Part shown: positions 1 to 64,000 of the stretch, in pieces
Layout: each line of letters opens with the position of its first letter
Numbering within the stretch: position 1 is the first letter of the stretch
Origin: Acetivibrionales bacterium
GTDB taxonomy: Bacteria > Bacillota > Clostridia > Acetivibrionales > JBMNNH01
Length of the DNA: 64,000 bases
Reading direction: 5' to 3'
Assembly (NCBI GenBank): GCA_050953835.1
Contig: JBMNNH010000007.1
Coordinates: 14,607 to 78,606, forward strand
The notes under the pieces: generated by a model
The model's input: the letters and a program-made list of their open reading frames with translations, nothing else
Databases searched by the model: none
Told to the model about the DNA's origin: nothing
Translations under genes and position numbers: made by a program

Positions 1-1178
1 TTGTAAAAATGTTAAGGGACAAACTCCCTGAAGGAAAGAGCCTCAGTGTTGCAGTTGCTGTAAATCCTTGGGGAATTAACAAAGGATGGCAGGGATCCTA
101 TGACTATGAAGAACTTGGCAAATATAGTGACTATCTTATGCTTATGGCCTATGACCAGAATTATGGAGGAAGCGCTCCGGGGCCTGTTGCCGGCTCGCAA
201 TTTGTGGAGGATTCAATAAAATATGCCCTTGGCAAGATTCCAAAAGAAAAGGTTGTACTTGGAATACCTTTCTATGGCCGGTATTGGAAAAGTGGCAGCT
301 CATACGGAGGGTACGGCATAAGCCTTACTGATGTGGAAGAGCTAATTAAAAATTATAGGGGACAGGTATCATTTGATAAAAGCAGTATGTCTGCAAAGGC
401 TGTTATAACCGTAAAATCCTGGGATAAAAAGCCTGTGCTTTTCGGAAGGCAGCTTGAGGCAGGAACTTATACAATATGGTATGAGAATGAACAATCCATC
501 AAGTACAAGCTGAGTTTGGTCCAAAAAATATGATATTAAAGGCACAGGCAGTTGGAGTCTTGGACAGGAACTCCCACAGACATGGGATTATTATAAACAG
601 TGGCTCAACGGCTGCTATTTTGAAGATATTAAAGGCCACTGGGCACAGGAAGCCATATGTAATGCAGAGAAAGCAGGTTGGATGATAGGCCTTTCCAATA
701 ATACATTTGCCCCAAATAATCCGCTTACCAGGGCTGAAGCGGTAACTGTGCTTGTACGTGCGTTCAACATGACTGCTGATGGTAAAGTTGAATATACTTT
801 CAATGATACAGCTAAGCATTGGCAAGGAAAGAAATAGAGATTGCCAGGGATAACGATATTGTTCTCGGTACTGGAAAGGGAAGATTTGAACCGGACAAGC
901 CTGTCACACGTGAGGAGATGGCAGTTATCCTGGACAGGTTGCTTGAGAATAAAAATGATAAGAAGGAATATAGGAATCCTTATAAAGATGTAAACTCAAA
1001 TAACTGTTCATGGTCTTACGAAGGAATTTTAAGGATGACACAATATGGTGTGTTTAAAGGAAATTCAGACGGGTATTTTTATCCGGACAGTAATACCACC
1101 CGTGGGGAGATGGCCGCTCTTATGTCCCGGATTGCGGTATTTACCGGGCAGGATGACGTTTATCTGGCTGGAAAGTAA
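1..1178 (+). pseudogene. GH18 (chitinase-like/YaaH-like) glycoside hydrolase with three C-terminal SLH domains; 5' end lies outside the window; reading frame broken twice
   Basis: Frame 3 (3..533) gives GH18 motifs (MAYDQNYGG, GIPFYGRYW). The protein continues stop-free in frame 1 from 529 to 834 (YDIKGTGSWSLGQE, then SLH1 FEDIKGHWAQEAI...TRAEAVTVLVRAF). It returns to frame 3 at ~822 (HW|ARKEIEIA, SLH2, SLH3; stop at 1176-1178). The shifts sit in an A6 run (523-528) and a GG run (821-822). Confidence 0.75.
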
Positions 1179-1194
1179 AGGCGAACAAATCAAA

Positions 1195-1240
1195 TTATAA
1201 GGAGACAAGTTCAAAAAATAAGAGGCTTGTCTCCTTATAA
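1195..1240 (+). terminator. Hairpin downstream of the GH18-SLH gene
   Basis: Perfect 15-bp inverted repeat TTATAAGGAGACAAG / CTTGTCTCCTTATAA, 17 nt after the stop. No clean T-tract follows on the + strand. Confidence 0.5.
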
Positions 1241-1318
1241 ATAAAAAACAGTTTGATTTTTAACAGTACTAGGAATATAATAATTTACTGAGAATATAAT
1301 AATCAAGTAAAACAATAA

Positions 1319-1356
1319 GACAGTTCGAAACCATCCTGTCTATAAACAAAACTACG
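1319..1356 (+). promoter_or_regulatory. preQ1-I riboswitch aptamer
   Basis: GACAG-UUCGAAACCAUC-CUGUC-UAUAAACAAAACUACGG lines up with the B. subtilis queC aptamer pattern recalled from memory (AGAGG-UUCUAGCUACAC-CCUCU-AUAAAAAACUAAGG). It lies upstream of a QueT-family gene. Confidence 0.75.
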
Positions 1357-1361
1357 GGCTT

Positions 1362-1390
1362 AAACTACCTGTACGGTAGTTTTGTTGTTT
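1362..1390 (+). terminator. Intrinsic terminator forming the preQ1 riboswitch expression platform
   Basis: AAACTACC-tgtac-GGTAGTTT followed by TGTTGTTT. The aptamer tail AAAACTAC duplicates the 5' arm, so it can pair with the 3' arm as an antiterminator. Confidence 0.7.
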
Positions 1391-1469
1391 ATGGGCTTGC
1401 GGGCCCTTTTATTATGGATCGTAAACTACAAGAAGGAGGCAGAGGACTGGCATAAATATGGAGGATACT

Positions 1470-1946
1470 ATGAGCAAAACAAGATTTATTACCCAGGCTG
1501 CGGTTATTGCAGCGCTATATGCAGCTTTGACAATTATTTTTCAACCTGTCAGTTTCCTTCAGACACAGGTAAGAGTTTCAGAAGGGCTTACTGTGCTTCC
1601 AATATTTACTCCTGCAGCTATTCCAGGCTTATTTCTGGGATGCCTGATTGCAAATATTTTCAGTCCTGTCGGAATACTGGATGTAATACTTGGTAGTTTG
1701 GCTACGCTTATTGCTGCCGTTGTAACATATAAAATGCCAAAGCCTTACCTGGCACCCATTCCACCCATAGTAATCAATGGTATAGTTATTGGGAGTTTAC
1801 TGAACTATGTTATGAACCTGCCACTGGTTCCTTCAATGTTATGGGTAGCACTCGGCCAGGCGATTACTTGCTACGGACTGGGCTATCCTCTTATTCTTAT
1901 ACTTAATAAGCTTAAGGATAAAGTTTTTTTCAGGGGTCAGGTATAG
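1470..1946 (+). CDS. queT: Queuosine-precursor transporter QueT (ECF S-component type)
   Basis: MSKTRFITQAAVIAALYAALTI... with a multi-TM profile typical of QueT, and a preQ1 riboswitch upstream. ATG 1470 sits 5 nt after GGAGG (1460-1464). The ORF-track start 1458 is 18 nt from its nearest SD. Confidence 0.75.
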   Translation: MSKTRFITQAAVIAALYAALTIIFQPVSFLQTQVRVSEGLTVLPIFTPAAIPGLFLGCLIANIFSPVGILDVILGSLATLIAAVVTYKMPKPYLAPIPPIVINGIVIGSLLNYVMNLPLVPSMLWVALGQAITCYGLGYPLILILNKLKDKVFFRGQV

Positions 1947-2626
1947 TTTTTGTTATACAAGTCCTTGTCATAAGGAGCCCTTCTTCCGATGCAATTCTCT
2001 CTGGGACACAGCTTACAGTTTTCATAGCCGGTTTCGGTAGGAAATTTTATGCCAGATACTGACTTAATTGGGGTCATGAGAAAACTCTCCGTTAAAGACA
2101 CTCCTGTGAGCCCTTTTACATCACCAAGAATTTGGAAAAGGGATTTTTGCTCACTTATTGGCCAGTCCTTAAGGGATCCCGGATTCATATTTGATGTTTT
2201 TCCCGGACTCAGGTTCTGCTCCACGTGCTGGTCAAAGCATTTCATAGCCTGTTGAAGGGCCTGTACTTTAATTGCATCAGCCCAGAAGTTCTCCAATATG
2301 TCGCTTATCGAAGTTGACCAGTTTTCCAGTTCTGTTCCACAGGTTGCCACATAAGGGAATACCCTGTGTACATCCTTAAGGTTCACACTCATTACACGGC
2401 TGGTAAGCTTTATTCCCTCAATGATTACTGAATCAGGATATTTTGATTCTATATACGCAACCTTGTAGAGGACCTTCGGTCTGGCTATGGCTTCGGCTTC
2501 ATCCACCATTCTTTTAATTGCCTGTGCATCTTCACCAGACTCATCTACCCTCAAAGTTTTAAACAGTTGGTTTAGATCTGCCTTGAACTTAATATCATCG
2601 AGTAAAACAAAATCCAATAAAAGCAC
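1937..2626 (-). CDS. Methionine synthase (B12-dependent) activation-domain-like protein
   Basis: ~229 aa with a C-terminal CKLCPRENCIGRRAPYD cysteine motif. Overall it resembles the stand-alone Met_synt_B12-type proteins annotated in Clostridia. Assigned from memory only. Confidence 0.45.
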   Translation of the reverse strand: MLLLDFVLLDDIKFKADLNQLFKTLRVDESGEDAQAIKRMVDEAEAIARPKVLYKVAYIESKYPDSVIIEGIKLTSRVMSVNLKDVHRVFPYVATCGTELENWSTSISDILENFWADAIKVQALQQAMKCFDQHVEQNLSPGKTSNMNPGSLKDWPISEQKSLFQILGDVKGLTGVSLTESFLMTPIKSVSGIKFPTETGYENCKLCPRENCIGRRAPYDKDLYNKNYT

Positions 2627-2927
2627 CTCTTCCCATGGGATTATACATAATGTACCAATTCCGGATTCGGAATTCCGTTTTATTTTTAATACTTCTAATT
2701 AAATAATAGCAGATTATATAAGTTATTAATATAAGAAATTTGTGATATTTGTGAAATATTTTAAATTTCAGGATGAATAATGACAAAAATTTATAAGAAG
2801 GTTATAATATAATTCAAATTGTTGTATTAGTTGGTTTTGATTATTATGGTTTTAAGACTAAGAATTTACAAGTTTGCTGTAAGCTGTGTTAGAATTGTTT
2901 GCTTAAATAAGGGGCAGGAGGTATTAA

Positions 2928-3848
2928 ATGGGTATAGTATCAATTATTAATGAGGTGCTAGTTCTTTTTTTCATTATAATTATTGGCTATTTTGCAAAAA
3001 AATATAACATAATAAACCATGAAGCGAATAAAAAAATAACTGAATTACTGCTAAAAATTACTACCCCTTGTATGCTGGTTTCATCCTTTCAATTCGATTT
3101 TTCGCTCAAAATGTTGTTTAATGCTATGATTTTTTTCCTTTGTGCACTAGGAATCCTTGTTTTTTCTGTTTTTGTAGGTGAGATTATTTTTAACAGGTTT
3201 CCGCTTGGTAAAAAAAGTGTATTAAAACATGTAACAGTATTTTCAAACAATACCTTTATGGGTTTTCCTGTACTAGAGGCTTTTTATGGTAAGATAGGTG
3301 TATTTTACGGTTCTGTTTTTTTAATTCCTAACAACCTGTTATTATGGACTTATGGGGTTTTTGTTTTTAACAAAAAGAAAGACATAAAGTCGATGAAGAA
3401 AGCTTTGCTAAACCCAGGATTTATTGCGGTAATAATAGGGTTTTTATTATTTATTCTTTCGATAGAACTTCCTTACCCAGTTTTAAAAACACTTGAGACA
3501 GTAGGTTCAATTACCAGCCCGCTAGCAATGGTTATTATTGGCGCATCATTGGCAGATTTGGATTTTAAGTCCATTTTCTCCTGGAGCCAGGCCTATTATG
3601 GTATAGTTTTAAGAATAATCATAATCCCTTTGGTAGCATTTTCAGCTTTAAAACTGCTGGGAATTGAAGGAGATCTAATGTCAATCTTAGTTTTATTAAC
3701 TGCTATGCCTGCTGCTGCGATTACAGCACTTTTTGCCAATATGTACGGAGGGGACATTTCTTTTGCATCAAGATCAATAGGTATATCAACCATTCTATCT
3801 GTCTTTACACTTTCTCTGTTTGTTTTGCTTATTCAGGGGGGCACTTAA
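2928..3848 (+). CDS. AEC (auxin efflux carrier) family transporter
   Basis: 306 aa, about 10 TM segments, N-terminus MGIVSIINEVLVLFFIIIIGYFAKK typical of pfam03547 proteins. GGAGG lies 7 nt upstream. Confidence 0.75.
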   Translation: MGIVSIINEVLVLFFIIIIGYFAKKYNIINHEANKKITELLLKITTPCMLVSSFQFDFSLKMLFNAMIFFLCALGILVFSVFVGEIIFNRFPLGKKSVLKHVTVFSNNTFMGFPVLEAFYGKIGVFYGSVFLIPNNLLLWTYGVFVFNKKKDIKSMKKALLNPGFIAVIIGFLLFILSIELPYPVLKTLETVGSITSPLAMVIIGASLADLDFKSIFSWSQAYYGIVLRIIIIPLVAFSALKLLGIEGDLMSILVLLTAMPAAAITALFANMYGGDISFASRSIGISTILSVFTLSLFVLLIQGGT

Positions 3849-4950
3849 TATCAGTATTCTTTGGATTGAGTTTTTTGTCAATGGCATCAGTAAGCATAAC
3901 TTTTACTACAGCAACTAACGGGACACCAAGCAGCATTCCTACAACGCCAAACAGACCTCCTCCGAGGAGTATTGCCAGTATAACCCATATAGGACTTAAA
4001 CCTACACTGTCTCCCAGTATTTTAGGTCCAAGAATAAACCCGTCAAACTGCTGTAGAATAAATATAAAAAGTAATACCCAGAGAGTTTTTTGAGGGTAAT
4101 TGAAGAAAGTAAGAATAACTGCCGGAATCATACCAAAAATGGGGCCTATATAAGGTATCATGTTGGTTACACCAACAATCAAACTTATTAGTAACGCAAA
4201 CGGTACTTTCATAATTCGAAGGCCAATAAAACACAAAATACCAATGATAAGAGAATCAATAGCTTTCCCAATAAGAAAACGTGAAAACATTTTGTTTACC
4301 TTCCCGGCAGCGTCCATCAGCTTATCAGCATTTTCCCCGCTGAAAAAGGCATAAAAGAACCTTTTAAAACTCTTTATTAATACTTCCTTATCTTTTAATA
4401 GATATATGGATATCACTGATCCGAACAAAAACCTAATAAGGGTTGAAGTGAAGCTTAATGCATTGGAAATAAGCGTGTTAATCGTGGAATCAAGGAAAAC
4501 ATTCACTTTGTCCATAATATACCTGAGGTTCACTTCAATATAATAGTCAACACCATAGTCTTTCACCCATTCGGTTTTGGTTAATGTATTTTTCAACCAG
4601 TTTCTGGTGGTTATCCAGTATCTAGGTATATTATCAAGAAGGCTCTTAATATTTTCCAGTATAACAGGTGAAATAACCAGAACAAAGAAAATAATTATTC
4701 CCACATACACCACGAATACTATAGGGAGGCTTAAATACCTTCGGAGCTTGAATTTTCTCTCAAGAAACACCATGGGTGGGTTAAGCACATATGCAATAGC
4801 AACTGCCCATAGAATATAGCTTATCAGGGAAAGGACATAGCCTATCCATCCCACAAATGTCTCAATATTGTTTATTATTTTGTATAGTGCGAAAGCTATA
4901 ATCAGTATTGGAATAAACTTCAAATAACGTATTTTTCTATTCTTAAGCAA
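3829..4950 (-). CDS. AI-2E family transporter (PerM/YtvI-like)
   Basis: 373 aa polytopic membrane protein. The C-terminal block GPKILGDSVGLSPIWVILAILLGGGLFGVVGMLLGVPL is characteristic of UPF0118/AI-2E. TTG start. Confidence 0.75.
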   Translation of the reverse strand: MLKNRKIRYLKFIPILIIAFALYKIINNIETFVGWIGYVLSLISYILWAVAIAYVLNPPMVFLERKFKLRRYLSLPIVFVVYVGIIIFFVLVISPVILENIKSLLDNIPRYWITTRNWLKNTLTKTEWVKDYGVDYYIEVNLRYIMDKVNVFLDSTINTLISNALSFTSTLIRFLFGSVISIYLLKDKEVLIKSFKRFFYAFFSGENADKLMDAAGKVNKMFSRFLIGKAIDSLIIGILCFIGLRIMKVPFALLISLIVGVTNMIPYIGPIFGMIPAVILTFFNYPQKTLWVLLFIFILQQFDGFILGPKILGDSVGLSPIWVILAILLGGGLFGVVGMLLGVPLVAVVKVMLTDAIDKKLNPKNTDIKCPPE

Positions 4951-5299
4951 CTATGCAATTCCCTTCTATGGACAATTCTATTTTAAGCCTGCTATAATAT
5001 AATTATACACATAATTCTCCAAACTCTGCAACAGGATTTGCGAACAGGTCATACATAGAAAAATTCACCCTTGCGAACACAGCTACTAAATTATTTAGTT
5101 AACCCTGCCATATTTGTATATCCTGATTGCTAATGCTTCAAGAATTGGATTTGGTGTGGTTTAAACTCAGGAATTTGGATATTATTATATAATAGCTACT
5201 AAAACATAATAATTGGTGCTATTTGCATTGAAAACGAATTTTTTTGACAATAGAGTATAATTAAGTATATACTTTATTAATGATAGGAGGTATGATCGA

Positions 5300-5899
5300 A
5301 TGAATAATGCAGTTTTAAAAATTGAGCCTAGGAAGGCATTAGGTGGAGGAAAAGTTAAGAGATTAAGGGCAAACGGTTATGTGCCGGCCGTTGTATATGG
5401 CAAGGAAGTTGATGCTACTCCTCTAGCGATAAAGGTATCCAACCTGAGGGAAAGCCTGGTAAAGAACGGTAAAAATGCAGTGTTTAATATTGAACTTGAA
5501 AATGGCAAATCATATCCGGTAGTTATCAAGGAAATACAATATGACATTTTAAAAAACGGATATCAACACGTTGATTTGCAGCAGGTTTCCCTAACAGAGA
5601 AAAGAAAGGCATCAGTACCGGTAAGGCTGGTTGGCTCATCTGAAGGAATAGTAGTTCATCAGATTGATGAAATCGAAGTGGAATGCCTGCCTCTGGAAAC
5701 ACCTGAATATATTGAAGCTGATATTTCACACTTAACAGTTGGCAGCAATCTGGTTGCAGGTGATTTAAAAATGCCGGAAAATGTAACCCTTTTATCTGAC
5801 CCTGAGAGTGTGATAGCATCAATAACTGAGGTTAAACAAATTGCAGATGAGGGAGAAGATGAAGGAGGAGAAACTGAAACCGCAGACGATGGTGCGTAG
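5300..5899 (+). CDS. rplY: 50S ribosomal protein L25 / general stress protein Ctc
   Basis: N-terminus RKALGGGKVKRLRANGYVPAVVYGKEV plus an acidic C-terminal tail. AGGAGG RBS. Confidence 0.9.
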   Translation: MNNAVLKIEPRKALGGGKVKRLRANGYVPAVVYGKEVDATPLAIKVSNLRESLVKNGKNAVFNIELENGKSYPVVIKEIQYDILKNGYQHVDLQQVSLTEKRKASVPVRLVGSSEGIVVHQIDEIEVECLPLETPEYIEADISHLTVGSNLVAGDLKMPENVTLLSDPESVIASITEVKQIADEGEDEGGETETADDGA

Positions 5900-5962
5900 G
5901 TACCGGCAGGAGAATAACAGGTATGAGTGGGAGCAGACATGAAAAGTAGAGGAATAATAATG

Positions 5963-5990
5963 AAAGGCTGAATGACTCAGCCTTTTTTTT
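5963..5990 (+). terminator. Intrinsic terminator after rplY
   Basis: AAAGGCTGA-atgac-TCAGCCTTT followed by a T-run. Confidence 0.85.
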
Positions 5991-6096
5991 CGCCAGACAA
6001 GTCTAATCATTGTGTATATCAATAATTTTACTCAATAGGTGACAAATTAATAGACGTATTATAACATAATGTTGAAAGAAAAAGGAGGGGTGACCT

Positions 6097-7806
6097 TTGA
6101 GAGATAAAAGAGACATGGAAAGCATATTAGAATTTATTGATGGAAAAGGCTACAAGGCCTATAAAGAAATAAGCGGTGAATATGATTATGGAAGCTATAC
6201 GCTTTCAGTTGACCATGTTCAGGCGGATCCCTTTGCAGCTCCGTCAAAATGTAGGGCGATAGTATCACAAAAGGATGCTGCTTTTCCTGTTGAACTATTT
6301 GACCTTCACCATAAAAAAGTTGCAGTTTCTGATTTTCTGACCAGGGTGTTCCGGAAAAACATAAAAAAATACTATGAAGGAACCGGTGGTTCAGGCAAAA
6401 GTGGTACATTGGCTATTGATCGTTGCGGCCAGGAGATGCTTGAGCGTACATCTGTAATAATTGATAAGAATAAGGTTGAAGTAAGGTTTGAGGTTGGGCT
6501 TCCTGCTGCAGGGAGAAAAATACTTGGTAAAGCCGCTAGTTTTATATTCTCTCAGGCTCTTCCCAAAATAGTTGAGAACTCATTGTACTATAGCAATATC
6601 GATTCCAAAACTCTGAGGCGGCAGGTAGATCTGGCGGTTGACCAGGCATTTTTAAGGCATGAGATAAGAAAAAGAGGACTCACATGTTTTATTGCCAATG
6701 GATCTATTCTGCCAAGAGAAAGCGGAGTTTCCGATTGTCCTATGGCAAAAGGGGCAATTCCTTTTCAGAGTCCGCCAAGCCTTGAAATTGAAATAAACCT
6801 TCCCAATAAGGGCACGGTAAAAGGAATGGGTATACCCGAAGGGATAACGCTGATTGTTGGCGGGGGTTACCATGGTAAGTCAACCTTATTAAGTGCAATT
6901 GAGCTAGGCGTATATAACCATATTGAAGGGGATGGAAGAGAATATATCGGGACAAGGGACAATGCGATAAAGATCCGTGCTGAGGATGGGCGCAGAGTGG
7001 AAAAGGTCAATATATCACCATTTATAAATAATCTGCCCAACGGGCAGGATACTTACAGGTTTTCCACCGAAAACGCAAGCGGGAGCACCTCCCAGGCTGC
7101 AAATATAATGGAAGCACTGGAGATGGGCACTGATTTGCTTCTTATTGACGAAGATACTTCTGCCACCAATTTTATGATTAGAGATACAAGGATGCAAAAG
7201 CTTGTGTCAAAGGATAAGGAGCCAATAACTCCGTTCATACACAAAGCAAGACAGCTATATAAGGACTACGGGGTTTCCACTATTCTGGTAGTTGGAGGAT
7301 CAGGAGATTACTTTGATATTGCCGATTTGGTTATAATGATGGATGAATACATACCTAAGGATGTAACTGGCAGAGCGAAAGAAATAGCAAACTCTTACTG
7401 CTATTCCCAAAATGATTCTGTTAATACTAGTTTTGGGGAGGTTACTCCAAGGGTTATTTTAAGGTCAGGGTTTCCTGAAGGGCAAAAGGGCATTAGAATT
7501 AAGCCAAGGGGCTTGCACAAGGTATTATATAATAAATCAGAAATTGACCTGTCCAATATTGAGCAGCTGGTTGATACCAGCCAGACAAACTGTCTGGCAG
7601 TAATGCTTGAATACCTGGTAAAAAGAGTGATTAATGACAAATTGACCATTAAACAGGCAGTAGATATTGTTTATGAACAAATACAGGAAAGAGGGCTGGA
7701 TGGAATATCGCCATACACAGGCCATCCCGGGAATCTTGCGCTGCCGCGGAAATATGAGTTCAGCGCAATGCTCAACAGGTACAGGGAGCTTAGGATTAAA
7801 GGTTAG
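6097..7806 (+). CDS. ABC-ATPase domain protein (predicted ATPase of the ABC class, COG3044/PF09818-like)
   Basis: 569 aa, Walker A GGGYHGKSTLL, Walker B LLLIDEDTSATNF. TTG start 7 nt after GGAGGGG. Confidence 0.7.
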   Translation: MRDKRDMESILEFIDGKGYKAYKEISGEYDYGSYTLSVDHVQADPFAAPSKCRAIVSQKDAAFPVELFDLHHKKVAVSDFLTRVFRKNIKKYYEGTGGSGKSGTLAIDRCGQEMLERTSVIIDKNKVEVRFEVGLPAAGRKILGKAASFIFSQALPKIVENSLYYSNIDSKTLRRQVDLAVDQAFLRHEIRKRGLTCFIANGSILPRESGVSDCPMAKGAIPFQSPPSLEIEINLPNKGTVKGMGIPEGITLIVGGGYHGKSTLLSAIELGVYNHIEGDGREYIGTRDNAIKIRAEDGRRVEKVNISPFINNLPNGQDTYRFSTENASGSTSQAANIMEALEMGTDLLLIDEDTSATNFMIRDTRMQKLVSKDKEPITPFIHKARQLYKDYGVSTILVVGGSGDYFDIADLVIMMDEYIPKDVTGRAKEIANSYCYSQNDSVNTSFGEVTPRVILRSGFPEGQKGIRIKPRGLHKVLYNKSEIDLSNIEQLVDTSQTNCLAVMLEYLVKRVINDKLTIKQAVDIVYEQIQERGLDGISPYTGHPGNLALPRKYEFSAMLNRYRELRIKG

Positions 7807-7900
7807 TCAAATGCATAATATCCCTCAAAAGGCTAAAAATATCCTATAGGGTTGAATTAGCACTATAGCGGTATAACAAACGTTTGAGGGAGAGAAATGA

Positions 7901-10900
7901 ATGTACTATATCATTGTTTTAAGTGTTTTAATCTTTATTGCACTGGGGTTATTTTCCACATCAAGGATAAAAAGAAAGCGGATTGAAGAACAGGAAAATC
8001 TGGAGTTCGGAATAGAAAGCATAAAAACTGATGGCTCTGACAAATATATGAAGGGACTTGCCCAGCAGCATAGCATTAGCAGTTATCGCCGTTGTTCAGC
8101 AAAAATAATAAAAAATAACAGAAAATACTGGCAGAATATCAAAAGAAATTACCATTATGTAAGGGATATTCCCGAAAAGCTGTTGAGCCTGGTCCCTTCT
8201 GCTCAATGGCTTATTGATAACTATTATGTAATAAACAGGGAAAACAGGGTAATAAAGGAGAGCTTTACACGTAGAGCCTATAAAAAGATGCCGTGCCTTA
8301 AAAATGAAAGGTTAAACGGTTGCCCACGGCTATATTCTGTAGCACGTGAAATGCTTCGGGTAAGCGATTTCCATCTTGATGAGGACACTATAGTAAAACT
8401 GCTAAATGCCTATCAGGAGTGTAAGCCCCTGACAATTTCCGAATTATGGGCATTTAATAATATCTTGAAAATATGTCTCATTGAAAATATCAACGTGCTT
8501 TCAGACCGTATTGTATACAGCTTGAAAACCAAACAGAGGGCGGATGCACTTTTTGACAGGGTATTAGCAAAATCGTTTTTATCAGTGGAAGAAGTAATTC
8601 AAAACCTTGTGCAGGAATTGAATAAGGATGATCTGAAGAATCAGAGTTTTACAGCACATGTGTTATATAGGCTCAGGGAAATAGATGTGGAAGATTCTAG
8701 CTTTAAGCACTCGATACATACAGGTAGGGAAGAAGAACAGATAGACCTTTCTGCCGCTATCAGGGCTGAGTCCCAGTATCAGGCATCTCTACAGGTTAAA
8801 GTAAGTTCTGCAATAACCAGCCTTATTGAGGTATCAGCAATAGATTGGGAAAAGCTTTTTCAGAGAATAAGTACTGTCGAAGGGATATTGAATAATGACC
8901 CATCAGGAGTATACCCGCAAATGGACTTTGCAACAAGGGATGAATACCACCACATGGTTGAAAAACTTGCCGGATACCTGAAGACTGGAGAAGTGGATGT
9001 TGCAAAAAGGTCTGTTGAGTTGAGTTTGTGCAGAACAGATAATAATGTAAGGTCAGTTTTTTCCCATGTGGGATATTACCTTATGGGAAAGGGAAGTTAT
9101 ACCTTGAAGAAGTCCTTTAACTATAAGCCTTCTGTAATCAGAAGGCTGCTGGACTGGGCTCAACTGAATTGCGGGAGCATATATTTCGTGGGCATATTTC
9201 TCCTGACCATCATTATTGAGACACTGATAGTATATTATTCAATATCATCATTGCCGGAATTAGGTATGTTTGCACTAGCAGGGTTACTTTTTTTTACTAC
9301 TGTAATTTCTCTGACGATAGCTCTTGAAATTGTCAATTTTCTGGTTACAAGCGTTAAAAAGCCTGTCAGACTGCCCAGCATGGACTTTGAGGAAAAAATC
9401 CCTGAGGAGTGCAGTACGATGGTTGTTATGCCTGTAATACTCTCATCAAAACAGCAGGTTAAGGAGTATGTAGATAAATTAGAGATGTATTATCTGGCTA
9501 ACCGGCATGAGAACCTCTATTTCTCCATACTAGGCGACTGCAGGGATGCTAAGTGCCGTGAACAACCTGAGGACAAGGAAATAATAAGTTTTGCAGTAGA
9601 AAACATAAATCGTCTCAATTATAAATATAAAGGCGATTCAGAAGGGCCTTTCTACTTTTTCCACCGTTATAGGAAGTGGAACGAAAAAGAGGGCTGCTGG
9701 ATGGGATGGGAACGGAAAAGGGGTAAGCTTGAGGAGTTTAACAAGCTTCTGGTTGGTGACAGGGATACTTCATATAATGTAATTATTGGGAATAAACAAG
9801 TGTTTCCGAAACTGAAATATGTAATAACAATTGATGCAGATACCGAGCTTACTAAAGATAGTGCAAGCGGACTAATTGGTATTATGGCGCATCCGCTGAA
9901 CAAACCTGTGTTGAATAAGGAAAGAAACATGGTGGTTGAAGGTTATGCCCTTTTGCAGCCAAGGATAGGCGTGAGGGTTAATTATGCATTGGCATCATTT
10001 TTTTCGAGAACATTTGCGGGGCAGGCAGGAGTAGAACCATATTCTAATACCGTATCTGATGTTTATCAGGACTCTTTTGAAGAAGGAACATTTACAGGTA
10101 AAGGGATTTATGATTTAAGGGTTTTCCATAAGGTGCTTAACGGAACCATACCTGAGAATGCAGTTTTAAGCCATGACCTTCTTGAAGGGTGTTATACACG
10201 GTGTGCTTTTGCTGCCTGTGTAGAATTAATGGATGGCTATCCATCAACAGTGGCTTCATTTTTCAGAAGGGAACACAGATGGATACGCGGTGACTGGCAG
10301 CTTCTCCCCTGGCTTTTTGGCAGAGATTCATTGAGCTACCTCTCAAGGTGGAAAATATTTGACAATATGAGAAGGAGCATTGTCCCAGTGAGCCAGCTTG
10401 CCATTACATTGGCGGCATTTAGCTTATTAAATTGGGATTTTTATGTATGGGGTTTGTTTATACTTTTCAGTATGATATTTTCATTAATAGTTAATGTCTC
10501 AAATACTACATTATTCTGGATAAAAAAATATGGTACCAATACCTATGTGTCAAATTTCTTAAACAGTATAATAACTATTATTAAACAGGGAATATTGTTG
10601 TTCATACTTATGCCATACAGGTCGTTTATTTCACTGGATGCAATAATAAGAACCTTGTATAGATTAAGCATATCCAGGAGAAAAATGTTGGAATGGCAGA
10701 CATCAGAATCAGTGGAAAACAATATTGAAAACACCCTGTGGTCTTACATTAAGACAATGTGGGCAGGATATGTTTCAGGAATACTATTACTTATTATTGC
10801 AAACAAGGGCAGGTGGAGCATCGTTTTCCCAATAGCAGTACTCTGGGTTGCAAGTCCTGTAGTAAGTTATTATATAAGCCTGATACTTAAGAAAGAAAAG

Positions 10901-13900
10901 AAAGCTGATCTTAAGCCTTCTGAAATAGATGACATCAGGCAAATTGCCAGAAAAACATGGAGGTATTTTGAGGAATTCTTTACTGAAAGGGACAATTGGC
11001 TGAGCCCCGATAACTACCAGCTTTCACCTGAAAATGCATTTGCAAGGAGGACATCGCCTACCAATATAGGGCTTCAATTGCTTTCTACTTTAAGTGCACG
11101 GGATATGGGATTTATTAGTTTGAGCAGCTTTATTGACAGATTGGAGAAGATTTTTTCCACAATTCAAAAGCTTGAGAGATGGAACGGCCACCTGTATAAC
11201 TGGTATGATACAAGAAACTTGAAAGTCCTTTATCCCAGGTATGTGTCTACTGTAGACAGCGGGAACTTTATTGGATATCTTATAGCCCTTAAAAACGCTC
11301 TTGAAGAACTTAAGGGAAAACCTGTATTCTGTGATGAACAGTATTATGGAATAATGGATACTGTAAAGCTTGCAAATATTGAATTTACATGTAAGAAGCC
11401 TAGCAACTTTTCTGAATGGAGGAATATGCTGGAGCAGTTGTCCCAGGAGTGCGAAGGTGAAATAAAGCCCTGGATGGACGAAGAATGGGTATATCTGCTT
11501 AATTCAGTTTGTAAAAGTTTTATCAGGGATCTTGATTTGCTGAATGCTTTTGAAAACAACTTACTAAGCCATATCAGAGGGGAAATGCTAGAAAGGATAG
11601 ACAAACTAATCAAAATCATGGAGAAATTGATTTGGGAAACTGATTTCAGACCTCTATATGATGAAAGAAGAGAGCTTTTCAGGGTAGGGTATAATGTTTC
11701 ACTGAATCTGCCTGATAATTCGTATTATGATTTGCTTGCATCGGAAGCACGGTTAACAAGCTTCCTGGCAATCGCTAAGGGAGATGTACATAAGAAACAC
11801 TGGTACAAGCTGGGTAGGCCAATGACCCTTATCCATGGGATTCCTACACTTATTTCATGGAGTGGGACAATGTTTGAATACCTGCTGCCGAATATTGTTA
11901 TGAAGGTATATCCGGGCACAATACTGTATCAATCATGTGAAGCTGCAGTTAGAAGGCAGATTGAATATGGGCAGGCAAGAAGGATACCCTGGGGTATTTC
12001 TGAGTCCGGATATTACCATTTTGACCAGAACCTCAATTACCAGTATAGGGCATTTGGAGTACCGGGACTCGGATTCAGGTCGGATCTCAGGAAGTCACTG
12101 GTGGTTGCTCCTTATGCAACCATGTTAGCTATACAGATAGCACCTAAAAAAACCTATAAGAATATCCAACTTTTAAGGAGTATTGAAGCTGAGGGGAAAT
12201 ATGGCTTTTATGAAGCTCTTGACTTTATGGGAAATTTAGTAAACAAAACAAAGAAGTTTAAACTCATAAAGAGTTTTATGATACATCATCAGGGTATGAG
12301 CCTTGTTGCAATAAACAATTACCTTAACAATAACCTTATGCAGATGCGCTTTCATAATGAACCCATGATAAGGGGCAATGAATTAATACTTGAAGAGCTT
12401 CAGCCGCATGGAGTTGTAATTAAGAATGAGGACGAAAAAGCCTCGGTTATACAAACAGACAGGATACTCAAAAATAGGAAAGAACTTAGGATAATCAAAA
12501 CAACCAGACCCAAGTATCCGGTTGCCCATATATATTCAAACAACAATTATACTATTATGTTAACAAGCAATGGAAATGGTATAAGTACATGGAATGATGT
12601 TTGTGTCAACAGATGGAGACCTGTATTAAATGAGGATGGTTATGGTATGTTTTTTTACATCAGGGATACAAACAGCAAAAAATACTGGAGCAGCGCATAC
12701 ATGCCCACAGCAGTAGAGCCTGAGGACTACAGGGTTGTTTTTTCGCAGGATAAAGCTGAATACATAAGAAAAGACGGGAATATTGAGACAAAGACAGAGG
12801 TTGTGGTATCCGCCCAGGACAGTATTGAAATCAGGAGAATAACTCTTTACAACAGGGGCTCTGAACCTGCAAGCCTTGAAGTAACAAGTTATTTTGAACC
12901 GGTAATAGATACATATGAGAGTGATCTTGCCCATCCGGCATTCAGTAAACTATTTGTTGCAACTGAATATTTAGAAGATAAAAGGATAATGCTGGCTACA
13001 AGGAGGCCAAGGGAAGAAGATCAAAAGGGCAAGTATGTATTCAGCACAGTCATAGTAAGAGGAAGGACAACCGGTGAAGTTGAATATGAGACAGACAGGT
13101 ATAAGTTTATTGGCTGGAGAAACACATTAAGAAATCCGCAGGCTTTGCAGACTGACCTTCCTATGTCTAACACTTCAGGGAATGTACTTGACCCGGTCAT
13201 GAGTATGCGGGTAAAAGTAAGTGTACCTCCAGGCAGGCCTGCGGTTATAACTTATGTTATGGGTATTGCCCAAACAAGGGATGAGGCTGTCGAACTTGCG
13301 TCAAGACATCAAAACGATCATGCGGTAGAGGATGTTTTTAAAATGGCTTTATTCGACAGTGAAGTTGAAATGCAATACCTTGGGATTTCACCTCATCAGG
13401 TTAACGCCATACAGGATATGGTTGGAAGCTTATATTACCCTTCCAGGCTGCTCAGGGGGCCGGTAGATATAATAGAAAAGAATGTTATGGGACAGTCGGG
13501 TTTATGGAAATTTGGTATTTCTGGAGATAACCCTATAATGCTGTTCCGAATAAAGGATGTTAACCAAATCCCGGTACTGAAAGATGTTGTACTGGCTTTT
13601 GAATATCTCAGGAAGAATGGTATGAGACTTGACTTTGTAATATTGAATGAGGAAAACGACGACTATTTCCAGCCTTTTAACCATCAGATTAATGAGATAA
13701 TAAGGAATAGGAGAATATATTATCCTAACTTAAGGAAAACAGGAATATTTGTTTTAAAATCCAGGCAAATGAGCAGAGAAGAAATCAATCTTCTGCTCAC
13801 TGCAGCCAGGATTGTTTTATCAGAAAAGAACCATTTGTTCTCGAGACGGGTAAAAAAGCTTTTAATGGAAGAAAGCGCTGAATCAAAGCACACATTTCCC

Positions 13901-16360
13901 GTAAGTGGGGGAAAGGTGTATGAGGATATTCCCTTAGAAAACAAGGAGTTAATAAAATTTAATGGTGCAGGCGGTTTCAGTGCCGACGGCAAAGAATATG
14001 TAATACTTATAAAGGATGATCATAATATACCAGGGCCGTGGTCAAATATAATAGCCAATAGCAGTTTTGGCTGTATAGTTACTGCATCTGGATCGGGTTA
14101 TACATGGAGTATCAATAGCAGGGAAAATAAATTGACAACATGGTCAAATGACCCTGTTATTGACCCACCTTCTGAAGCCGTATATATAAGGGATGACGAT
14201 ACAGGGCAGATATTCTGCCCTACTCCTTCACCTGTCAGGGGAAAAGAGGCTTATAGGATCAGGCATGGATTCGGATATAGTATTTTTGAACACAATAGCC
14301 ACGGGATTAAACAAAAGATGACGGTTTTTATCAGCAGCAGGGACCCGGTTAAGGTATATAAGGTTTCTCTTAAAAATAAATCCGGGGAAGAAAGAAGACT
14401 ATCAATATATTATTATGTTGAATGGGTAATGGGTGTGTCAAGGGATAATACCGCACCGTACATTATAACGGAATTTGACCGGCATAGTAATATATTAGTG
14501 GCAAGGAACACATATAACAAGGAATTCAATGACAGGGTTGCTTTTATCAGTTCCACTGAAGATATAAGTACATACACAGGGGACAGAATGGAGTTTATAG
14601 GCAGGACAGGATGCACAGCGCACCCTGACGGGCTTCTTAATGAAGAATTATCAAACCGTGTGGGAGCTGCCCTTGATCCTTGCGGAGCTGTTAAAGTGAA
14701 TATCAGGTTAAATCGTAACGAAAGCAAAAATGTTATTTTCATACTTGGGGAAACTACCGACAGGGAGACTGCCGAACTTCTGGCGGAAGCATATACACGG
14801 CCCAGGGTAGTTGATGTGGTTTTAAATAAAGCAAAAGCAGAGTGGAAGCACATTCTGGAACAAGTCCAGATCCATACTCCTGATGAGGAGATGAATATAT
14901 TGGTGAACGGTTGGCTTCTTTACCAGGTTGTCAGCTGCCGGATAAGGGCCAGGTCTGCATTCTACCAGAGTGGAGGGGCATACGGATTTAGGGATCAGCT
15001 CCAGGATATGATGGCCTTGCTGCATTCAACTCCTGAATTGGTGAGGGAACATATACTGAGGTGCTGCAGCAGGCAGTTCATTGAGGGAGATGTACAGCAC
15101 TGGTGGCATGAAGATTCCGGAAAAGGTGTGCGGACGAGAATTTCAGATGATTTATTATGGCTCCCATATGTAACATCTGTATATATCAGCTCTACAGGTG
15201 ATACTGGTATACTGGATGAAGTTGTTCCATATATTGAAGATAGATTGTTGGATCCTATGGAAAGTGAGCGCTTTGGCATCCCGGAAGTATCTGAGGAGAA
15301 GGGGACTGTTTATGAGCATTGTATAAAAGCCATAGAAAAGGCTAGTACATTAGGAGAACATGGTATTCCTCTGATTGGAGCAGGAGATTGGAATGATGGA
15401 ATGAACCGCGTGGGGTGGAAAGGAAAAGGTGAAAGTGTCTGGTTGGGATGGTTTGTTTATAAAGTGTTAAAAGACTTTATACCTCTGTGCAATCTCAAAA
15501 ATGATGGGGACAGGGCTGAAAAATATAGCAGGATGGCATCATTAATTATTAAAAGTATTGAAGAAAATGCGTGGGACGGAGAATGGTACATGAGGGCATT
15601 TTTTGATAACGGTAAGCCTCTCGGTTCAAGACAAAATACAGAATGTAAAATTGATTCGATATCCCAGACATGGAGTGTAATATCGAAGGGAGCTGATGCT
15701 GTAAGGGCACAGCGTGCAATGGAATCACTGCAAAAATATCTTATTAAGGAAGAAGACCAGATTACCCTCCTGTTAGCGCCCCCTTTTGACAAAATGGAAC
15801 CAAGCCCCGGTTATATAAAAGGGTACCTTCCAGGTATCAGGGAGAACGGAGGCCAGTATACCCATGCTGCTGTTTGGAATGTCATTGCTTATGCTGAACT
15901 TGGCAATGGAGACAGGGCACATAGTATATTCAGGCTGCTGAATCCGATAAACCATACACAAAACTACTCTGATTTGACAAAGTATAAACAAGAGCCATAT
16001 GTTATGGCAGCAGATGTTTATTCGACATTCCCCCATGCCGGAAGAGGAGGATGGAGTTGGTATACCGGTTCTGCTGGATGGATGTATCAGGCTGCAGTGT
16101 GCTGGATTCTTGGTATTGTCCGCAGAGGGGACAAGTTAATCATTAAACCGGTCATTCCTGCTGAATGGAAGGAATTTAAAATAACATACAAATTCGGCAG
16201 TGCTGTTTATTATATTGATGTAAAAAACCATGAAGGAGTCAGCAGAGGGCAAGTATCAATAATTTTGGATGGCAGGGACATTCAGGAGGATGTAATTATG
16301 CTTGAGGATGACGGAAATGAGCACCAGGTTCAGGTAACAATGACAAAGAAGGGAAAATAG
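7901..16360 (+). CDS. Cyclic beta-1,2-glucan synthase-like giant protein (N-terminal TM region + GT84 + central region + C-terminal GH94 phosphorylase-like domain)
   Basis: 2819 aa single ORF. GT84-type motifs VITIDADTEL, LSHDLLEG, HRWIRGDWQ. GH94-type motifs FRDQLQD, GAGDWNDGMN, GGQYTHAAVW. Size and layout match Cgs/NdvB/ChvB. Confidence 0.8.
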   Translation: MYYIIVLSVLIFIALGLFSTSRIKRKRIEEQENLEFGIESIKTDGSDKYMKGLAQQHSISSYRRCSAKIIKNNRKYWQNIKRNYHYVRDIPEKLLSLVPSAQWLIDNYYVINRENRVIKESFTRRAYKKMPCLKNERLNGCPRLYSVAREMLRVSDFHLDEDTIVKLLNAYQECKPLTISELWAFNNILKICLIENINVLSDRIVYSLKTKQRADALFDRVLAKSFLSVEEVIQNLVQELNKDDLKNQSFTAHVLYRLREIDVEDSSFKHSIHTGREEEQIDLSAAIRAESQYQASLQVKVSSAITSLIEVSAIDWEKLFQRISTVEGILNNDPSGVYPQMDFATRDEYHHMVEKLAGYLKTGEVDVAKRSVELSLCRTDNNVRSVFSHVGYYLMGKGSYTLKKSFNYKPSVIRRLLDWAQLNCGSIYFVGIFLLTIIIETLIVYYSISSLPELGMFALAGLLFFTTVISLTIALEIVNFLVTSVKKPVRLPSMDFEEKIPEECSTMVVMPVILSSKQQVKEYVDKLEMYYLANRHENLYFSILGDCRDAKCREQPEDKEIISFAVENINRLNYKYKGDSEGPFYFFHRYRKWNEKEGCWMGWERKRGKLEEFNKLLVGDRDTSYNVIIGNKQVFPKLKYVITIDADTELTKDSASGLIGIMAHPLNKPVLNKERNMVVEGYALLQPRIGVRVNYALASFFSRTFAGQAGVEPYSNTVSDVYQDSFEEGTFTGKGIYDLRVFHKVLNGTIPENAVLSHDLLEGCYTRCAFAACVELMDGYPSTVASFFRREHRWIRGDWQLLPWLFGRDSLSYLSRWKIFDNMRRSIVPVSQLAITLAAFSLLNWDFYVWGLFILFSMIFSLIVNVSNTTLFWIKKYGTNTYVSNFLNSIITIIKQGILLFILMPYRSFISLDAIIRTLYRLSISRRKMLEWQTSESVENNIENTLWSYIKTMWAGYVSGILLLIIANKGRWSIVFPIAVLWVASPVVSYYISLILKKEKKADLKPSEIDDIRQIARKTWRYFEEFFTERDNWLSPDNYQLSPENAFARRTSPTNIGLQLLSTLSARDMGFISLSSFIDRLEKIFSTIQKLERWNGHLYNWYDTRNLKVLYPRYVSTVDSGNFIGYLIALKNALEELKGKPVFCDEQYYGIMDTVKLANIEFTCKKPSNFSEWRNMLEQLSQECEGEIKPWMDEEWVYLLNSVCKSFIRDLDLLNAFENNLLSHIRGEMLERIDKLIKIMEKLIWETDFRPLYDERRELFRVGYNVSLNLPDNSYYDLLASEARLTSFLAIAKGDVHKKHWYKLGRPMTLIHGIPTLISWSGTMFEYLLPNIVMKVYPGTILYQSCEAAVRRQIEYGQARRIPWGISESGYYHFDQNLNYQYRAFGVPGLGFRSDLRKSLVVAPYATMLAIQIAPKKTYKNIQLLRSIEAEGKYGFYEALDFMGNLVNKTKKFKLIKSFMIHHQGMSLVAINNYLNNNLMQMRFHNEPMIRGNELILEELQPHGVVIKNEDEKASVIQTDRILKNRKELRIIKTTRPKYPVAHIYSNNNYTIMLTSNGNGISTWNDVCVNRWRPVLNEDGYGMFFYIRDTNSKKYWSSAYMPTAVEPEDYRVVFSQDKAEYIRKDGNIETKTEVVVSAQDSIEIRRITLYNRGSEPASLEVTSYFEPVIDTYESDLAHPAFSKLFVATEYLEDKRIMLATRRPREEDQKGKYVFSTVIVRGRTTGEVEYETDRYKFIGWRNTLRNPQALQTDLPMSNTSGNVLDPVMSMRVKVSVPPGRPAVITYVMGIAQTRDEAVELASRHQNDHAVEDVFKMALFDSEVEMQYLGISPHQVNAIQDMVGSLYYPSRLLRGPVDIIEKNVMGQSGLWKFGISGDNPIMLFRIKDVNQIPVLKDVVLAFEYLRKNGMRLDFVILNEENDDYFQPFNHQINEIIRNRRIYYPNLRKTGIFVLKSRQMSREEINLLLTAARIVLSEKNHLFSRRVKKLLMEESAESKHTFPVSGGKVYEDIPLENKELIKFNGAGGFSADGKEYVILIKDDHNIPGPWSNIIANSSFGCIVTASGSGYTWSINSRENKLTTWSNDPVIDPPSEAVYIRDDDTGQIFCPTPSPVRGKEAYRIRHGFGYSIFEHNSHGIKQKMTVFISSRDPVKVYKVSLKNKSGEERRLSIYYYVEWVMGVSRDNTAPYIITEFDRHSNILVARNTYNKEFNDRVAFISSTEDISTYTGDRMEFIGRTGCTAHPDGLLNEELSNRVGAALDPCGAVKVNIRLNRNESKNVIFILGETTDRETAELLAEAYTRPRVVDVVLNKAKAEWKHILEQVQIHTPDEEMNILVNGWLLYQVVSCRIRARSAFYQSGGAYGFRDQLQDMMALLHSTPELVREHILRCCSRQFIEGDVQHWWHEDSGKGVRTRISDDLLWLPYVTSVYISSTGDTGILDEVVPYIEDRLLDPMESERFGIPEVSEEKGTVYEHCIKAIEKASTLGEHGIPLIGAGDWNDGMNRVGWKGKGESVWLGWFVYKVLKDFIPLCNLKNDGDRAEKYSRMASLIIKSIEENAWDGEWYMRAFFDNGKPLGSRQNTECKIDSISQTWSVISKGADAVRAQRAMESLQKYLIKEEDQITLLLAPPFDKMEPSPGYIKGYLPGIRENGGQYTHAAVWNVIAYAELGNGDRAHSIFRLLNPINHTQNYSDLTKYKQEPYVMAADVYSTFPHAGRGGWSWYTGSAGWMYQAAVCWILGIVRRGDKLIIKPVIPAEWKEFKITYKFGSAVYYIDVKNHEGVSRGQVSIILDGRDIQEDVIMLEDDGNEHQVQVTMTKKGK

Positions 16361-16404
16361 AAACTAATTTCTATGCAGACTAATAGAAACAGTTTCCATA
16401 TCTA

Positions 16405-18096
16405 CTACTTTTCTTTGCTATTTCTATTGCCATAATCATCCAGTACCGCTTCAGCTATATTCTTGCAGTGGTCGGCAATCTTTTCAAGGTTGTGTATCAT
16501 TTCTATAAAGGTTATTGCAGCGTGAGGATTGCATAAGCCTTTATTCAGCCTATCCAGATGCCTGCTTCTCAGGCTGGCTTCAAGCTCATCTATCTCATTC
16601 TCCCCTTGAATAACTTGTTTGGCTAGGTCTATATTCCCATCATGAAGTGCATGTATACTGTCATCTACAATTTTGTTTACTTTCCTGAAAGCATCCGATA
16701 TTTCTATTATTGCTTCCTGTGAGAATGGTATGCCCTCCTCATCCTTAATCTCTGCAAATTCCGCAATGTTTTCGCAGTGGTCGCCAATACGCTCAATGTC
16801 TCCTGTAACATGCATCAACCCAGCAAGTCTTATTGATTGGCGCTCAGTTAGTATGCTCTGGGAAAGCATAGTAGAGAGATACTTTACTATTTCATATTGC
16901 AGCATGTCTATAGTCTCTTCAATTTCATATACTTTTTTGGCTTCTTCTAGATTCGATTTAGTAAATGCCTGGTTTGCGCTTGCCATCATTTTCTTTGAAA
17001 GCAATGCCATCCTTGACAGCTCACGGGTAGCAAGGTCCATTGCTATTGAGGGGTTGTTGAGGACTTTATTGTCAAGGTATAAAACACGTTTCTCTATAGA
17101 TTCCTCTTCACCTCTTACAATAAAGGTAACGATTCTTGCGAGGATGAATATAAATGGTATCCATATTATTGTATTCAATAAATTAAAAGCAGTATGCGCA
17201 TTTGCAATCTGCCTTGAAATAACATGAACTTCAGGGCCTGATGGGGATATCAGTTGTATGAGTCTGGAAATAACAGGAATAAAAAACATAAATATTATTG
17301 AGCCAAAAATATTGAAAATGGTATGTGCAAGGGCTGCACGCTTTGCGTTTAGGCTGGCTCCAATAGATGCTAAAATAGCGGTAATAGTTGTTCCTATGTT
17401 GCTGCCAAACAGTATAGGTAAAGCAGTCGGCAGATTTATTAAAGCCATTGTGCTGCCGGGGGATTGCGGAGTAGATGCCAGGTTTTGCAGAACAGCAATA
17501 ACAGCACTGCTGCTCTGGATAATTACTGTCATGGCTGTGCCTGCCAGAAGGCCTAATACAGGAATATTTTTAATTTGAAGAATAAGGCTGGCAAAAGCAT
17601 CACTCTGAGCCAGCGGCTCCATAACATCACTCATTATATTGAGTCCAATAAACAACAGGCCGAAAGCAAAAACAGTTTGTCCTATATATTTGATTATTTT
17701 TTTCTTAAAGAAGAAATAGAAGATAAAACCTAATGCTGCAATGGGATAGGCATAGTGCCCGATTTTAAAAGCTATTAACTGGGCTGTAACTGTTGTTCCT
17801 ATGTTAGCTCCCATAATAACACCGATTGCCTGAGGAAGGGTCATCAATTTTGCGCTAACAAACCCAACAACCATGACTGTTGTGGCACTGCTGCTTTGTA
17901 TAAGTGCGGTTACCAGTGCCCCTACCAGAACACCAACCACCGGATGCCCCGTAAGTACTTCAAGAATCCGTCTCATACGTTCTCCTGCAGCCTTTTTCAG
18001 ACCTTCGCCCATAAGGTTCATTCCATATATGAATATTGCAAGACCGCCAAAAAGTCCAAATAGTACGGTAATTAAATCAAAACTGCCGCTTGCCAT
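16405..18096 (-). CDS. Na+/phosphate cotransporter family protein with C-terminal PhoU-like domain
   Basis: Duplicated (M)GANIGTT / (F)GSNIGTT transporter repeats and C-terminal PhoU-type helices (ERIGDHCENIAE, EKIADHCKNIAE). The second ATG (18096) lies 5 nt after GGAGG. Confidence 0.8.
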   Translation of the reverse strand: MASGSFDLITVLFGLFGGLAIFIYGMNLMGEGLKKAAGERMRRILEVLTGHPVVGVLVGALVTALIQSSSATTVMVVGFVSAKLMTLPQAIGVIMGANIGTTVTAQLIAFKIGHYAYPIAALGFIFYFFFKKKIIKYIGQTVFAFGLLFIGLNIMSDVMEPLAQSDAFASLILQIKNIPVLGLLAGTAMTVIIQSSSAVIAVLQNLASTPQSPGSTMALINLPTALPILFGSNIGTTITAILASIGASLNAKRAALAHTIFNIFGSIIFMFFIPVISRLIQLISPSGPEVHVISRQIANAHTAFNLLNTIIWIPFIFILARIVTFIVRGEEESIEKRVLYLDNKVLNNPSIAMDLATRELSRMALLSKKMMASANQAFTKSNLEEAKKVYEIEETIDMLQYEIVKYLSTMLSQSILTERQSIRLAGLMHVTGDIERIGDHCENIAEFAEIKDEEGIPFSQEAIIEISDAFRKVNKIVDDSIHALHDGNIDLAKQVIQGENEIDELEASLRSRHLDRLNKGLCNPHAAITFIEMIHNLEKIADHCKNIAEAVLDDYGNRNSKEK

Positions 18097-18510
18097 GTAA
18101 ACCTCCATAAAAAAATTAAATCAATGTGTTGTGTAGGTTTGCCGTAACACCAACAACAGTAATTAACCAGAACAATGAGTGAAATTTAAAAGTCCTAATA
18201 ATTCTAGCATATATATATATTGTTAACAATATATTAATGATTATTGATGTAAATATTAATAATTTTAGATACTAAGCAGTCTTAATATTCCACATTATTC
18301 CACATACAAGTGAACCAAGTAATCTTCCATAATAAGTCCATACCCAAAATATGTGCTCCACTAAGTGGAGTATTTGACAAATATGTTGAATATATAGTAT
18401 TTTACACTTATAAGCAATACTACTTTTGTAAAGATGCAATAGAAGACCAATAAGACATTATTTACCAATTGCACATAGTAGTATTAATAATACAAAAAGG
18501 AGAATTAATT

Positions 18511-19374
18511 GTGAAAGTTAGTATTGATTGTGTACACTGTTATTTTAAACAGGCAGTCTCATGTATGAAGATAGCAGGGATTGAAGACGAAAACAGGCAG
18601 CATGAAGTATTATATGAGCTGATGGACTACGTAAAGACTTTTAACACAGAAGCATCACCGGCAGAAAACTCAACAAAGATTTTTTTGAAAACATATGAGT
18701 TGATAGGAAATGAAGACCCTTATAAGGAGATAAAAAAGCAGTCGAATGACCTAGCCCTGAAGTTGTATCCCGGTCTCAAGCAAAAGCTCGAGGAGTCGGA
18801 TGACAGGCTTTATGACGCATTGAGAATTGCCGCAGCGGGAAATATAATAGATTTGGGTATCAACAGGAGCTTTGACATTCATGGGGCGTTGGTTCACAGT
18901 ATGAATACAGGTTTCTCAAAGGATCATTATAAGGATTTTGTAAATAAACTGGAGAATACCCAGGAAGTATTAATCTTAGGTGACAATTCAGGAGAGATAG
19001 TGTTTGATAAAATACTGGTGGAGGAACTCTTAAGGCTAGGCAAGCAAGTCACATATGTAGTTAAGGAAGCTCCTATATTAAATGACGCAACCATGGAAGA
19101 TGCTCTATACGTTGGAATGGATAAGGTAGCTAAGGTTATCACCAATGGTTCAAATTATCTTGGTGTCTGCCTGGATAGGGTGCCGGAGGGATTTATTAAT
19201 ACTCTGCGTAATGCAAGCCTGGTTATAGCAAAGGGCCATGCAAATTTTGAGTCCCTTGAACAGGAAGAGATGGTAAAAGAAAAGGTATTCTTTCTTCTTA
19301 AGGTAAAGTGTGAGCATGTGGGATGTATTGCAGGTGCAGAGTTGGGGGATGTAATGTTTTTTACAAGAAAGTAA
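18511..19374 (+). CDS. DUF89 / ARMT1-like damage-control phosphatase family protein
   Basis: Motifs LILGDNSGEIVFD and AKGHANFESL. GTG 18511 follows AAAGGAGAA by 7 nt. The ORF-track start 18469 has no SD. Confidence 0.65.
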   Translation: MKVSIDCVHCYFKQAVSCMKIAGIEDENRQHEVLYELMDYVKTFNTEASPAENSTKIFLKTYELIGNEDPYKEIKKQSNDLALKLYPGLKQKLEESDDRLYDALRIAAAGNIIDLGINRSFDIHGALVHSMNTGFSKDHYKDFVNKLENTQEVLILGDNSGEIVFDKILVEELLRLGKQVTYVVKEAPILNDATMEDALYVGMDKVAKVITNGSNYLGVCLDRVPEGFINTLRNASLVIAKGHANFESLEQEEMVKEKVFFLLKVKCEHVGCIAGAELGDVMFFTRK

Positions 19375-19442
19375 AGGGCTGCAGTTTGTACTTTATAAAG
19401 AACATATAGTTTAAAAGAAATAAAATGTATTAAACAATTAAC

Positions 19443-19471
19443 TTGACAAGCTCAAGGGAATCAATTAAACT
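19443..19471 (+). promoter_or_regulatory. Sigma-A-type promoter candidate
   Basis: TTGACA (19443-19448), 17-nt spacer, TAAACT (19466-19471). Confidence 0.5.
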
Positions 19472-19518
19472 TTAACAATAAGAAATTTATTTCTTTTTAA
19501 ATAAGAATATCATCAATT

Positions 19519-19582
19519 AAATGACCATGAAGGTTGTATGCATTGCTGAAGCAGTGGTTGCCTTAATGGTCATTTATTTTTT
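19519..19582 (+). terminator. Strong terminator-like hairpin in the leader of the iron-type ABC operon
   Basis: AAATGACCATgAAGG ... CCTTaATGGTCATTT followed by ATTTTTT. It lies between the promoter candidate and the RBS at 19621. Confidence 0.6.
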
Positions 19583-19634
19583 CTGGCCATAAATATAGAA
19601 TGCTTACATTATTTTACTCAGGAGGAGATATTGA

Positions 19635-20795
19635 GTGAAAAAGAATCTTTCAAAACTTTTGATTCTTATTGTGGTTGTTTCATTACTAATGTCCGGTTGT
19701 TCTAATAATAAAACAAGCGAATCGGATTCGAATGATATAACCTTTATTGATTTAGCCGAAAGGGAAATACAATTGCAATCTTTGCCGCAAAAATTCATTG
19801 TGGCAAATTATATTTCCAACTTCCTTATGGTCGGTGGGGCGAAAAGCCTGGATAAAGTTGTAGGTATGACCCTTGATGGGTGGGAGGACACACGTTATGG
19901 TGAATATAAAGTATTTACTGATGCTTTCCCACGCATGCTGGGTGCGAAGGATGGCATTGTAAGTATAGGTGGTTATCATGATGATGTATTAAACACCGAA
20001 TTGATTGTGTCATTATCGCCTGATGTAATACTAATGAGTAACTCTCAATATATTGAAAATAACCAGAGTATTTCAACTTTTGAACGAGCAGGAATTGCAG
20101 TTGTTGTTCTTGATTACCATGCTCAAAAATTGGAGAACCATACGAAAAGTACAGAAATTCTAGGTAAGCTTTTGGGTAGGGAACAAGTTGCCAAAGAACA
20201 GATAGATGCCTATGTAAAAGCAATTAACGAAGTCAATGAAAGAATTGCATCGTTGCCTGATGAACAAAAGCATAAAAAAGTTTATGTAGAACTTGGCAAC
20301 AAAGGTGTAGGTGAATATGGCAACAGTTATAGCAATGACATGCTTTGGGGAGCAATTGTGAATAATATTGAAGCTGATAATCTGGGCGCTGGATTGGATT
20401 CAGGTTATGGAGTTTTAGACAGGGAATTTGTAATTACATCAAATCCCGATGTAATATTTATCGGTGGCGCTATTTGGTCAGCTGACACAAATAATGATCA
20501 GATGAGAATGGGATTCACAATTGATGAAGTGACTGCTCAGGAGAGACTAAGAGGTTTTGCCAGCAGACCGGGCTGGCAAGCTTTGAATGCAGTGAAAAAC
20601 GGAGAAATATACGGAGTAGATCATGGTAGCTTGCGGAATATGATTGACTACACTTTTACTCAATTTTTGGCCAAAGCATTGTATCCCGAAGCATTTGAAG
20701 ATATTGATCCTGTAAAAACAATTAATGAATATTATGAGAAATATCTTCCGGAATTAAAATACACAGGGACATTCATGATAAAACTGCAATCATAG
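19635..20795 (+). CDS. ABC transporter substrate-binding lipoprotein (iron-siderophore/cobalamin-type periplasmic binding protein fold)
   Basis: Lipobox LLMSGCSNN. PF01497-like size and pattern. It is followed by a FecCD permease and an ATPase. GTG start 7 nt after GGAGGAG. Confidence 0.7.
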   Translation: MKKNLSKLLILIVVVSLLMSGCSNNKTSESDSNDITFIDLAEREIQLQSLPQKFIVANYISNFLMVGGAKSLDKVVGMTLDGWEDTRYGEYKVFTDAFPRMLGAKDGIVSIGGYHDDVLNTELIVSLSPDVILMSNSQYIENNQSISTFERAGIAVVVLDYHAQKLENHTKSTEILGKLLGREQVAKEQIDAYVKAINEVNERIASLPDEQKHKKVYVELGNKGVGEYGNSYSNDMLWGAIVNNIEADNLGAGLDSGYGVLDREFVITSNPDVIFIGGAIWSADTNNDQMRMGFTIDEVTAQERLRGFASRPGWQALNAVKNGEIYGVDHGSLRNMIDYTFTQFLAKALYPEAFEDIDPVKTINEYYEKYLPELKYTGTFMIKLQS

Positions 20796-20889
20796 TTGAA
20801 AAAACAATTACTGAATTAAGCATACTATAAAGATGTGAGGGGATTATTCTCAGTATCTTTGCAGCATATAATAAAAGTATAGTAGTAGG

Positions 20890-21933
20890 ATGATATGTTT
20901 GATTGTTAATGGCAATAGGAATGTATACAGAAATATAAATAAAAAAAGAATAATAATAGTGTTATGCACGATTGTAATTTTTTTGCTGGCGTTTATTACA
21001 GACTTGTCAACAGGCTCATCAGATATGACGGTTGGAGATTTGGTCCGGTCATTATTTGGAGGAGCAAAGGATAAAGGAGTTTATTCTTTTGTTGTATGGA
21101 ATATTCGCCTACCGATGAGTTTGACCTGTGTGTTTGTAGGCGCTTCTTTAGGCATAGCGGGGCTGCAATTGCAGACAATTACAAACAATGCTCTTGCAAG
21201 CCCATATACCTTTGGAATTACTGCAAGTGCCAGTTTTGGCGCAGCAGTATCAATAACGTCGGGATTTATCATAGCAGGGCAATTGTGGCTTGGTACTTCC
21301 TTATTAGCTTTTTTCTTTGCATTGCTGGTTTCCCTGTGCATTTATTTAATAGGTAAGGTTCGGGGAATATCTACGACTACATTGGTATTAACTGGGATAA
21401 TTATGAATTTCTTTTTTTCCGCGCTTCAGCAACTTCTTCAGTACAGAGCATCTGCAGAGATTGCACAGATTATTTCAAGCTGGACGTTTGGAAACCTGGC
21501 TCGTTCAACATGGACAAGTGTTGTTGTCAGCGCATTATCGACAATATGTTGTTTTTTGATTTTGATGCGATGGTCGTGGAGACTGACAGCCTTAACAGCA
21601 GGAGAAGAGAAGGCTGCAAGTTTGGGGATAAATATTGAGAATTTGCGTTTTAAAGTCTTTATCATAAGCTCTTTTTTAATTTCCGGTGCTGTATCATTTA
21701 TTGGTACAGTAGCTTTCGTTGGTTTAGTTGCACCACACTGCGCGCGGCTGCTGTTAGGAGATGATCAGAGGTATTTACTGCCGCTCTCCATGTTGTTTGG
21801 CGGAATGCTGATGCTATTCTCGTCAATAATTTCGAAATTACTGACGGTTGGGTCAATGTTACCCATAGGAATCATTACTTCTATCGTTGGAGTTCCATTT
21901 TTATTTATTCTTTTAATAAGGAAAAGGGGTTAG
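20890..21933 (+). CDS. Iron-chelate uptake ABC permease (FecCD family)
   Basis: About 9 TM segments and a FecCD-type C-terminus (GSMLPIGIITSIVGVPFLFILLIRKR). The exact start is uncertain because no good SD is present. Confidence 0.75.
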   Translation: MICLIVNGNRNVYRNINKKRIIIVLCTIVIFLLAFITDLSTGSSDMTVGDLVRSLFGGAKDKGVYSFVVWNIRLPMSLTCVFVGASLGIAGLQLQTITNNALASPYTFGITASASFGAAVSITSGFIIAGQLWLGTSLLAFFFALLVSLCIYLIGKVRGISTTTLVLTGIIMNFFFSALQQLLQYRASAEIAQIISSWTFGNLARSTWTSVVVSALSTICCFLILMRWSWRLTALTAGEEKAASLGINIENLRFKVFIISSFLISGAVSFIGTVAFVGLVAPHCARLLLGDDQRYLLPLSMLFGGMLMLFSSIISKLLTVGSMLPIGIITSIVGVPFLFILLIRKRG

Positions 21934-21937
21934 TATT

Positions 21938-22699
21938 ATGATAAAATTAATAATCGAAAAATTAAATGTAAATTATTCGAATCAACAAATCTTAAAAAAT
22001 ATTTCTGCCACATTCCATGGAGGGCAAATGACGGCAGTAATTGGCAAGAACGGCGTTGGCAAAACCACCTTTATCAAAGCAATCGCCAACCAGGTGAAAC
22101 GAAGTGGAATGGTAAGTTTGTTAGATGATACAGATGAAACAATTTACCCGGAAACTGATATAGCATACTTGCCTCAATGGGGATCAGTAGCTTCAAAGCT
22201 GACAGTATTTGAAATGGTTCTTTTAGGCCTTGTTAAAGACCTGCACTGGAGAGTTACAGAACAACAGATTGCGTCTGTAAACGAGGTTCTAACAGAACTA
22301 AATCTGCTGGAACTAAGCAGCAAGCCATTTGATAATTTAAGCGGCGGGCAAAAACAACTTGTATCAATGGCGCAATCATTAGTGTCAAAACCTAAGGTAT
22401 TATTGCTGGATGAGCCCACAAGCGCCTTGGATTTAAGGCATCAATTAATTGTTATGGATCTGGCAAAGGAATACACAAAAAAAATGGGCACTATTTCAAT
22501 TTTTGTTGTTCATGACCTGTTTTTGGCCTCAAGGTATTGTGATAGCATGGTGTTATTGGACGATATGAAGATCAAGGTTCATGATAAACCTGAGAAGGTG
22601 CTGATTCCAGAGGTGCTTGAAGATATTTATAATGTGAAAGTAAGTGTAGAAAAAAGCTCGCTGGGATATTTCAATGTAGTTCCGGTAATGCCGTTATAA
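21938..22699 (+). CDS. ABC transporter ATP-binding protein (FepC/FhuC-like)
   Basis: Walker A GKNGVGKTT, signature LSGGQKQ, Walker B LLLDEPTSALD. The gene starts 4 nt after the permease stop. Confidence 0.85.
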   Translation: MIKLIIEKLNVNYSNQQILKNISATFHGGQMTAVIGKNGVGKTTFIKAIANQVKRSGMVSLLDDTDETIYPETDIAYLPQWGSVASKLTVFEMVLLGLVKDLHWRVTEQQIASVNEVLTELNLLELSSKPFDNLSGGQKQLVSMAQSLVSKPKVLLLDEPTSALDLRHQLIVMDLAKEYTKKMGTISIFVVHDLFLASRYCDSMVLLDDMKIKVHDKPEKVLIPEVLEDIYNVKVSVEKSSLGYFNVVPVMPL

Positions 22700-22812
22700 T
22701 TGGCATTGGTGCATTTTTTCTTTATGCCTATTAAGGGTATATAGAAGTGTGGGAAAAAATGTATTGACAATTAGCTCTGAAATATTATAGTATATAATCA
22801 TAAAATAAATAA

Positions 22813-22897
22813 ATCTGGGGAGCTGGTTATTACCGGCTGAGAGGGAACCTTTTGTTCCGACCCATATAACCTGAACTGGATAATGCCAGCGGAGGTA
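22813..22897 (+). promoter_or_regulatory. TPP (THI-box) riboswitch
   Basis: CTGGGGAGC...GGCTGAGAGGGAACC...ACCTGAACTGGATAATGCCAGCGGAGG matches the THI element core. A thiT-like gene lies downstream. Confidence 0.85.
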
Positions 22898-22922
22898 GCA
22901 TATTGTTAGTAGCATATTGTTA
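22895..22922 (+). repeat. Perfect 14-bp tandem duplication (GTAGCATATTGTTA x2)
   Basis: Read directly. It spans the 3' edge of the TPP aptamer and the linker to the terminator. Confidence 0.9.
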
Positions 22923-22935
22923 TCAGTGTTTATTC

Positions 22936-22976
22936 AAAACCCTTTATCCGATTCAGGTGAAGGGTTTATTTATTTT
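22936..22976 (+). terminator. Intrinsic terminator (TPP riboswitch expression platform)
   Basis: AAAACCCTT-(15 nt)-AAGGGTTT followed by ATTTATTTT. Confidence 0.75.
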
Positions 22977-23008
22977 AGTAAATTATTTATGTAATGGGGA
23001 GGTAAAAG

Positions 23009-23674
23009 ATGTTTGAAGGATTTTCAATTGTTATTTTTGAGTATTTATCAAAGCTGGCACAGCCAAGGTCGCTTATATCCATATTTGCACTTGTAGTTCT
23101 GGCAGTAATATTTATTGTGATTAGCAAAAGGGCAGCATTCAATACAAAGATTATAGCTTATGGAGCGATAGCTATAGCTGCTTCATTTGTTCTGTCGTTT
23201 GTTAAGGTTATTCAGTTTCCAAATGGCGGCTCTGTTACAGTCGCCAGTATGTTGCCGCTGTTTATTTTTGCATTTATTGCAGGGCCAAGGGCAGGTGTTG
23301 CTGCAGGATTATGCTATGGTATGCTGCAGTTTATACAGGAGCCGTATTTGGTACACTGGACCCAATTCCTATTGGATTATCCTATTGCTTTTGCAATGCT
23401 GGGACTTGCCGGACTGTTCAGGAAAAACATGTATGCAGGTGCGGTTGCAGGAAGTGCGGGAAGGTTATTATGTCATTTTCTCTCGGGGGTGGTATTTTTT
23501 GCGGAATATGCAGGAGACCAGAATGTATTCCTCTACTCATTTTTGTATAACTCTTCCTATATACTGCCCGATGCTGTAATATGCATGGGCATACTTGCCA
23601 TATCAAATATAAGAGAAATAATAAACAGGATGAGCGTATTTGGTACAAAGGGCGGAGTTGAGCAGCCCCATTAA
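23009..23674 (+). CDS. thiT: Thiamine ECF transporter S-component ThiT-like
   Basis: 221-aa, 6-TM protein (FPNGGSVTVASMLPLFIFAFIAGPRAG...) directly behind a TPP riboswitch. Confidence 0.75.
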   Translation: MFEGFSIVIFEYLSKLAQPRSLISIFALVVLAVIFIVISKRAAFNTKIIAYGAIAIAASFVLSFVKVIQFPNGGSVTVASMLPLFIFAFIAGPRAGVAAGLCYGMLQFIQEPYLVHWTQFLLDYPIAFAMLGLAGLFRKNMYAGAVAGSAGRLLCHFLSGVVFFAEYAGDQNVFLYSFLYNSSYILPDAVICMGILAISNIREIINRMSVFGTKGGVEQPH

Positions 23675-23723
23675 TTGATAATTATTTATAAAGTTTTATA
23701 TTTTGTTCGAATAGGTTTAAAAG

Positions 23724-23755
23724 AATGGCAGCTTATATAAGTTGCCATTTTTTTG
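23724..23755 (+). terminator. Intrinsic terminator after thiT
   Basis: AATGGCAGC-ttatataa-GTTGCCATT followed by a T-run. Confidence 0.8.
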
Positions 23756-23860
23756 ATTTCTTCATTTTTTTTCAACATTATTTGCGTTTTGCTATTGACT
23801 TTTTGTTGTTTGGTGTCTATTCTTAATTTAAGGCTTTAAAACATCATATTGATACAATTG

Positions 23861-24021
23861 GATAGAGGCGCGGGCGTTACGAGTAATCTGTTATATATGG
23901 CTTGGCACTGTAACAGACGAAAAGATAGACCGTCGAAGTTTCGGTTTCCTGCCAGGAGGATCCGTTGCTGGGCTGTTGCAGAACATGCATCAGACTGTCA
24001 CTTAAGGGTGGAGAGCTATCG
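23861..24021 (+). promoter_or_regulatory. Lysine riboswitch (L-box)
   Basis: GATAGAGGCGC at the 5' end, internal CCGTCGAAG, and 3' ACTGTCA...GGTGGAGAGCTATC closing P1 (GATAG/CTATC). Confidence 0.8.
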
Positions 24022-24034
24022 TGTATAATGTAAT

Positions 24035-24069
24035 AATCATGAGGTATCTCTATGTCTCATGATTTTTTA
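24035..24069 (+). terminator. Intrinsic terminator (L-box expression platform)
   Basis: AATCATGAG-(12 nt)-CTCATGATT followed by TTTTAT. Confidence 0.8.
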
Positions 24070-24170
24070 TTAGCTAAACAACTCAAACCCTGCATATTAG
24101 GAATGTGTTCAAGTTTACTATCAAACTACGAAGTTTGAGAGAATAATCAAAATAATTTTGGAGGTGTGTT

Positions 24171-25817
24171 ATGAATCGGAGAAAACTGCTTGCACTGCTT
24201 GTTGTTATTACAGTAATGTTAATTGCATTCACGATGCAGTCGTTTGCAGAGGACGCATCAGGCGAAGTATTTCAGAGTAATGTTTACGCAACTTTCTGGT
24301 CTCTTGTTCCGCCAATAGTTGCAATTGCTCTCGCTCTTATTACAAAAGAGGTGTACAGTTCACTCATTGCAGGTATCATTTGTGGAGCTTTGCTTTATGC
24401 AAACTTCAACCCTATTACAGCCTACAATACAATCTTTACAGAAGGCTTTATATCTTCCCTTGCTGACAGCTGGAATGTTGGTATCCTTATCTTTCTAGTC
24501 ATACTGGGGATTATTGTATGTCTGATGAATAAAGCCGGAGGCTCATCAGCATATGGCAAATGGGCAAGTGAAAGGATCAAATCCAGAAAAGGCGCCATCC
24601 TTTCTACCATGGGTCTTGGTATTCTCATATTTGTGGATGACTACTTCAACTGTCTGACTGTTGGTAATGTTATGAGGCCAATTACTGACAAGCATAGGAT
24701 TTCTCGAGCAAAATTAGCCTATATTGTAGATGCAACTGCCGCACCCATATGCATGATTGCTCCCATATCTTCCTGGGCAGCTGCCGTTACCGGCTTTGTT
24801 GAAGGCTACGATGGACTGGAGCTTTTTATTCGTGCAATACCCTACAACCTGTATTCACTCCTAACCATTGCAATGATTATTTTTATTACCTTAATTGGAA
24901 TTGAATACGGACCAATGAGAAAACACGAAGAAAACGCTATTCTAACTGGCGATATCTATACTACGCTCGACAGGCCTTTTGAAGGCCAGGATGTGGAAGT
25001 ACCTGCCGGAAAAGGGAAGGTTATCGACCTTGTTATCCCTGTACTTGTTTTGATAGTTTTCTGCATACTTGGTATGGTTTACACAGGTGGAATTCTGGAA
25101 GGAGAAAATATTATTGATGCTTTTGCCAATTGTGATGCTTCTCTCGGGCTGTCACTTGGTTCATCCATCGCACTTATAATTATTGTCATATATCTTCTTG
25201 CCCGTAAGGTTATTAGCTTCAATGAATGCATGGAATGCTTCCCCAGCGGATTTAAGGCTATGGTTCCCGCTATTCTTATTCTTACTTTTGCATGGACATT
25301 GAGCGGAATAACAAGCCTTCTCGGAGGGAGTGAATTTGTAAGCAGCATTTTTAAGGGCGGCGCAGCAGGCCTCAAGCTGTTCCTTCCGGCAATTGTATTT
25401 GCTGTGGCTGTTGGTATGTCTTTCTCAACCGGTACCTCCTGGGGAACCTTCGGAATTTTGCTTCCAATAGTGGTTGCAGTAGGCCTTGAGCCTGAATTAC
25501 TGGTAATTTCCGTTTCAGCTTGTCTTGCCGGTGCTGTTTGTGGAGATCATTGCTCCCCGATTTCCGATACAACAATTATGTCTTCAACAGGAGCCATGTG
25601 CAGCCACATTAACCATGTTTCAACACAGCTTCCTTACGCATTGACTGTCGCAGTAGTATCCTTTGTGGGGTATATCCTTGCTGGTTTTATCCAGTCAGCC
25701 TGGATCATACTTCCGGTATCGCTTGCCATGATGTTTGGTACACTTTATGTAATAAAACTGCTTACAACAAATAGAACTAAGGCTTTAAGCAAAACTAAGG
25801 TTTTAGGTAAAGCTTAA
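24171..25817 (+). CDS. NhaC-family Na+/H+ antiporter-like transporter (probable lysine-regulated amino-acid transporter)
   Basis: 548-aa polytopic protein with NhaC-type C-terminal half. An L-box lies upstream. GGAGGTG RBS. Confidence 0.7.
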   Translation: MNRRKLLALLVVITVMLIAFTMQSFAEDASGEVFQSNVYATFWSLVPPIVAIALALITKEVYSSLIAGIICGALLYANFNPITAYNTIFTEGFISSLADSWNVGILIFLVILGIIVCLMNKAGGSSAYGKWASERIKSRKGAILSTMGLGILIFVDDYFNCLTVGNVMRPITDKHRISRAKLAYIVDATAAPICMIAPISSWAAAVTGFVEGYDGLELFIRAIPYNLYSLLTIAMIIFITLIGIEYGPMRKHEENAILTGDIYTTLDRPFEGQDVEVPAGKGKVIDLVIPVLVLIVFCILGMVYTGGILEGENIIDAFANCDASLGLSLGSSIALIIIVIYLLARKVISFNECMECFPSGFKAMVPAILILTFAWTLSGITSLLGGSEFVSSIFKGGAAGLKLFLPAIVFAVAVGMSFSTGTSWGTFGILLPIVVAVGLEPELLVISVSACLAGAVCGDHCSPISDTTIMSSTGAMCSHINHVSTQLPYALTVAVVSFVGYILAGFIQSAWIILPVSLAMMFGTLYVIKLLTTNRTKALSKTKVLGKA

Positions 25818-25856
25818 GCTAAAGTAATACACATTTTTGCTTCAGGAAGCGATTTT

Positions 25857-25882
25857 AAGGGTATGGTACTGTCCATACCCTT
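25857..25882. terminator. Bidirectional hairpin between convergent genes
   Basis: AAGGGTATGG-tactgt-CCATACCCTT. Confidence 0.6.
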
Positions 25883-25905
25883 AACTCTTTCTATTCCTGA
25901 CTTTA

Positions 25906-26493
25906 TTAATCTAATTCCATAGTCATATTAATCAGTTTTCCATTCAGTTCTTTTACTTCAGAAGCATCGTGAGTAACCAGGACAACCGTTTTCCCGCAAG
26001 AATTGGCTTTTACGTATTGCAGAACAGAGCGTTTTGTATCGGTGTCCAGACCCTTAAATGGCTCATCCATGAAAATTATTTTACTTTCAGCTAACATGGC
26101 ACGTACTATTGCAACCCTTCGGCGCATACCGCCGCTTAACTTACTAGCCTCCAGGTGAATGCTGTCTTCTTTAATCCCGATGTTTATTAAATGCTTCTTA
26201 ATAATTTGAGCATTAACATCTTTTGAGCAAACCATACGCACATTGGAAACTGCACTAAACGGTTCACAAAGGCGGTCCTCCTGGAATACAGCGCTTTTTT
26301 CACTTGGTACACCGGTAATTGTGCCGCTGTCCGGAGTCAGAAGACCCATCAGCATATGCAAAAGGGTAGTTTTTCCACAGCCGGACGGGCCCATAATACA
26401 GTTGTACTGATGCTTATACAGTATTGAAGAAAAATTGTTTATTACTACTTTATCGCCAAAACGCTTGGAAAGGTTATTGATGCAAATATTCAT
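25906..26493 (-). CDS. ABC transporter ATP-binding protein (short, NitT/TauT-like)
   Basis: Walker A GPSGCGKTT, signature LSGGMRRR, Walker B IFMDEPFKGLD. Confidence 0.8.
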   Translation of the reverse strand: MNICINNLSKRFGDKVVINNFSSILYKHQYNCIMGPSGCGKTTLLHMLMGLLTPDSGTITGVPSEKSAVFQEDRLCEPFSAVSNVRMVCSKDVNAQIIKKHLINIGIKEDSIHLEASKLSGGMRRRVAIVRAMLAESKIIFMDEPFKGLDTDTKRSVLQYVKANSCGKTVVLVTHDASEVKELNGKLINMTMELD

Positions 26494-26502
26494 CCCAACA
26501 CT

Positions 26503-27309
26503 TCACCTCGGTTTTAAAAAAGATTTCAGTATGTATATAAATAGTTTTTCAGAAAGAATACTCAGTACAATTATGGCAACGGTCCACGCAAATAGGTCAA
26601 CTGAACTGAAATATACCTTTGCCTCATACAGCTTCTCTCCAATGGAACCCTCAGGTATACCGATTACTTCTGCAGCTATACCCGCCTTCCAAGACATTCC
26701 AATAGATACACTGCAGGCTGAAAGCAAATATGGCTTAAGCTGCGGAATATAAATATAATACAGCTTTCGCCACCATCTTACCCTAAAAAGGTCTGCCATC
26801 TCCAGAAGTTTTTGATCAGTATCTCTTATACCATGTAAAGCATTAGTATATACAATTGGCAATACTATAAGAAAAGCTATAAAAACAGACAAGCTTTTTG
26901 AACTGAGCCAAATAAGGCATAATACAATAAATGAAGCTACAGGGGTAGATTTAACAGCAAGCATATATGGAAACAGCATTGTTTCAACAATGCGAAAACG
27001 GCTGGCTAGTATTGCGAAGACAATACCAGCCGCCAATGCTAAAATAAAGCCGTAAACGATTCTGACAAAGGAGAAACCAACAATTCTCCAAAATTCCATG
27101 CTAATACACAGATTAAACAGCCTGCCTGCTACATCCAGAGGAGCAGCAACAAGCAAGGAATTGCCCAGAATCATCGCGAATACCTGCCATACTGCAAGGG
27201 CGGCTATAACGGCCGCCAGCTTTTCAGCTCTTTTTTTATCCCCCATAATAGAAGTCTTGTTCGGGGACCTTTCCGCCGACTGACTTTGGATTCTGTTCAA
27301 AAAGGACAT
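26503..27309 (-). CDS. ABC transporter permease (NitT/TauT-type BPD inner-membrane component)
   Basis: 6-TM permease. ATG 27309 has GGAGGG 8 nt upstream but overlaps the SBP gene by 74 nt. The alternative start 27246 (MGDKKRAEK) overlaps by only 11 nt. Confidence 0.75.
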   Translation of the reverse strand: MSFLNRIQSQSAERSPNKTSIMGDKKRAEKLAAVIAALAVWQVFAMILGNSLLVAAPLDVAGRLFNLCISMEFWRIVGFSFVRIVYGFILALAAGIVFAILASRFRIVETMLFPYMLAVKSTPVASFIVLCLIWLSSKSLSVFIAFLIVLPIVYTNALHGIRDTDQKLLEMADLFRVRWWRKLYYIYIPQLKPYLLSACSVSIGMSWKAGIAAEVIGIPEGSIGEKLYEAKVYFSSVDLFAWTVAIIVLSILSEKLFIYILKSFLKPR

Positions 27310-28216
27310 TCAAATATCCCTCCATAGCATTCTTCATTTTAGTTCCTTGCATATAAGTGATATTACAAAATGGGATAGCTTTTTCAGCGATAGAAGCACT
27401 TACGATATTGAACTTCTCAACAAGTTTAGCTGCTTCAGTAATGTGTGAGTTTACATATTCTGTAGATATCCGGTATTCATCAAGAAATGCTTCAATTTGC
27501 TTGGGATATTGCTCCGCAAAGCCGCTTCGTACGACAAGTACACCGGTAATCATTAAGCTTCCGTTATCAAGGTCAGTCCATTCCTGATTCAGGTCTATAG
27601 CTATACGCAGGTTTTCAAGCTTTGTCTGTGCAACAGTGACATAGGGTTGAGGCAGCATTGCAATACCCTTTCCTGTCTCTGAAAGCATAGAAACAATCTC
27701 AGTAGGCTCGGACTTCCATTCAAGAGTAACATCATTGTCAGGGTTAATTCCGTTTTCACTTAATAAGTAACGCAGACCATATTCAGGAGCTGAACCCTTA
27801 CCGGAGCAGTAAATGGTTTTACCGCGTAAATCATCAAAGGACGTAACTGTATTCCCAACTTCAACAATATAAATAACACCCAGAGTATTAACTGCGAGGA
27901 GCTTAATATCGCCTTTTGTATTATTATAAAGAACAGAAGCCAGGTTTGCAGGGACTGCGGCAATGTCCAGGTTACCCTGTATCAGCTTCGGCGTAACCTC
28001 ATCCGCTGAACCGTAGATGGAAAACGTATAATTGTTTGAAGCATTTCCCTGTTCGGCTGCTTCCATTAAATACACCATACCGATTGAGGTAGGACCTCTA
28101 AGCCCTGCAATACGAAACTCTGGTGTTTCATCAGAAATTTCGGATTCCCCCTGACACCCAGCCAATACAAAAATCATTAGTATAAATACAAGTATAATAC
28201 TTAATATTTTTTTCAT
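27236..28216 (-). CDS. ABC transporter substrate-binding lipoprotein (NMT1/THI5- or SsuA-like fold)
   Basis: MKKILSIILVFILMIFVLAGCQGE lipoprotein signal. ATG 28216 lies 9 nt after GGAGGAA. The ligand cannot be determined from sequence. Confidence 0.7.
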   Translation of the reverse strand: MKKILSIILVFILMIFVLAGCQGESEISDETPEFRIAGLRGPTSIGMVYLMEAAEQGNASNNYTFSIYGSADEVTPKLIQGNLDIAAVPANLASVLYNNTKGDIKLLAVNTLGVIYIVEVGNTVTSFDDLRGKTIYCSGKGSAPEYGLRYLLSENGINPDNDVTLEWKSEPTEIVSMLSETGKGIAMLPQPYVTVAQTKLENLRIAIDLNQEWTDLDNGSLMITGVLVVRSGFAEQYPKQIEAFLDEYRISTEYVNSHITEAAKLVEKFNIVSASIAEKAIPFCNITYMQGTKMKNAMEGYLNVLFEQNPKSVGGKVPEQDFYYGG

Positions 28217-28305
28217 AATAAACATTCCTCCATAGCACACTTTCATCTTTAATAAAAAAAGCACGCAATAGGCGTGTTAACTATATTATGTGATAACTAT
28301 ATTTT

Positions 28306-28334
28306 ATTATAGTTAATCTGAAATAAGGTGTCAA
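28306..28334 (-). promoter_or_regulatory. Consensus sigma-A promoter for the NitT/TauT-like ABC operon
   Basis: On the minus strand: TTGACA (28334-28329), 17-nt spacer, TATAAT (28311-28306). Confidence 0.7.
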
Positions 28335-28683
28335 ACAGTTATTATGCGCGCGTACATAGATAATATGTCAGTTGAAGAATTTAATCAATATTTATTATAT
28401 CAGCAAGTTATATTAAAATAAATAATTAAAATATTAAAAATATTAAATTTAATATTGACATTATTAATAATATGTATTAATATTAAAGTATAAATTAATA
28501 ATATTAAAAAAGAGCTATGAATGAATCAATATAATTAAATGCCAGATACATAATACAAACATTATTTAGTGTAGAAAAGTAAGCGCCGTCTGAAATAGCA
28601 CATATTGAAACACATGGTGTAAAGGAGAGCATAGTACTGCAGAAGTGTATATGAAATGTATAATGTAAGGAGATGATAAGGTT

Positions 28684-29049
28684 ATGAAACGGGAAGTCTT
28701 AGGAAAATGCCCGGTTTGCAGCAGTGATACAAAGGTAACCGAGATACACTGCAGAAAGTGTGATACTACAATACGGGGTGAATTCGACCTTTGTAAATTC
28801 TGTATGCTGAATGAGCAGCAGAAATACTTTGTAGAAGTTTTTATTAAAAACAGAGGGAATATAAAAGAAATTGAAAAAGAACTTGGCATATCATATCCTA
28901 CTGTAAGAAACAAGCTGGATGAGGTGATTTATGCCCTGGGATACCAAATAGAACAACAAAAACCCTCTGTTAACCAGAAAGAGATACTGGAAAGGCTCAG
29001 TAGGGGAGAAATCACCAAGGATGAAGCATTGAGATTGTTGAACGAATAG
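28684..29049 (+). CDS. DUF2089 family protein (zinc ribbon + HTH)
   Basis: CPVCSS...CRKC zinc ribbon followed by IKEIEKELGISYPTVRNKLDEV. C-terminal SHOCT-like tail EILERLSRGEITKDEALRLL. Confidence 0.7.
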   Translation: MKREVLGKCPVCSSDTKVTEIHCRKCDTTIRGEFDLCKFCMLNEQQKYFVEVFIKNRGNIKEIEKELGISYPTVRNKLDEVIYALGYQIEQQKPSVNQKEILERLSRGEITKDEALRLLNE

Positions 29050-29108
29050 TGTAACAACAGTTTTTTGAAATAGAGAGGTATTTAATGAGAATATAGGAGG
29101 TAGGTATT

Positions 29109-29492
29109 ATGTCTAACAACTTTTCAGAAGAGAAAATGCAGATTCTAAAGATGATTAGTGAGGGAAAGGTAAATGCGGAAGAGGGAATGGAACTGCTCAG
29201 CGCGTTAGAAAGAGACAAAAGTGGGGTACTGCCAAAAAAAAGTGCAAAGTGGCTCAAGGTCAGGGTAAAGACGATGGAAGACAAAACCAAAGTAAAGGTT
29301 AATATACCAATTTCCCTGGTTGATATCGGTCTGAAACTTGGAATAGCCTATGCACCTCAATTAAAAGAATCCGGCCTCGATCAGCTAGACTTAAAAGAAA
29401 TTGTAGATGCCGTAAAAAATGGAGCAGAAGGCAAAATTGTTGATGTGGAGGATGAAGAAACCCAGACTAAAGTTGAGGTATACGTAGAGTAA
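29109..29492 (+). CDS. Small acidic protein with N-terminal SHOCT-like/LiaX-N-like motif
   Basis: EEKMQILKMISEGKVNAEEGMELLSAL motif. From memory, this type co-occurs with DUF2089 genes. AGGAGG RBS. Confidence 0.5.
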   Translation: MSNNFSEEKMQILKMISEGKVNAEEGMELLSALERDKSGVLPKKSAKWLKVRVKTMEDKTKVKVNIPISLVDIGLKLGIAYAPQLKESGLDQLDLKEIVDAVKNGAEGKIVDVEDEETQTKVEVYVE

Positions 29493-29593
29493 TTAGTGCT
29501 TATGCCATTTTAATGCCACTGGTATTTATGGAGCTAGTATGCCCATCGGGCGGGAAATACTGAATAATAAATTTTTAGATAACTGAATCTCTA

Positions 29594-29637
29594 AAAAAGC
29601 TGAATAAGGCTTTGAAAGCTTGATGTTCAGCTTTTTT
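29594..29637 (+). terminator. Intrinsic terminator
   Basis: AAAAAGCTGAA-(21 nt)-TTCAGCTTTTTT. Confidence 0.8.
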
Positions 29638-29925
29638 CTTAAGGGAGTTGAAACGACAAGTTAACCAATTGCATTATTTCAAGACAGATCATAGAAAGAC
29701 TTATTCCTGGGATATACCAAACAGTGCTGGTTGTAAAATATTGATTAATTAGCAAAAATAAACAGTTTTTTTATGGAATTATATTGACAAATTGTGAGAA
29801 CAAATATAAAATACTTTTATAAAATGCTAATAAAAAGTATTTATAAAAAAATGAAAGAGAAATAATATTAATAGTATATAAAAATATTAAAGGTAAAAAG
29901 TTATAAAGATGGAGGGTGTTTTAAA

Positions 29926-30963
29926 ATGAAAAACAAAGCAGTTGTATTGACAAATTTAAAAACTTTGGAATTCAGGGATGTACCTATGCCGGAGGTAAAA
30001 CCGGACGAAATACTTCTCAAGCTTGAGGCAGTAGGTGTATGCGGCTCTGATGTTCACTACTATGAAAAGGGTAAAATTGGTGACTTTGTTGTGGAGTATC
30101 CGTTCATACTGGGACATGAATGTGCTGGTACAGTCGTAGAGATTGGTTCAGAGGTAAAGGATTTAAAAGTAGGCGACAGGGTAGCGCTTGAGCCTGGTGT
30201 GCCCTGCGGACATTGTGAAATGTGCAGATTGGGTCATTATAACCTGTGCAAAGATGTGAAATTTTTTGCTACACCGCCTTATAACGGATGTCTTATGAAT
30301 TACGTTTCTTTTCCTGCAGAATTCGCATTTAAACTCCCTGAAACCATGACAGCTGTTGAAGGCGCTTTGGTTGAACCATTAGCGATAGGTATAAACGCAG
30401 CTTTAACTGCTGGGATTAAATTGGGTGATACAGTGATGATATTTGGTGCTGGCTGCATTGGTTTAGTGTCATTGCTGTCGGCCAAGGCATTTGGTGCGAC
30501 AAAAATAATTGTTTCCGATATTATACCTAAACGACTTGAAGTTGCTGAGAAATTAGGCGCAATTACAATTAATTCAAGTGAGAAGGATGTTGTTTCAGAA
30601 GTAATGTCTTTAACAGATGGAAATGGTGTCGATGCTGTACTGGATTGTGCCGGATTTAGTGAAACTGTACGTGATTCTACAAAGGTTGCAAAGGCCAGAG
30701 GTAGAATAGTAGTAGTTGGTTTAGGCGATGATGTGATCAATGGTATTTCATTAAGTGACTTAAGCGTAAAGGAATTGACATTAACTTCAATTTTCCGTTA
30801 TAAAAACATTTATCCCACAGCGATTTCCAGCATTTCCAGCGGGAAAATCGATATTGGTGGTATTGTGTCGAATACTTTCAAGTTTGAGGAGACACCGGAA
30901 GCGTTCAGAGTTGCAAGTGAGTGTGCAAGAGATATAGTTAAATCTGTAATCATTTTTGATTAA
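29926..30963 (+). CDS. Zinc-dependent sorbitol (L-iditol 2-) dehydrogenase family enzyme
   Basis: GVCGSDVHYY, PFILGHECAGTVVEIG, the structural-zinc cysteines CGHCEMCRLGHYNLC, and the GAGCIG Rossmann motif. The pattern parallels B. subtilis GutB. Confidence 0.75.
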   Translation: MKNKAVVLTNLKTLEFRDVPMPEVKPDEILLKLEAVGVCGSDVHYYEKGKIGDFVVEYPFILGHECAGTVVEIGSEVKDLKVGDRVALEPGVPCGHCEMCRLGHYNLCKDVKFFATPPYNGCLMNYVSFPAEFAFKLPETMTAVEGALVEPLAIGINAALTAGIKLGDTVMIFGAGCIGLVSLLSAKAFGATKIIVSDIIPKRLEVAEKLGAITINSSEKDVVSEVMSLTDGNGVDAVLDCAGFSETVRDSTKVAKARGRIVVVGLGDDVINGISLSDLSVKELTLTSIFRYKNIYPTAISSISSGKIDIGGIVSNTFKFEETPEAFRVASECARDIVKSVIIFD

Positions 30964-31030
30964 GAGATGATTTGTTATATGCCCTAAAACCTTCTTATTA
31001 TAAATAATCAGAACACTGTATATATATCAG

Positions 31031-31069
31031 ATTGATATAATTTGATTGATATAATTTGATTAATATAAT
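31031..31069 (+). repeat. 14-bp tandem repeat, about 2.8 copies (ATTGATATAATTTG x2 + ATTAATATAAT)
   Basis: Read directly, about 85 nt upstream of the ROK regulator gene. Confidence 0.85.
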
Positions 31070-31152
31070 ATAATCAATTATACACATATACTGGAATAAT
31101 ATGTGATATTATTGATTAGAGATAAAAGGCTTTATATGTATGAACAAAGGAA

Positions 31153-32274
31153 GTGATTTTAATTAGCAGTCTAAAACTAAAGCGAATGAACAGAAACAAA
31201 GTTTATAAGTACATTTTATCCGAAGAGAAGTTGTCAAAAGCAGATATAGCAAAAGACCTGGGCTTGAGTTTGCCAACAGTGGTACAATATGTAAACGAGC
31301 TAATGTCATTAGACTTAGTGGTTGAGAACGGCAAATTCCAGTCAACAGGCGGCAGGAAGGCGACAGCCGTATCATGCAATGAAAATGCGCGATACGCTAT
31401 AGGAATAGATATAACCAAAAAACATATTAATGCTGTCTTACTCAATTTAAAAGGAACAGTAGTAGACTTTAAACGGGTCAGATGTAATTTCTCTGATTGT
31501 GATGGATACTATCAGATAATTAGTAGCCTGATAGAAGAAATAATTGTCAAAAATAAAGTAGATAGGGAAAAGGTTATAGGTGTTGGCATATCTATTCCTG
31601 CGATTGTGATAAGTGAAAAAAGCTTTGGAAGTAAAGCAATAGCTGAAATGCCCCATGATCTTTACGATAAGTTGGAGCCATACGTGCACTTTCAATATAG
31701 GTTTTTTAATGATTCAAACAGTGGAGGCTTTGCAGAACAGTGGGTATGGGACAGTTCAAAGACTATCACGTACTTTTCACTGAGTGATACCGTAGGAGGA
31801 GCGATTATTAGCAACGGCGGCATCTATTATGGAGATAACATGAGAAGCGGGGAATTTGGACATATGGTAATCAACCCAAATGGTAAAAGATGTTACTGCG
31901 GAAATATCGGCTGTGTGGATGTATATTGTTCCTCACGCGTACTTTCGGATCACGCTGATGGTAGTTTGGAAAAGTTTTTTGAATATGTTGATAAAGGAGA
32001 TAAGAAATACGTAGACATATTTAATGAGTATCTGAATAACCTGGTTTTAGCGATTAATAATATTCGGATGTGTTTTGATTGTGATATCATTTTAGGTGGT
32101 TATATGGGAAGATTTTTAGCAAAATACTTGGATGGAATTAAAGAGTTGGTGAAGGAAAAGAATATGTTTTTTCAAAATGATGCTGAATTTATAAAAGTGG
32201 GCAAGTTTTCTTTTGAGGCTGCTTCAGTAGGCAGTGCGCTATATTACATTGACCAGTTTATTAACAACATTTGA
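31153..32274 (+). CDS. ROK family transcriptional regulator
   Basis: N-terminal wHTH (KADIAKDLGLSLPTVVQYVNEL). ROK sugar-kinase-like body with a zinc motif (GHMVINPNGKRCYCGNIGCVD). The start is ambiguous between GTG 31153 and ATG 31186. Confidence 0.8.
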   Translation: MILISSLKLKRMNRNKVYKYILSEEKLSKADIAKDLGLSLPTVVQYVNELMSLDLVVENGKFQSTGGRKATAVSCNENARYAIGIDITKKHINAVLLNLKGTVVDFKRVRCNFSDCDGYYQIISSLIEEIIVKNKVDREKVIGVGISIPAIVISEKSFGSKAIAEMPHDLYDKLEPYVHFQYRFFNDSNSGGFAEQWVWDSSKTITYFSLSDTVGGAIISNGGIYYGDNMRSGEFGHMVINPNGKRCYCGNIGCVDVYCSSRVLSDHADGSLEKFFEYVDKGDKKYVDIFNEYLNNLVLAINNIRMCFDCDIILGGYMGRFLAKYLDGIKELVKEKNMFFQNDAEFIKVGKFSFEAASVGSALYYIDQFINNI

Positions 32275-32316
32275 TTAAGAATTTATTATTACAATGGGGT
32301 GTTAGGAGAGATTGTG

Positions 32317-33333
32317 ATGAAAAAGGGTATAGCAGTAGCAGGAAATTTGATCATAGACTATTATAAAGAGATTGATGTTTATCCTGAGCATTCAACACTT
32401 ACAACCATTAATCAGGTTAGATCCGCTACAGGTGGTGCAGTATGCAATTGTGCCATCGACCTGGCAAAAATTGACGGCAATCTACGCATCACTGCAATAG
32501 GTGTGCTAGGCGAAGATGAAGCCGGAAGCATGGTTCTTAGTGAATTGAATAAATACCCGAATATTAGCACTTCACAGATAACCAGAGAAGGTGTGACCTC
32601 GTACACAGATGTTTACGTGGATAGGACAAACCATACGCGTACTTTTTTCCAATTCCGTGGAGCTAATCAGATCTTGGGTATTAAACATTTTGATTTTGAG
32701 AAAATAAATGCTGATATCCTCCACATAGGCTATATATTATTGCTGGACAGCCTGGACAAAGAAGATGAGGAATATGGTACTGTTATGGCCAGACTTCTTC
32801 ATCAGGCAAAATTGTCAGGTTTAAAAACATCAATTGATGTGGTCAGCGAACAATCTGAACGGTATAAGCTTCTCGTACCACCAGCACTAAAGTATTGTGA
32901 TTATTGTATTATTAACGAAATAGAGGGTTCAAGAACAACCGGAATAAAAATTCGTGATGAAAAAGGCCGGTTAATAGAAGGCAACGGGTTTAAAATATGC
33001 CAGGCATTATTGGATATGGGAGTTAGTGAGTGGGCTGTTATCCATATGAGAGAGGGTGCAATAGGTATAAGTAAGGATGGCGAATCCGTCAGTTTACCTT
33101 CTTTGGATATTCCAAGCGAGTCAATTTTGAGTTCTACAGGAGCGGGTGACGCCTTTTTGTCCGGGATGCTTTATGGAGCATGGAAAGGCAATAATCTGAC
33201 CAAAGCCATAGAACTGGGATTAGCAACTGCCACAATGTCTTTATTAGGTGCTAATGCGTGTGATGGAGTTGGTTCCGAAGCGGAAGCAAGGGCATTTTAT
33301 GAGGAGACACCAAAAGAGAAGTGGATATTTTAG
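32317..33333 (+). CDS. PfkB-family carbohydrate kinase
   Basis: N-terminal GG motif (ATGGAVCN) and C-terminal TGAGDAF motif. ATG 32317 lies 6 nt after AGGAGAG. Confidence 0.75.
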   Translation: MKKGIAVAGNLIIDYYKEIDVYPEHSTLTTINQVRSATGGAVCNCAIDLAKIDGNLRITAIGVLGEDEAGSMVLSELNKYPNISTSQITREGVTSYTDVYVDRTNHTRTFFQFRGANQILGIKHFDFEKINADILHIGYILLLDSLDKEDEEYGTVMARLLHQAKLSGLKTSIDVVSEQSERYKLLVPPALKYCDYCIINEIEGSRTTGIKIRDEKGRLIEGNGFKICQALLDMGVSEWAVIHMREGAIGISKDGESVSLPSLDIPSESILSSTGAGDAFLSGMLYGAWKGNNLTKAIELGLATATMSLLGANACDGVGSEAEARAFYEETPKEKWIF

Positions 33334-33554
33334 GATAAAGACTTTACACATATTTTGTGCAAATACTTCTGTGGCGTTTCATATTGCTATTTTTGTACTA
33401 TATTGAAAATTGAATATGAGAAAACCCTGACCGGGCTCGAGACGGAAAAAACTACTTTTCTTTTTGCCTTCCAAGTGTTAGAATAAATGCTTGGGGGGTT
33501 AATATTTTATGTTAACAGAAAATGTAAATATAACAAGGTGAAGGGAGCTTAACA

Positions 33555-33818
33555 ATGGCTGATAATGTAAATGTTAATGTTAATGTAAATGCTGAAACAA
33601 ACATGGTCTCACCAAAGAGTCGTCTTGCATGTTTGTTATTATGCTTCTTTTTTGGTGTATTGGGTATTCATCGTTTTTATGTTGGTAAAGTAGGAACAGG
33701 GGTTTTATGGTTACTAACCGCTGGTTTATTGGGTTTTGGTGCGCTTGTAGATTTCATAATGATTATAGTTGGTTCGTATAAAGATAAGAACGGAAAATAT
33801 GTAAAAAACTGGCAGTAA
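33555..33818 (+). CDS. TM2 domain-containing small membrane protein
   Basis: GVLGIHRFYVGKVGTGVLWLLT is the TM2 signature. The N-terminus carries an (NV)4 repeat. Confidence 0.75.
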   Translation: MADNVNVNVNVNAETNMVSPKSRLACLLLCFFFGVLGIHRFYVGKVGTGVLWLLTAGLLGFGALVDFIMIIVGSYKDKNGKYVKNWQ

Positions 33819-33899
33819 TTAGTATACCCCCCTTGTAATACTACTTCAATTAGTATTGGTCATATATTTCTAAGGAAATAGCATATTTTAGCATTATGT

Positions 33900-33931
33900 A
33901 ATTCCAGTTTTAATAAGCTGGAATTATTTTA
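33900..33931 (+). terminator. Intrinsic terminator
   Basis: AATTCCAG-(10 nt)-CTGGAATT followed by ATTTTAT. Confidence 0.7.
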
Positions 33932-34036
33932 TGTAAAGCTTTATTTGAATAATCCGTCACCTATGCTGCCTATAAGACATAATATATAATGAAACAACTG
34001 ATATACAGGGCCTATGAATACAAGGCGAGGAATATT

Positions 34037-34903
34037 ATGAACAAGATTATTTATTCTATCGGAATAGGAGTTTCATCAAGCATAATTGGTTTTATTATGG
34101 AGTACTTTGGAAGTATACAGGCATCTTATATGATTCTGTTGGCACTGATAACCATAGACACATTAACGGGTATAGTAAAGGCAATAAAGTATAATAGGTT
34201 CAGTATTTTTGGATTGAAAAAATTTGTTAAGAAGATAGTTACTTATAGTCTATCCATACTTGTAGTGAGATTGCTTGAACTGGCTATATTGCCTTTGTTT
34301 GAAACCACTCTGCTGTCCAATATAATTGTATCCTTACTTGCTATCACTGAAACTGTAAGCATACTGAACAATCTGTCTCTTCTTGGGGTGCCTATTAAAT
34401 CGAACCTAATAAAAAGGATGATTGGGAAAGTAAAAATTCCGGGAGTAGGAGAAGCCATCGAAAATATTGATAAGACCTATGAAAGCTATATTGAAGAAAT
34501 TGATGAAATAGTTAAATACCAAATATCTTCTTTTGCAAATGAATGCGTAAAGAAGCTTCTGGAAATTAAGTTTGAAGTGTGGAGGAGCGTTGTAAAGAAG
34601 ATTATTATTGAGATCAGCGAGCACAATTCAGGGAATAATGAACTTTTATATTACAAAGTCATGTACTTAATAGAATCTGCATTTAAAGAGATGCAAATGG
34701 ATTGGCAGAATGCAAATGTCGATCAGGAATGCATATGCAGATTCAGTTCAGTCCATAAACCCAGGGTTGATAAATTGATGGAAAAGGTCAGTGATATTTG
34801 CTTCAGTAATGAAGGAATACATGTAAAAAAACTGAAACTTATTGAGAGCATAGTAGTTATACTGTACCAGACTATAGTTGATGCACGAAGAGATTTGATG
34901 TAG
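34037..34903 (+). CDS. TcdE/LL-H-type holin family (Phage_holin_4_1-like) domain fused to a ~150-aa C-terminal soluble extension
   Basis: ILLALITIDTLTGIVKAIKYNRFS...LLAITETVSILNNLSLLGVPI parallels the TcdE pattern recalled from memory (ISFDTLLGCLSAIKSRKFNS...ILYESVSILKNLCLCGLPVP). ATG 34037 follows GAGGAA. The ORF-track start 33989 has no SD. Confidence 0.6.
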   Translation: MNKIIYSIGIGVSSSIIGFIMEYFGSIQASYMILLALITIDTLTGIVKAIKYNRFSIFGLKKFVKKIVTYSLSILVVRLLELAILPLFETTLLSNIIVSLLAITETVSILNNLSLLGVPIKSNLIKRMIGKVKIPGVGEAIENIDKTYESYIEEIDEIVKYQISSFANECVKKLLEIKFEVWRSVVKKIIIEISEHNSGNNELLYYKVMYLIESAFKEMQMDWQNANVDQECICRFSSVHKPRVDKLMEKVSDICFSNEGIHVKKLKLIESIVVILYQTIVDARRDLM

Positions 34904-35067
34904 CAGATAAAAGTCTAAACTCTTCCCACATTTCTGACATAGACTTCTTTGAGGAATTCAAATTTTTATTTTTTATTACAAAAAAGGTTTATAAAAAATA
35001 AAATTGTACGATATATTCTTTAGGATGTTTTTTACTGAGGAAAAAGAACTGTATATGGAGGATATAT

Positions 35068-35895
35068 ATGGATTTAGCTACTATTATTGGAATAGCTTGC
35101 GGTGCCGTATGTATAGTATATCCTATATTAACCGGCGGATCGCCGGCAGGATTCTGGGATGTGTCTTCGATATTTGTTGTATTAGGCGGAGGCTTGGCTT
35201 CAACGCTGATAAGCTACAGGCTGAGTGAAGTAATGAAAATATTGAAAGTGACAAAAAATGCATTTTTCGATAAGAATACTTCCAGCTCAGGGACTATAAA
35301 AATGCTTGTTGAATTATCACAGAAGGCAAGGCGTGAGGGCTTGCTGGCACTTGAATCGGAACAGGAAAGGATAGATGATGATTATATAAAACAATCACTT
35401 CAACTTATTGTTGACGGAGTTGAACCTGATACAATAAGAGAATCAATGAGTCTGGAGCTGGAAAACCTTCAGTCCAGACATGCCAAAGGCATAGGGCTTT
35501 TTAAGACAATGGGCAACCTGTTCCCTGCCTGGGGTATGATAGGAACACTTATGGGATTGATAGCACTTCTGAAAGATCTTGATGATCCGTCCCAGATAGG
35601 GCCTTCAATGGCCTTGGCACTGGTTACAACCTTTTATGGAAGCGTGCTTGCAAACTTTGTATGTATTCCTGTGGCGAATAAGCTGACAATAAAGAGTAAA
35701 GAGGAAGTTCAGCAGAAAGAAATGATTATTGAAGGAATACTGTCAATACAAGCGGGCGAAAATCCAAGGATTATGGAACATAAATTAAAAACCTTCCTAT
35801 CACCTGACCAGAAGAGAAAGTATGATGAGGAACAAAGCATAGATTCAAGAGGGATGCAGGGGCAGGCCGGCGGAGAAGAAGTTATTGCTGATTGA
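35068..35895 (+). CDS. motA: Flagellar motor stator protein MotA (MotA/TolQ/ExbB channel family)
   Basis: 275 aa. MDLATIIGIACG N-terminus and C-terminal TM3/TM4 block PAWGMIGTLMGLI...ALVTTFYGSVLANF. GGAGGA RBS. Confidence 0.85.
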   Translation: MDLATIIGIACGAVCIVYPILTGGSPAGFWDVSSIFVVLGGGLASTLISYRLSEVMKILKVTKNAFFDKNTSSSGTIKMLVELSQKARREGLLALESEQERIDDDYIKQSLQLIVDGVEPDTIRESMSLELENLQSRHAKGIGLFKTMGNLFPAWGMIGTLMGLIALLKDLDDPSQIGPSMALALVTTFYGSVLANFVCIPVANKLTIKSKEEVQQKEMIIEGILSIQAGENPRIMEHKLKTFLSPDQKRKYDEEQSIDSRGMQGQAGGEEVIAD

Positions 35896-35903
35896 GGTGC
35901 TTT

Positions 35904-36704
35904 ATGGATAACAAGAATAGGAGAGTAAGGAAAACTGAGGAGCCCGAAGAGGGCGCTAGCTGGATGACTACTTATAGCGATTTGGTAACTCTATTGCTTA
36001 CTTTTTTTGTTATGCTTTTTTCCATGGCTACAATAGATGCACAGAAGTTTGAGCAAATTGCTTATTCGTTGAGGACTGCATTTCAAAGCAATGCTGCTGG
36101 AGATGAGTTTAATGTAAATAGCGGAAAGGATTTAGTGAAATTGTTTGAGGAAAACACAGCTATTGATGTTGAAGACTCTGAATACAATAATGAACCAACT
36201 GCAATGAAAGGGGAACAGGAGGTTATTGACACTGCAAGAAGAGTTGAAGCGCAGAAGCTTGAGAAGGTAATAGAAGAACTGGAAGAAGAAATAAGCAGGC
36301 ATAATCTTGGAAACTTTGTCAAGGTTATTGAAGAGAAGCACATGGTTATTTTAAGGATTGACTCGGTCATACTGTTTGATTTGGGGAAAGCGGATATAAA
36401 AACTTCAGGAAGGGATATACTCGAAAAGCTGGGGAATATGCTAAACGAACTGGATAATGATATAGTGGTACAGGGCCATACTGATAACCTGCCAATCGAT
36501 ACATTTTTATTCCCTAGCAACTGGGAACTATCAACAAAAAGGGCAACTAACGTCGTGCGTTTTCTTATTGAAACCTGTGACCTGGACCCATCAAAACTGA
36601 CAGCTACGGGAAATGCAGAGTTTAGGCCAATCAGGCCAAATGATACGGAGGAAAACAGGCAAAAGAACAGGCGAATTGATATTGTTATAGATAAAAAATA
36701 CTAA
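35904..36704 (+). CDS. motB: Flagellar motor protein MotB (OmpA-like C-terminal domain)
   Basis: WMTTYSDLVTLLLTFFVMLF plug/TM with the conserved Asp. OmpA-like GHTDNLPI...SNWELSTKRA...NRRIDIV. Confidence 0.85.
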   Translation: MDNKNRRVRKTEEPEEGASWMTTYSDLVTLLLTFFVMLFSMATIDAQKFEQIAYSLRTAFQSNAAGDEFNVNSGKDLVKLFEENTAIDVEDSEYNNEPTAMKGEQEVIDTARRVEAQKLEKVIEELEEEISRHNLGNFVKVIEEKHMVILRIDSVILFDLGKADIKTSGRDILEKLGNMLNELDNDIVVQGHTDNLPIDTFLFPSNWELSTKRATNVVRFLIETCDLDPSKLTATGNAEFRPIRPNDTEENRQKNRRIDIVIDKKY

Positions 36705-36743
36705 TGATTGATAAATGATGACCCATAGTATTGACACTTTATT

Positions 36744-37586
36744 CTATCGATGATGTTTAAACTTGATAATCCGGTCAAAGGCAAGCGTTGCATTGATTTC
36801 CGCTCCAATAAGTATTATTATACTGCACCAATACAGCCATAATAACAGAATAATGATTCCTGCTATACTGCCGTATGTTGTTGTATATATGCTGAAATTG
36901 TTTATATAGAACGAGAAAACAACTGATAATAATACCCAGCCTATTACTGCAAATGCAGATCCGGGTAAAACCTGCTTCAATTTCAGGCGCTTGCCGGGTA
37001 TATAGTAGTATACTGATACAAACACTATTGTCATACTCAATAAGGGTGTAAAATACCTTATAAAATCCCAAGCTGTTTTAAACAGTTTTGTAATGCCCAA
37101 CATATTGAACAGGTATTCTCCCAATACTTTGCCCAGAACCAGCAAAACAAATGAGAATAGAATTACAAGTGCGATGCCAAGAGTAAATAGGATGGATATT
37201 CCGTTCAATTTCCAGAAAGGGCGGGTTTCTTCCTGGTCATAAGCTTTGTTTATACCTTTTATTAGAGCACATACCCCTCGTGATGCAGTCCATAAAGTAG
37301 CTATCATACCAAAGGATAAAATGGTTCTGCGGTCTGATGACATTACCTGCCTTCGCATTTCAACAACCAGGCCGTATGTTTGCGGGGGCATCAGGTGTTC
37401 CAGAGTTTTTATGCTCTCCTCATGGGTAAGAGGTGTATAGCTTATTAGAGTTATTAAAAAAATTAAAAAAGGAAAGAAAGATAATATAAGATAATAGGTC
37501 AATTGTGCTCCCAGAGCAGCTACTTCGTCCTCTTTATATCTTTTTGCAACGTTTTTGAAGAAACTTTCGTATTTTTCAATATTCAC
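36744..37586 (-). CDS. YihY/virulence factor BrkB family membrane protein
   Basis: GAQLTYYLILSFFPFLIFL and the C-terminal LLWLYWCSIIILIGAEINA signature. Confidence 0.8.
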   Translation of the reverse strand: MNIEKYESFFKNVAKRYKEDEVAALGAQLTYYLILSFFPFLIFLITLISYTPLTHEESIKTLEHLMPPQTYGLVVEMRRQVMSSDRRTILSFGMIATLWTASRGVCALIKGINKAYDQEETRPFWKLNGISILFTLGIALVILFSFVLLVLGKVLGEYLFNMLGITKLFKTAWDFIRYFTPLLSMTIVFVSVYYYIPGKRLKLKQVLPGSAFAVIGWVLLSVVFSFYINNFSIYTTTYGSIAGIIILLLWLYWCSIIILIGAEINATLAFDRIIKFKHHR

Positions 37587-37742
37587 AAATGCCCTCCTAG
37601 AATTTCAGAAAAACTTATTTACATGCAAAGTTTTTTCAAGTAGAGTTTATTGTTCTTTATAATATATGGTTCTACATTAAATATATTATTATGAGGATGA
37701 GAATAGTGCATATATTACTTATATTACACAGTAAGAAATAAG

Positions 37743-37973
37743 AAGCATGGGGGGCAAGGGATTATGTGTCCTGGCTAACGGAAAACTTCACCGGGTGTTT
37801 GTAATACTTTAGTCTGCAAAGAAATCCTACCCGGCTTGAGACGCCATCCGTGGCGTCCAAGACCGGCTTCTGCCGTCCGTGGCAGAAATTACGGATTTCT
37901 TCTTGCCTAAAGCATAACAAACACAACGGCTTGTTTTAATGTTATCCGGACAATAATTCCCTGCCCCATGCTT
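37743..37973. ncRNA. Candidate structured element, copy A (long imperfect stem + three-way junction); strand unresolved, in the opposite orientation to copy B
   Basis: Ends AAGCATGGGG.../...CCCCATGCTT pair. The junction core 37821-37899 holds hairpins CCGG-CTTG-GACGCC/GGCGTC-CAAG-CCGG and TCTGCC/GGCAGA. GC-rich block in AT-rich intergenic DNA. Confidence 0.55.
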
Positions 37974-38017
37974 TTAATGTATACTTCTGTACTTATATAC
38001 TGCTGTAGTACGTAAGT

Positions 38018-38236
38018 GAGTCCTGTTTCCTGTATGGTAATAAAACATTAAGGTAAGCCTTAGAGATGCTTAAGGACTTGTTCAAGAAAAATGCGTAATT
38101 CGCGTCATGGACGACGCGAGCCGGACATGGGCTACATGGACGTAGCCTCATGCCGGGTAGCATTTTTCGCCGAATAAGGCCTTTAGAATCTCTTGGCGAG
38201 ACATTACGTTATATGGACATACAAGGAACAGGACTC
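38018..38236. ncRNA. Candidate structured element, copy B (paralog of copy A, inverted)
   Basis: Ends GAGTCCTGTTTCCTGTATG/CATACAAGGAACAGGACTC pair. The junction core 38086-38168 holds hairpins CGCGTC-ATGGAC-GACGCG and CCGG-CATG-GGCTAC-ATGGAC-GTAGCC-CATG-CCGG. Confidence 0.55.
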
Positions 38237-38339
38237 CCTAAACACTTTGCACACCAAATTTGAAATAACTACCACTGCGCAGTTTAAGCACAAAATTCAG
38301 TTATAAAGGGCCGCCCTTCTGTGACGGACCGATTGAATA

Positions 38340-38960
38340 TTATCGTGCAGCTTTTATAAACATCTGCGTCCAGTAATACACTCCTCTGCTGTTTTGAGCT
38401 ACACCCACACCTATTTGGTTATAAGTTTGACTTAGTATATTGTTCCTGTGTCCGGTGGAGTTCATCCACATGGTCATTACTTCCTTGGGTGTACGGGCTC
38501 CATATGCAATGTTTTCACCGGCTGCAGTATACCTTATGCCGAAGTCTTCCATCATTTTAAACGGAGAACCATATGTGGGAGAAGTATGCGAAAAGTACCC
38601 CTTCTTAGCCATATCTGCCGACTTATACCTTGCAACTCTTGAAAGCTCCCAATTTTGCGTGAGTGGCTGGAGGCCTCTTTTAACCCTTTCTGCATTTACT
38701 ATTTCAATCACCTGGTTTTCCAGTGCTTTAACGTTGTCTATGGTTGGTATGTTTAACTTTTGTCCAGGATAGATTAAATTGGGGTTCTTAACCTGTGGAT
38801 TTGCAGATATTATTTCGCTTACACCTATTTGGTGCTTTACAGCAATTTTCCACATACTGTCTCCCTGTTTAACAATATATGTTGTAGTTTGTGCACATAC
38901 CTGTAAAGGGAAGAGCAGCACAGCAGCAATAGCAATTATTAAAATAATTTTTCTCTTCAT
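38340..38960 (-). CDS. Secreted LysM + CAP/SCP (YkwD-like) domain protein
   Basis: Signal peptide. LysM (YIVKQGDSMWKIAVKHQIGVSEIISANP...IYPGQKLNIP). CAP domain (VNAERVKRGLQPL...GENIAYG...WMNSTGHRNNIL). Confidence 0.8.
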   Translation of the reverse strand: MKRKIILIIAIAAVLLFPLQVCAQTTTYIVKQGDSMWKIAVKHQIGVSEIISANPQVKNPNLIYPGQKLNIPTIDNVKALENQVIEIVNAERVKRGLQPLTQNWELSRVARYKSADMAKKGYFSHTSPTYGSPFKMMEDFGIRYTAAGENIAYGARTPKEVMTMWMNSTGHRNNILSQTYNQIGVGVAQNSRGVYYWTQMFIKAAR

Positions 38961-39081
38961 AAATTCACCACCTCGTTATATATTTTGCTTTCGAAGGTAT
39001 TTAATATGTGAGGTTGTTTGTGTCATTAATAGTAATAATTAACAGATGAGCTAATTCTAAAAGGAATATTCCTTCTTGACA

Positions 39082-39095
39082 CGAACATAAGTTTG
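39082..39095 (+). promoter_or_regulatory. LexA (Cheo-box)-like site between the -35 and -10 of the parE-like promoter
   Basis: CGAACATAAGTTTG compared with the Gram-positive consensus CGAAC-N4-GTTCG. TTGACA at 39076-39081 abuts it. Confidence 0.5.
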
Positions 39096-39139
39096 CGAAA
39101 TAATGTAATAAGAAGGAAGAAAAGGATAGGAGAATACAA

Positions 39140-41119
39140 ATGAAGAAACAAAAAGCCGGTAATGTATATGGAAATGACAGTATATCCTCTCTGAAGGGTG
39201 CTGATCGGGTAAGGTTACGCCCGGGAGTAATTTTCGGATCTGACGGGCTGGAAGGATGCCAGCATTCAATTTTTGAAATCCTTTCAAACTCTATAGATGA
39301 GGCAAGAGAAGGATACGGGGACCTTATTGAAATTACCAGGAACAAGGACAATTCTGTTGTTATAAAGGACTATGGAAGGGGAATTCCGCTGGATTTCAAT
39401 TCCAAGGAAGGCAGATACAACTGGGAGCTTGTGTTTTGTGAACTGTATGCAGGGGGAAAATATAAAAACAACAGCGGTGAAAGTTATGAGTACAGCCTTG
39501 GTTTGAACGGGCTTGGAAGCTGTGCAACCCAGTATAGTTCAGAGTATATGGATGTTGTTGTATACAGGGACGGGTTCAAATATGAATTGCATTTCGAAAA
39601 AGGGGAAAATATAGGTGGGCTTAAAAAAGAAAAGTGCAATTATGAACACACAGGTACCATAATTAAATGGAAACCTGATCTTGAAGTTTTTACAGATATA
39701 AATGTACCTCTTGACTACTATCAGACGGTTCTTAAGAAACAGGCAGTAGTAAATTCAGGGGTTAGGTTCAGGTTATATGACGAAGAGTCCGGGGAAACAT
39801 ATGAATACTGGTATGAGAAGGGCATAGTGGACTACATCAAAGAAATTAATAAGGATAAAGGTTTTACCGGAATACAGTTTTTTGAAACCTCTACAAAGGG
39901 CAGGGATAGGGAGGACAAGCCTGAATATAAGGTTAGAATTCAAGTCGCTTTTTGCTTTAATAACGAAATCAATCTTCTGGAATATTATCACAATTCCAGC
40001 TTCCTTGAGTATGGGGGAGCTCCCGACAGGGCTGTAAAAAACGCATTTGTATATGTTGTTGATAAGTTTTTGAAATCCGCAAACAAGTACAATAAGGATG
40101 AATCAAAGATAACTTTCAATGACATACAGGATAGCCTTATACTGGTGACAAACTCTTTTTCTACAGTTACCAGTTACGAGAACCAGACCAAAAAATCCAT
40201 CACCAACAGATTTATCCAAGAAGCTATGACTGATTTTCTCAAGCAGCAGCTGGAGATTTACTTTATTGAAAACAAGGCGGAAAGTGATAAAATAATTGAA
40301 CAGGTTCTGGTTAATAAAAGAAGCAGGGAGTCTGCTGAAAGGACCCGGATAAATGTAAGGAAAAAGCTTGGTGGCACAATTGATATATCAAACCGTGTAA
40401 AGAAATTTGTAGACTGCCGCACCAGGGATGTCAGCAAACGGGAGCTGTATATTGTTGAGGGAGATTCTGCCCTTGGAGCATGCAAGCTTGGAAGAGATGC
40501 AGAGTTCCAGGCGATTATCCCGGTAAGGGGTAAAATATTAAACTGCCTGAAGGCAAGGTATGACAGTATATTTAAAAATGAAATTATTGTAGACCTCCTT
40601 AAAGTAATTGGCTGCGGTGTAGAAATAAAGTCAAAGCATATAAAGGATTTGAATACCTTTGATATTGACAATCTAAAATGGAGCAAGATTATAATATGTA
40701 CAGACGCTGATGTGGACGGCTTCCAGATAAGGACTTTGATTCTAGCAATGTTTTACCGGCTGGTTCCCAGCTTAATACAGATGGGTAAGATTTTTATTGC
40801 GGAATCACCGTTATTTGAGATAAATTATAAGAATAGGACCTACTTCGCTTATTCAGAAAAGGAAAAAAGTGAAATCATTTCGGGATTTAATGGGAAGTAT
40901 ACAATCCAGCGGTCAAAGGGATTGGGAGAAAATGAGCCTGAAATGATGTGGCAAACTACGATGAACCCAAAGACCAGGAGGCTTATTCAGGTAATACCGG
41001 ATGAAGCGGAGAGAACAGAAATGTTTTTTGACCTGCTTTTAGGAGATAACCTAGCAGACAGGAAAAGCTTTATAGAGGTTAATGGGCATAAGTACCTGGA
41101 TATGATTGACGTAAGTTAA
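39140..41119 (+). CDS. parE: Type IIA DNA topoisomerase subunit B (topoisomerase IV ParE-like / GyrB paralog)
   Basis: GHKL motif FEILSNSIDEA, Toprim LYIVEGDSA and CTDADVDG. 659 aa. The ParE versus second-gyrase assignment is inferred from subunit sizes only. Confidence 0.65.
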   Translation: MKKQKAGNVYGNDSISSLKGADRVRLRPGVIFGSDGLEGCQHSIFEILSNSIDEAREGYGDLIEITRNKDNSVVIKDYGRGIPLDFNSKEGRYNWELVFCELYAGGKYKNNSGESYEYSLGLNGLGSCATQYSSEYMDVVVYRDGFKYELHFEKGENIGGLKKEKCNYEHTGTIIKWKPDLEVFTDINVPLDYYQTVLKKQAVVNSGVRFRLYDEESGETYEYWYEKGIVDYIKEINKDKGFTGIQFFETSTKGRDREDKPEYKVRIQVAFCFNNEINLLEYYHNSSFLEYGGAPDRAVKNAFVYVVDKFLKSANKYNKDESKITFNDIQDSLILVTNSFSTVTSYENQTKKSITNRFIQEAMTDFLKQQLEIYFIENKAESDKIIEQVLVNKRSRESAERTRINVRKKLGGTIDISNRVKKFVDCRTRDVSKRELYIVEGDSALGACKLGRDAEFQAIIPVRGKILNCLKARYDSIFKNEIIVDLLKVIGCGVEIKSKHIKDLNTFDIDNLKWSKIIICTDADVDGFQIRTLILAMFYRLVPSLIQMGKIFIAESPLFEINYKNRTYFAYSEKEKSEIISGFNGKYTIQRSKGLGENEPEMMWQTTMNPKTRRLIQVIPDEAERTEMFFDLLLGDNLADRKSFIEVNGHKYLDMIDVS

Positions 41120-41185
41120 AAACATCAGAATTCAACATATAACGCTATAATTGATATACTTCGTAGACTATGGGGGAATAAGTAA

Positions 41186-43375
41186 ATGCAGACAAACAAT
41201 CTTTTGGAACAGAAAATCGTTGATACCCTGGAAAAAAATTACATGCCTTATGCTATGAGCGTAATTATTTCAAGGGCAATTCCTGAGATAGATGGATTTA
41301 AGCCTTCCCACAGGAAGCTGCTTTATACAATGTACAAAATGGGCCTTTTAACCGGTAATAAAACAAAATCAGCAAATGTTGTCGGACAAACTATGAAATT
41401 AAATCCCCATGGAGACATGGCAATTTATGAAACACTTGTGAGATTGACACGTGGAAATGATGCCCTTCTTCATCCTTTTATAGATTCGAAAGGGAACTTT
41501 GGCAAATACTATTCAAGGGACATGAGATTTGCGGCGCCACGGTATACGGAAGTGAAACTTGATAAGATATGTGAAGAAATTTTCAGGGATCTTGATAAAG
41601 ACACTGTGGATTTTACAGATAATTATGATGGGACATTGAAAGAACCTGTCTTGCTGCCTACCACTTTTCCAAACATCCTTGTTAATGCAAACCAGGGGAT
41701 AGCTGTAGGTATGGCAAACAGTATGTGCAGTTTTAATCTCGGGGAAGTCTGTAAGGCAACTATAGAGTATATTAAGAATGAAAATGCGGATTTGGCTGAA
41801 CACCTAAAAGCTCCGGATTTTTCAACAGGTGGCCAGTTGATATATAAAGATGATGAAATAAGGCAGATATATGATACGGGAAGAGGAAGCTTTAAAATAA
41901 GGGCAAAATACAAATATGACAAAAGCAACAATTGTATAGAAATTTATGAGATTCCTTATTCAACTTCCGTAGAGGCTGTTATTGATTCAATAGCCGATCT
42001 TATTAAAAGAGGAAAGCTTAAGGAAATAACTGATGTCAGGGATGAGACTGACCTTAAAGGATTGAAGATAGCTCTTGACATCAGAAAAAGTGCAGATGCA
42101 GATGCAATAATGAATAAGCTCTATAAGCTCACTACTCTAGAGGATAGTTTCAGCTGCAATTTCAATATATTAATTAACGGCTCACCAAAAGTTCTGGGGA
42201 TAAAAGACATACTCAAGGAGTGGATAGCCTTCAGGATTAACTGCATCAAAAGACAGACCAGCTTTGATATTCAAAAGAAATCAGAAAAGCTGCATTTACT
42301 GCTGGGCTTGAGGAGAATACTGCTTGATATTGATAAGGCCGTAAGTATTATTAGGAACACAGAAATGGATTCCCAGGTTGTTCCTAATCTTATGGAAGGC
42401 TTTGAGATTGATCAGGCTCAGGCTGAGTTTATTGCTGAAATCAAACTCAGGAACCTGAACAAAGAATACATCATCAACCGTGTTTCTGAGGTGGAAAGCC
42501 TTCAGCAGGAGATAGAGGAGTTAAAGGATATATATGGCAGTGAGAAAAAAATCAAAAGGATAATAGTGAAACAGCTTGAATATGTTTCAAAGAAATTTGG
42601 CCAACCGCGCCGTACCGACATTGTCCATGAAGAAAACATTGAAGAAATAACTGCTGAGCATCTGATAGAAGATTTTAATTTAAAGCTGTTCCTTACAAAG
42701 CACAATTATTTAAAGAAGATTCCCTTGACTTCCTTAAGAGCAGGAGGGGAACAAAAAGTTAAAGATGATGATTATATTATCCAGGAGGTTGAGACCCATA
42801 ATAAGGCGGATTTATTGCTATTTTCCAATAAGTATACGGTTTATAAGCTCAAAATATATGAGATAAATGAATGTAAAGCAAGCAGCTTAGGGGAATACCT
42901 GACAAATCTTCTGGAAATGGATGATGATGAGGAAATTATATATATTGTAGCTACAGATAATTACGAGGGCAATATGTTTTTTGTGTATGAAAATGGTAAG
43001 GCAGCAAAAATACCAATGGATAGCTACGCTACCAAAACAAACAGAAAGAAGTTGGCAAATGCATATTGCAGCCTTTCAAAACTAGTTTATATTGCATACA
43101 TTGAAAAAGATATGGAGCTTGTAGCATTTAGCAGTATTAATAAGGTCCTGGTTTTTAATACTTCAAGTATTAATCCAAAGTCCAAAAGGGATTCCCAGGG
43201 GGTACAGGTCCTCAAATCCAAAAAAGGCAGCACTTTGGTTGAAGTTAAGAGCATTGATGAAGTCAGTTTTAAAGACCCGGATTATTACAGGACAAAGAAC
43301 ATTCCGGCAGTAGGATGTTACCTGAAAGATGAAGATATGAATGACACCCAGGTCAGGCTTGAGTTGGACCGCTAG
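41186..43375 (+). CDS. parC: Type IIA DNA topoisomerase subunit A (ParC-like)
   Basis: Catalytic Tyr motif FAAPRYTE and N-terminal YMPYAMSVIISRAIPEIDGFKPSHRKLLY. Short (729 aa) with a reduced C-terminal domain. Confidence 0.65.
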   Translation: MQTNNLLEQKIVDTLEKNYMPYAMSVIISRAIPEIDGFKPSHRKLLYTMYKMGLLTGNKTKSANVVGQTMKLNPHGDMAIYETLVRLTRGNDALLHPFIDSKGNFGKYYSRDMRFAAPRYTEVKLDKICEEIFRDLDKDTVDFTDNYDGTLKEPVLLPTTFPNILVNANQGIAVGMANSMCSFNLGEVCKATIEYIKNENADLAEHLKAPDFSTGGQLIYKDDEIRQIYDTGRGSFKIRAKYKYDKSNNCIEIYEIPYSTSVEAVIDSIADLIKRGKLKEITDVRDETDLKGLKIALDIRKSADADAIMNKLYKLTTLEDSFSCNFNILINGSPKVLGIKDILKEWIAFRINCIKRQTSFDIQKKSEKLHLLLGLRRILLDIDKAVSIIRNTEMDSQVVPNLMEGFEIDQAQAEFIAEIKLRNLNKEYIINRVSEVESLQQEIEELKDIYGSEKKIKRIIVKQLEYVSKKFGQPRRTDIVHEENIEEITAEHLIEDFNLKLFLTKHNYLKKIPLTSLRAGGEQKVKDDDYIIQEVETHNKADLLLFSNKYTVYKLKIYEINECKASSLGEYLTNLLEMDDDEEIIYIVATDNYEGNMFFVYENGKAAKIPMDSYATKTNRKKLANAYCSLSKLVYIAYIEKDMELVAFSSINKVLVFNTSSINPKSKRDSQGVQVLKSKKGSTLVEVKSIDEVSFKDPDYYRTKNIPAVGCYLKDEDMNDTQVRLELDR

Positions 43376-43488
43376 TGATCTGTGCTAACACTTTTGAATT
43401 AAAAATAATTAATGTAGAGTTTATGGAAACAATGTATAATGATATATAGTTAATTTTGAATATACCAAATAATACTGGAGGTATCAAA

Positions 43489-44835
43489 GTGCCTGATATA
43501 TCATTCCCGAGAAATTTTATATGGGGAGCTGCTACTTCAGCCTACCAGATTGAAGGTGCTGTGAATGGTGGAGGAAGGGGAGTGTCCATATGGGACACCT
43601 TCAGCCATACACCAGGGAAAGTGTTTAACGGAGATACCGGTGATACTGCCTGTGACCACTATAACAGATATAAGCAGGATGTTTCATTAATGAAGGAGTT
43701 GGGTTTAAAGGGATACAGGTTTTCCATAGCATGGCCGAGGGTATTTCCGGAGGGTAGAGGGAAATGCAACCCCAAAGGCCTGGATTTTTATAAAGCTCTT
43801 GTAGAAGAACTATTAAAAAATAACATTGAACCTGTTGCAACTCTTTACCACTGGGATCTTCCCCAGATATTCCAGGATATGGGAGGATGGTTAAACAGCG
43901 ATACGGTGGAATATTTTGCTGAATATTCATCAGTAGTTTTTAAAGAACTGGGAGATATGGTAGATTTATGGATTACCCAAAACGAACCCATGAGCACTGC
44001 TTTTTTGGGTAATTTCACAGGGGACTATGCTCCTGGCCTTACTGACCCTGCTGTAGCTGTGCAGGTTTCACACAATCTGCTTTTGTCTCATGCCGAAGTT
44101 GTAAGGATATACAGGCAAATGAATCTAAAGGGTCATATAGGAATTGCGTTTAATTTTTATCCTATCCATCCGGCTTCCGAAAGCCCTGAAGATATGAAAA
44201 CGGCAATACGGGTAGATGGTGTACTTAACCGCTGGTTTGCTGACCCCCTCTTCAAGGGAAAATATCCTGAAGATATACTTGAAATTTTCAGTGAAAAGCT
44301 TGGTTCACCAGTTATTAAACCAGGAGATATGGAGCTTATAGCAGGCAACAGCGTTGACTTTCTTGGAATTAACTATTACAGCAGGCTTGTGGTAAAAGGG
44401 TCACAGAATGACCCGCTGCTTGGATATGAGCAGATTAATCCAGAAGGTTCTTCTTACACCGGGATAGGCTGGGAGATTTATCCTCGGGGGTTGTATGAAA
44501 TTCTTTTAAGAGTAAGGCAGGATTATGGGAATATCCCTATGTATATTACTGAAAATGGGGCTGCATTCAGGGATGACAACCTGGTGTCCGGTATAATAGA
44601 TGACACCGATAGGATTGAATATTTACAGGGGCATTTGTTTGAGTTGTGGAAGGCAATCAAAAATGGAATTGATATTAGAGGTTACTACTTGTGGTCCTTA
44701 ATGGATAATTTCGAATGGGAGTATGGTTATAGCCAAAGATTCGGAATCATACATGTGGACTATAAAACCCTTGAGAGGACATGGAAAAAATCTGCACACT
44801 GGTATAGGGATGTTATTTGCGAAAATGGCTTTTAA
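43489..44835 (+). CDS. bglA: GH1 beta-glucosidase
   Basis: FIWGAATSAYQIEGA, TQNEP (acid/base Glu), YITENGAA (nucleophile Glu), WSLMDNFEW. GTG 43489 lies 6 nt after GGAGGT. Confidence 0.9.
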   Translation: MPDISFPRNFIWGAATSAYQIEGAVNGGGRGVSIWDTFSHTPGKVFNGDTGDTACDHYNRYKQDVSLMKELGLKGYRFSIAWPRVFPEGRGKCNPKGLDFYKALVEELLKNNIEPVATLYHWDLPQIFQDMGGWLNSDTVEYFAEYSSVVFKELGDMVDLWITQNEPMSTAFLGNFTGDYAPGLTDPAVAVQVSHNLLLSHAEVVRIYRQMNLKGHIGIAFNFYPIHPASESPEDMKTAIRVDGVLNRWFADPLFKGKYPEDILEIFSEKLGSPVIKPGDMELIAGNSVDFLGINYYSRLVVKGSQNDPLLGYEQINPEGSSYTGIGWEIYPRGLYEILLRVRQDYGNIPMYITENGAAFRDDNLVSGIIDDTDRIEYLQGHLFELWKAIKNGIDIRGYYLWSLMDNFEWEYGYSQRFGIIHVDYKTLERTWKKSAHWYRDVICENGF

Positions 44836-44911
44836 TAATCAAATCAGCCTGTTTGAATACAATTGATTGTATATGTATGGAGAATAGTGTTACTGGTTAG
44901 GGGTGGAATAA

Positions 44912-45625
44912 ATAGACAGAAAAAAGAAAACAGTAGTTATTGTAAATATTGTTTTATTAATAATATTCATAGCAACTATTACATATATTACTGTATATTA
45001 TGCTCCTTCCTTCACCAGGCTGGCAGGAAACCCGGAGGAATTCAGTGTAATGCTTGCTTCTTATGGTTTTTCAGGTGTCCCGGTATTCATATTCTTTCAG
45101 TTTGCACAAGTTATTGTTGCAGCTATTCCTGGAGAAGTAGTGCAGATAGCAGGCGGATACATTTACGGAACTTTTTATGGTACACTGTTCTCAATAGTGG
45201 GCATACTTGCCGGATATATTACAGCCTTTCTCCTGTCGCGGCTCATGGGATACCCAATTGTAAAAGCTTTTGTTGCTGAAAAACATATAAAGAAGTTCCA
45301 GTTTTTAATGAACAGTAGAAAATCTGAGATAGCTTTGTTTGTACTGTTTTTAATTCCCGGCCTGCCAAAGGATGTGCTTGTATATATTGCAGGCCTCACG
45401 CCTGTCAGACCAATACGGTTTCTGACACTGGCAATGTCTGCAAGGCTGCCTGCATTGGTCGGTTCTTCGTTTATTGGTGCAAATCTTCAGAAAAGGAACT
45501 ATGCCATTGCAGCTATTGTTTCAATAATTGCTGTAGTGCTTTTTGTTTTGGGAGTTTTTCTGAGGGATAGAATTACTGACATCATTAAAAGGCTTTTAAT
45601 AAATTCCGAAAAAAATAAAGCCTGA
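44912..45625 (+). CDS. TVP38/TMEM64 (DedA-related) family membrane protein; possible non-canonical ATA start
   Basis: The frame is open from stop TAA 44909-44911. IDRKKKTVVIVNIVLLIIFIATITYITVYYAPSF forms a typical basic N-terminus plus TM1, but there is no ATG/GTG/TTG before ATG 45050. GGGGTGG (44900-44906) lies 5 nt before ATA 44912. Confidence 0.6.
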   Translation: MDRKKKTVVIVNIVLLIIFIATITYITVYYAPSFTRLAGNPEEFSVMLASYGFSGVPVFIFFQFAQVIVAAIPGEVVQIAGGYIYGTFYGTLFSIVGILAGYITAFLLSRLMGYPIVKAFVAEKHIKKFQFLMNSRKSEIALFVLFLIPGLPKDVLVYIAGLTPVRPIRFLTLAMSARLPALVGSSFIGANLQKRNYAIAAIVSIIAVVLFVLGVFLRDRITDIIKRLLINSEKNKA

Positions 45626-45647
45626 AAAAACTTAGGTTTTTCAGGCT
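45619..45647. terminator. Bidirectional terminator between convergent genes
   Basis: AGCCTGAAAAA-cttagg-TTTTTCAGGCT overlapping the TVP38 stop codon. Confidence 0.75.
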
Positions 45648-45670
45648 AAAAATATTTCTTTCAGAACACT

Positions 45671-47032
45671 TTATTTTCCATTGTTTTCAAAGAATTCTTT
45701 ATATAAAGACCTTACTGCTCTATCACTGTCTTCGGCTTTAATGCCAAACATTATGCTTACTTCGGAAGAACCCTGGTTAATCATCTCTATATTGACCCTT
45801 GCTCTTGTAAAAGCGCCTGTCGCCCTTGCAGCAATACCTATAGTGTTTGTGCAGCCTTCACCAACTACCATAATTAATGCCTTATTACGCTCAACCTTAA
45901 TATCATCTACATCCAATTCCGTTTTTACACGGTGTACTACAGCTTCTTCCATTTCAGTATCAAAGTGCTTTTCAGAGATAACCACAGAAATATCATCTAT
46001 ACCTGAAGGCATATGCTCGTAAGGAATACCCTCATCTTCAAGTATTTCCAGCACTCTGCGTCCAAATCCAATTTCACGGTTCATTAGGTATTTCCTTATA
46101 TATAAATTGCAGAACCCTTTACCACTTGCAATACCAACAACAGGCCTTGTAATTTTTTTCAGTTCAGGTACAATTGTTGTTCCCGGTGCGTCAGGATTAT
46201 TAGTATTTTTTATACGCACAGGTATGCCTTTCCTATAGACAGAAACCAGCGCTTCTTCATGAAATATGTTGAATCCTGCATATGATAGTTCTCGCATTTC
46301 CCGGTAGGTGAGTTTGTATATAGGTTGTGGTTTAGGAACTATTTCCGGGTTAACGGAATACACATTGTCAACATCAGTGAAATTCTCATAAAGATCCGCA
46401 TCTACTGCAGCAGCAAGAATTGAACCTGTAACATCAGAGCCTCCCCTGGAGAAAGTGACTATTTCTCCGTTGCTGGAGTATCCAAAGAAACCGGGGAAAA
46501 TTTTTATTCCCGGAATATCCTTAAGAGATTTAAGGTTTTTATAAGATTCAGGAAGGACACGGGCATTACCATATTCATTGCTCAAAAGGAGACCTGCATC
46601 CTTTGGATTTATATATTTTGATTGTTTGCCAAGGTTTGTCAGGTAACAGTTTATCAACCTCGCACAATTGTCTTCACCGGCTGCTTTTATTGAATCCATG
46701 AACTCATCCGTATTGCTCTTATCAATTTTAAGTCGTTCCTTTAAATCGGTTTCAATATCCTTTACGATTTTATCGGATAAACCTAATCCGCAAGCAATCT
46801 CTGCATACCTTGAAACTACAACTTCAAGCTGCTTGTCTGCATATCCATTCCGGAGAAAACTCTCTGCCAGGTCTATAAGCATATCCGTTACCTTTATATC
46901 ATCTTTACTTCGTTTTCCCGGTGCCGATACTACTATGATCTGGCGTTCGGGATCTGACAGAATTATATTACATACTTTTTTTATCTGTTCCGCATTAGCG
47001 AGGGATGTTCCTCCAAATTTTGCAACTTTCAT
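45671..47032 (-). CDS. Aspartate kinase (monofunctional, ~450-aa class, two C-terminal ACT domains)
   Basis: MKVAKFGGTSLANAEQIKKV and VVSAPGKRS motifs. ATG 47032 lies 8 nt after GGAGG. Confidence 0.85.
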   Translation of the reverse strand: MKVAKFGGTSLANAEQIKKVCNIILSDPERQIIVVSAPGKRSKDDIKVTDMLIDLAESFLRNGYADKQLEVVVSRYAEIACGLGLSDKIVKDIETDLKERLKIDKSNTDEFMDSIKAAGEDNCARLINCYLTNLGKQSKYINPKDAGLLLSNEYGNARVLPESYKNLKSLKDIPGIKIFPGFFGYSSNGEIVTFSRGGSDVTGSILAAAVDADLYENFTDVDNVYSVNPEIVPKPQPIYKLTYREMRELSYAGFNIFHEEALVSVYRKGIPVRIKNTNNPDAPGTTIVPELKKITRPVVGIASGKGFCNLYIRKYLMNREIGFGRRVLEILEDEGIPYEHMPSGIDDISVVISEKHFDTEMEEAVVHRVKTELDVDDIKVERNKALIMVVGEGCTNTIGIAARATGAFTRARVNIEMINQGSSEVSIMFGIKAEDSDRAVRSLYKEFFENNGK

Positions 47033-47282
47033 TTTTTCAGCCTCCATACCTAGGTAATATGAAAATATAATAACTTAATATATTATGCAATAAAAAACAA
47101 TTATTTTCACATTTTATATCTAGTACTGGTAATGTGTCAAGACAGAAAAAGTCTGAATTCAATACATGAAATGCAGGATTTAATAATTTAACTTTCGTAT
47201 GCTAGTGTACCAAGGACATATATTTTCTATATGGCCCATATTATGGAATGGACATTGTGGAGAGTATAAGAGTCTGAGTAAC

Positions 47283-47321
47283 CAAACATATGTTTGTATA
47301 TATTAATTAATATGGTATAAT
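47283..47321 (+). promoter_or_regulatory. uvrB promoter with overlapping LexA-like palindrome
   Basis: CAAACATATGTTTG (47283-47296) overlaps -35 TTGTAT (47294-47299). A 16-nt spacer precedes TATAAT (47316-47321). Confidence 0.55.
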
Positions 47322-47357
47322 AAAACTTATGATACTATGTGCAATTGGAGGTTGCAA

Positions 47358-49364
47358 ATGTCCGGGTTTAAATTGATTTCTGAATACAAGCCATGTGGAG
47401 ATCAACCACAGGCTGTTGATAAACTTGTATATGGACTTAACATGGGACATAAACACCAGACACTATTGGGAGTTACAGGTTCAGGCAAGACTTTTACTAT
47501 TGCCAATGTTATTGAAAAGGTTCAAAAACCAACACTTGTAATTGCCCATAATAAGACTTTGGCTGCCCAGCTTTGCAGCGAGTTTAAGGAATTCTTCCCT
47601 GAAAACTCGGTAGAGTATTTTGTTAGCTATTATGATTATTATCAACCTGAAGCATATATACCTTCTACAGATACGTACATTGAGAAGGACTCATCGATGA
47701 ATGAAGAAATTGATAAGTTGAGGCACTCTGCAACTGCTGCCCTTTTTGAAAGAAGGGATGTGATAATTGTAGCCAGTGTGTCATGCATTTATGGTTTGGG
47801 TGATCCTGAAGACTATACGGAACTTATGCTTTCACTGAGACCGGGAATGGTCAGGGAGCGGGACGATGTAATCAGGAAGCTGGTTGATATCCAGTATCAT
47901 AGAAATGAGATTGATTTTAAAAGAGGGAGATTCAGGGTTCGGGGAGATGTGCTGGAAATATTCCCTTCCAATACTTCCGAACATGTGCTGCGTGTAGAAT
48001 TCTTCGGAGATGAGATAGAACGGATTACAGAGGTTGACTCTTTGACAGGTGAAATTATTGGGGAGAGGTCGCATATTGCAGTTTTTCCAGCTTCGCATTA
48101 TGCTACTACAGAAGCAAAGATGAAGAGGGCAGTTCTGACAATTGAACAGGAGTTGGAAGAGAGGCTTTATGAATTGAAGAGCCAGGGTAAACTGCTTGAA
48201 GCACAGCGCCTTGAGCAGAGGACAAGGTATGACCTTGAAATGATGGAGGAAGTAGGGTTTTGCCAGGGAATTGAAAACTATTCCCGTCATATCAGTGGAA
48301 GGGAACCTGGAAGTGCACCCTTCACATTGATTGACTATTTTCCTGATGACTATTTGCTGGTGATAGACGAATCTCATGTTACCGTACCTCAGATAGGGGC
48401 AATGTACAACGGAGACAGATCAAGGAAGGAGTCTCTGATTGAGTATGGTTTCAGGCTGCCGTCAGCGTTTGACAACAGGCCTCTAAAGTTTGAAGAATTT
48501 GAAGAACGGATGAACCAGGTTATATATGTAAGTGCAACACCAGGTAAATACGAGCGTGAGCATTCCATACAGGTGGTGGAGCAAATAATAAGGCCTACCG
48601 GGCTTATTGATCCTGAAGTGATTGTAAGGCCGGTAAAAGGCCAGATAGACGATTTAATAGGAGAGATTAGCGAAAGAATTGAAAAGAAGCAAAGAGTACT
48701 TGTGACTACGCTGACAAAAAAAATGGCTGAAGATTTAACCGATTATCTTAAAGAACTTGACTTCAAAGTGAAGTACCTCCATTCAGATATAGATACTCTT
48801 GAGAGAATGGAAATCATTCGTGACCTGAGGTTGGGAGTATTTGATGTATTGGTTGGCATCAATCTGCTGAGAGAGGGTTTGGACCTGCCGGAAGTGAGCC
48901 TTGTTGCGATACTTGATGCAGACAAGGAAGGCTTCCTTCGTTCGGAAACATCACTGATACAGACAATTGGACGGGCGGCCAGAAATGTGGAAGGTAAAGT
49001 AATAATGTATGCGGATACTGTGACTGATTCCATGAAAAAGGCTATAAGTGAGACAAACAGAAGAAGAGGAATGCAGATGGAATACAATGAAAAGCATGGG
49101 ATTATTCCCGAAACAGTACGAAAATCTATACGTGATGTAATTGAAGCTACAAAGGTTGCAGAGGAAAAGGAATCATATTTGGAAAACATTATTGAGGAAT
49201 CACTTAAAAAGGAAGATATATCTGACTTTATAGCCAGCCTGGAAAAGGAGATGAAACAGGCGGCATATGATCTGCAGTTTGAGAGAGCGGCTGTACTGAG
49301 GGACAGGATAAATGAACTAAAGAAAAAGTTGGAGGCTATAGAGGCTGTTAATGAGTTTGATTGA
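47358..49364 (+). CDS. uvrB: Excinuclease ABC subunit B
   Basis: [10 protein letters not shown] Walker A, DESHVT, and a C-terminal UVR domain ([17 protein letters not shown]). ATG 47358 lies 6 nt after GGAGG. Confidence 0.95.
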
Positions 49365-49568
49365 CACAAGGGTTGAATTTACAGCCTCTTAGGCTCGGAA
49401 CACCAGTACGTGGAATAATATAGGCCATACATAGGAAATACGACCTTGTATAAAATGACAGTTTATTTTTTGTGGAATATGTATTATAATTTTTTCAATA
49501 TTTTTATATTGTATTATTTATTACTGTAACAGGAATAATTTTTAGCATATAATGGGGGATCAAAAAAG

Positions 49569-51500
49569 ATGAATCATAATAAAGCATTCAACAAAACCGG
49601 GCTTTTATATGTAATACCTGTGGAAAGCCATAATGCGGAGGATTTGACATTCATTTTACATAAACATCCAGAAGTAAAATTCGTTTCTCTTGCAGGCATT
49701 GACTTGAGGGGTAATGATACTGATGAAAAAATCCCAATTGGTATTTTCCTCAAGGATGTAGATGGGTTCTTGAGAACCGGAATACAAACAGATGGTTCCA
49801 GTGTTGTACTGCCTGGTATTGCAACTTTAAACAATGGAAAAGTGGATCTTTTGGCAGATACTACTGTAAACTGGTATATAGATTACAATTATGAAAATAT
49901 TGATGCCAAAACAGGCTGTCCTGTAGGTACTTTAAGGATACCTTCACTGCTAATACATAATGGCAGGAAGGTGGATTCACGTTCAATACTTCAGAAATCT
50001 ATTGATAATTTTAAATCTGAGATTATCAGGCTGTTTAAAGAATATCCCCGTATACAGGATGAGTATGGATTTGCAGCTGATGATATACAGGATATTAACC
50101 TTACGGCAGCAACCGAGCTGGAGTTTTGGGTCAAGACCCCGGGAGAGGATGCTGAAATAGAAGAACTGACGGCATCACAAGTTTTACAGGAGCAATACTG
50201 GAAAAGAACCAAGGGAAATGTCAGAACTGCTTTGGAGAAGTCGATACTACTGCTTGCCAAATACGGGCTTGAGCCTGAAATGGGGCATAAGGAAGTAGGA
50301 GGAGTAAAGGCAAGAATTAGCGGTGATGGGAAACTAAGCCATATAATGGAACAGCTTGAGGTGGACTGGAAGTATGCACAGGCTATGCAGGCGGCTGATA
50401 ATGAGCTTGTTGCCAGGATACTTATAAAGGAAGCTTTCAGAAGATATGGCCTTGAAGTAACATTTATGGCAAAGCCCATAGAAGGTGTTGCCGGCAGCGG
50501 AGAACATACTCATGTAAATGTGGTTCTCAAGCTTAGAAACGGCAGATTAATAAACCTGTTTGCACCTTCGGATATAAACAAGGATTTCCTTAGTCCTTTG
50601 GGCTGGGGAGCACTGATGGGTATTTTAAAAAACTATGAAGTGGTAAACCCCTTTATTACTTCGAGTATTGATGCTTTAAACAGGCTAAAGCCTGGTTTTG
50701 AGGCACCGACATGCATTGTTGCTTCTGTTGGGAATGATGTTAGGACTCCATCAAGGAACAGGACAGTACTAGTAGGATTAGTAAGGGATATGGATAACCC
50801 TTTGTCAATAAGATTTGAAATAAGATCTCCAAATCCCCACACGAATACTTACCTGGCTATTGCTGCTATTTATCAGGCGATGCTTGATGGAATTAAATAT
50901 GCTGCAAAATCCAATAAATCCTCAGCTGAGTTGGAGAAGGAATTTTCTAAGAAACCGGGAGAGGCGAGTGAATATTTGGAAAAAGAAAGAGCATACAGAA
51001 GTGAGGAAGATGTGTTTGAGTATTACACAGATGAGCAGCGGAACAGAATGTTTGGAATGCCGCCTGCAACAGTATGGGAAAACTTATGCAATCTGTCGAG
51101 GTTTAAGGAGAAGACTGCGGTTTTAAGTAGCGGTGGTGTATTTGAACAAGACATTATTGAGTCATATAAAAAGGCAGTTTGTATACAGTGGACTATGGAA
51201 CTTTGCGACAGAATTCTGGCTGAAAATATTGATATTGTAAGAAGCTGCAGCAAGCTGCACAGACAGGAAGAGTCTAATGACTATGATGAACAGATGTGGA
51301 ACAGGATAAGCAGTATCAGGGCTTACCTTATGAAAGATTCCTATAATGAAAAGTCATTATTTACCAGGATAAGGGAAGCAATAAACATTAAAGACTATGA
51401 TGAAGTATCACGGCTTCAGTTGGAAATGGCGAAAAAAATCAAAGAACTTAAGGATTTGTACATCATTTATAGAAGGAATATAATAGATTTCGGGTTTTAA
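49569..51500 (+). CDS. Glutamine synthetase family protein, type III-like (GlnN-like)
   Basis: 643 aa. GS catalytic-domain-like motifs ELEFWV, GHKEVGG, GSGEHTHVN, RFEIRSPNP. The type assignment rests on length and pattern only. Confidence 0.6.
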   Translation: MNHNKAFNKTGLLYVIPVESHNAEDLTFILHKHPEVKFVSLAGIDLRGNDTDEKIPIGIFLKDVDGFLRTGIQTDGSSVVLPGIATLNNGKVDLLADTTVNWYIDYNYENIDAKTGCPVGTLRIPSLLIHNGRKVDSRSILQKSIDNFKSEIIRLFKEYPRIQDEYGFAADDIQDINLTAATELEFWVKTPGEDAEIEELTASQVLQEQYWKRTKGNVRTALEKSILLLAKYGLEPEMGHKEVGGVKARISGDGKLSHIMEQLEVDWKYAQAMQAADNELVARILIKEAFRRYGLEVTFMAKPIEGVAGSGEHTHVNVVLKLRNGRLINLFAPSDINKDFLSPLGWGALMGILKNYEVVNPFITSSIDALNRLKPGFEAPTCIVASVGNDVRTPSRNRTVLVGLVRDMDNPLSIRFEIRSPNPHTNTYLAIAAIYQAMLDGIKYAAKSNKSSAELEKEFSKKPGEASEYLEKERAYRSEEDVFEYYTDEQRNRMFGMPPATVWENLCNLSRFKEKTAVLSSGGVFEQDIIESYKKAVCIQWTMELCDRILAENIDIVRSCSKLHRQEESNDYDEQMWNRISSIRAYLMKDSYNEKSLFTRIREAINIKDYDEVSRLQLEMAKKIKELKDLYIIYRRNIIDFGF

Positions 51501-51655
51501 GTTTAGCCTTGCTGATGAAAATACCCAATATACCCTTTCTGCAAGTTCGCCAATTTTATCACCGGTATCCACCATGGGTGGACAAGGTTAAAGGGAGCGA
51601 TTTATGGGAATAAAAATTTTTAGGCATAATAAAAAATGGTTAGCAGGTGTAATAA

Positions 51656-54505
51656 ATGATAAGGGATAAAATTTTTGTAAAAGGTGCCAGAGAGCACAAC
51701 CTAAAAAACATTGATGTTGAAATACCGAGGGACAGGCTGGTTGTAATTACAGGCCTAAGCGGCTCAGGGAAGTCCTCTCTGGCTTTTGACACTATTTATG
51801 CAGAGGGACAGAGGCGTTATGTCGAATCCCTTTCAGCATATGCAAGGCAGTTTCTTGGACAGATGGAAAAACCTGATGTTGATTATATAAGCGGATTGTC
51901 TCCTGCTATTTCCATTGACCAGAAGTCAACAAGCAGGAACCCCCGTTCGACTGTTGGTACTGTTACTGAGATATACGATTATTTAAGACTGTTATACGCA
52001 AGGATTGGAATACCTCACTGTCCGGTTTGTGGAAAGCAAATATCCCAGCAGACAGTAGACCAGATGGTTGATAGTATTTTGGAACTGAATGAAGGGACAA
52101 GAATTCAGCTTCTTGCCCCGGTGGTCAGGGGGAGGAAAGGAGAATACCATAAGCTTTTTGAGGATATAAGAAAAGGTGGCTATATAAGGGTTAGAATTGA
52201 TGGAGAAGTGAAGGACATAAATGAAGAGATAAATCTTGACCGGAATAAAAAGCATACAATAGAAATAGTTGTGGACAGGCTTATTGTAAAGCCGGGAATT
52301 CAAAAAAGGCTGGCAGATTCCATAGAAACCGTTCTTAACCTGAGCGGAGGTATTTGTTTGGTAGATATTATTGGGGAAAAGGAGCTATTGTTCAGCCAGA
52401 ATTTTGCATGCCCTGACTGCGGTGTGAGCATTGAAGAGCTTACACCCAGGATGTTTTCATTCAATAATCCCTTTGGAGCCTGTCCCAAATGTAGTGGACT
52501 GGGTACTTTGCTGAGGGTAGATCCGGACTTGGTTATTCCTGACAGATCAAGGTCACTGGCTGGAGGGGCAATAAGGGTTGTGGGATGGAATTTTGAGAAC
52601 GGAGAAAGCTATTCAAGGATGTATGTTGAGGCTCTTGCTAGACATTATAAGTTCAGCCTTAATACACCAGTTGAAAAGCTTCCCGATTATATTTTGGATA
52701 TTATTTTATACGGGACAAAAGGACAGAAGATCAAGGTAGAGTATAGTAACGGAAATGGGAGCGGTACATTTACTGCTCCTTTCGAGGGTGTGATTACCAG
52801 TATGCAGAGGCGTTATTTGGAAACTCAGTCTGATAGCATGAAGCAATACTATGAGGGGTTTATGAGCAGTGATTCCTGTCCTGAGTGCCATGGCAAAAGG
52901 CTTAAGAAAGAAAGTCTTGCTGTTACTATAGGAGGTAAAAACATATATGAAATAAGCTGTATGACAATTTCAGATGTTAGCACATACTTCAGTGAATTGG
53001 ATTTATCAGAAAGGCATAGAATGATTGCCCGCCAAGTATTAAAAGAGATAAAACAGAGGCTTGGGTTTCTGATGGATGTGGGATTAGATTACCTTACACT
53101 ATCACGTCCAGCCAGCACGCTTTCGGGTGGAGAAGCACAGAGAATCAGGCTTGCTACCCAGATTGGATCAGGGCTTATGGGGGTGCTGTATATCCTCGAT
53201 GAGCCAAGCATCGGCCTGCATCAGAGGGACAACAGCAAATTATTGGGAACGCTCAAGAAAATGAGAGATTTGGGTAATACCGTTATTGTTGTTGAACATG
53301 ATGAAGATACTATGTATGCTGCGGACCATATTATTGATATGGGCCCAGGCGCTGGATCCCATGGCGGACATATTGTATGTGAAGGACCTATAGAAAAAAT
53401 TAAGAATTGTGACAAGTCTTTGACGGGATTATACCTTAGTGGTAAAAAGTCTATAGAAATACCGTCAGTGAGAAGAAAGCCCGACGGGAGATGGCTGGAA
53501 GTGGTAGGAGCTAGGGAAAACAACCTTAAAGGTATTAATGCAAGGATACCTTTGGGGGTTTTTACCTGTGTGACAGGTGTATCCGGTTCAGGCAAAAGTT
53601 CTCTTGTAAATGAAATATTATACAAAAAGCTTGCTGGTGAACTAAACCGCGCAAGGGTTAGACCGGGTGAACATGAAGCAATAAAAGGTATAGAGTTCCT
53701 GGATAAGGTGATAAACATAGACCAGTCGCCTATAGGACGGACTCCCAGATCAAATCCGGCAACATATACAGGAGTCTTTGACCTTATAAGAAAACTCTTT
53801 GCTGAGACTACAGAGGCAAAAATGAGGGCTTACAAACCTGGACGCTTCAGTTTTAATGTTAAGGGCGGACGGTGTGAAGCCTGTTCTGGAGATGGCATAA
53901 TAAAAATAGAAATGCACTTTCTTCCTGATATTTATGTACCTTGTGAAGTTTGCAAGGGCAAAAGGTATAACAGGGAAACCCTTGAAGTAAAATATAAAGG
54001 GAAGAGCATTTCCGATGTTCTTGATATGACTGTTGAAGAAGCGCTTGAGTTCTTCCGTAATATACCAGCTATACAGAAAAAGATTGAAACACTGTATGAT
54101 GTCGGCCTGTCATATATAAAATTAGGGCAGCCCTCTACAACACTTTCCGGAGGAGAGGCTCAAAGGATAAAACTTGCAACAGAGCTTTCAAAGAAAAGTA
54201 CCGGAAAGACAATGTATATACTGGATGAACCCACAACTGGCCTTCATATTGCTGATGTTCACAGGCTTACAGGCATAATACAGAGGCTTGTGGATGCAGG
54301 AAACTCGGTAATAGTTATTGAACATAACCTGGATGTAATAAAGACAGCAGATTATATTATAGACCTTGGACCGGAAGGCGGAGATGGGGGAGGGTACATT
54401 ATTGCTGAGGGTACCCCGGAGGAAGTAGCAAGAATTGAACAGTCCTATACAGGACAGTATTTAAAGAGAATACTTCAGAGAGAAATCAGACAGGGAATCA
54501 TATGA
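51656..54505 (+). CDS. uvrA: Excinuclease ABC subunit A
   Basis: Two ABC modules ([20 protein letters not shown]), zinc fingers (CPDCG..CPKC; [14 protein letters not shown]), LSGGEAQR twice. Confidence 0.95.
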
Positions 54506-54516
54506 TTCCCTGTCTG
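54487..54516 (+). terminator. 14-bp perfect inverted repeat overlapping the uvrA stop (terminator-like, no T-tract)
   Basis: CAGACAGGGAATCA-ta-TGATTCCCTGTCTG. Confidence 0.4.
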
Positions 54517-54820
54517 TTAGCTTCAGGTACTTCTAAATCGAAAAAACAGAGTATTACTTAATATGGATCTAGTGGAAAAATTAATAAATGTTTGTGAAAC
54601 TATAGAAAAGTAAAGATAATATGATTATAATACAGGTATATATATTAATGCTTACTTAAAATTAGCTGTTAATTTGGTGCAGACGTTGATAATATGACTG
54701 TTGATTAGACCTGAAAAATATAATGTGATATACTGGATTAATAAAGAACATTACGAACCTTTGCTGAAAATACTGTAACTTTTTAAGAATAGAAGTAGTA
54801 TTGGACAGGAGTTGATAGAG

Positions 54821-57121
54821 ATGATGTGTTCTATTTGCAAAGAAAACTTTGCGGTTGTTTTTATAACAAAAATTGTGGATGGAAAGCAGACACAAGAAGG
54901 ATTGTGTTTGTCTTGCGCAAAAAAGCAGGGTATAAAACCTATAAATCAGCTAATTGAACAGACCGGAATGTCTGAAGAGGATATAGATAATTTGAATAAG
55001 CAGGTGGGAAATCTGTTTGAAAATATGGATCTGGATACATTAAATAATGATATTGCAAGCCAGGGTAACCCCAGTGAAAGCGGCAATCCCTTTTTCAGTT
55101 TCATAAACAGAGCTTTCCCCATGAACAACAGTCAGAACAGGAAAGAAACAGGGGAAGATAAGGACGGCAAAAATAATACAAGAACCAAAACCCAGGAAAG
55201 AAAGAGCGTCAAGAAGAAAAAATACCTTGATATGTACGGCATCAACCTAACAAGCCGTGCTGCAGAAAACCTCATTGACCGGGTTGTTGGAAGGCATAGG
55301 GAAATAGATAGGGTTGTACAGATTTTGAACCGAAGGACAAAGAACAATCCGGTATTGATAGGCGAGCCAGGTGTAGGAAAGACTGCCATAGCTGAGGGGT
55401 TAGCTGTCAGAATAGCAAACAGGCAGGTTCCTGCAAAACTCTTCAATGCGGAGATTTATCTCCTTGACCTTACAGGAATTGTTGCAGGCACTCAATTCAG
55501 AGGTCAGTTCGAAAGCCGGATGAAGGGTATAATAGATGAGGCAAAAAGCCTTGGAAATGTTATTCTCGTAATAGATGAGCTTCATAATATTATGGGCGCA
55601 GGTGAAGCTGAGGGTGCAATGAATGCTGCAAATATTTTAAAGCCTGCTTTATCAAGGGGAGAAATACAGGTAATTGGAGCTACAACCCTTGATGAGTACA
55701 GAAAGCATATTGAGAAGGATTCCGCTCTTGAAAGGAGGTTCCAGAAAGTACTGGTTGAAGAACCTTCGGTAAAGGATACGATAGAAATACTGAAAGGAAT
55801 CAGGGACTATTATGAGAATTATCATATAGTAAAAATCCCGGACGAGGTTTTGGAAGCTGCAGCAGTGTTGTCTGAGAGGTATATTAACGACAGATTCCTC
55901 CCAGACAAGGCTATTGATTTGATAGATGAAGCAGGCTCCAGAGCAAATTTAAAGAATGTTGGATTGGTGGAGCTTGAGGCTCTTAAAACTGAGCTGAAGC
56001 AGGTGCAGGAGGAAAAGGAGAATGCAATATCTGCTGACTCCATAGAGGACTATCAGAAGGCGGCTGACCTTAAGGTAAGAGAATGCAAGTTGCTTCAGGA
56101 AATAAAGAGGATTGAGGAAAAAAGCAGGGATGTTACCATTACTGTTGAAGATATTGCTTACGTAATTGAGTCCTGGACCAAAATACCCGTACAAAGGTTG
56201 ACAGAGATTGAAGCTGAGAAGCTTCTTAACCTTGAGGATAGGCTACATCAAAGGGTAATAGGGCAGCATAATGCCGTCCTGAGTATTTCAAAAGCAATAA
56301 GAAGAAGCAGGGCTGGTTTTAAAAAGAAGAAAAAACCTGCATCTTTTGTGTTTGTTGGACCCACAGGAGTAGGGAAGACTGAACTTGTAAAAGCTCTTGC
56401 TGTAGAGCTTTTTGGAAGTGAGGAAGCGCTTATTAGGCTGGATATGTCTGAGTATATGGAAAAACACGCTGTTTCCAAGCTTATTGGTTCTCCCCCGGGG
56501 TATGTGGGATATGATGATGGAGGGCAGTTAACTGAAAAAATTAGGAGAAAGCCGTATTCGGTAATTCTGCTTGACGAAATTGAGAAAGCCCATCCTGATA
56601 TATTCAACACACTGCTGCAGGTACTTGAGGACGGAAGGTTGACAGACAGCCATGGCAGGGTGGTAAGCTTTGAACATACAATAATAATAATGACATCTAA
56701 TGCAGGAACTACTTTGAAGTCAAGCGGAATAGGCTTTAACAACGATAGCTATCAAGCTCTTGAAAGCAGAGTCAATGATGTAATGAAAGAGATTTTCAGG
56801 CCTGAATTCCTAAACAGGCTGGATGAAGTTATAGTGTTTACAGAATTGTCAAAGGATGAACTAAAGCAAATTGTTGAATTAATGCTTGGTGAAGTTGTGG
56901 ATGAAGTAAGGAATAAGGGTATGACAATAGAAGTTACTGATTCTGCAAAGGAATTCCTTATTGAAAAGGGCTATGACAGAAAATTTGGAGCAAGGCCTTT
57001 AAGAAGGACCATCCAGAAGTATATTGAGGATGAGCTTAGTGAAATGTTCCTAAGGGGTAAGTTTAAGGTAAACAGCCATATAACCGTTGACTGTGAAGAA
57101 GGAAGCATAGTATTTAAGTAA
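54821..57121 (+). CDS. clpE: Clp/Hsp100 AAA+ ATPase with N-terminal CxxC...CxxC zinc ribbon (ClpE-like)
   Basis: MMCSICKEN...CLSCAKKQG replaces the Clp_N repeats. Two AAA modules ([18 protein letters not shown]) flank a UVR-like coiled-coil linker. ATG 54821 lies 9 nt after AGGAG. Confidence 0.7.
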
Positions 57122-57135
57122 TAATAAAATTTCCA

Positions 57136-57171
57136 AAGTACCTAAGGTTAATACTTTAGGTACTTTTTTTT
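57136..57171 (+). terminator. Intrinsic terminator after the clpE-like gene
   Basis: AAAGTACCTAA-(9 nt)-TTAGGTACTTT followed by TTTTT. Confidence 0.85.
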
Positions 57172-57361
57172 AATACTTCTCCTGTTTGATTAAAAACCTG
57201 TACTTTTTCACACCAATAGGAACCTCAAACATATCATATATTATCTAGGGTAACTCATTGTGCGGACTTGATAAAGATTGTACTGTGTAAAGCCTTGTAA
57301 CATCAGCAATCGGAATCAAACGGCACAACAAATTAAGGTAATGTTTGATAGGGGGAGGACA

Positions 57362-57892
57362 ATGATTTTTAGAAGAAGATACAGAAAACCGGATATAATA
57401 AAGTACGACAGGGACAAGGCAGTACAATATGCCCATAAATGGGCTTATGCAAGAAATCCTAAGTACTATAACTTTGATAATATAGGCGGGGATTGCACAA
57501 ACTTTGCTTCACAGGTTCTGTATGCGGGAAGCGGAATTATGAATTATACTCCAACATACGGATGGTTTTATATAAATTCATTTAACAGGACGGCATCATG
57601 GACCGGGGTTGATTTTCTATATAGATTTCTGGTGAACAACAATGGCCCTGGGCCTTTTGCGGAAGAGACCGATGTGAGAGATATTAAACCGGGAGATATA
57701 ATACAGCTTTCATTCCAACAAGGGGAAGGTTATGACCATTCTCCTGTAGTTGTTCAAACCGGTAATCCTGCCAGCCTTGATAATATACTTATAGCAGCAC
57801 ACACATATGACAGGGACTATTACCCGATAACAAATTACATTTGGGAAGGAATCAGGTTTCTGCATATTAAGGGAATAAGAAGGGATACTTGA
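57362..57892 (+). CDS. Putative amidase-domain protein (Amidase_6-like)
   Basis: YDRDKAVQYAHKWA...GGDCTNFASQVLYAG...GWFY...SWTGVDFL pattern. ATG 57362 follows GGGGGAGG. Confidence 0.6.
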   Translation: MIFRRRYRKPDIIKYDRDKAVQYAHKWAYARNPKYYNFDNIGGDCTNFASQVLYAGSGIMNYTPTYGWFYINSFNRTASWTGVDFLYRFLVNNNGPGPFAEETDVRDIKPGDIIQLSFQQGEGYDHSPVVVQTGNPASLDNILIAAHTYDRDYYPITNYIWEGIRFLHIKGIRRDT

Positions 57893-57983
57893 CTAATACA
57901 TGTCAATGATATTTCATGTCAATAATATAGCTTCCAGTACTAAGCTTTTTATACATGAACAGTCATTATGAGTTATAAAAAGC

Positions 57984-58409
57984 TTAGCCTAATTCAATAA
58001 CTGAGTCAAGATCAGGAAGCATTATTACCCTGTTATCAGTTTTTGCTAACCCTTTTATAAACTCTTTCCTCAGACCGGAGAGAGTTTGCGGGACAGCTTC
58101 TATATTCTCTTCATCTAAGGCAATAATTTCTTTAACTTCATCTACTACCAACCCCACAAGGCTTGAACCAATACCGGCAATAATGAACCTTGTATCATCA
58201 TCATACTCTTTAAAAGGGATATTAAACCTTTTTCTAAGGTTAAGGAGCGTATGGACCTTTCCTCTCAGGTTAATTACACCTTCAACAAAATCAGGAGTGT
58301 TGGGTACTTTAAATACTTCCATGGGCTTTTCTATAATATTGACCTGTGTAATCTCTATACCAAATTCCTCCCCATCAAGAGTAAAAACCACGAATTGCTT
58401 TGTTGCCAT
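57984..58409 (-). CDS. cheW: Chemotaxis coupling protein CheW
   Basis: QFVVFTLDGEEFGIEI...VINLRGKVHTLLNLRKRF...LVGLVVDEVKEI. ATG 58409 lies 8 nt after GGGAGG. Confidence 0.85.
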   Translation of the reverse strand: MATKQFVVFTLDGEEFGIEITQVNIIEKPMEVFKVPNTPDFVEGVINLRGKVHTLLNLRKRFNIPFKEYDDDTRFIIAGIGSSLVGLVVDEVKEIIALDEENIEAVPQTLSGLRKEFIKGLAKTDNRVIMLPDLDSVIELG

Positions 58410-58683
58410 ATTATAAACCTCCCACAAATGATATAAAAAGCCCGTAAGTCGAATAAAACAGAGAAATGTCATATTCATAATTATACCAGTCATTCTATAA
58501 AACAGCAAGAGTTAAGGTGCAGAGGGCATATATTTTATGCATACCCCTAGATTTTTATTAGATTTGGTATTATTTTGTGAGTTTGATTTGACATCAAGGC
58601 TGAACGCTACAGGCTCTTAAGCTTGAAGCATCCGTTCCTGGAAGCATTTTCTTCACATGGTATTAAAAGGGATTAAAAAACAG

Positions 58684-58716
58684 CTCCTGCAAAATGGGGA
58701 GCTGTCTAATAAACTG
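58684..58716 (-). terminator. Intrinsic terminator after argJ
   Basis: On the minus strand: ACAGCTCC-ccattttgca-GGAGCTGT followed by TTTTT. Confidence 0.8.
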
Positions 58717-58720
58717 TGTA

Positions 58721-59923
58721 TTATGTCCTGTAGTTTCCATTAATCTTAATATAATCATATGATAAATCGCAGGTCCACATCCTGTCAGTGAATTCCCCGG
58801 ATTTCATATCAATGGTTATTTTTATCTCTTCATTTTTCAAAATATCTTTTGCAATACTCTCATCAAAACTGATTGCCGCTCCGTTTTTACATACCATCAA
58901 TTCACCTAAGAAAATATCAATAGTATCGGGGTCGAATTTTGCTCCGGAGTAGCCTACTGCGGTGATTATCCTTCCCCAGTTGGCATCTTCTCCAAACATG
59001 GCTGTTTTTACAAGGGGAGATTTAGCTACGGCGGATATTGCTTTATAAGCATCATCTTCACTGGGAGCACCATTTACCACTACTTCAATGAGCTTTGTTG
59101 AACCTTCCCCATCTTTGGCAATCATACGGGATAGATATGCACACACAAACTCAAGAGCATCCTTAAATTTTCTGTAGTCTGCATCATCCCTTACTATTCC
59201 GGTGTTGTCTCCCATACCATTGGCAAGAATCAGCACCATGTCACAAACACTGGTGTCTCCATCTACAGAAATCCTGTTGAATGTTTTTTTTGTTGCATCT
59301 TTTAAAGCTTTATCCAGCATTCCGCGGGATATATTTGCATCTGTTGTGATTATTCCAATCATAGTAGCCATATCTGGATGTATCATTCCTGAACCCTTTG
59401 CCATGCCGCCAATAACTATTTTTTCACCCTGTATATCCAATTCAACTGCTATTTCTTTTGGAAACAGGTCCGTTGTCATTATCGCTTCGGCAGCATCGTG
59501 GCCTCCTTCAGGCTCCATATTAGATATGAGCTCATCTATTGCCGGTATAATAGCCTCCATATCAAGAGGCACACCTATTACTCCAGTAGAGCCAATAAGT
59601 ATATCTTCCGGCTGGCACTCCAGCAATTCTGAGACACGGACAGCTATTTCCCTGGCATCTTTGTAACCTTGTTCGCCCAGACAGGCATTTGCATTTCCAC
59701 TGTTTATAACAATAGCATTAGCATAGCCGCTTTTTATATGTTCCATTGTTAGCTGAAGAGAATGGCCTTTGACCAAATTTGAAGTGAACACGCCTGAAGC
59801 TGCCGCAGCATCTTCTGAACAGACAATAGCTAGATCCTTTTTACCATCCTTTTTAATACCACATGCTATTCCAGTTGCAAAAAAACCTTCAGGGGCTGTT
59901 ACCCCACCGTTTATAATCTGCAT
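58721..59923 (-). CDS. argJ: Bifunctional ornithine acetyltransferase / N-acetylglutamate synthase
   Basis: GVTAPEGF, the autoprocessing site region ATMIGIITTDA, and the C-terminal CDLSYDYIKINGNYRT. Confidence 0.9.
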   Translation of the reverse strand: MQIINGGVTAPEGFFATGIACGIKKDGKKDLAIVCSEDAAAASGVFTSNLVKGHSLQLTMEHIKSGYANAIVINSGNANACLGEQGYKDAREIAVRVSELLECQPEDILIGSTGVIGVPLDMEAIIPAIDELISNMEPEGGHDAAEAIMTTDLFPKEIAVELDIQGEKIVIGGMAKGSGMIHPDMATMIGIITTDANISRGMLDKALKDATKKTFNRISVDGDTSVCDMVLILANGMGDNTGIVRDDADYRKFKDALEFVCAYLSRMIAKDGEGSTKLIEVVVNGAPSEDDAYKAISAVAKSPLVKTAMFGEDANWGRIITAVGYSGAKFDPDTIDIFLGELMVCKNGAAISFDESIAKDILKNEEIKITIDMKSGEFTDRMWTCDLSYDYIKINGNYRT

Positions 59924-60114
59924 CTAACTCCCCCCGAATATCATAAATAAACATTAAAATTATACAGCAATATAAAACTGTATTCAATAGGTTAACAATA
60001 ATTGGTGCATATTCTCTCTGTATGACCCAATAATTGTTGTTAGCCCACTTGACACAATATGCAATTTACTATATTATCAACTATAATATTGATAAAAGCT
60101 ATGTTATTTATAGG

Positions 60115-60357
60115 TAAAAAAGGATAAAAGCAGTGATTAAGAGGAGTAATCAGCTGAAGCCAAAAGAGAGGGGGAACCGCAGGCTGGAAGTTTTCCCAGG
60201 ATGAAGGCTGATGAAGGTAGCTTATGAGCTCTGCAGCTGAAAATAAGTAGGCTGCAGCGGTAAGAAACCGTTATATCAAGGAGTTGTCCCTTATAAAGGG
60301 AAAGTTTGGTGGTACCGCGGAAACAGCCTTTCGTCCAATGGATTGAAAGGTTTTTTT
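60115..60357 (+). promoter_or_regulatory. T-box leader (probable Val specifier GUA) with terminator
   Basis: AGAGAG distal motif; a specifier-loop candidate GAAGGUAGC; T-box sequence TTTGGTGGTACCGCGG (60305-60320); terminator CCTTTC-(12 nt)-GAAAGG + T7 (60327-60357). valS lies downstream. Confidence 0.8.
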
Positions 60358-60393
60358 AGTATTGTTATATTGTTTATTGGAAGGTGGTATTTA

Positions 60394-60636
60394 GTGCCTA
60401 TATTAAAAATATTAACTTTTGTTTTTCTCATTCCAGGCATTTTTACAATTTTTTCAGCCCGGTGGATGGTTAAAAAATTTTCACTTGATGAGAATATCAA
60501 GTGTGAGTATGAAGATAGTATGAGTGAGAATGAAGTGATGTTATATAAGAACAATAAGGCTGTGATAAATGTAAAAATGCTGGGAATGCTCATAGCGCTG
60601 CCGGGCTTTATAATGGCAGTAATTGCATTTAAATAG
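60394..60636 (+). CDS. Small two-TM membrane protein of unknown function, between the T-box terminator and valS
   Basis: 80 aa. GTG 60394 lies 6 nt after GGAAGGTGG. Hydrophobic ends (PILKILTFVFLIPGIFTIF; MLGMLIALPGFIMAVIAF) flank an acidic loop. The ORF-track start 60343 lies inside the terminator. Confidence 0.5.
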   Translation: MPILKILTFVFLIPGIFTIFSARWMVKKFSLDENIKCEYEDSMSENEVMLYKNNKAVINVKMLGMLIALPGFIMAVIAFK

Positions 60637-60674
60637 CTGAGATACATATAAGTTGAATTCGAAAGGAGATTATT

Positions 60675-63323
60675 ATGGATACAAATATCGCAAAAACATA
60701 TGACCCGAAGCAGGTTGAAGACAGATTATATAGTGAATGGATGGAAAAAGGGTATTTTCATGCTGAAATAGACCATCAGAAAGTACCTTTCACGATAGTC
60801 ATACCACCACCAAATATTACAGGGCAGCTTCATATGGGGCATGCCCTGGATAACACCCTTCAGGATATTATTATCAGGTTTAAGAGGATGCAAGGGTTCT
60901 GTACTCTTTGGCTTCCGGGAACTGACCATGCGAGCATAGCGACAGAAGCGAAAATAGTCGAAGCTATGGCAAAGGAAGGTATTACAAAGGAGGATATAGG
61001 AAGGGAGAAGTTTCTGGAGAAAGCCTGGGAATGGAGGAGAGTATATGGCGGAAGGATCGTTGAACAGCTTAAGAAACTCGGAAGCTCCTGCGACTGGGAC
61101 AGGGAAAGGTTCACAATGGATGAAGGCCTGTCCAGGGCTGTCAGGGAAGTGTTTATCAGGCTATATAAGAAAGGCCTTATTTACAGGGGAGAAAGAATAA
61201 TAAACTGGTGTCCCAAATGCAATACATCAATATCAGATGCTGAGGTTGAACATGAGGAGAAAGAAGGTAGTTTCTGGCATATCAAGTACCCGGTCAAAGA
61301 CAGTGATGAGTATATTGTTATTGCAACCACCCGCCCGGAAACTATGCTGGGTGACACAGCGGTAGCGGTTCATCCTGATGATGGAAGGTATAAACACCTT
61401 GTAGGCAAAAGGGTTGTACTGCCTCTTATGAACCGAGATATCCCAATAATTACCGACGAATATGTTGATAAGGAATTTGGGACGGGGGCGGTTAAGATAA
61501 CACCGGCTCACGACCCAAATGACTTTGAGGTAGGGTTGAGGCATAAGCTTGAGGTAATCAGGGTCATGAATGACGATGCCACTATGAATGAGCATGCAAA
61601 GCAGTATCAGGGCATGGATCGATATGAAGCGCGGCAGCAAATTGTTGAAGACTTGAAGAACCTGGGACTGCTGCTAAAAATAGAAGGGCATACTCATAAT
61701 GTTGGCACATGTTATAGATGCAGCACGGTTATAGAACCTATTGTTTCAAGGCAGTGGTTTGTTAAAATGAAGCCGCTTGCAGAGCCGGCAATAGAGGTTG
61801 TAAAGGACGGAAGGATTAAATTTGTGCCTGAAAGATTCTCTAAGATTTATTTTAACTGGATGGAAAATATCCAGGATTGGTGTATATCCAGGCAGCTTTG
61901 GTGGGGGCACAGGATTCCGGCATATTACTGTGAAAAATGCGGGTATATGGCTGTTGACTACAAGATGCCTAATAAATGCCCTAAATGCGGAAGCTCAAGA
62001 TTTACACAGGACGAAGACACCCTTGATACCTGGTTCAGTTCTGCGCTTTGGCCGTTTTCAACGCTGGGATGGCCTGAAGAGACCGAAGACCTAAAGTATT
62101 TTTACCCAACAAATGTTTTAGTAACAGGGTATGATATTATATTTTTCTGGGTAGCAAGGATGATTTTTTCCGGCATGGAATTTATGAATGAAAAACCCTT
62201 CGAGTATGTACTGATACATGGCCTTGTAAGAGACGCTCAGGGAAGGAAAATGAGCAAGTCACTGGGGAATGGCATTGACCCACTTGAAATAATAGACAAA
62301 TATGGTACCGATGCTCTAAGGTATACACTATCTATTGGCAATTCCCCGGGTAATGACCTGAGGTTTTCACCTGAGAAAATTGAAGCCAGCAGGAATTTTG
62401 CCAATAAGATATGGAATGCATCAAGGTTTGTACTTATGAATTTTGATGAGAATCTTGATTTTAGCAGTATTGACAGAAGTAAATTTAAGACTGAGGATAA
62501 ATGGATATTGAGCAGGGTAAACAGAGTTATAAAGGAAGTAACAGAGAATATGGAAAAATTCGAACTGGGAATTGCCCTGCAGAAAATATATGAGTTCATA
62601 TGGGAAGAGTTTTGTGATTGGTATATTGAACTTGTAAAGCCGCGCCTATATGACAGGCAAAATGATTCCAGGCTTGAAGCCCAGTATGTGTTAAATTATG
62701 TACTGAGCTCTGCCATGAAGCTCTTGCACCCGTATATGCCGTTTATCACAGAGGAGATATACCGCCACCTGGTAAATACGGATGAAAGCATCATGATTTC
62801 CAGTTGGCCTCAATATAAAGAAGAATATAACTACTCTGATGAAGAGAAGAAAATGGGCATGGTAATGACTGCAATTAAGAGTATCAGGAATATAAGGGCA
62901 GAAATGAATGTTCATCCTTCTAAAAAATCCAAAATAATATTTGTCGCTGCCGAAGAGGATAACAGGAAAACCATCCAGAAGGGTGAAAGGTTTTTTGTAA
63001 GCATGGCCGGTGCATCAGAGATTATTGCACAGAATGATAAATCAGGTGTGCCAGGTGATGCTGTGGCATCTATTATAGAAGGAGTAGAAATATTTATTCC
63101 TTTGGAAGATCTTATTGACATTGAAAAGGAAATAGAAAGGCTTGAAAATGAAAAGGAAAAACTGAAGAAGGAGCTTGACAGAGTTGCTTCTAAGCTGGGC
63201 AACAATGGCTTTATTTCAAAAGCACCGGCAAAAGTAGTGGAGGCGGAGAGGGAAAAGCAGAGTAAGTACCAGGAAATGTATGACAAAGTGGTTGAAAGGC
63301 TCGAAGGCTTAAAGAAGAGATAG
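60675..63323 (+). CDS. valS: Valine--tRNA ligase
   Basis: HMGH (HIGH-type) motif, KMSKS, and a C-terminal coiled coil. AGGAGA RBS. Confidence 0.95.
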
Positions 63324-63395
63324 TGCTTCACATTGCAGGGAATATGGCTTGTGTTTGTGATATAATAAATTTAAAGATAAAATCCGGGTGATTAC

Positions 63396-64000
63396 ATGAA
63401 TTATGGATTTGTGCGGGTTGCGGCTGCGGTACCCAGGTTAAGAGTTGCAGATTGTAAATATAACGCTCAAAATATTATTGACTTGATAAATAAAGCGGAA
63501 GAACACAGTGTACAGTTTGTTGTTTTTCCAGAGCTTTCAATAACATCTTACACGTGCGGCGATTTATTCCACCAGAAAGCTCTGCTTGATTCTGCCAGAC
63601 AGTATCTTGGGGTTGTCCTTAAAGAAACAAGGGGTACACAGGTGGTTGCGGCTGTAGGAATCCCGCTTGTGTCCGATAATCAGTTATTTAACTGTGCTGT
63701 AATTATCCAAAGTGGAAGAATATTAGGAGCAGTTCCCAAGACTTTTATACCAGGATATGGGGAATTCTATGAGGAGAGATGGTTTGCCCCCGGGACAATG
63801 GCTCAAAATGATACCATCAGCCTATGTGGACAGCAGGTGCCTTTTGGCACAGACTTGCTGTTTGAGGCGGAGGAGAATAATCATGTGTGTTTCGGGGTGG
63901 AACTTTGTGAGGATCTGTGGGCGCCGATACCACCAAGCTCATATCAGGCAATGGCAGGTGCGGTTCTGTTGTTCAACCTGTCAGCAAGCAATGAGATAAT
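63396..64000 (+). CDS. nadE: Glutamine-dependent NAD+ synthetase, N-terminal CN-hydrolase domain (3' end outside the window)
   Basis: MNYGFVRVAAAVPRLRVADCKYNAQNI...VVFPELSITSYTCGDLF...GVELCEDLW. The frame is open to the window end, so it is absent from the ORF track. Confidence 0.8.
   Translation, partial: MNYGFVRVAAAVPRLRVADCKYNAQNIIDLINKAEEHSVQFVVFPELSITSYTCGDLFHQKALLDSARQYLGVVLKETRGTQVVAAVGIPLVSDNQLFNCAVIIQSGRILGAVPKTFIPGYGEFYEERWFAPGTMAQNDTISLCGQQVPFGTDLLFEAEENNHVCFGVELCEDLWAPIPPSSYQAMAGAVLLFNLSASNEI

Follow-up and report, generated by a model that had tools for sequence, protein, structure and literature searches.

Two divergent copies of the TwoAYGGAY element in an Acetivibrionales bacterium, probably inserted as a dispersed repeat and with CsrA as the best candidate for a binding partner

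The TwoAYGGAY element was described by Weinberg et al. (2010, Genome Biol 11:R31; PMC2864571) from human-gut metagenomes, Clostridiales and Gammaproteobacteria, and was rated there as a probable RNA, no riboswitch and 'cis-reg: n'. The supplement to that study remarked of P1, the closing stem, that it is 'often very large', and its alignment contained at least five copies from Psychromonas ingrahamii (PMC2864571). Gardner and Eldai (2015; PMC4333381) subsequently matched the two loops of the element to a model for the site that CsrA binds, and proposed TwoAYGGAY as a CsrA-binding sRNA of Clostridia. In most members of the family hairpin 2 also carries a tandem G.A internal loop, a feature that is accessory and not defining (PMC4333381). 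The structure has been refined with R-scape in Rfam 15, the family is assigned to Rfam clan CL00106, and a 2025 preprint still called the motif 'relatively unexplored'. In the literature searched we found no report of an experimental test of TwoAYGGAY binding.

The clan is one that we take to hold the Csr/Rsm RNAs as well, and the element does resemble the Csr/Rsm sRNAs (CsrB, CsrC, RsmX/Y/Z) in presenting GGA within ANGGAN hexaloops on short G-C-closed stems, in having two sites spaced for one CsrA dimer, and in its multiplicity, multi-copy families being common among Csr/Rsm RNAs. On the other hand, each element RNA would carry two GGA sites as compared with about 5-22 in the known sponges, its rod of ~100 bp is unlike those sponges, and the copies described here show no promoter, GacA/UvrY-type box or terminator, CsrA binding to them being a prediction. 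Both phyla in which the TwoAYGGAY motif occurs also have CsrA. In Firmicutes csrA sits with fliW in flagellar operons, and it is FliW that antagonises CsrA. To our knowledge no CsrA-sequestering RNA is established in Firmicutes; a first-pass annotation of the present locus, made from the sequence, had said the same of CsrA-titrating RNAs, and its statement stands, none having been reported for Clostridia in the literature searched.

The element also invites comparison with the intergenic repeats of the REPIN/REP, ERIC, Correia and bcr1 types. Like these it is non-coding, intergenic and multi-copy with long imperfect hairpins, it occurs as half-copies beside full copies, and it is present in some genomes and absent from their relatives. 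However, those repeats are simple hairpins that lack a conserved three-way junction and loops shared across phyla, and most of them have a target-site duplication or a RAYT/transposase, neither of which was found for the element at the loci considered below.

The locus studied here lies within a stretch of 64 kb (the window, by which we mean the whole stretch of DNA that was analysed), in a gene-free gap of 753 nt between two ORFs that bound it at 37586 and 38340, both on the minus strand, as the first-pass annotation had it. Two blocks in this gap, copies A and B, are ~75% identical and divergently oriented, with 44 nt between the rods and 109 nt between the 5' ends of the Rfam model matches. 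The features, in window coordinates, are as follows.

36744-37586, minus strand: BrkB/YihY-family membrane protein (Pfam PF03631), from its ORF
37743..37973, minus strand: copy A, full rod, a long imperfect closing stem plus three-way junction, from the fold
37781..37939, minus strand: copy A match to Rfam RF01731 TwoAYGGAY, 51.7 bits over model positions 1-168; 135.7 bits with our own covariance model R1
37846..37851, minus strand: copy A hairpin 2 hexaloop ACGGAU, from pattern match and fold
37875..37880, minus strand: copy A hairpin 1 hexaloop ACGGAC, from pattern match and fold
37974..38017, no strand: spacer of 44 nt between the divergent rods A and B, from the sequence
38018..38236, plus strand: copy B, full rod-shaped element, from the fold
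38049..38207, plus strand: copy B match to Rfam RF01731 TwoAYGGAY, 46.1 bits over model positions 1-168; 136.7 bits with R1
38107..38112, plus strand: copy B hairpin 1 hexaloop AUGGAC, from pattern match and fold
38136..38141, plus strand: copy B hairpin 2 hexaloop AUGGAC, from pattern match and fold
38340-38960, minus strand: LysM and CAP domain protein, from its ORF

When the whole window was scanned against Rfam at the gathering thresholds, both blocks were assigned to RF01731, a model of 168 positions with a gathering score of 43 bits, and they are, with hardly any doubt, diverged copies of the known TwoAYGGAY RNA element. The first-pass annotation had presented the pair as something new, and had itself named a significant Rfam hit as counting against it; given that both copies match an existing Rfam family above its gathering score, the claim to novelty fails, and both the object and the CsrA-sponge hypothesis are already in the literature. 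As an annotation the result is routine, since the pair would be labelled by any Rfam/Infernal pass, and the proposal of CsrA dates from a publication of 2015. With R1, run with filters off, there are only these two copies in the 64-kb window, the next best match reaching 12.9 bits (E = 0.2). A hit to chrB-b (RF03086) was set aside as sub-threshold noise, its 20 bits falling short of the gathering score of that family, 36.5.

In keeping with the family, the window copies combine a full-length supra-threshold match with a three-way junction, two terminal AYGGAY loops and a very long P1, and they occur in a Clostridia host, in more than one copy per genome and with no fixed gene neighbour. They differ from it in hairpin 2, where the tandem G.A loop is replaced by Watson-Crick CUUG/CAAG or CAUG/CAUG together with two single-U bulges (the relatives described below, known from metagenome-assembled genomes, or MAGs, retain CUGA/GAAU, the tandem G.A loop), in the length of their rods, which at ~225 nt reach ~35 nt per side past the 168-position Rfam model, and in forming a divergent pair 44 nt apart.

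The folds leave the picture drawn from the letters intact. In each case the minimum free energy (MFE) structure is a rod of ~225 nt that ends in a three-way junction bearing two hairpins, and the coordinates are those given for the two blocks in the first-pass annotation. The MFE of 37735-37985 on the minus strand is -115.7 kcal/mol as compared with -64.2 +/- 4.5 for dinucleotide shuffles (z = -11.6), that of 38010-38245 on the plus strand is -102.9 kcal/mol (z = -10.0), and neither was matched by any of 200 shuffles. Both cores fit the pattern AYGGAY-N6-AGCCGG-N11-AYGGAY-N11-CCGGGTA, for which zero chance matches are expected, with the two AYGGAY loops of each copy lying ~29 nt apart. The junction strands and loops that had been described as conserved are so, in agreement with the curated Rfam model.

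The nine compensated changes reported between copies A and B also held up, a recount giving 9-10, every one of them compensated: four pairs in hairpin 1, one in the outer and three in the inner part of hairpin 2, and one in the closing helix, or two if that helix is extended by one pair. No uncompensated change occurs in these helices. Across five subfamilies (14 sequences) the covariation score was 0.408 as compared with 0.147 in shuffles and was reached in none of 500; for the junction helices the score lay far above all slid controls, and hairpin 1 was 97.6% paired with both sides changed in five of its six pairs. The compensated helices and the covariation across subfamilies together support the earlier proposal of selection on a folded single strand.

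The distribution of the element was investigated with a degenerate form of the core pattern, which was scanned across 185,579 species-representative genomes and returned 20 loci. Two of these, L011 (Acidobacteria) and L016 (Latescibacterota), lie in GC-rich coding DNA with no junction fold and were rejected as chance matches, L016 giving a partial match of 29 bits to our own model. The 18 credible loci fall in three Bacillota/Clostridia MAGs, with 12 in JAKORA01, four in JANQLN01 and two in JAMNYG01. In JAKORA01 the full-length copies number at least 12 and share 92-95% identity along ~215 nt; they are accompanied by 5'-half and 3'-half fragments and by other repeat modules, with up to five diverged copies, including same-orientation tandems, in one 8-kb locus. 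The ends of these copies are terminal inverted repeats, ATGGAGCAGCG...CGCTGCTCCAT, that form the base of the rod. Against Rfam they score only 25 bits, over the junction core alone, and they are therefore TwoAYGGAY-like and not curated members. Copies from JANQLN01 exceed the Rfam threshold (51.7 and 50.8 bits), and all four loci lie at extreme contig ends, sometimes at both ends of one contig, as results from the behaviour of assemblers at multi-copy repeats. The copy at L010 in JAMNYG01 (39.9 bits) is the closest to window copy B.

All copies are intergenic and occur in either orientation, between neighbours that are convergent, divergent or tandem. An all-against-all comparison of ORFs within 8 kb of the 18 loci revealed no recurring protein, only spurious frames running through the repeat, and no transposase or RAYT-like gene was present within 8 kb of any of them. 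Neither was a target-site duplication found: copies A and B are not bordered by direct repeats, and the JAKORA01 alignment shows none that is consistent. A blastn search with 37740-38240 for a phage or plasmid source gave no match among 50,697 phage records and 72,556 plasmid records, nor did the core pattern match any of the IMG/VR viral contigs. The first-pass annotation had held that many copies with target-site duplications and no covariation would speak against its reading; many copies do exist in relatives, but no such duplication was found, and covariation is present. As neither a target-site duplication nor a transposase was found, the argument for mobility comes from the number of copies, from the fragments and from a single empty site. 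We consider it probable that the pair is a dispersed or inserted repeat, and in this branch of the Bacillota the element is most likely a dispersed, non-autonomous intergenic repeat.

The empty site comes from a metagenome search for close relatives of the BrkB protein, which led to L024. There the LysM-CAP protein is 92% and BrkB 78% identical to those of the window, and gene order and orientation are the same; more distant BrkB homologues showed no synteny. The spacer between the two genes is 205 nt in L024 versus 753 nt in the window, it gave no TwoAYGGAY match with either Rfam or our own model, and it holds only a perfect 29-bp hairpin. This comparison of presence and absence involves one relative, with intergenic DNA too diverged to align and boundaries that are accordingly undefined. 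Given that the L024 spacer lacks the element, the two copies appear to have been either gained in this lineage or lost in L024, as would be expected of a dispersed repeat and not of a regulator conserved together with the two genes. Most likely, then, the copies are not a regulator built for this locus. As the element is dispersed in the branch and both copies are absent from the L024 gap, they would have arisen by insertion, or by one insertion followed by inverted duplication.

Which of the two strands carries the constraint had been left undecided in the first-pass annotation; fold energy favours the AYGGAY strand, in both copies and in every related copy considered. This strand folds better than its opposite by 3.7 kcal/mol in copy A and by 3.9 kcal/mol in copy B, and it does so by 3.5-16.5 kcal/mol in 16 of 16 related copies, which represent about five independent subfamilies. 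In the inner rod of the 12 JAKORA01 copies, changes on one side of a pair produced a sense-strand G.U eight times and an A.C once, and seven of the eight G.U changes were C-to-T on the sense strand. In the same set 10 of 71 positions of the junction core are variable versus 48 of 149 positions of the arms, and changes in the loops are confined to the Y positions. On these statistical grounds we place the structural constraint on the strand that reads AYGGAY. Either selection at the RNA level or transcription-associated deamination of the non-template strand would give an excess of G.U and C-to-T changes, and both causes would indicate the AYGGAY strand as the transcribed one.

A possible source of such a transcript was found in JANQLN01, where a sense-strand promoter of the sigma-70 type (TTAACA-17-TATAAT, 11/12) lies ~15 nt before the start of the model and belongs to the repeat unit. 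Its presence supports stand-alone transcription, as predicted from sequence, in that lineage; no terminator-like site was seen in the JANQLN01 copies. For the window copies the promoter scan gave no suitably placed site and none in the 44-nt spacer, the only two 9/12 sites being on the plus strand to the left of copy A and no more than expected by chance, and the best candidates found by eye in the spacer (37974..38017) reached 8/12. Likewise, the terminator scan showed no valid intrinsic terminator at the end of either window rod.

A second view of the window copies is provided by strain L001, which differs from the window at 19 of 5,330 positions. Of these differences 17 fall within 37999-38604, and there are none in 3.9 kb of parE/parC; the segment 37999-38604 looks like a recombination tract. 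Copy A in L001 has one substitution (C at 37852 to A), which breaks the loop-closing pair of hairpin 2, and the spacer at 37974..38017 has four. Copy B has seven in 218 nt (3.2%): core pairs are broken at 38101 and 38155, the change at 38108 turns the hairpin 1 loop from AUGGAC into AAGGAC, sense-strand G.U pairs are created at 38115 and 38233, and two further changes are unpaired. From the window to L001 the sense fold of copy B passes from -102.9 to -104.5 kcal/mol and the antisense fold from -99.0 to -93.2, so that stability is preserved on the sense strand and reduced on the other, in line with constraint on the AYGGAY strand. The substitution rate of copy B is similar to, and not below, that of the flanking non-coding DNA of the same tract, so that there is no clear purifying selection on this copy, which may already be decaying.

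Taking these observations together, we lean, by somewhat more than an even chance, to a reading in which the two TwoAYGGAY copies are an inserted dispersed repeat and the AYGGAY strand gives an RNA with loops that are bound by a dimer, CsrA being the best candidate. The element would be transcribed into a very stable rod RNA, and its two ANGGAN hexaloops, which the three-way junction sets next to each other, would be bound by a single protein dimer, one loop to each of its two RNA-binding faces; were that dimer CsrA, each copy would serve as a one-dimer decoy. The identification of CsrA as the partner is a tentative part of this reading. Binding would be chemically reasonable, since a G-C-closed stem bearing an ANGGAN hexaloop is similar to the high-affinity site of CsrA/RsmE. 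The family consensus for loop and closing pair is CAUGGAUG, and the CsrA SELEX consensus, ACARGGAUGU, is very close to it. Moreover, the letters A-GGA of the loop are invariant from Clostridia to Gammaproteobacteria (Rfam consensus; Psychromonas alignment), and conservation across phyla fits a universal partner such as CsrA better than it fits a lineage-specific transposase. MotA/MotB are encoded within the 64-kb window, from which we infer that the organism is probably flagellated and would possess a flagellar fliW-csrA module; no csrA or fliW was found within the window itself with the query sequences used.

The main competitor is a selfish palindromic DNA repeat, MITE- or REPIN-like, that is folded as single-stranded DNA and recognised by an unlinked transposase or HUH-type nuclease, any RNA being incidental. 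Much of the distribution is what such a repeat would produce: the high copy number, half-element fragments and mosaic flanking repeats in JAKORA01, the JANQLN01 copies at contig ends, the empty site in L024, and the occurrence of copies between genes, in any orientation and with no linked gene. Nor would it be at odds with the pair-breaking, uncompensated changes of copy B between strains or with window copies that lack promoter and terminator, and selection on a folded DNA strand could also keep the arms compensated. We nevertheless judge it unlikely, given that the window copies and the JAKORA01 alignment show no target-site duplication, that the 8 kb around each of the 18 loci hold no transposase or RAYT-like gene, and that the A-GGA loop letters are common to Clostridia and Gammaproteobacteria. 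The near-consensus promoter inside the JANQLN01 repeat unit tells against it as well, as does the sense-strand excess of C-to-T and G.U, which is of the kind that transcription or RNA-level selection would leave.

If the product is instead a structured RNA, its dimeric partner might be a protein other than CsrA, with the two loops as half-sites. Identical and strictly conserved loops on a three-way junction do suggest a symmetric partner, and the tandem G.A loop in hairpin 2 of the family is absent from known CsrA sites; however, the window copies have dispensed with the G.A loop and kept the AYGGAY loops, no candidate protein is linked to the element, and CAUGGAUG differs little from the SELEX consensus of CsrA, the match of the motif having been reported in PMC4333381, so that we think this alternative improbable. 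Least probable of all, in our estimation, is a role in cis for a REP/ERIC-like hairpin, which might act as a bidirectional terminator, stabilise the LysM-CAP mRNA at its 3' end or form a 5' leader for BrkB/YihY. Copy A is indeed sense to both flanking genes and is followed by a U-rich run, CUUCUUAUUUCUU; the start of BrkB is 159 nt downstream of the copy, and in the corresponding position L024 carries a simple hairpin of 29 bp. Yet the terminator scan gave no valid terminator at either rod end, the copies have no consistent gene neighbour or orientation, a cis role would leave the conserved AYGGAY loops unexplained, L024 manages without the element, and the original description rated the family 'cis-reg: n' (PMC2864571).

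Returning to an RNA that is bound by a dimer, with CsrA as the best candidate, a more far-reaching version can be formulated, in which TwoAYGGAY would be a mobile non-autonomous element that spreads high-affinity CsrA-binding modules among clostridial genomes, its copy number setting the buffering of CsrA in the cell. We regard this as an improbable extension; if true, it would give Firmicutes their first RNA antagonist of CsrA, and would be the first decoy for CsrA that multiplies as a transposable repeat does. Binding of CsrA by TwoAYGGAY, if true, would in itself fill a long-standing gap, that of an RNA antagonist of CsrA outside the Proteobacteria. For the design of a CsrA experiment it is useful to have a dispersed repeat with an empty site, an AYGGAY strand that appears constrained and a promoter in at least one lineage, and these dispersed-repeat, strand and promoter results also caution against assuming a dedicated regulator at this locus. 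The interest lies in the function of the TwoAYGGAY family, rather than in this locus.

Several smaller features of the locus deserve record. The outer 10 bp of copy A resemble the L024 hairpin, and the remaining rod is homologous to the JAMNYG01 element. We considered whether the element might have inserted into an older terminator, now the outer stem of copy A; the homology of the remaining rod to the JAMNYG01 element speaks to some extent against this. The blocks had been called GC-rich, and the contrast of the elements (0.46-0.47) with flanking intergenic DNA (0.30-0.31) is real, but it is moderate and not strong, the neighbouring LysM-CAP gene also being at ~0.44. Finally, much as the JANQLN01 copies lie at contig ends, copy B marks at its outer edge a break in the Logan contigs of the window organism.

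The syntenic relative L024, whose 205-nt spacer is empty of the TwoAYGGAY element, carries within that spacer (at about L024 474-536) a 29-bp hairpin of perfect complementarity. The 10 bp at its outer end, AAGCAAGGGG/CCCCUUGCUU, are identical to the base of the copy A rod in the window (37743-37752 and 37964-37973, AAGCAUGGGG/CCCCAUGCUU) except for one compensated pair. This likeness could reflect insertion of the element into an older hairpin, or the collapse of a long palindrome.

When the window was compared with the second strain, L001, 17 of the 19 differences fell within window 37999-38604, a cluster that takes in copy B together with the spacer and extends over the 3' portion of LysM-CAP, and none were located in the adjoining 3.9 kb of parE/parC. 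Given this clustering, 37999-38604 looks like a recombination tract.

Two metagenome contigs (L002 and L003) end exactly at the element, at about window 38225, and the metagenome assemblies of L004, L006, L009 and L019 likewise stop exactly at elements; short-read assemblies will thus undercount the TwoAYGGAY family and truncate its copies. In the Bacillota MAG JAKORA01 the elements (L005, L007, L008, L012, L014, L015, L017 and L020) lie embedded in a patchwork of further short repeats, including a conserved block of ~50 nt upstream and a module of ~80 nt downstream that includes GAGCTGCAAAACCTGCCTCAAGCGAAC, an arrangement reminiscent of BIME-like composite repeats.

Another Bacillota MAG with TwoAYGGAY-like copies, JAMNYG01, encodes an OLE RNA at locus L018:

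L018 831-1468, plus strand, OLE RNA (558.7 bits)

Directly after this RNA, L018 1493-1676 matches part of the repeat region in L010, a locus of the same MAG. In one JAMNYG01 copy, the minus-strand element at L018 5256-5417, the 3' arm of the P1 rod is interrupted by an additional hairpin of ~90 nt with almost perfect pairing (about 5170-5260).

The BrkB gene of the window is without an azaaromatic (yjdF) riboswitch. Such riboswitches accompany more distant BrkB/YihY homologues, lying ~170-450 nt upstream in L028-L030 and ~2.5 kb upstream in L026 and L027:

L026 1416-1515, azaaromatic riboswitch
L027 1416-1515, azaaromatic riboswitch
L028 3451-3549, azaaromatic riboswitch
L029 370-469, azaaromatic riboswitch
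L030 192-292, azaaromatic riboswitch

Elsewhere in the window, three structured RNAs were matched in Rfam above the gathering score, and a protein with a Phage_holin_4_1 domain is encoded directly 5' of motA/motB:

22806-22915, plus strand, TPP riboswitch
23855-24026, plus strand, lysine riboswitch
60124-60341, plus strand, T-box leader
33989-34903, plus strand, 304-aa protein with the Phage_holin_4_1 domain at its N-terminus
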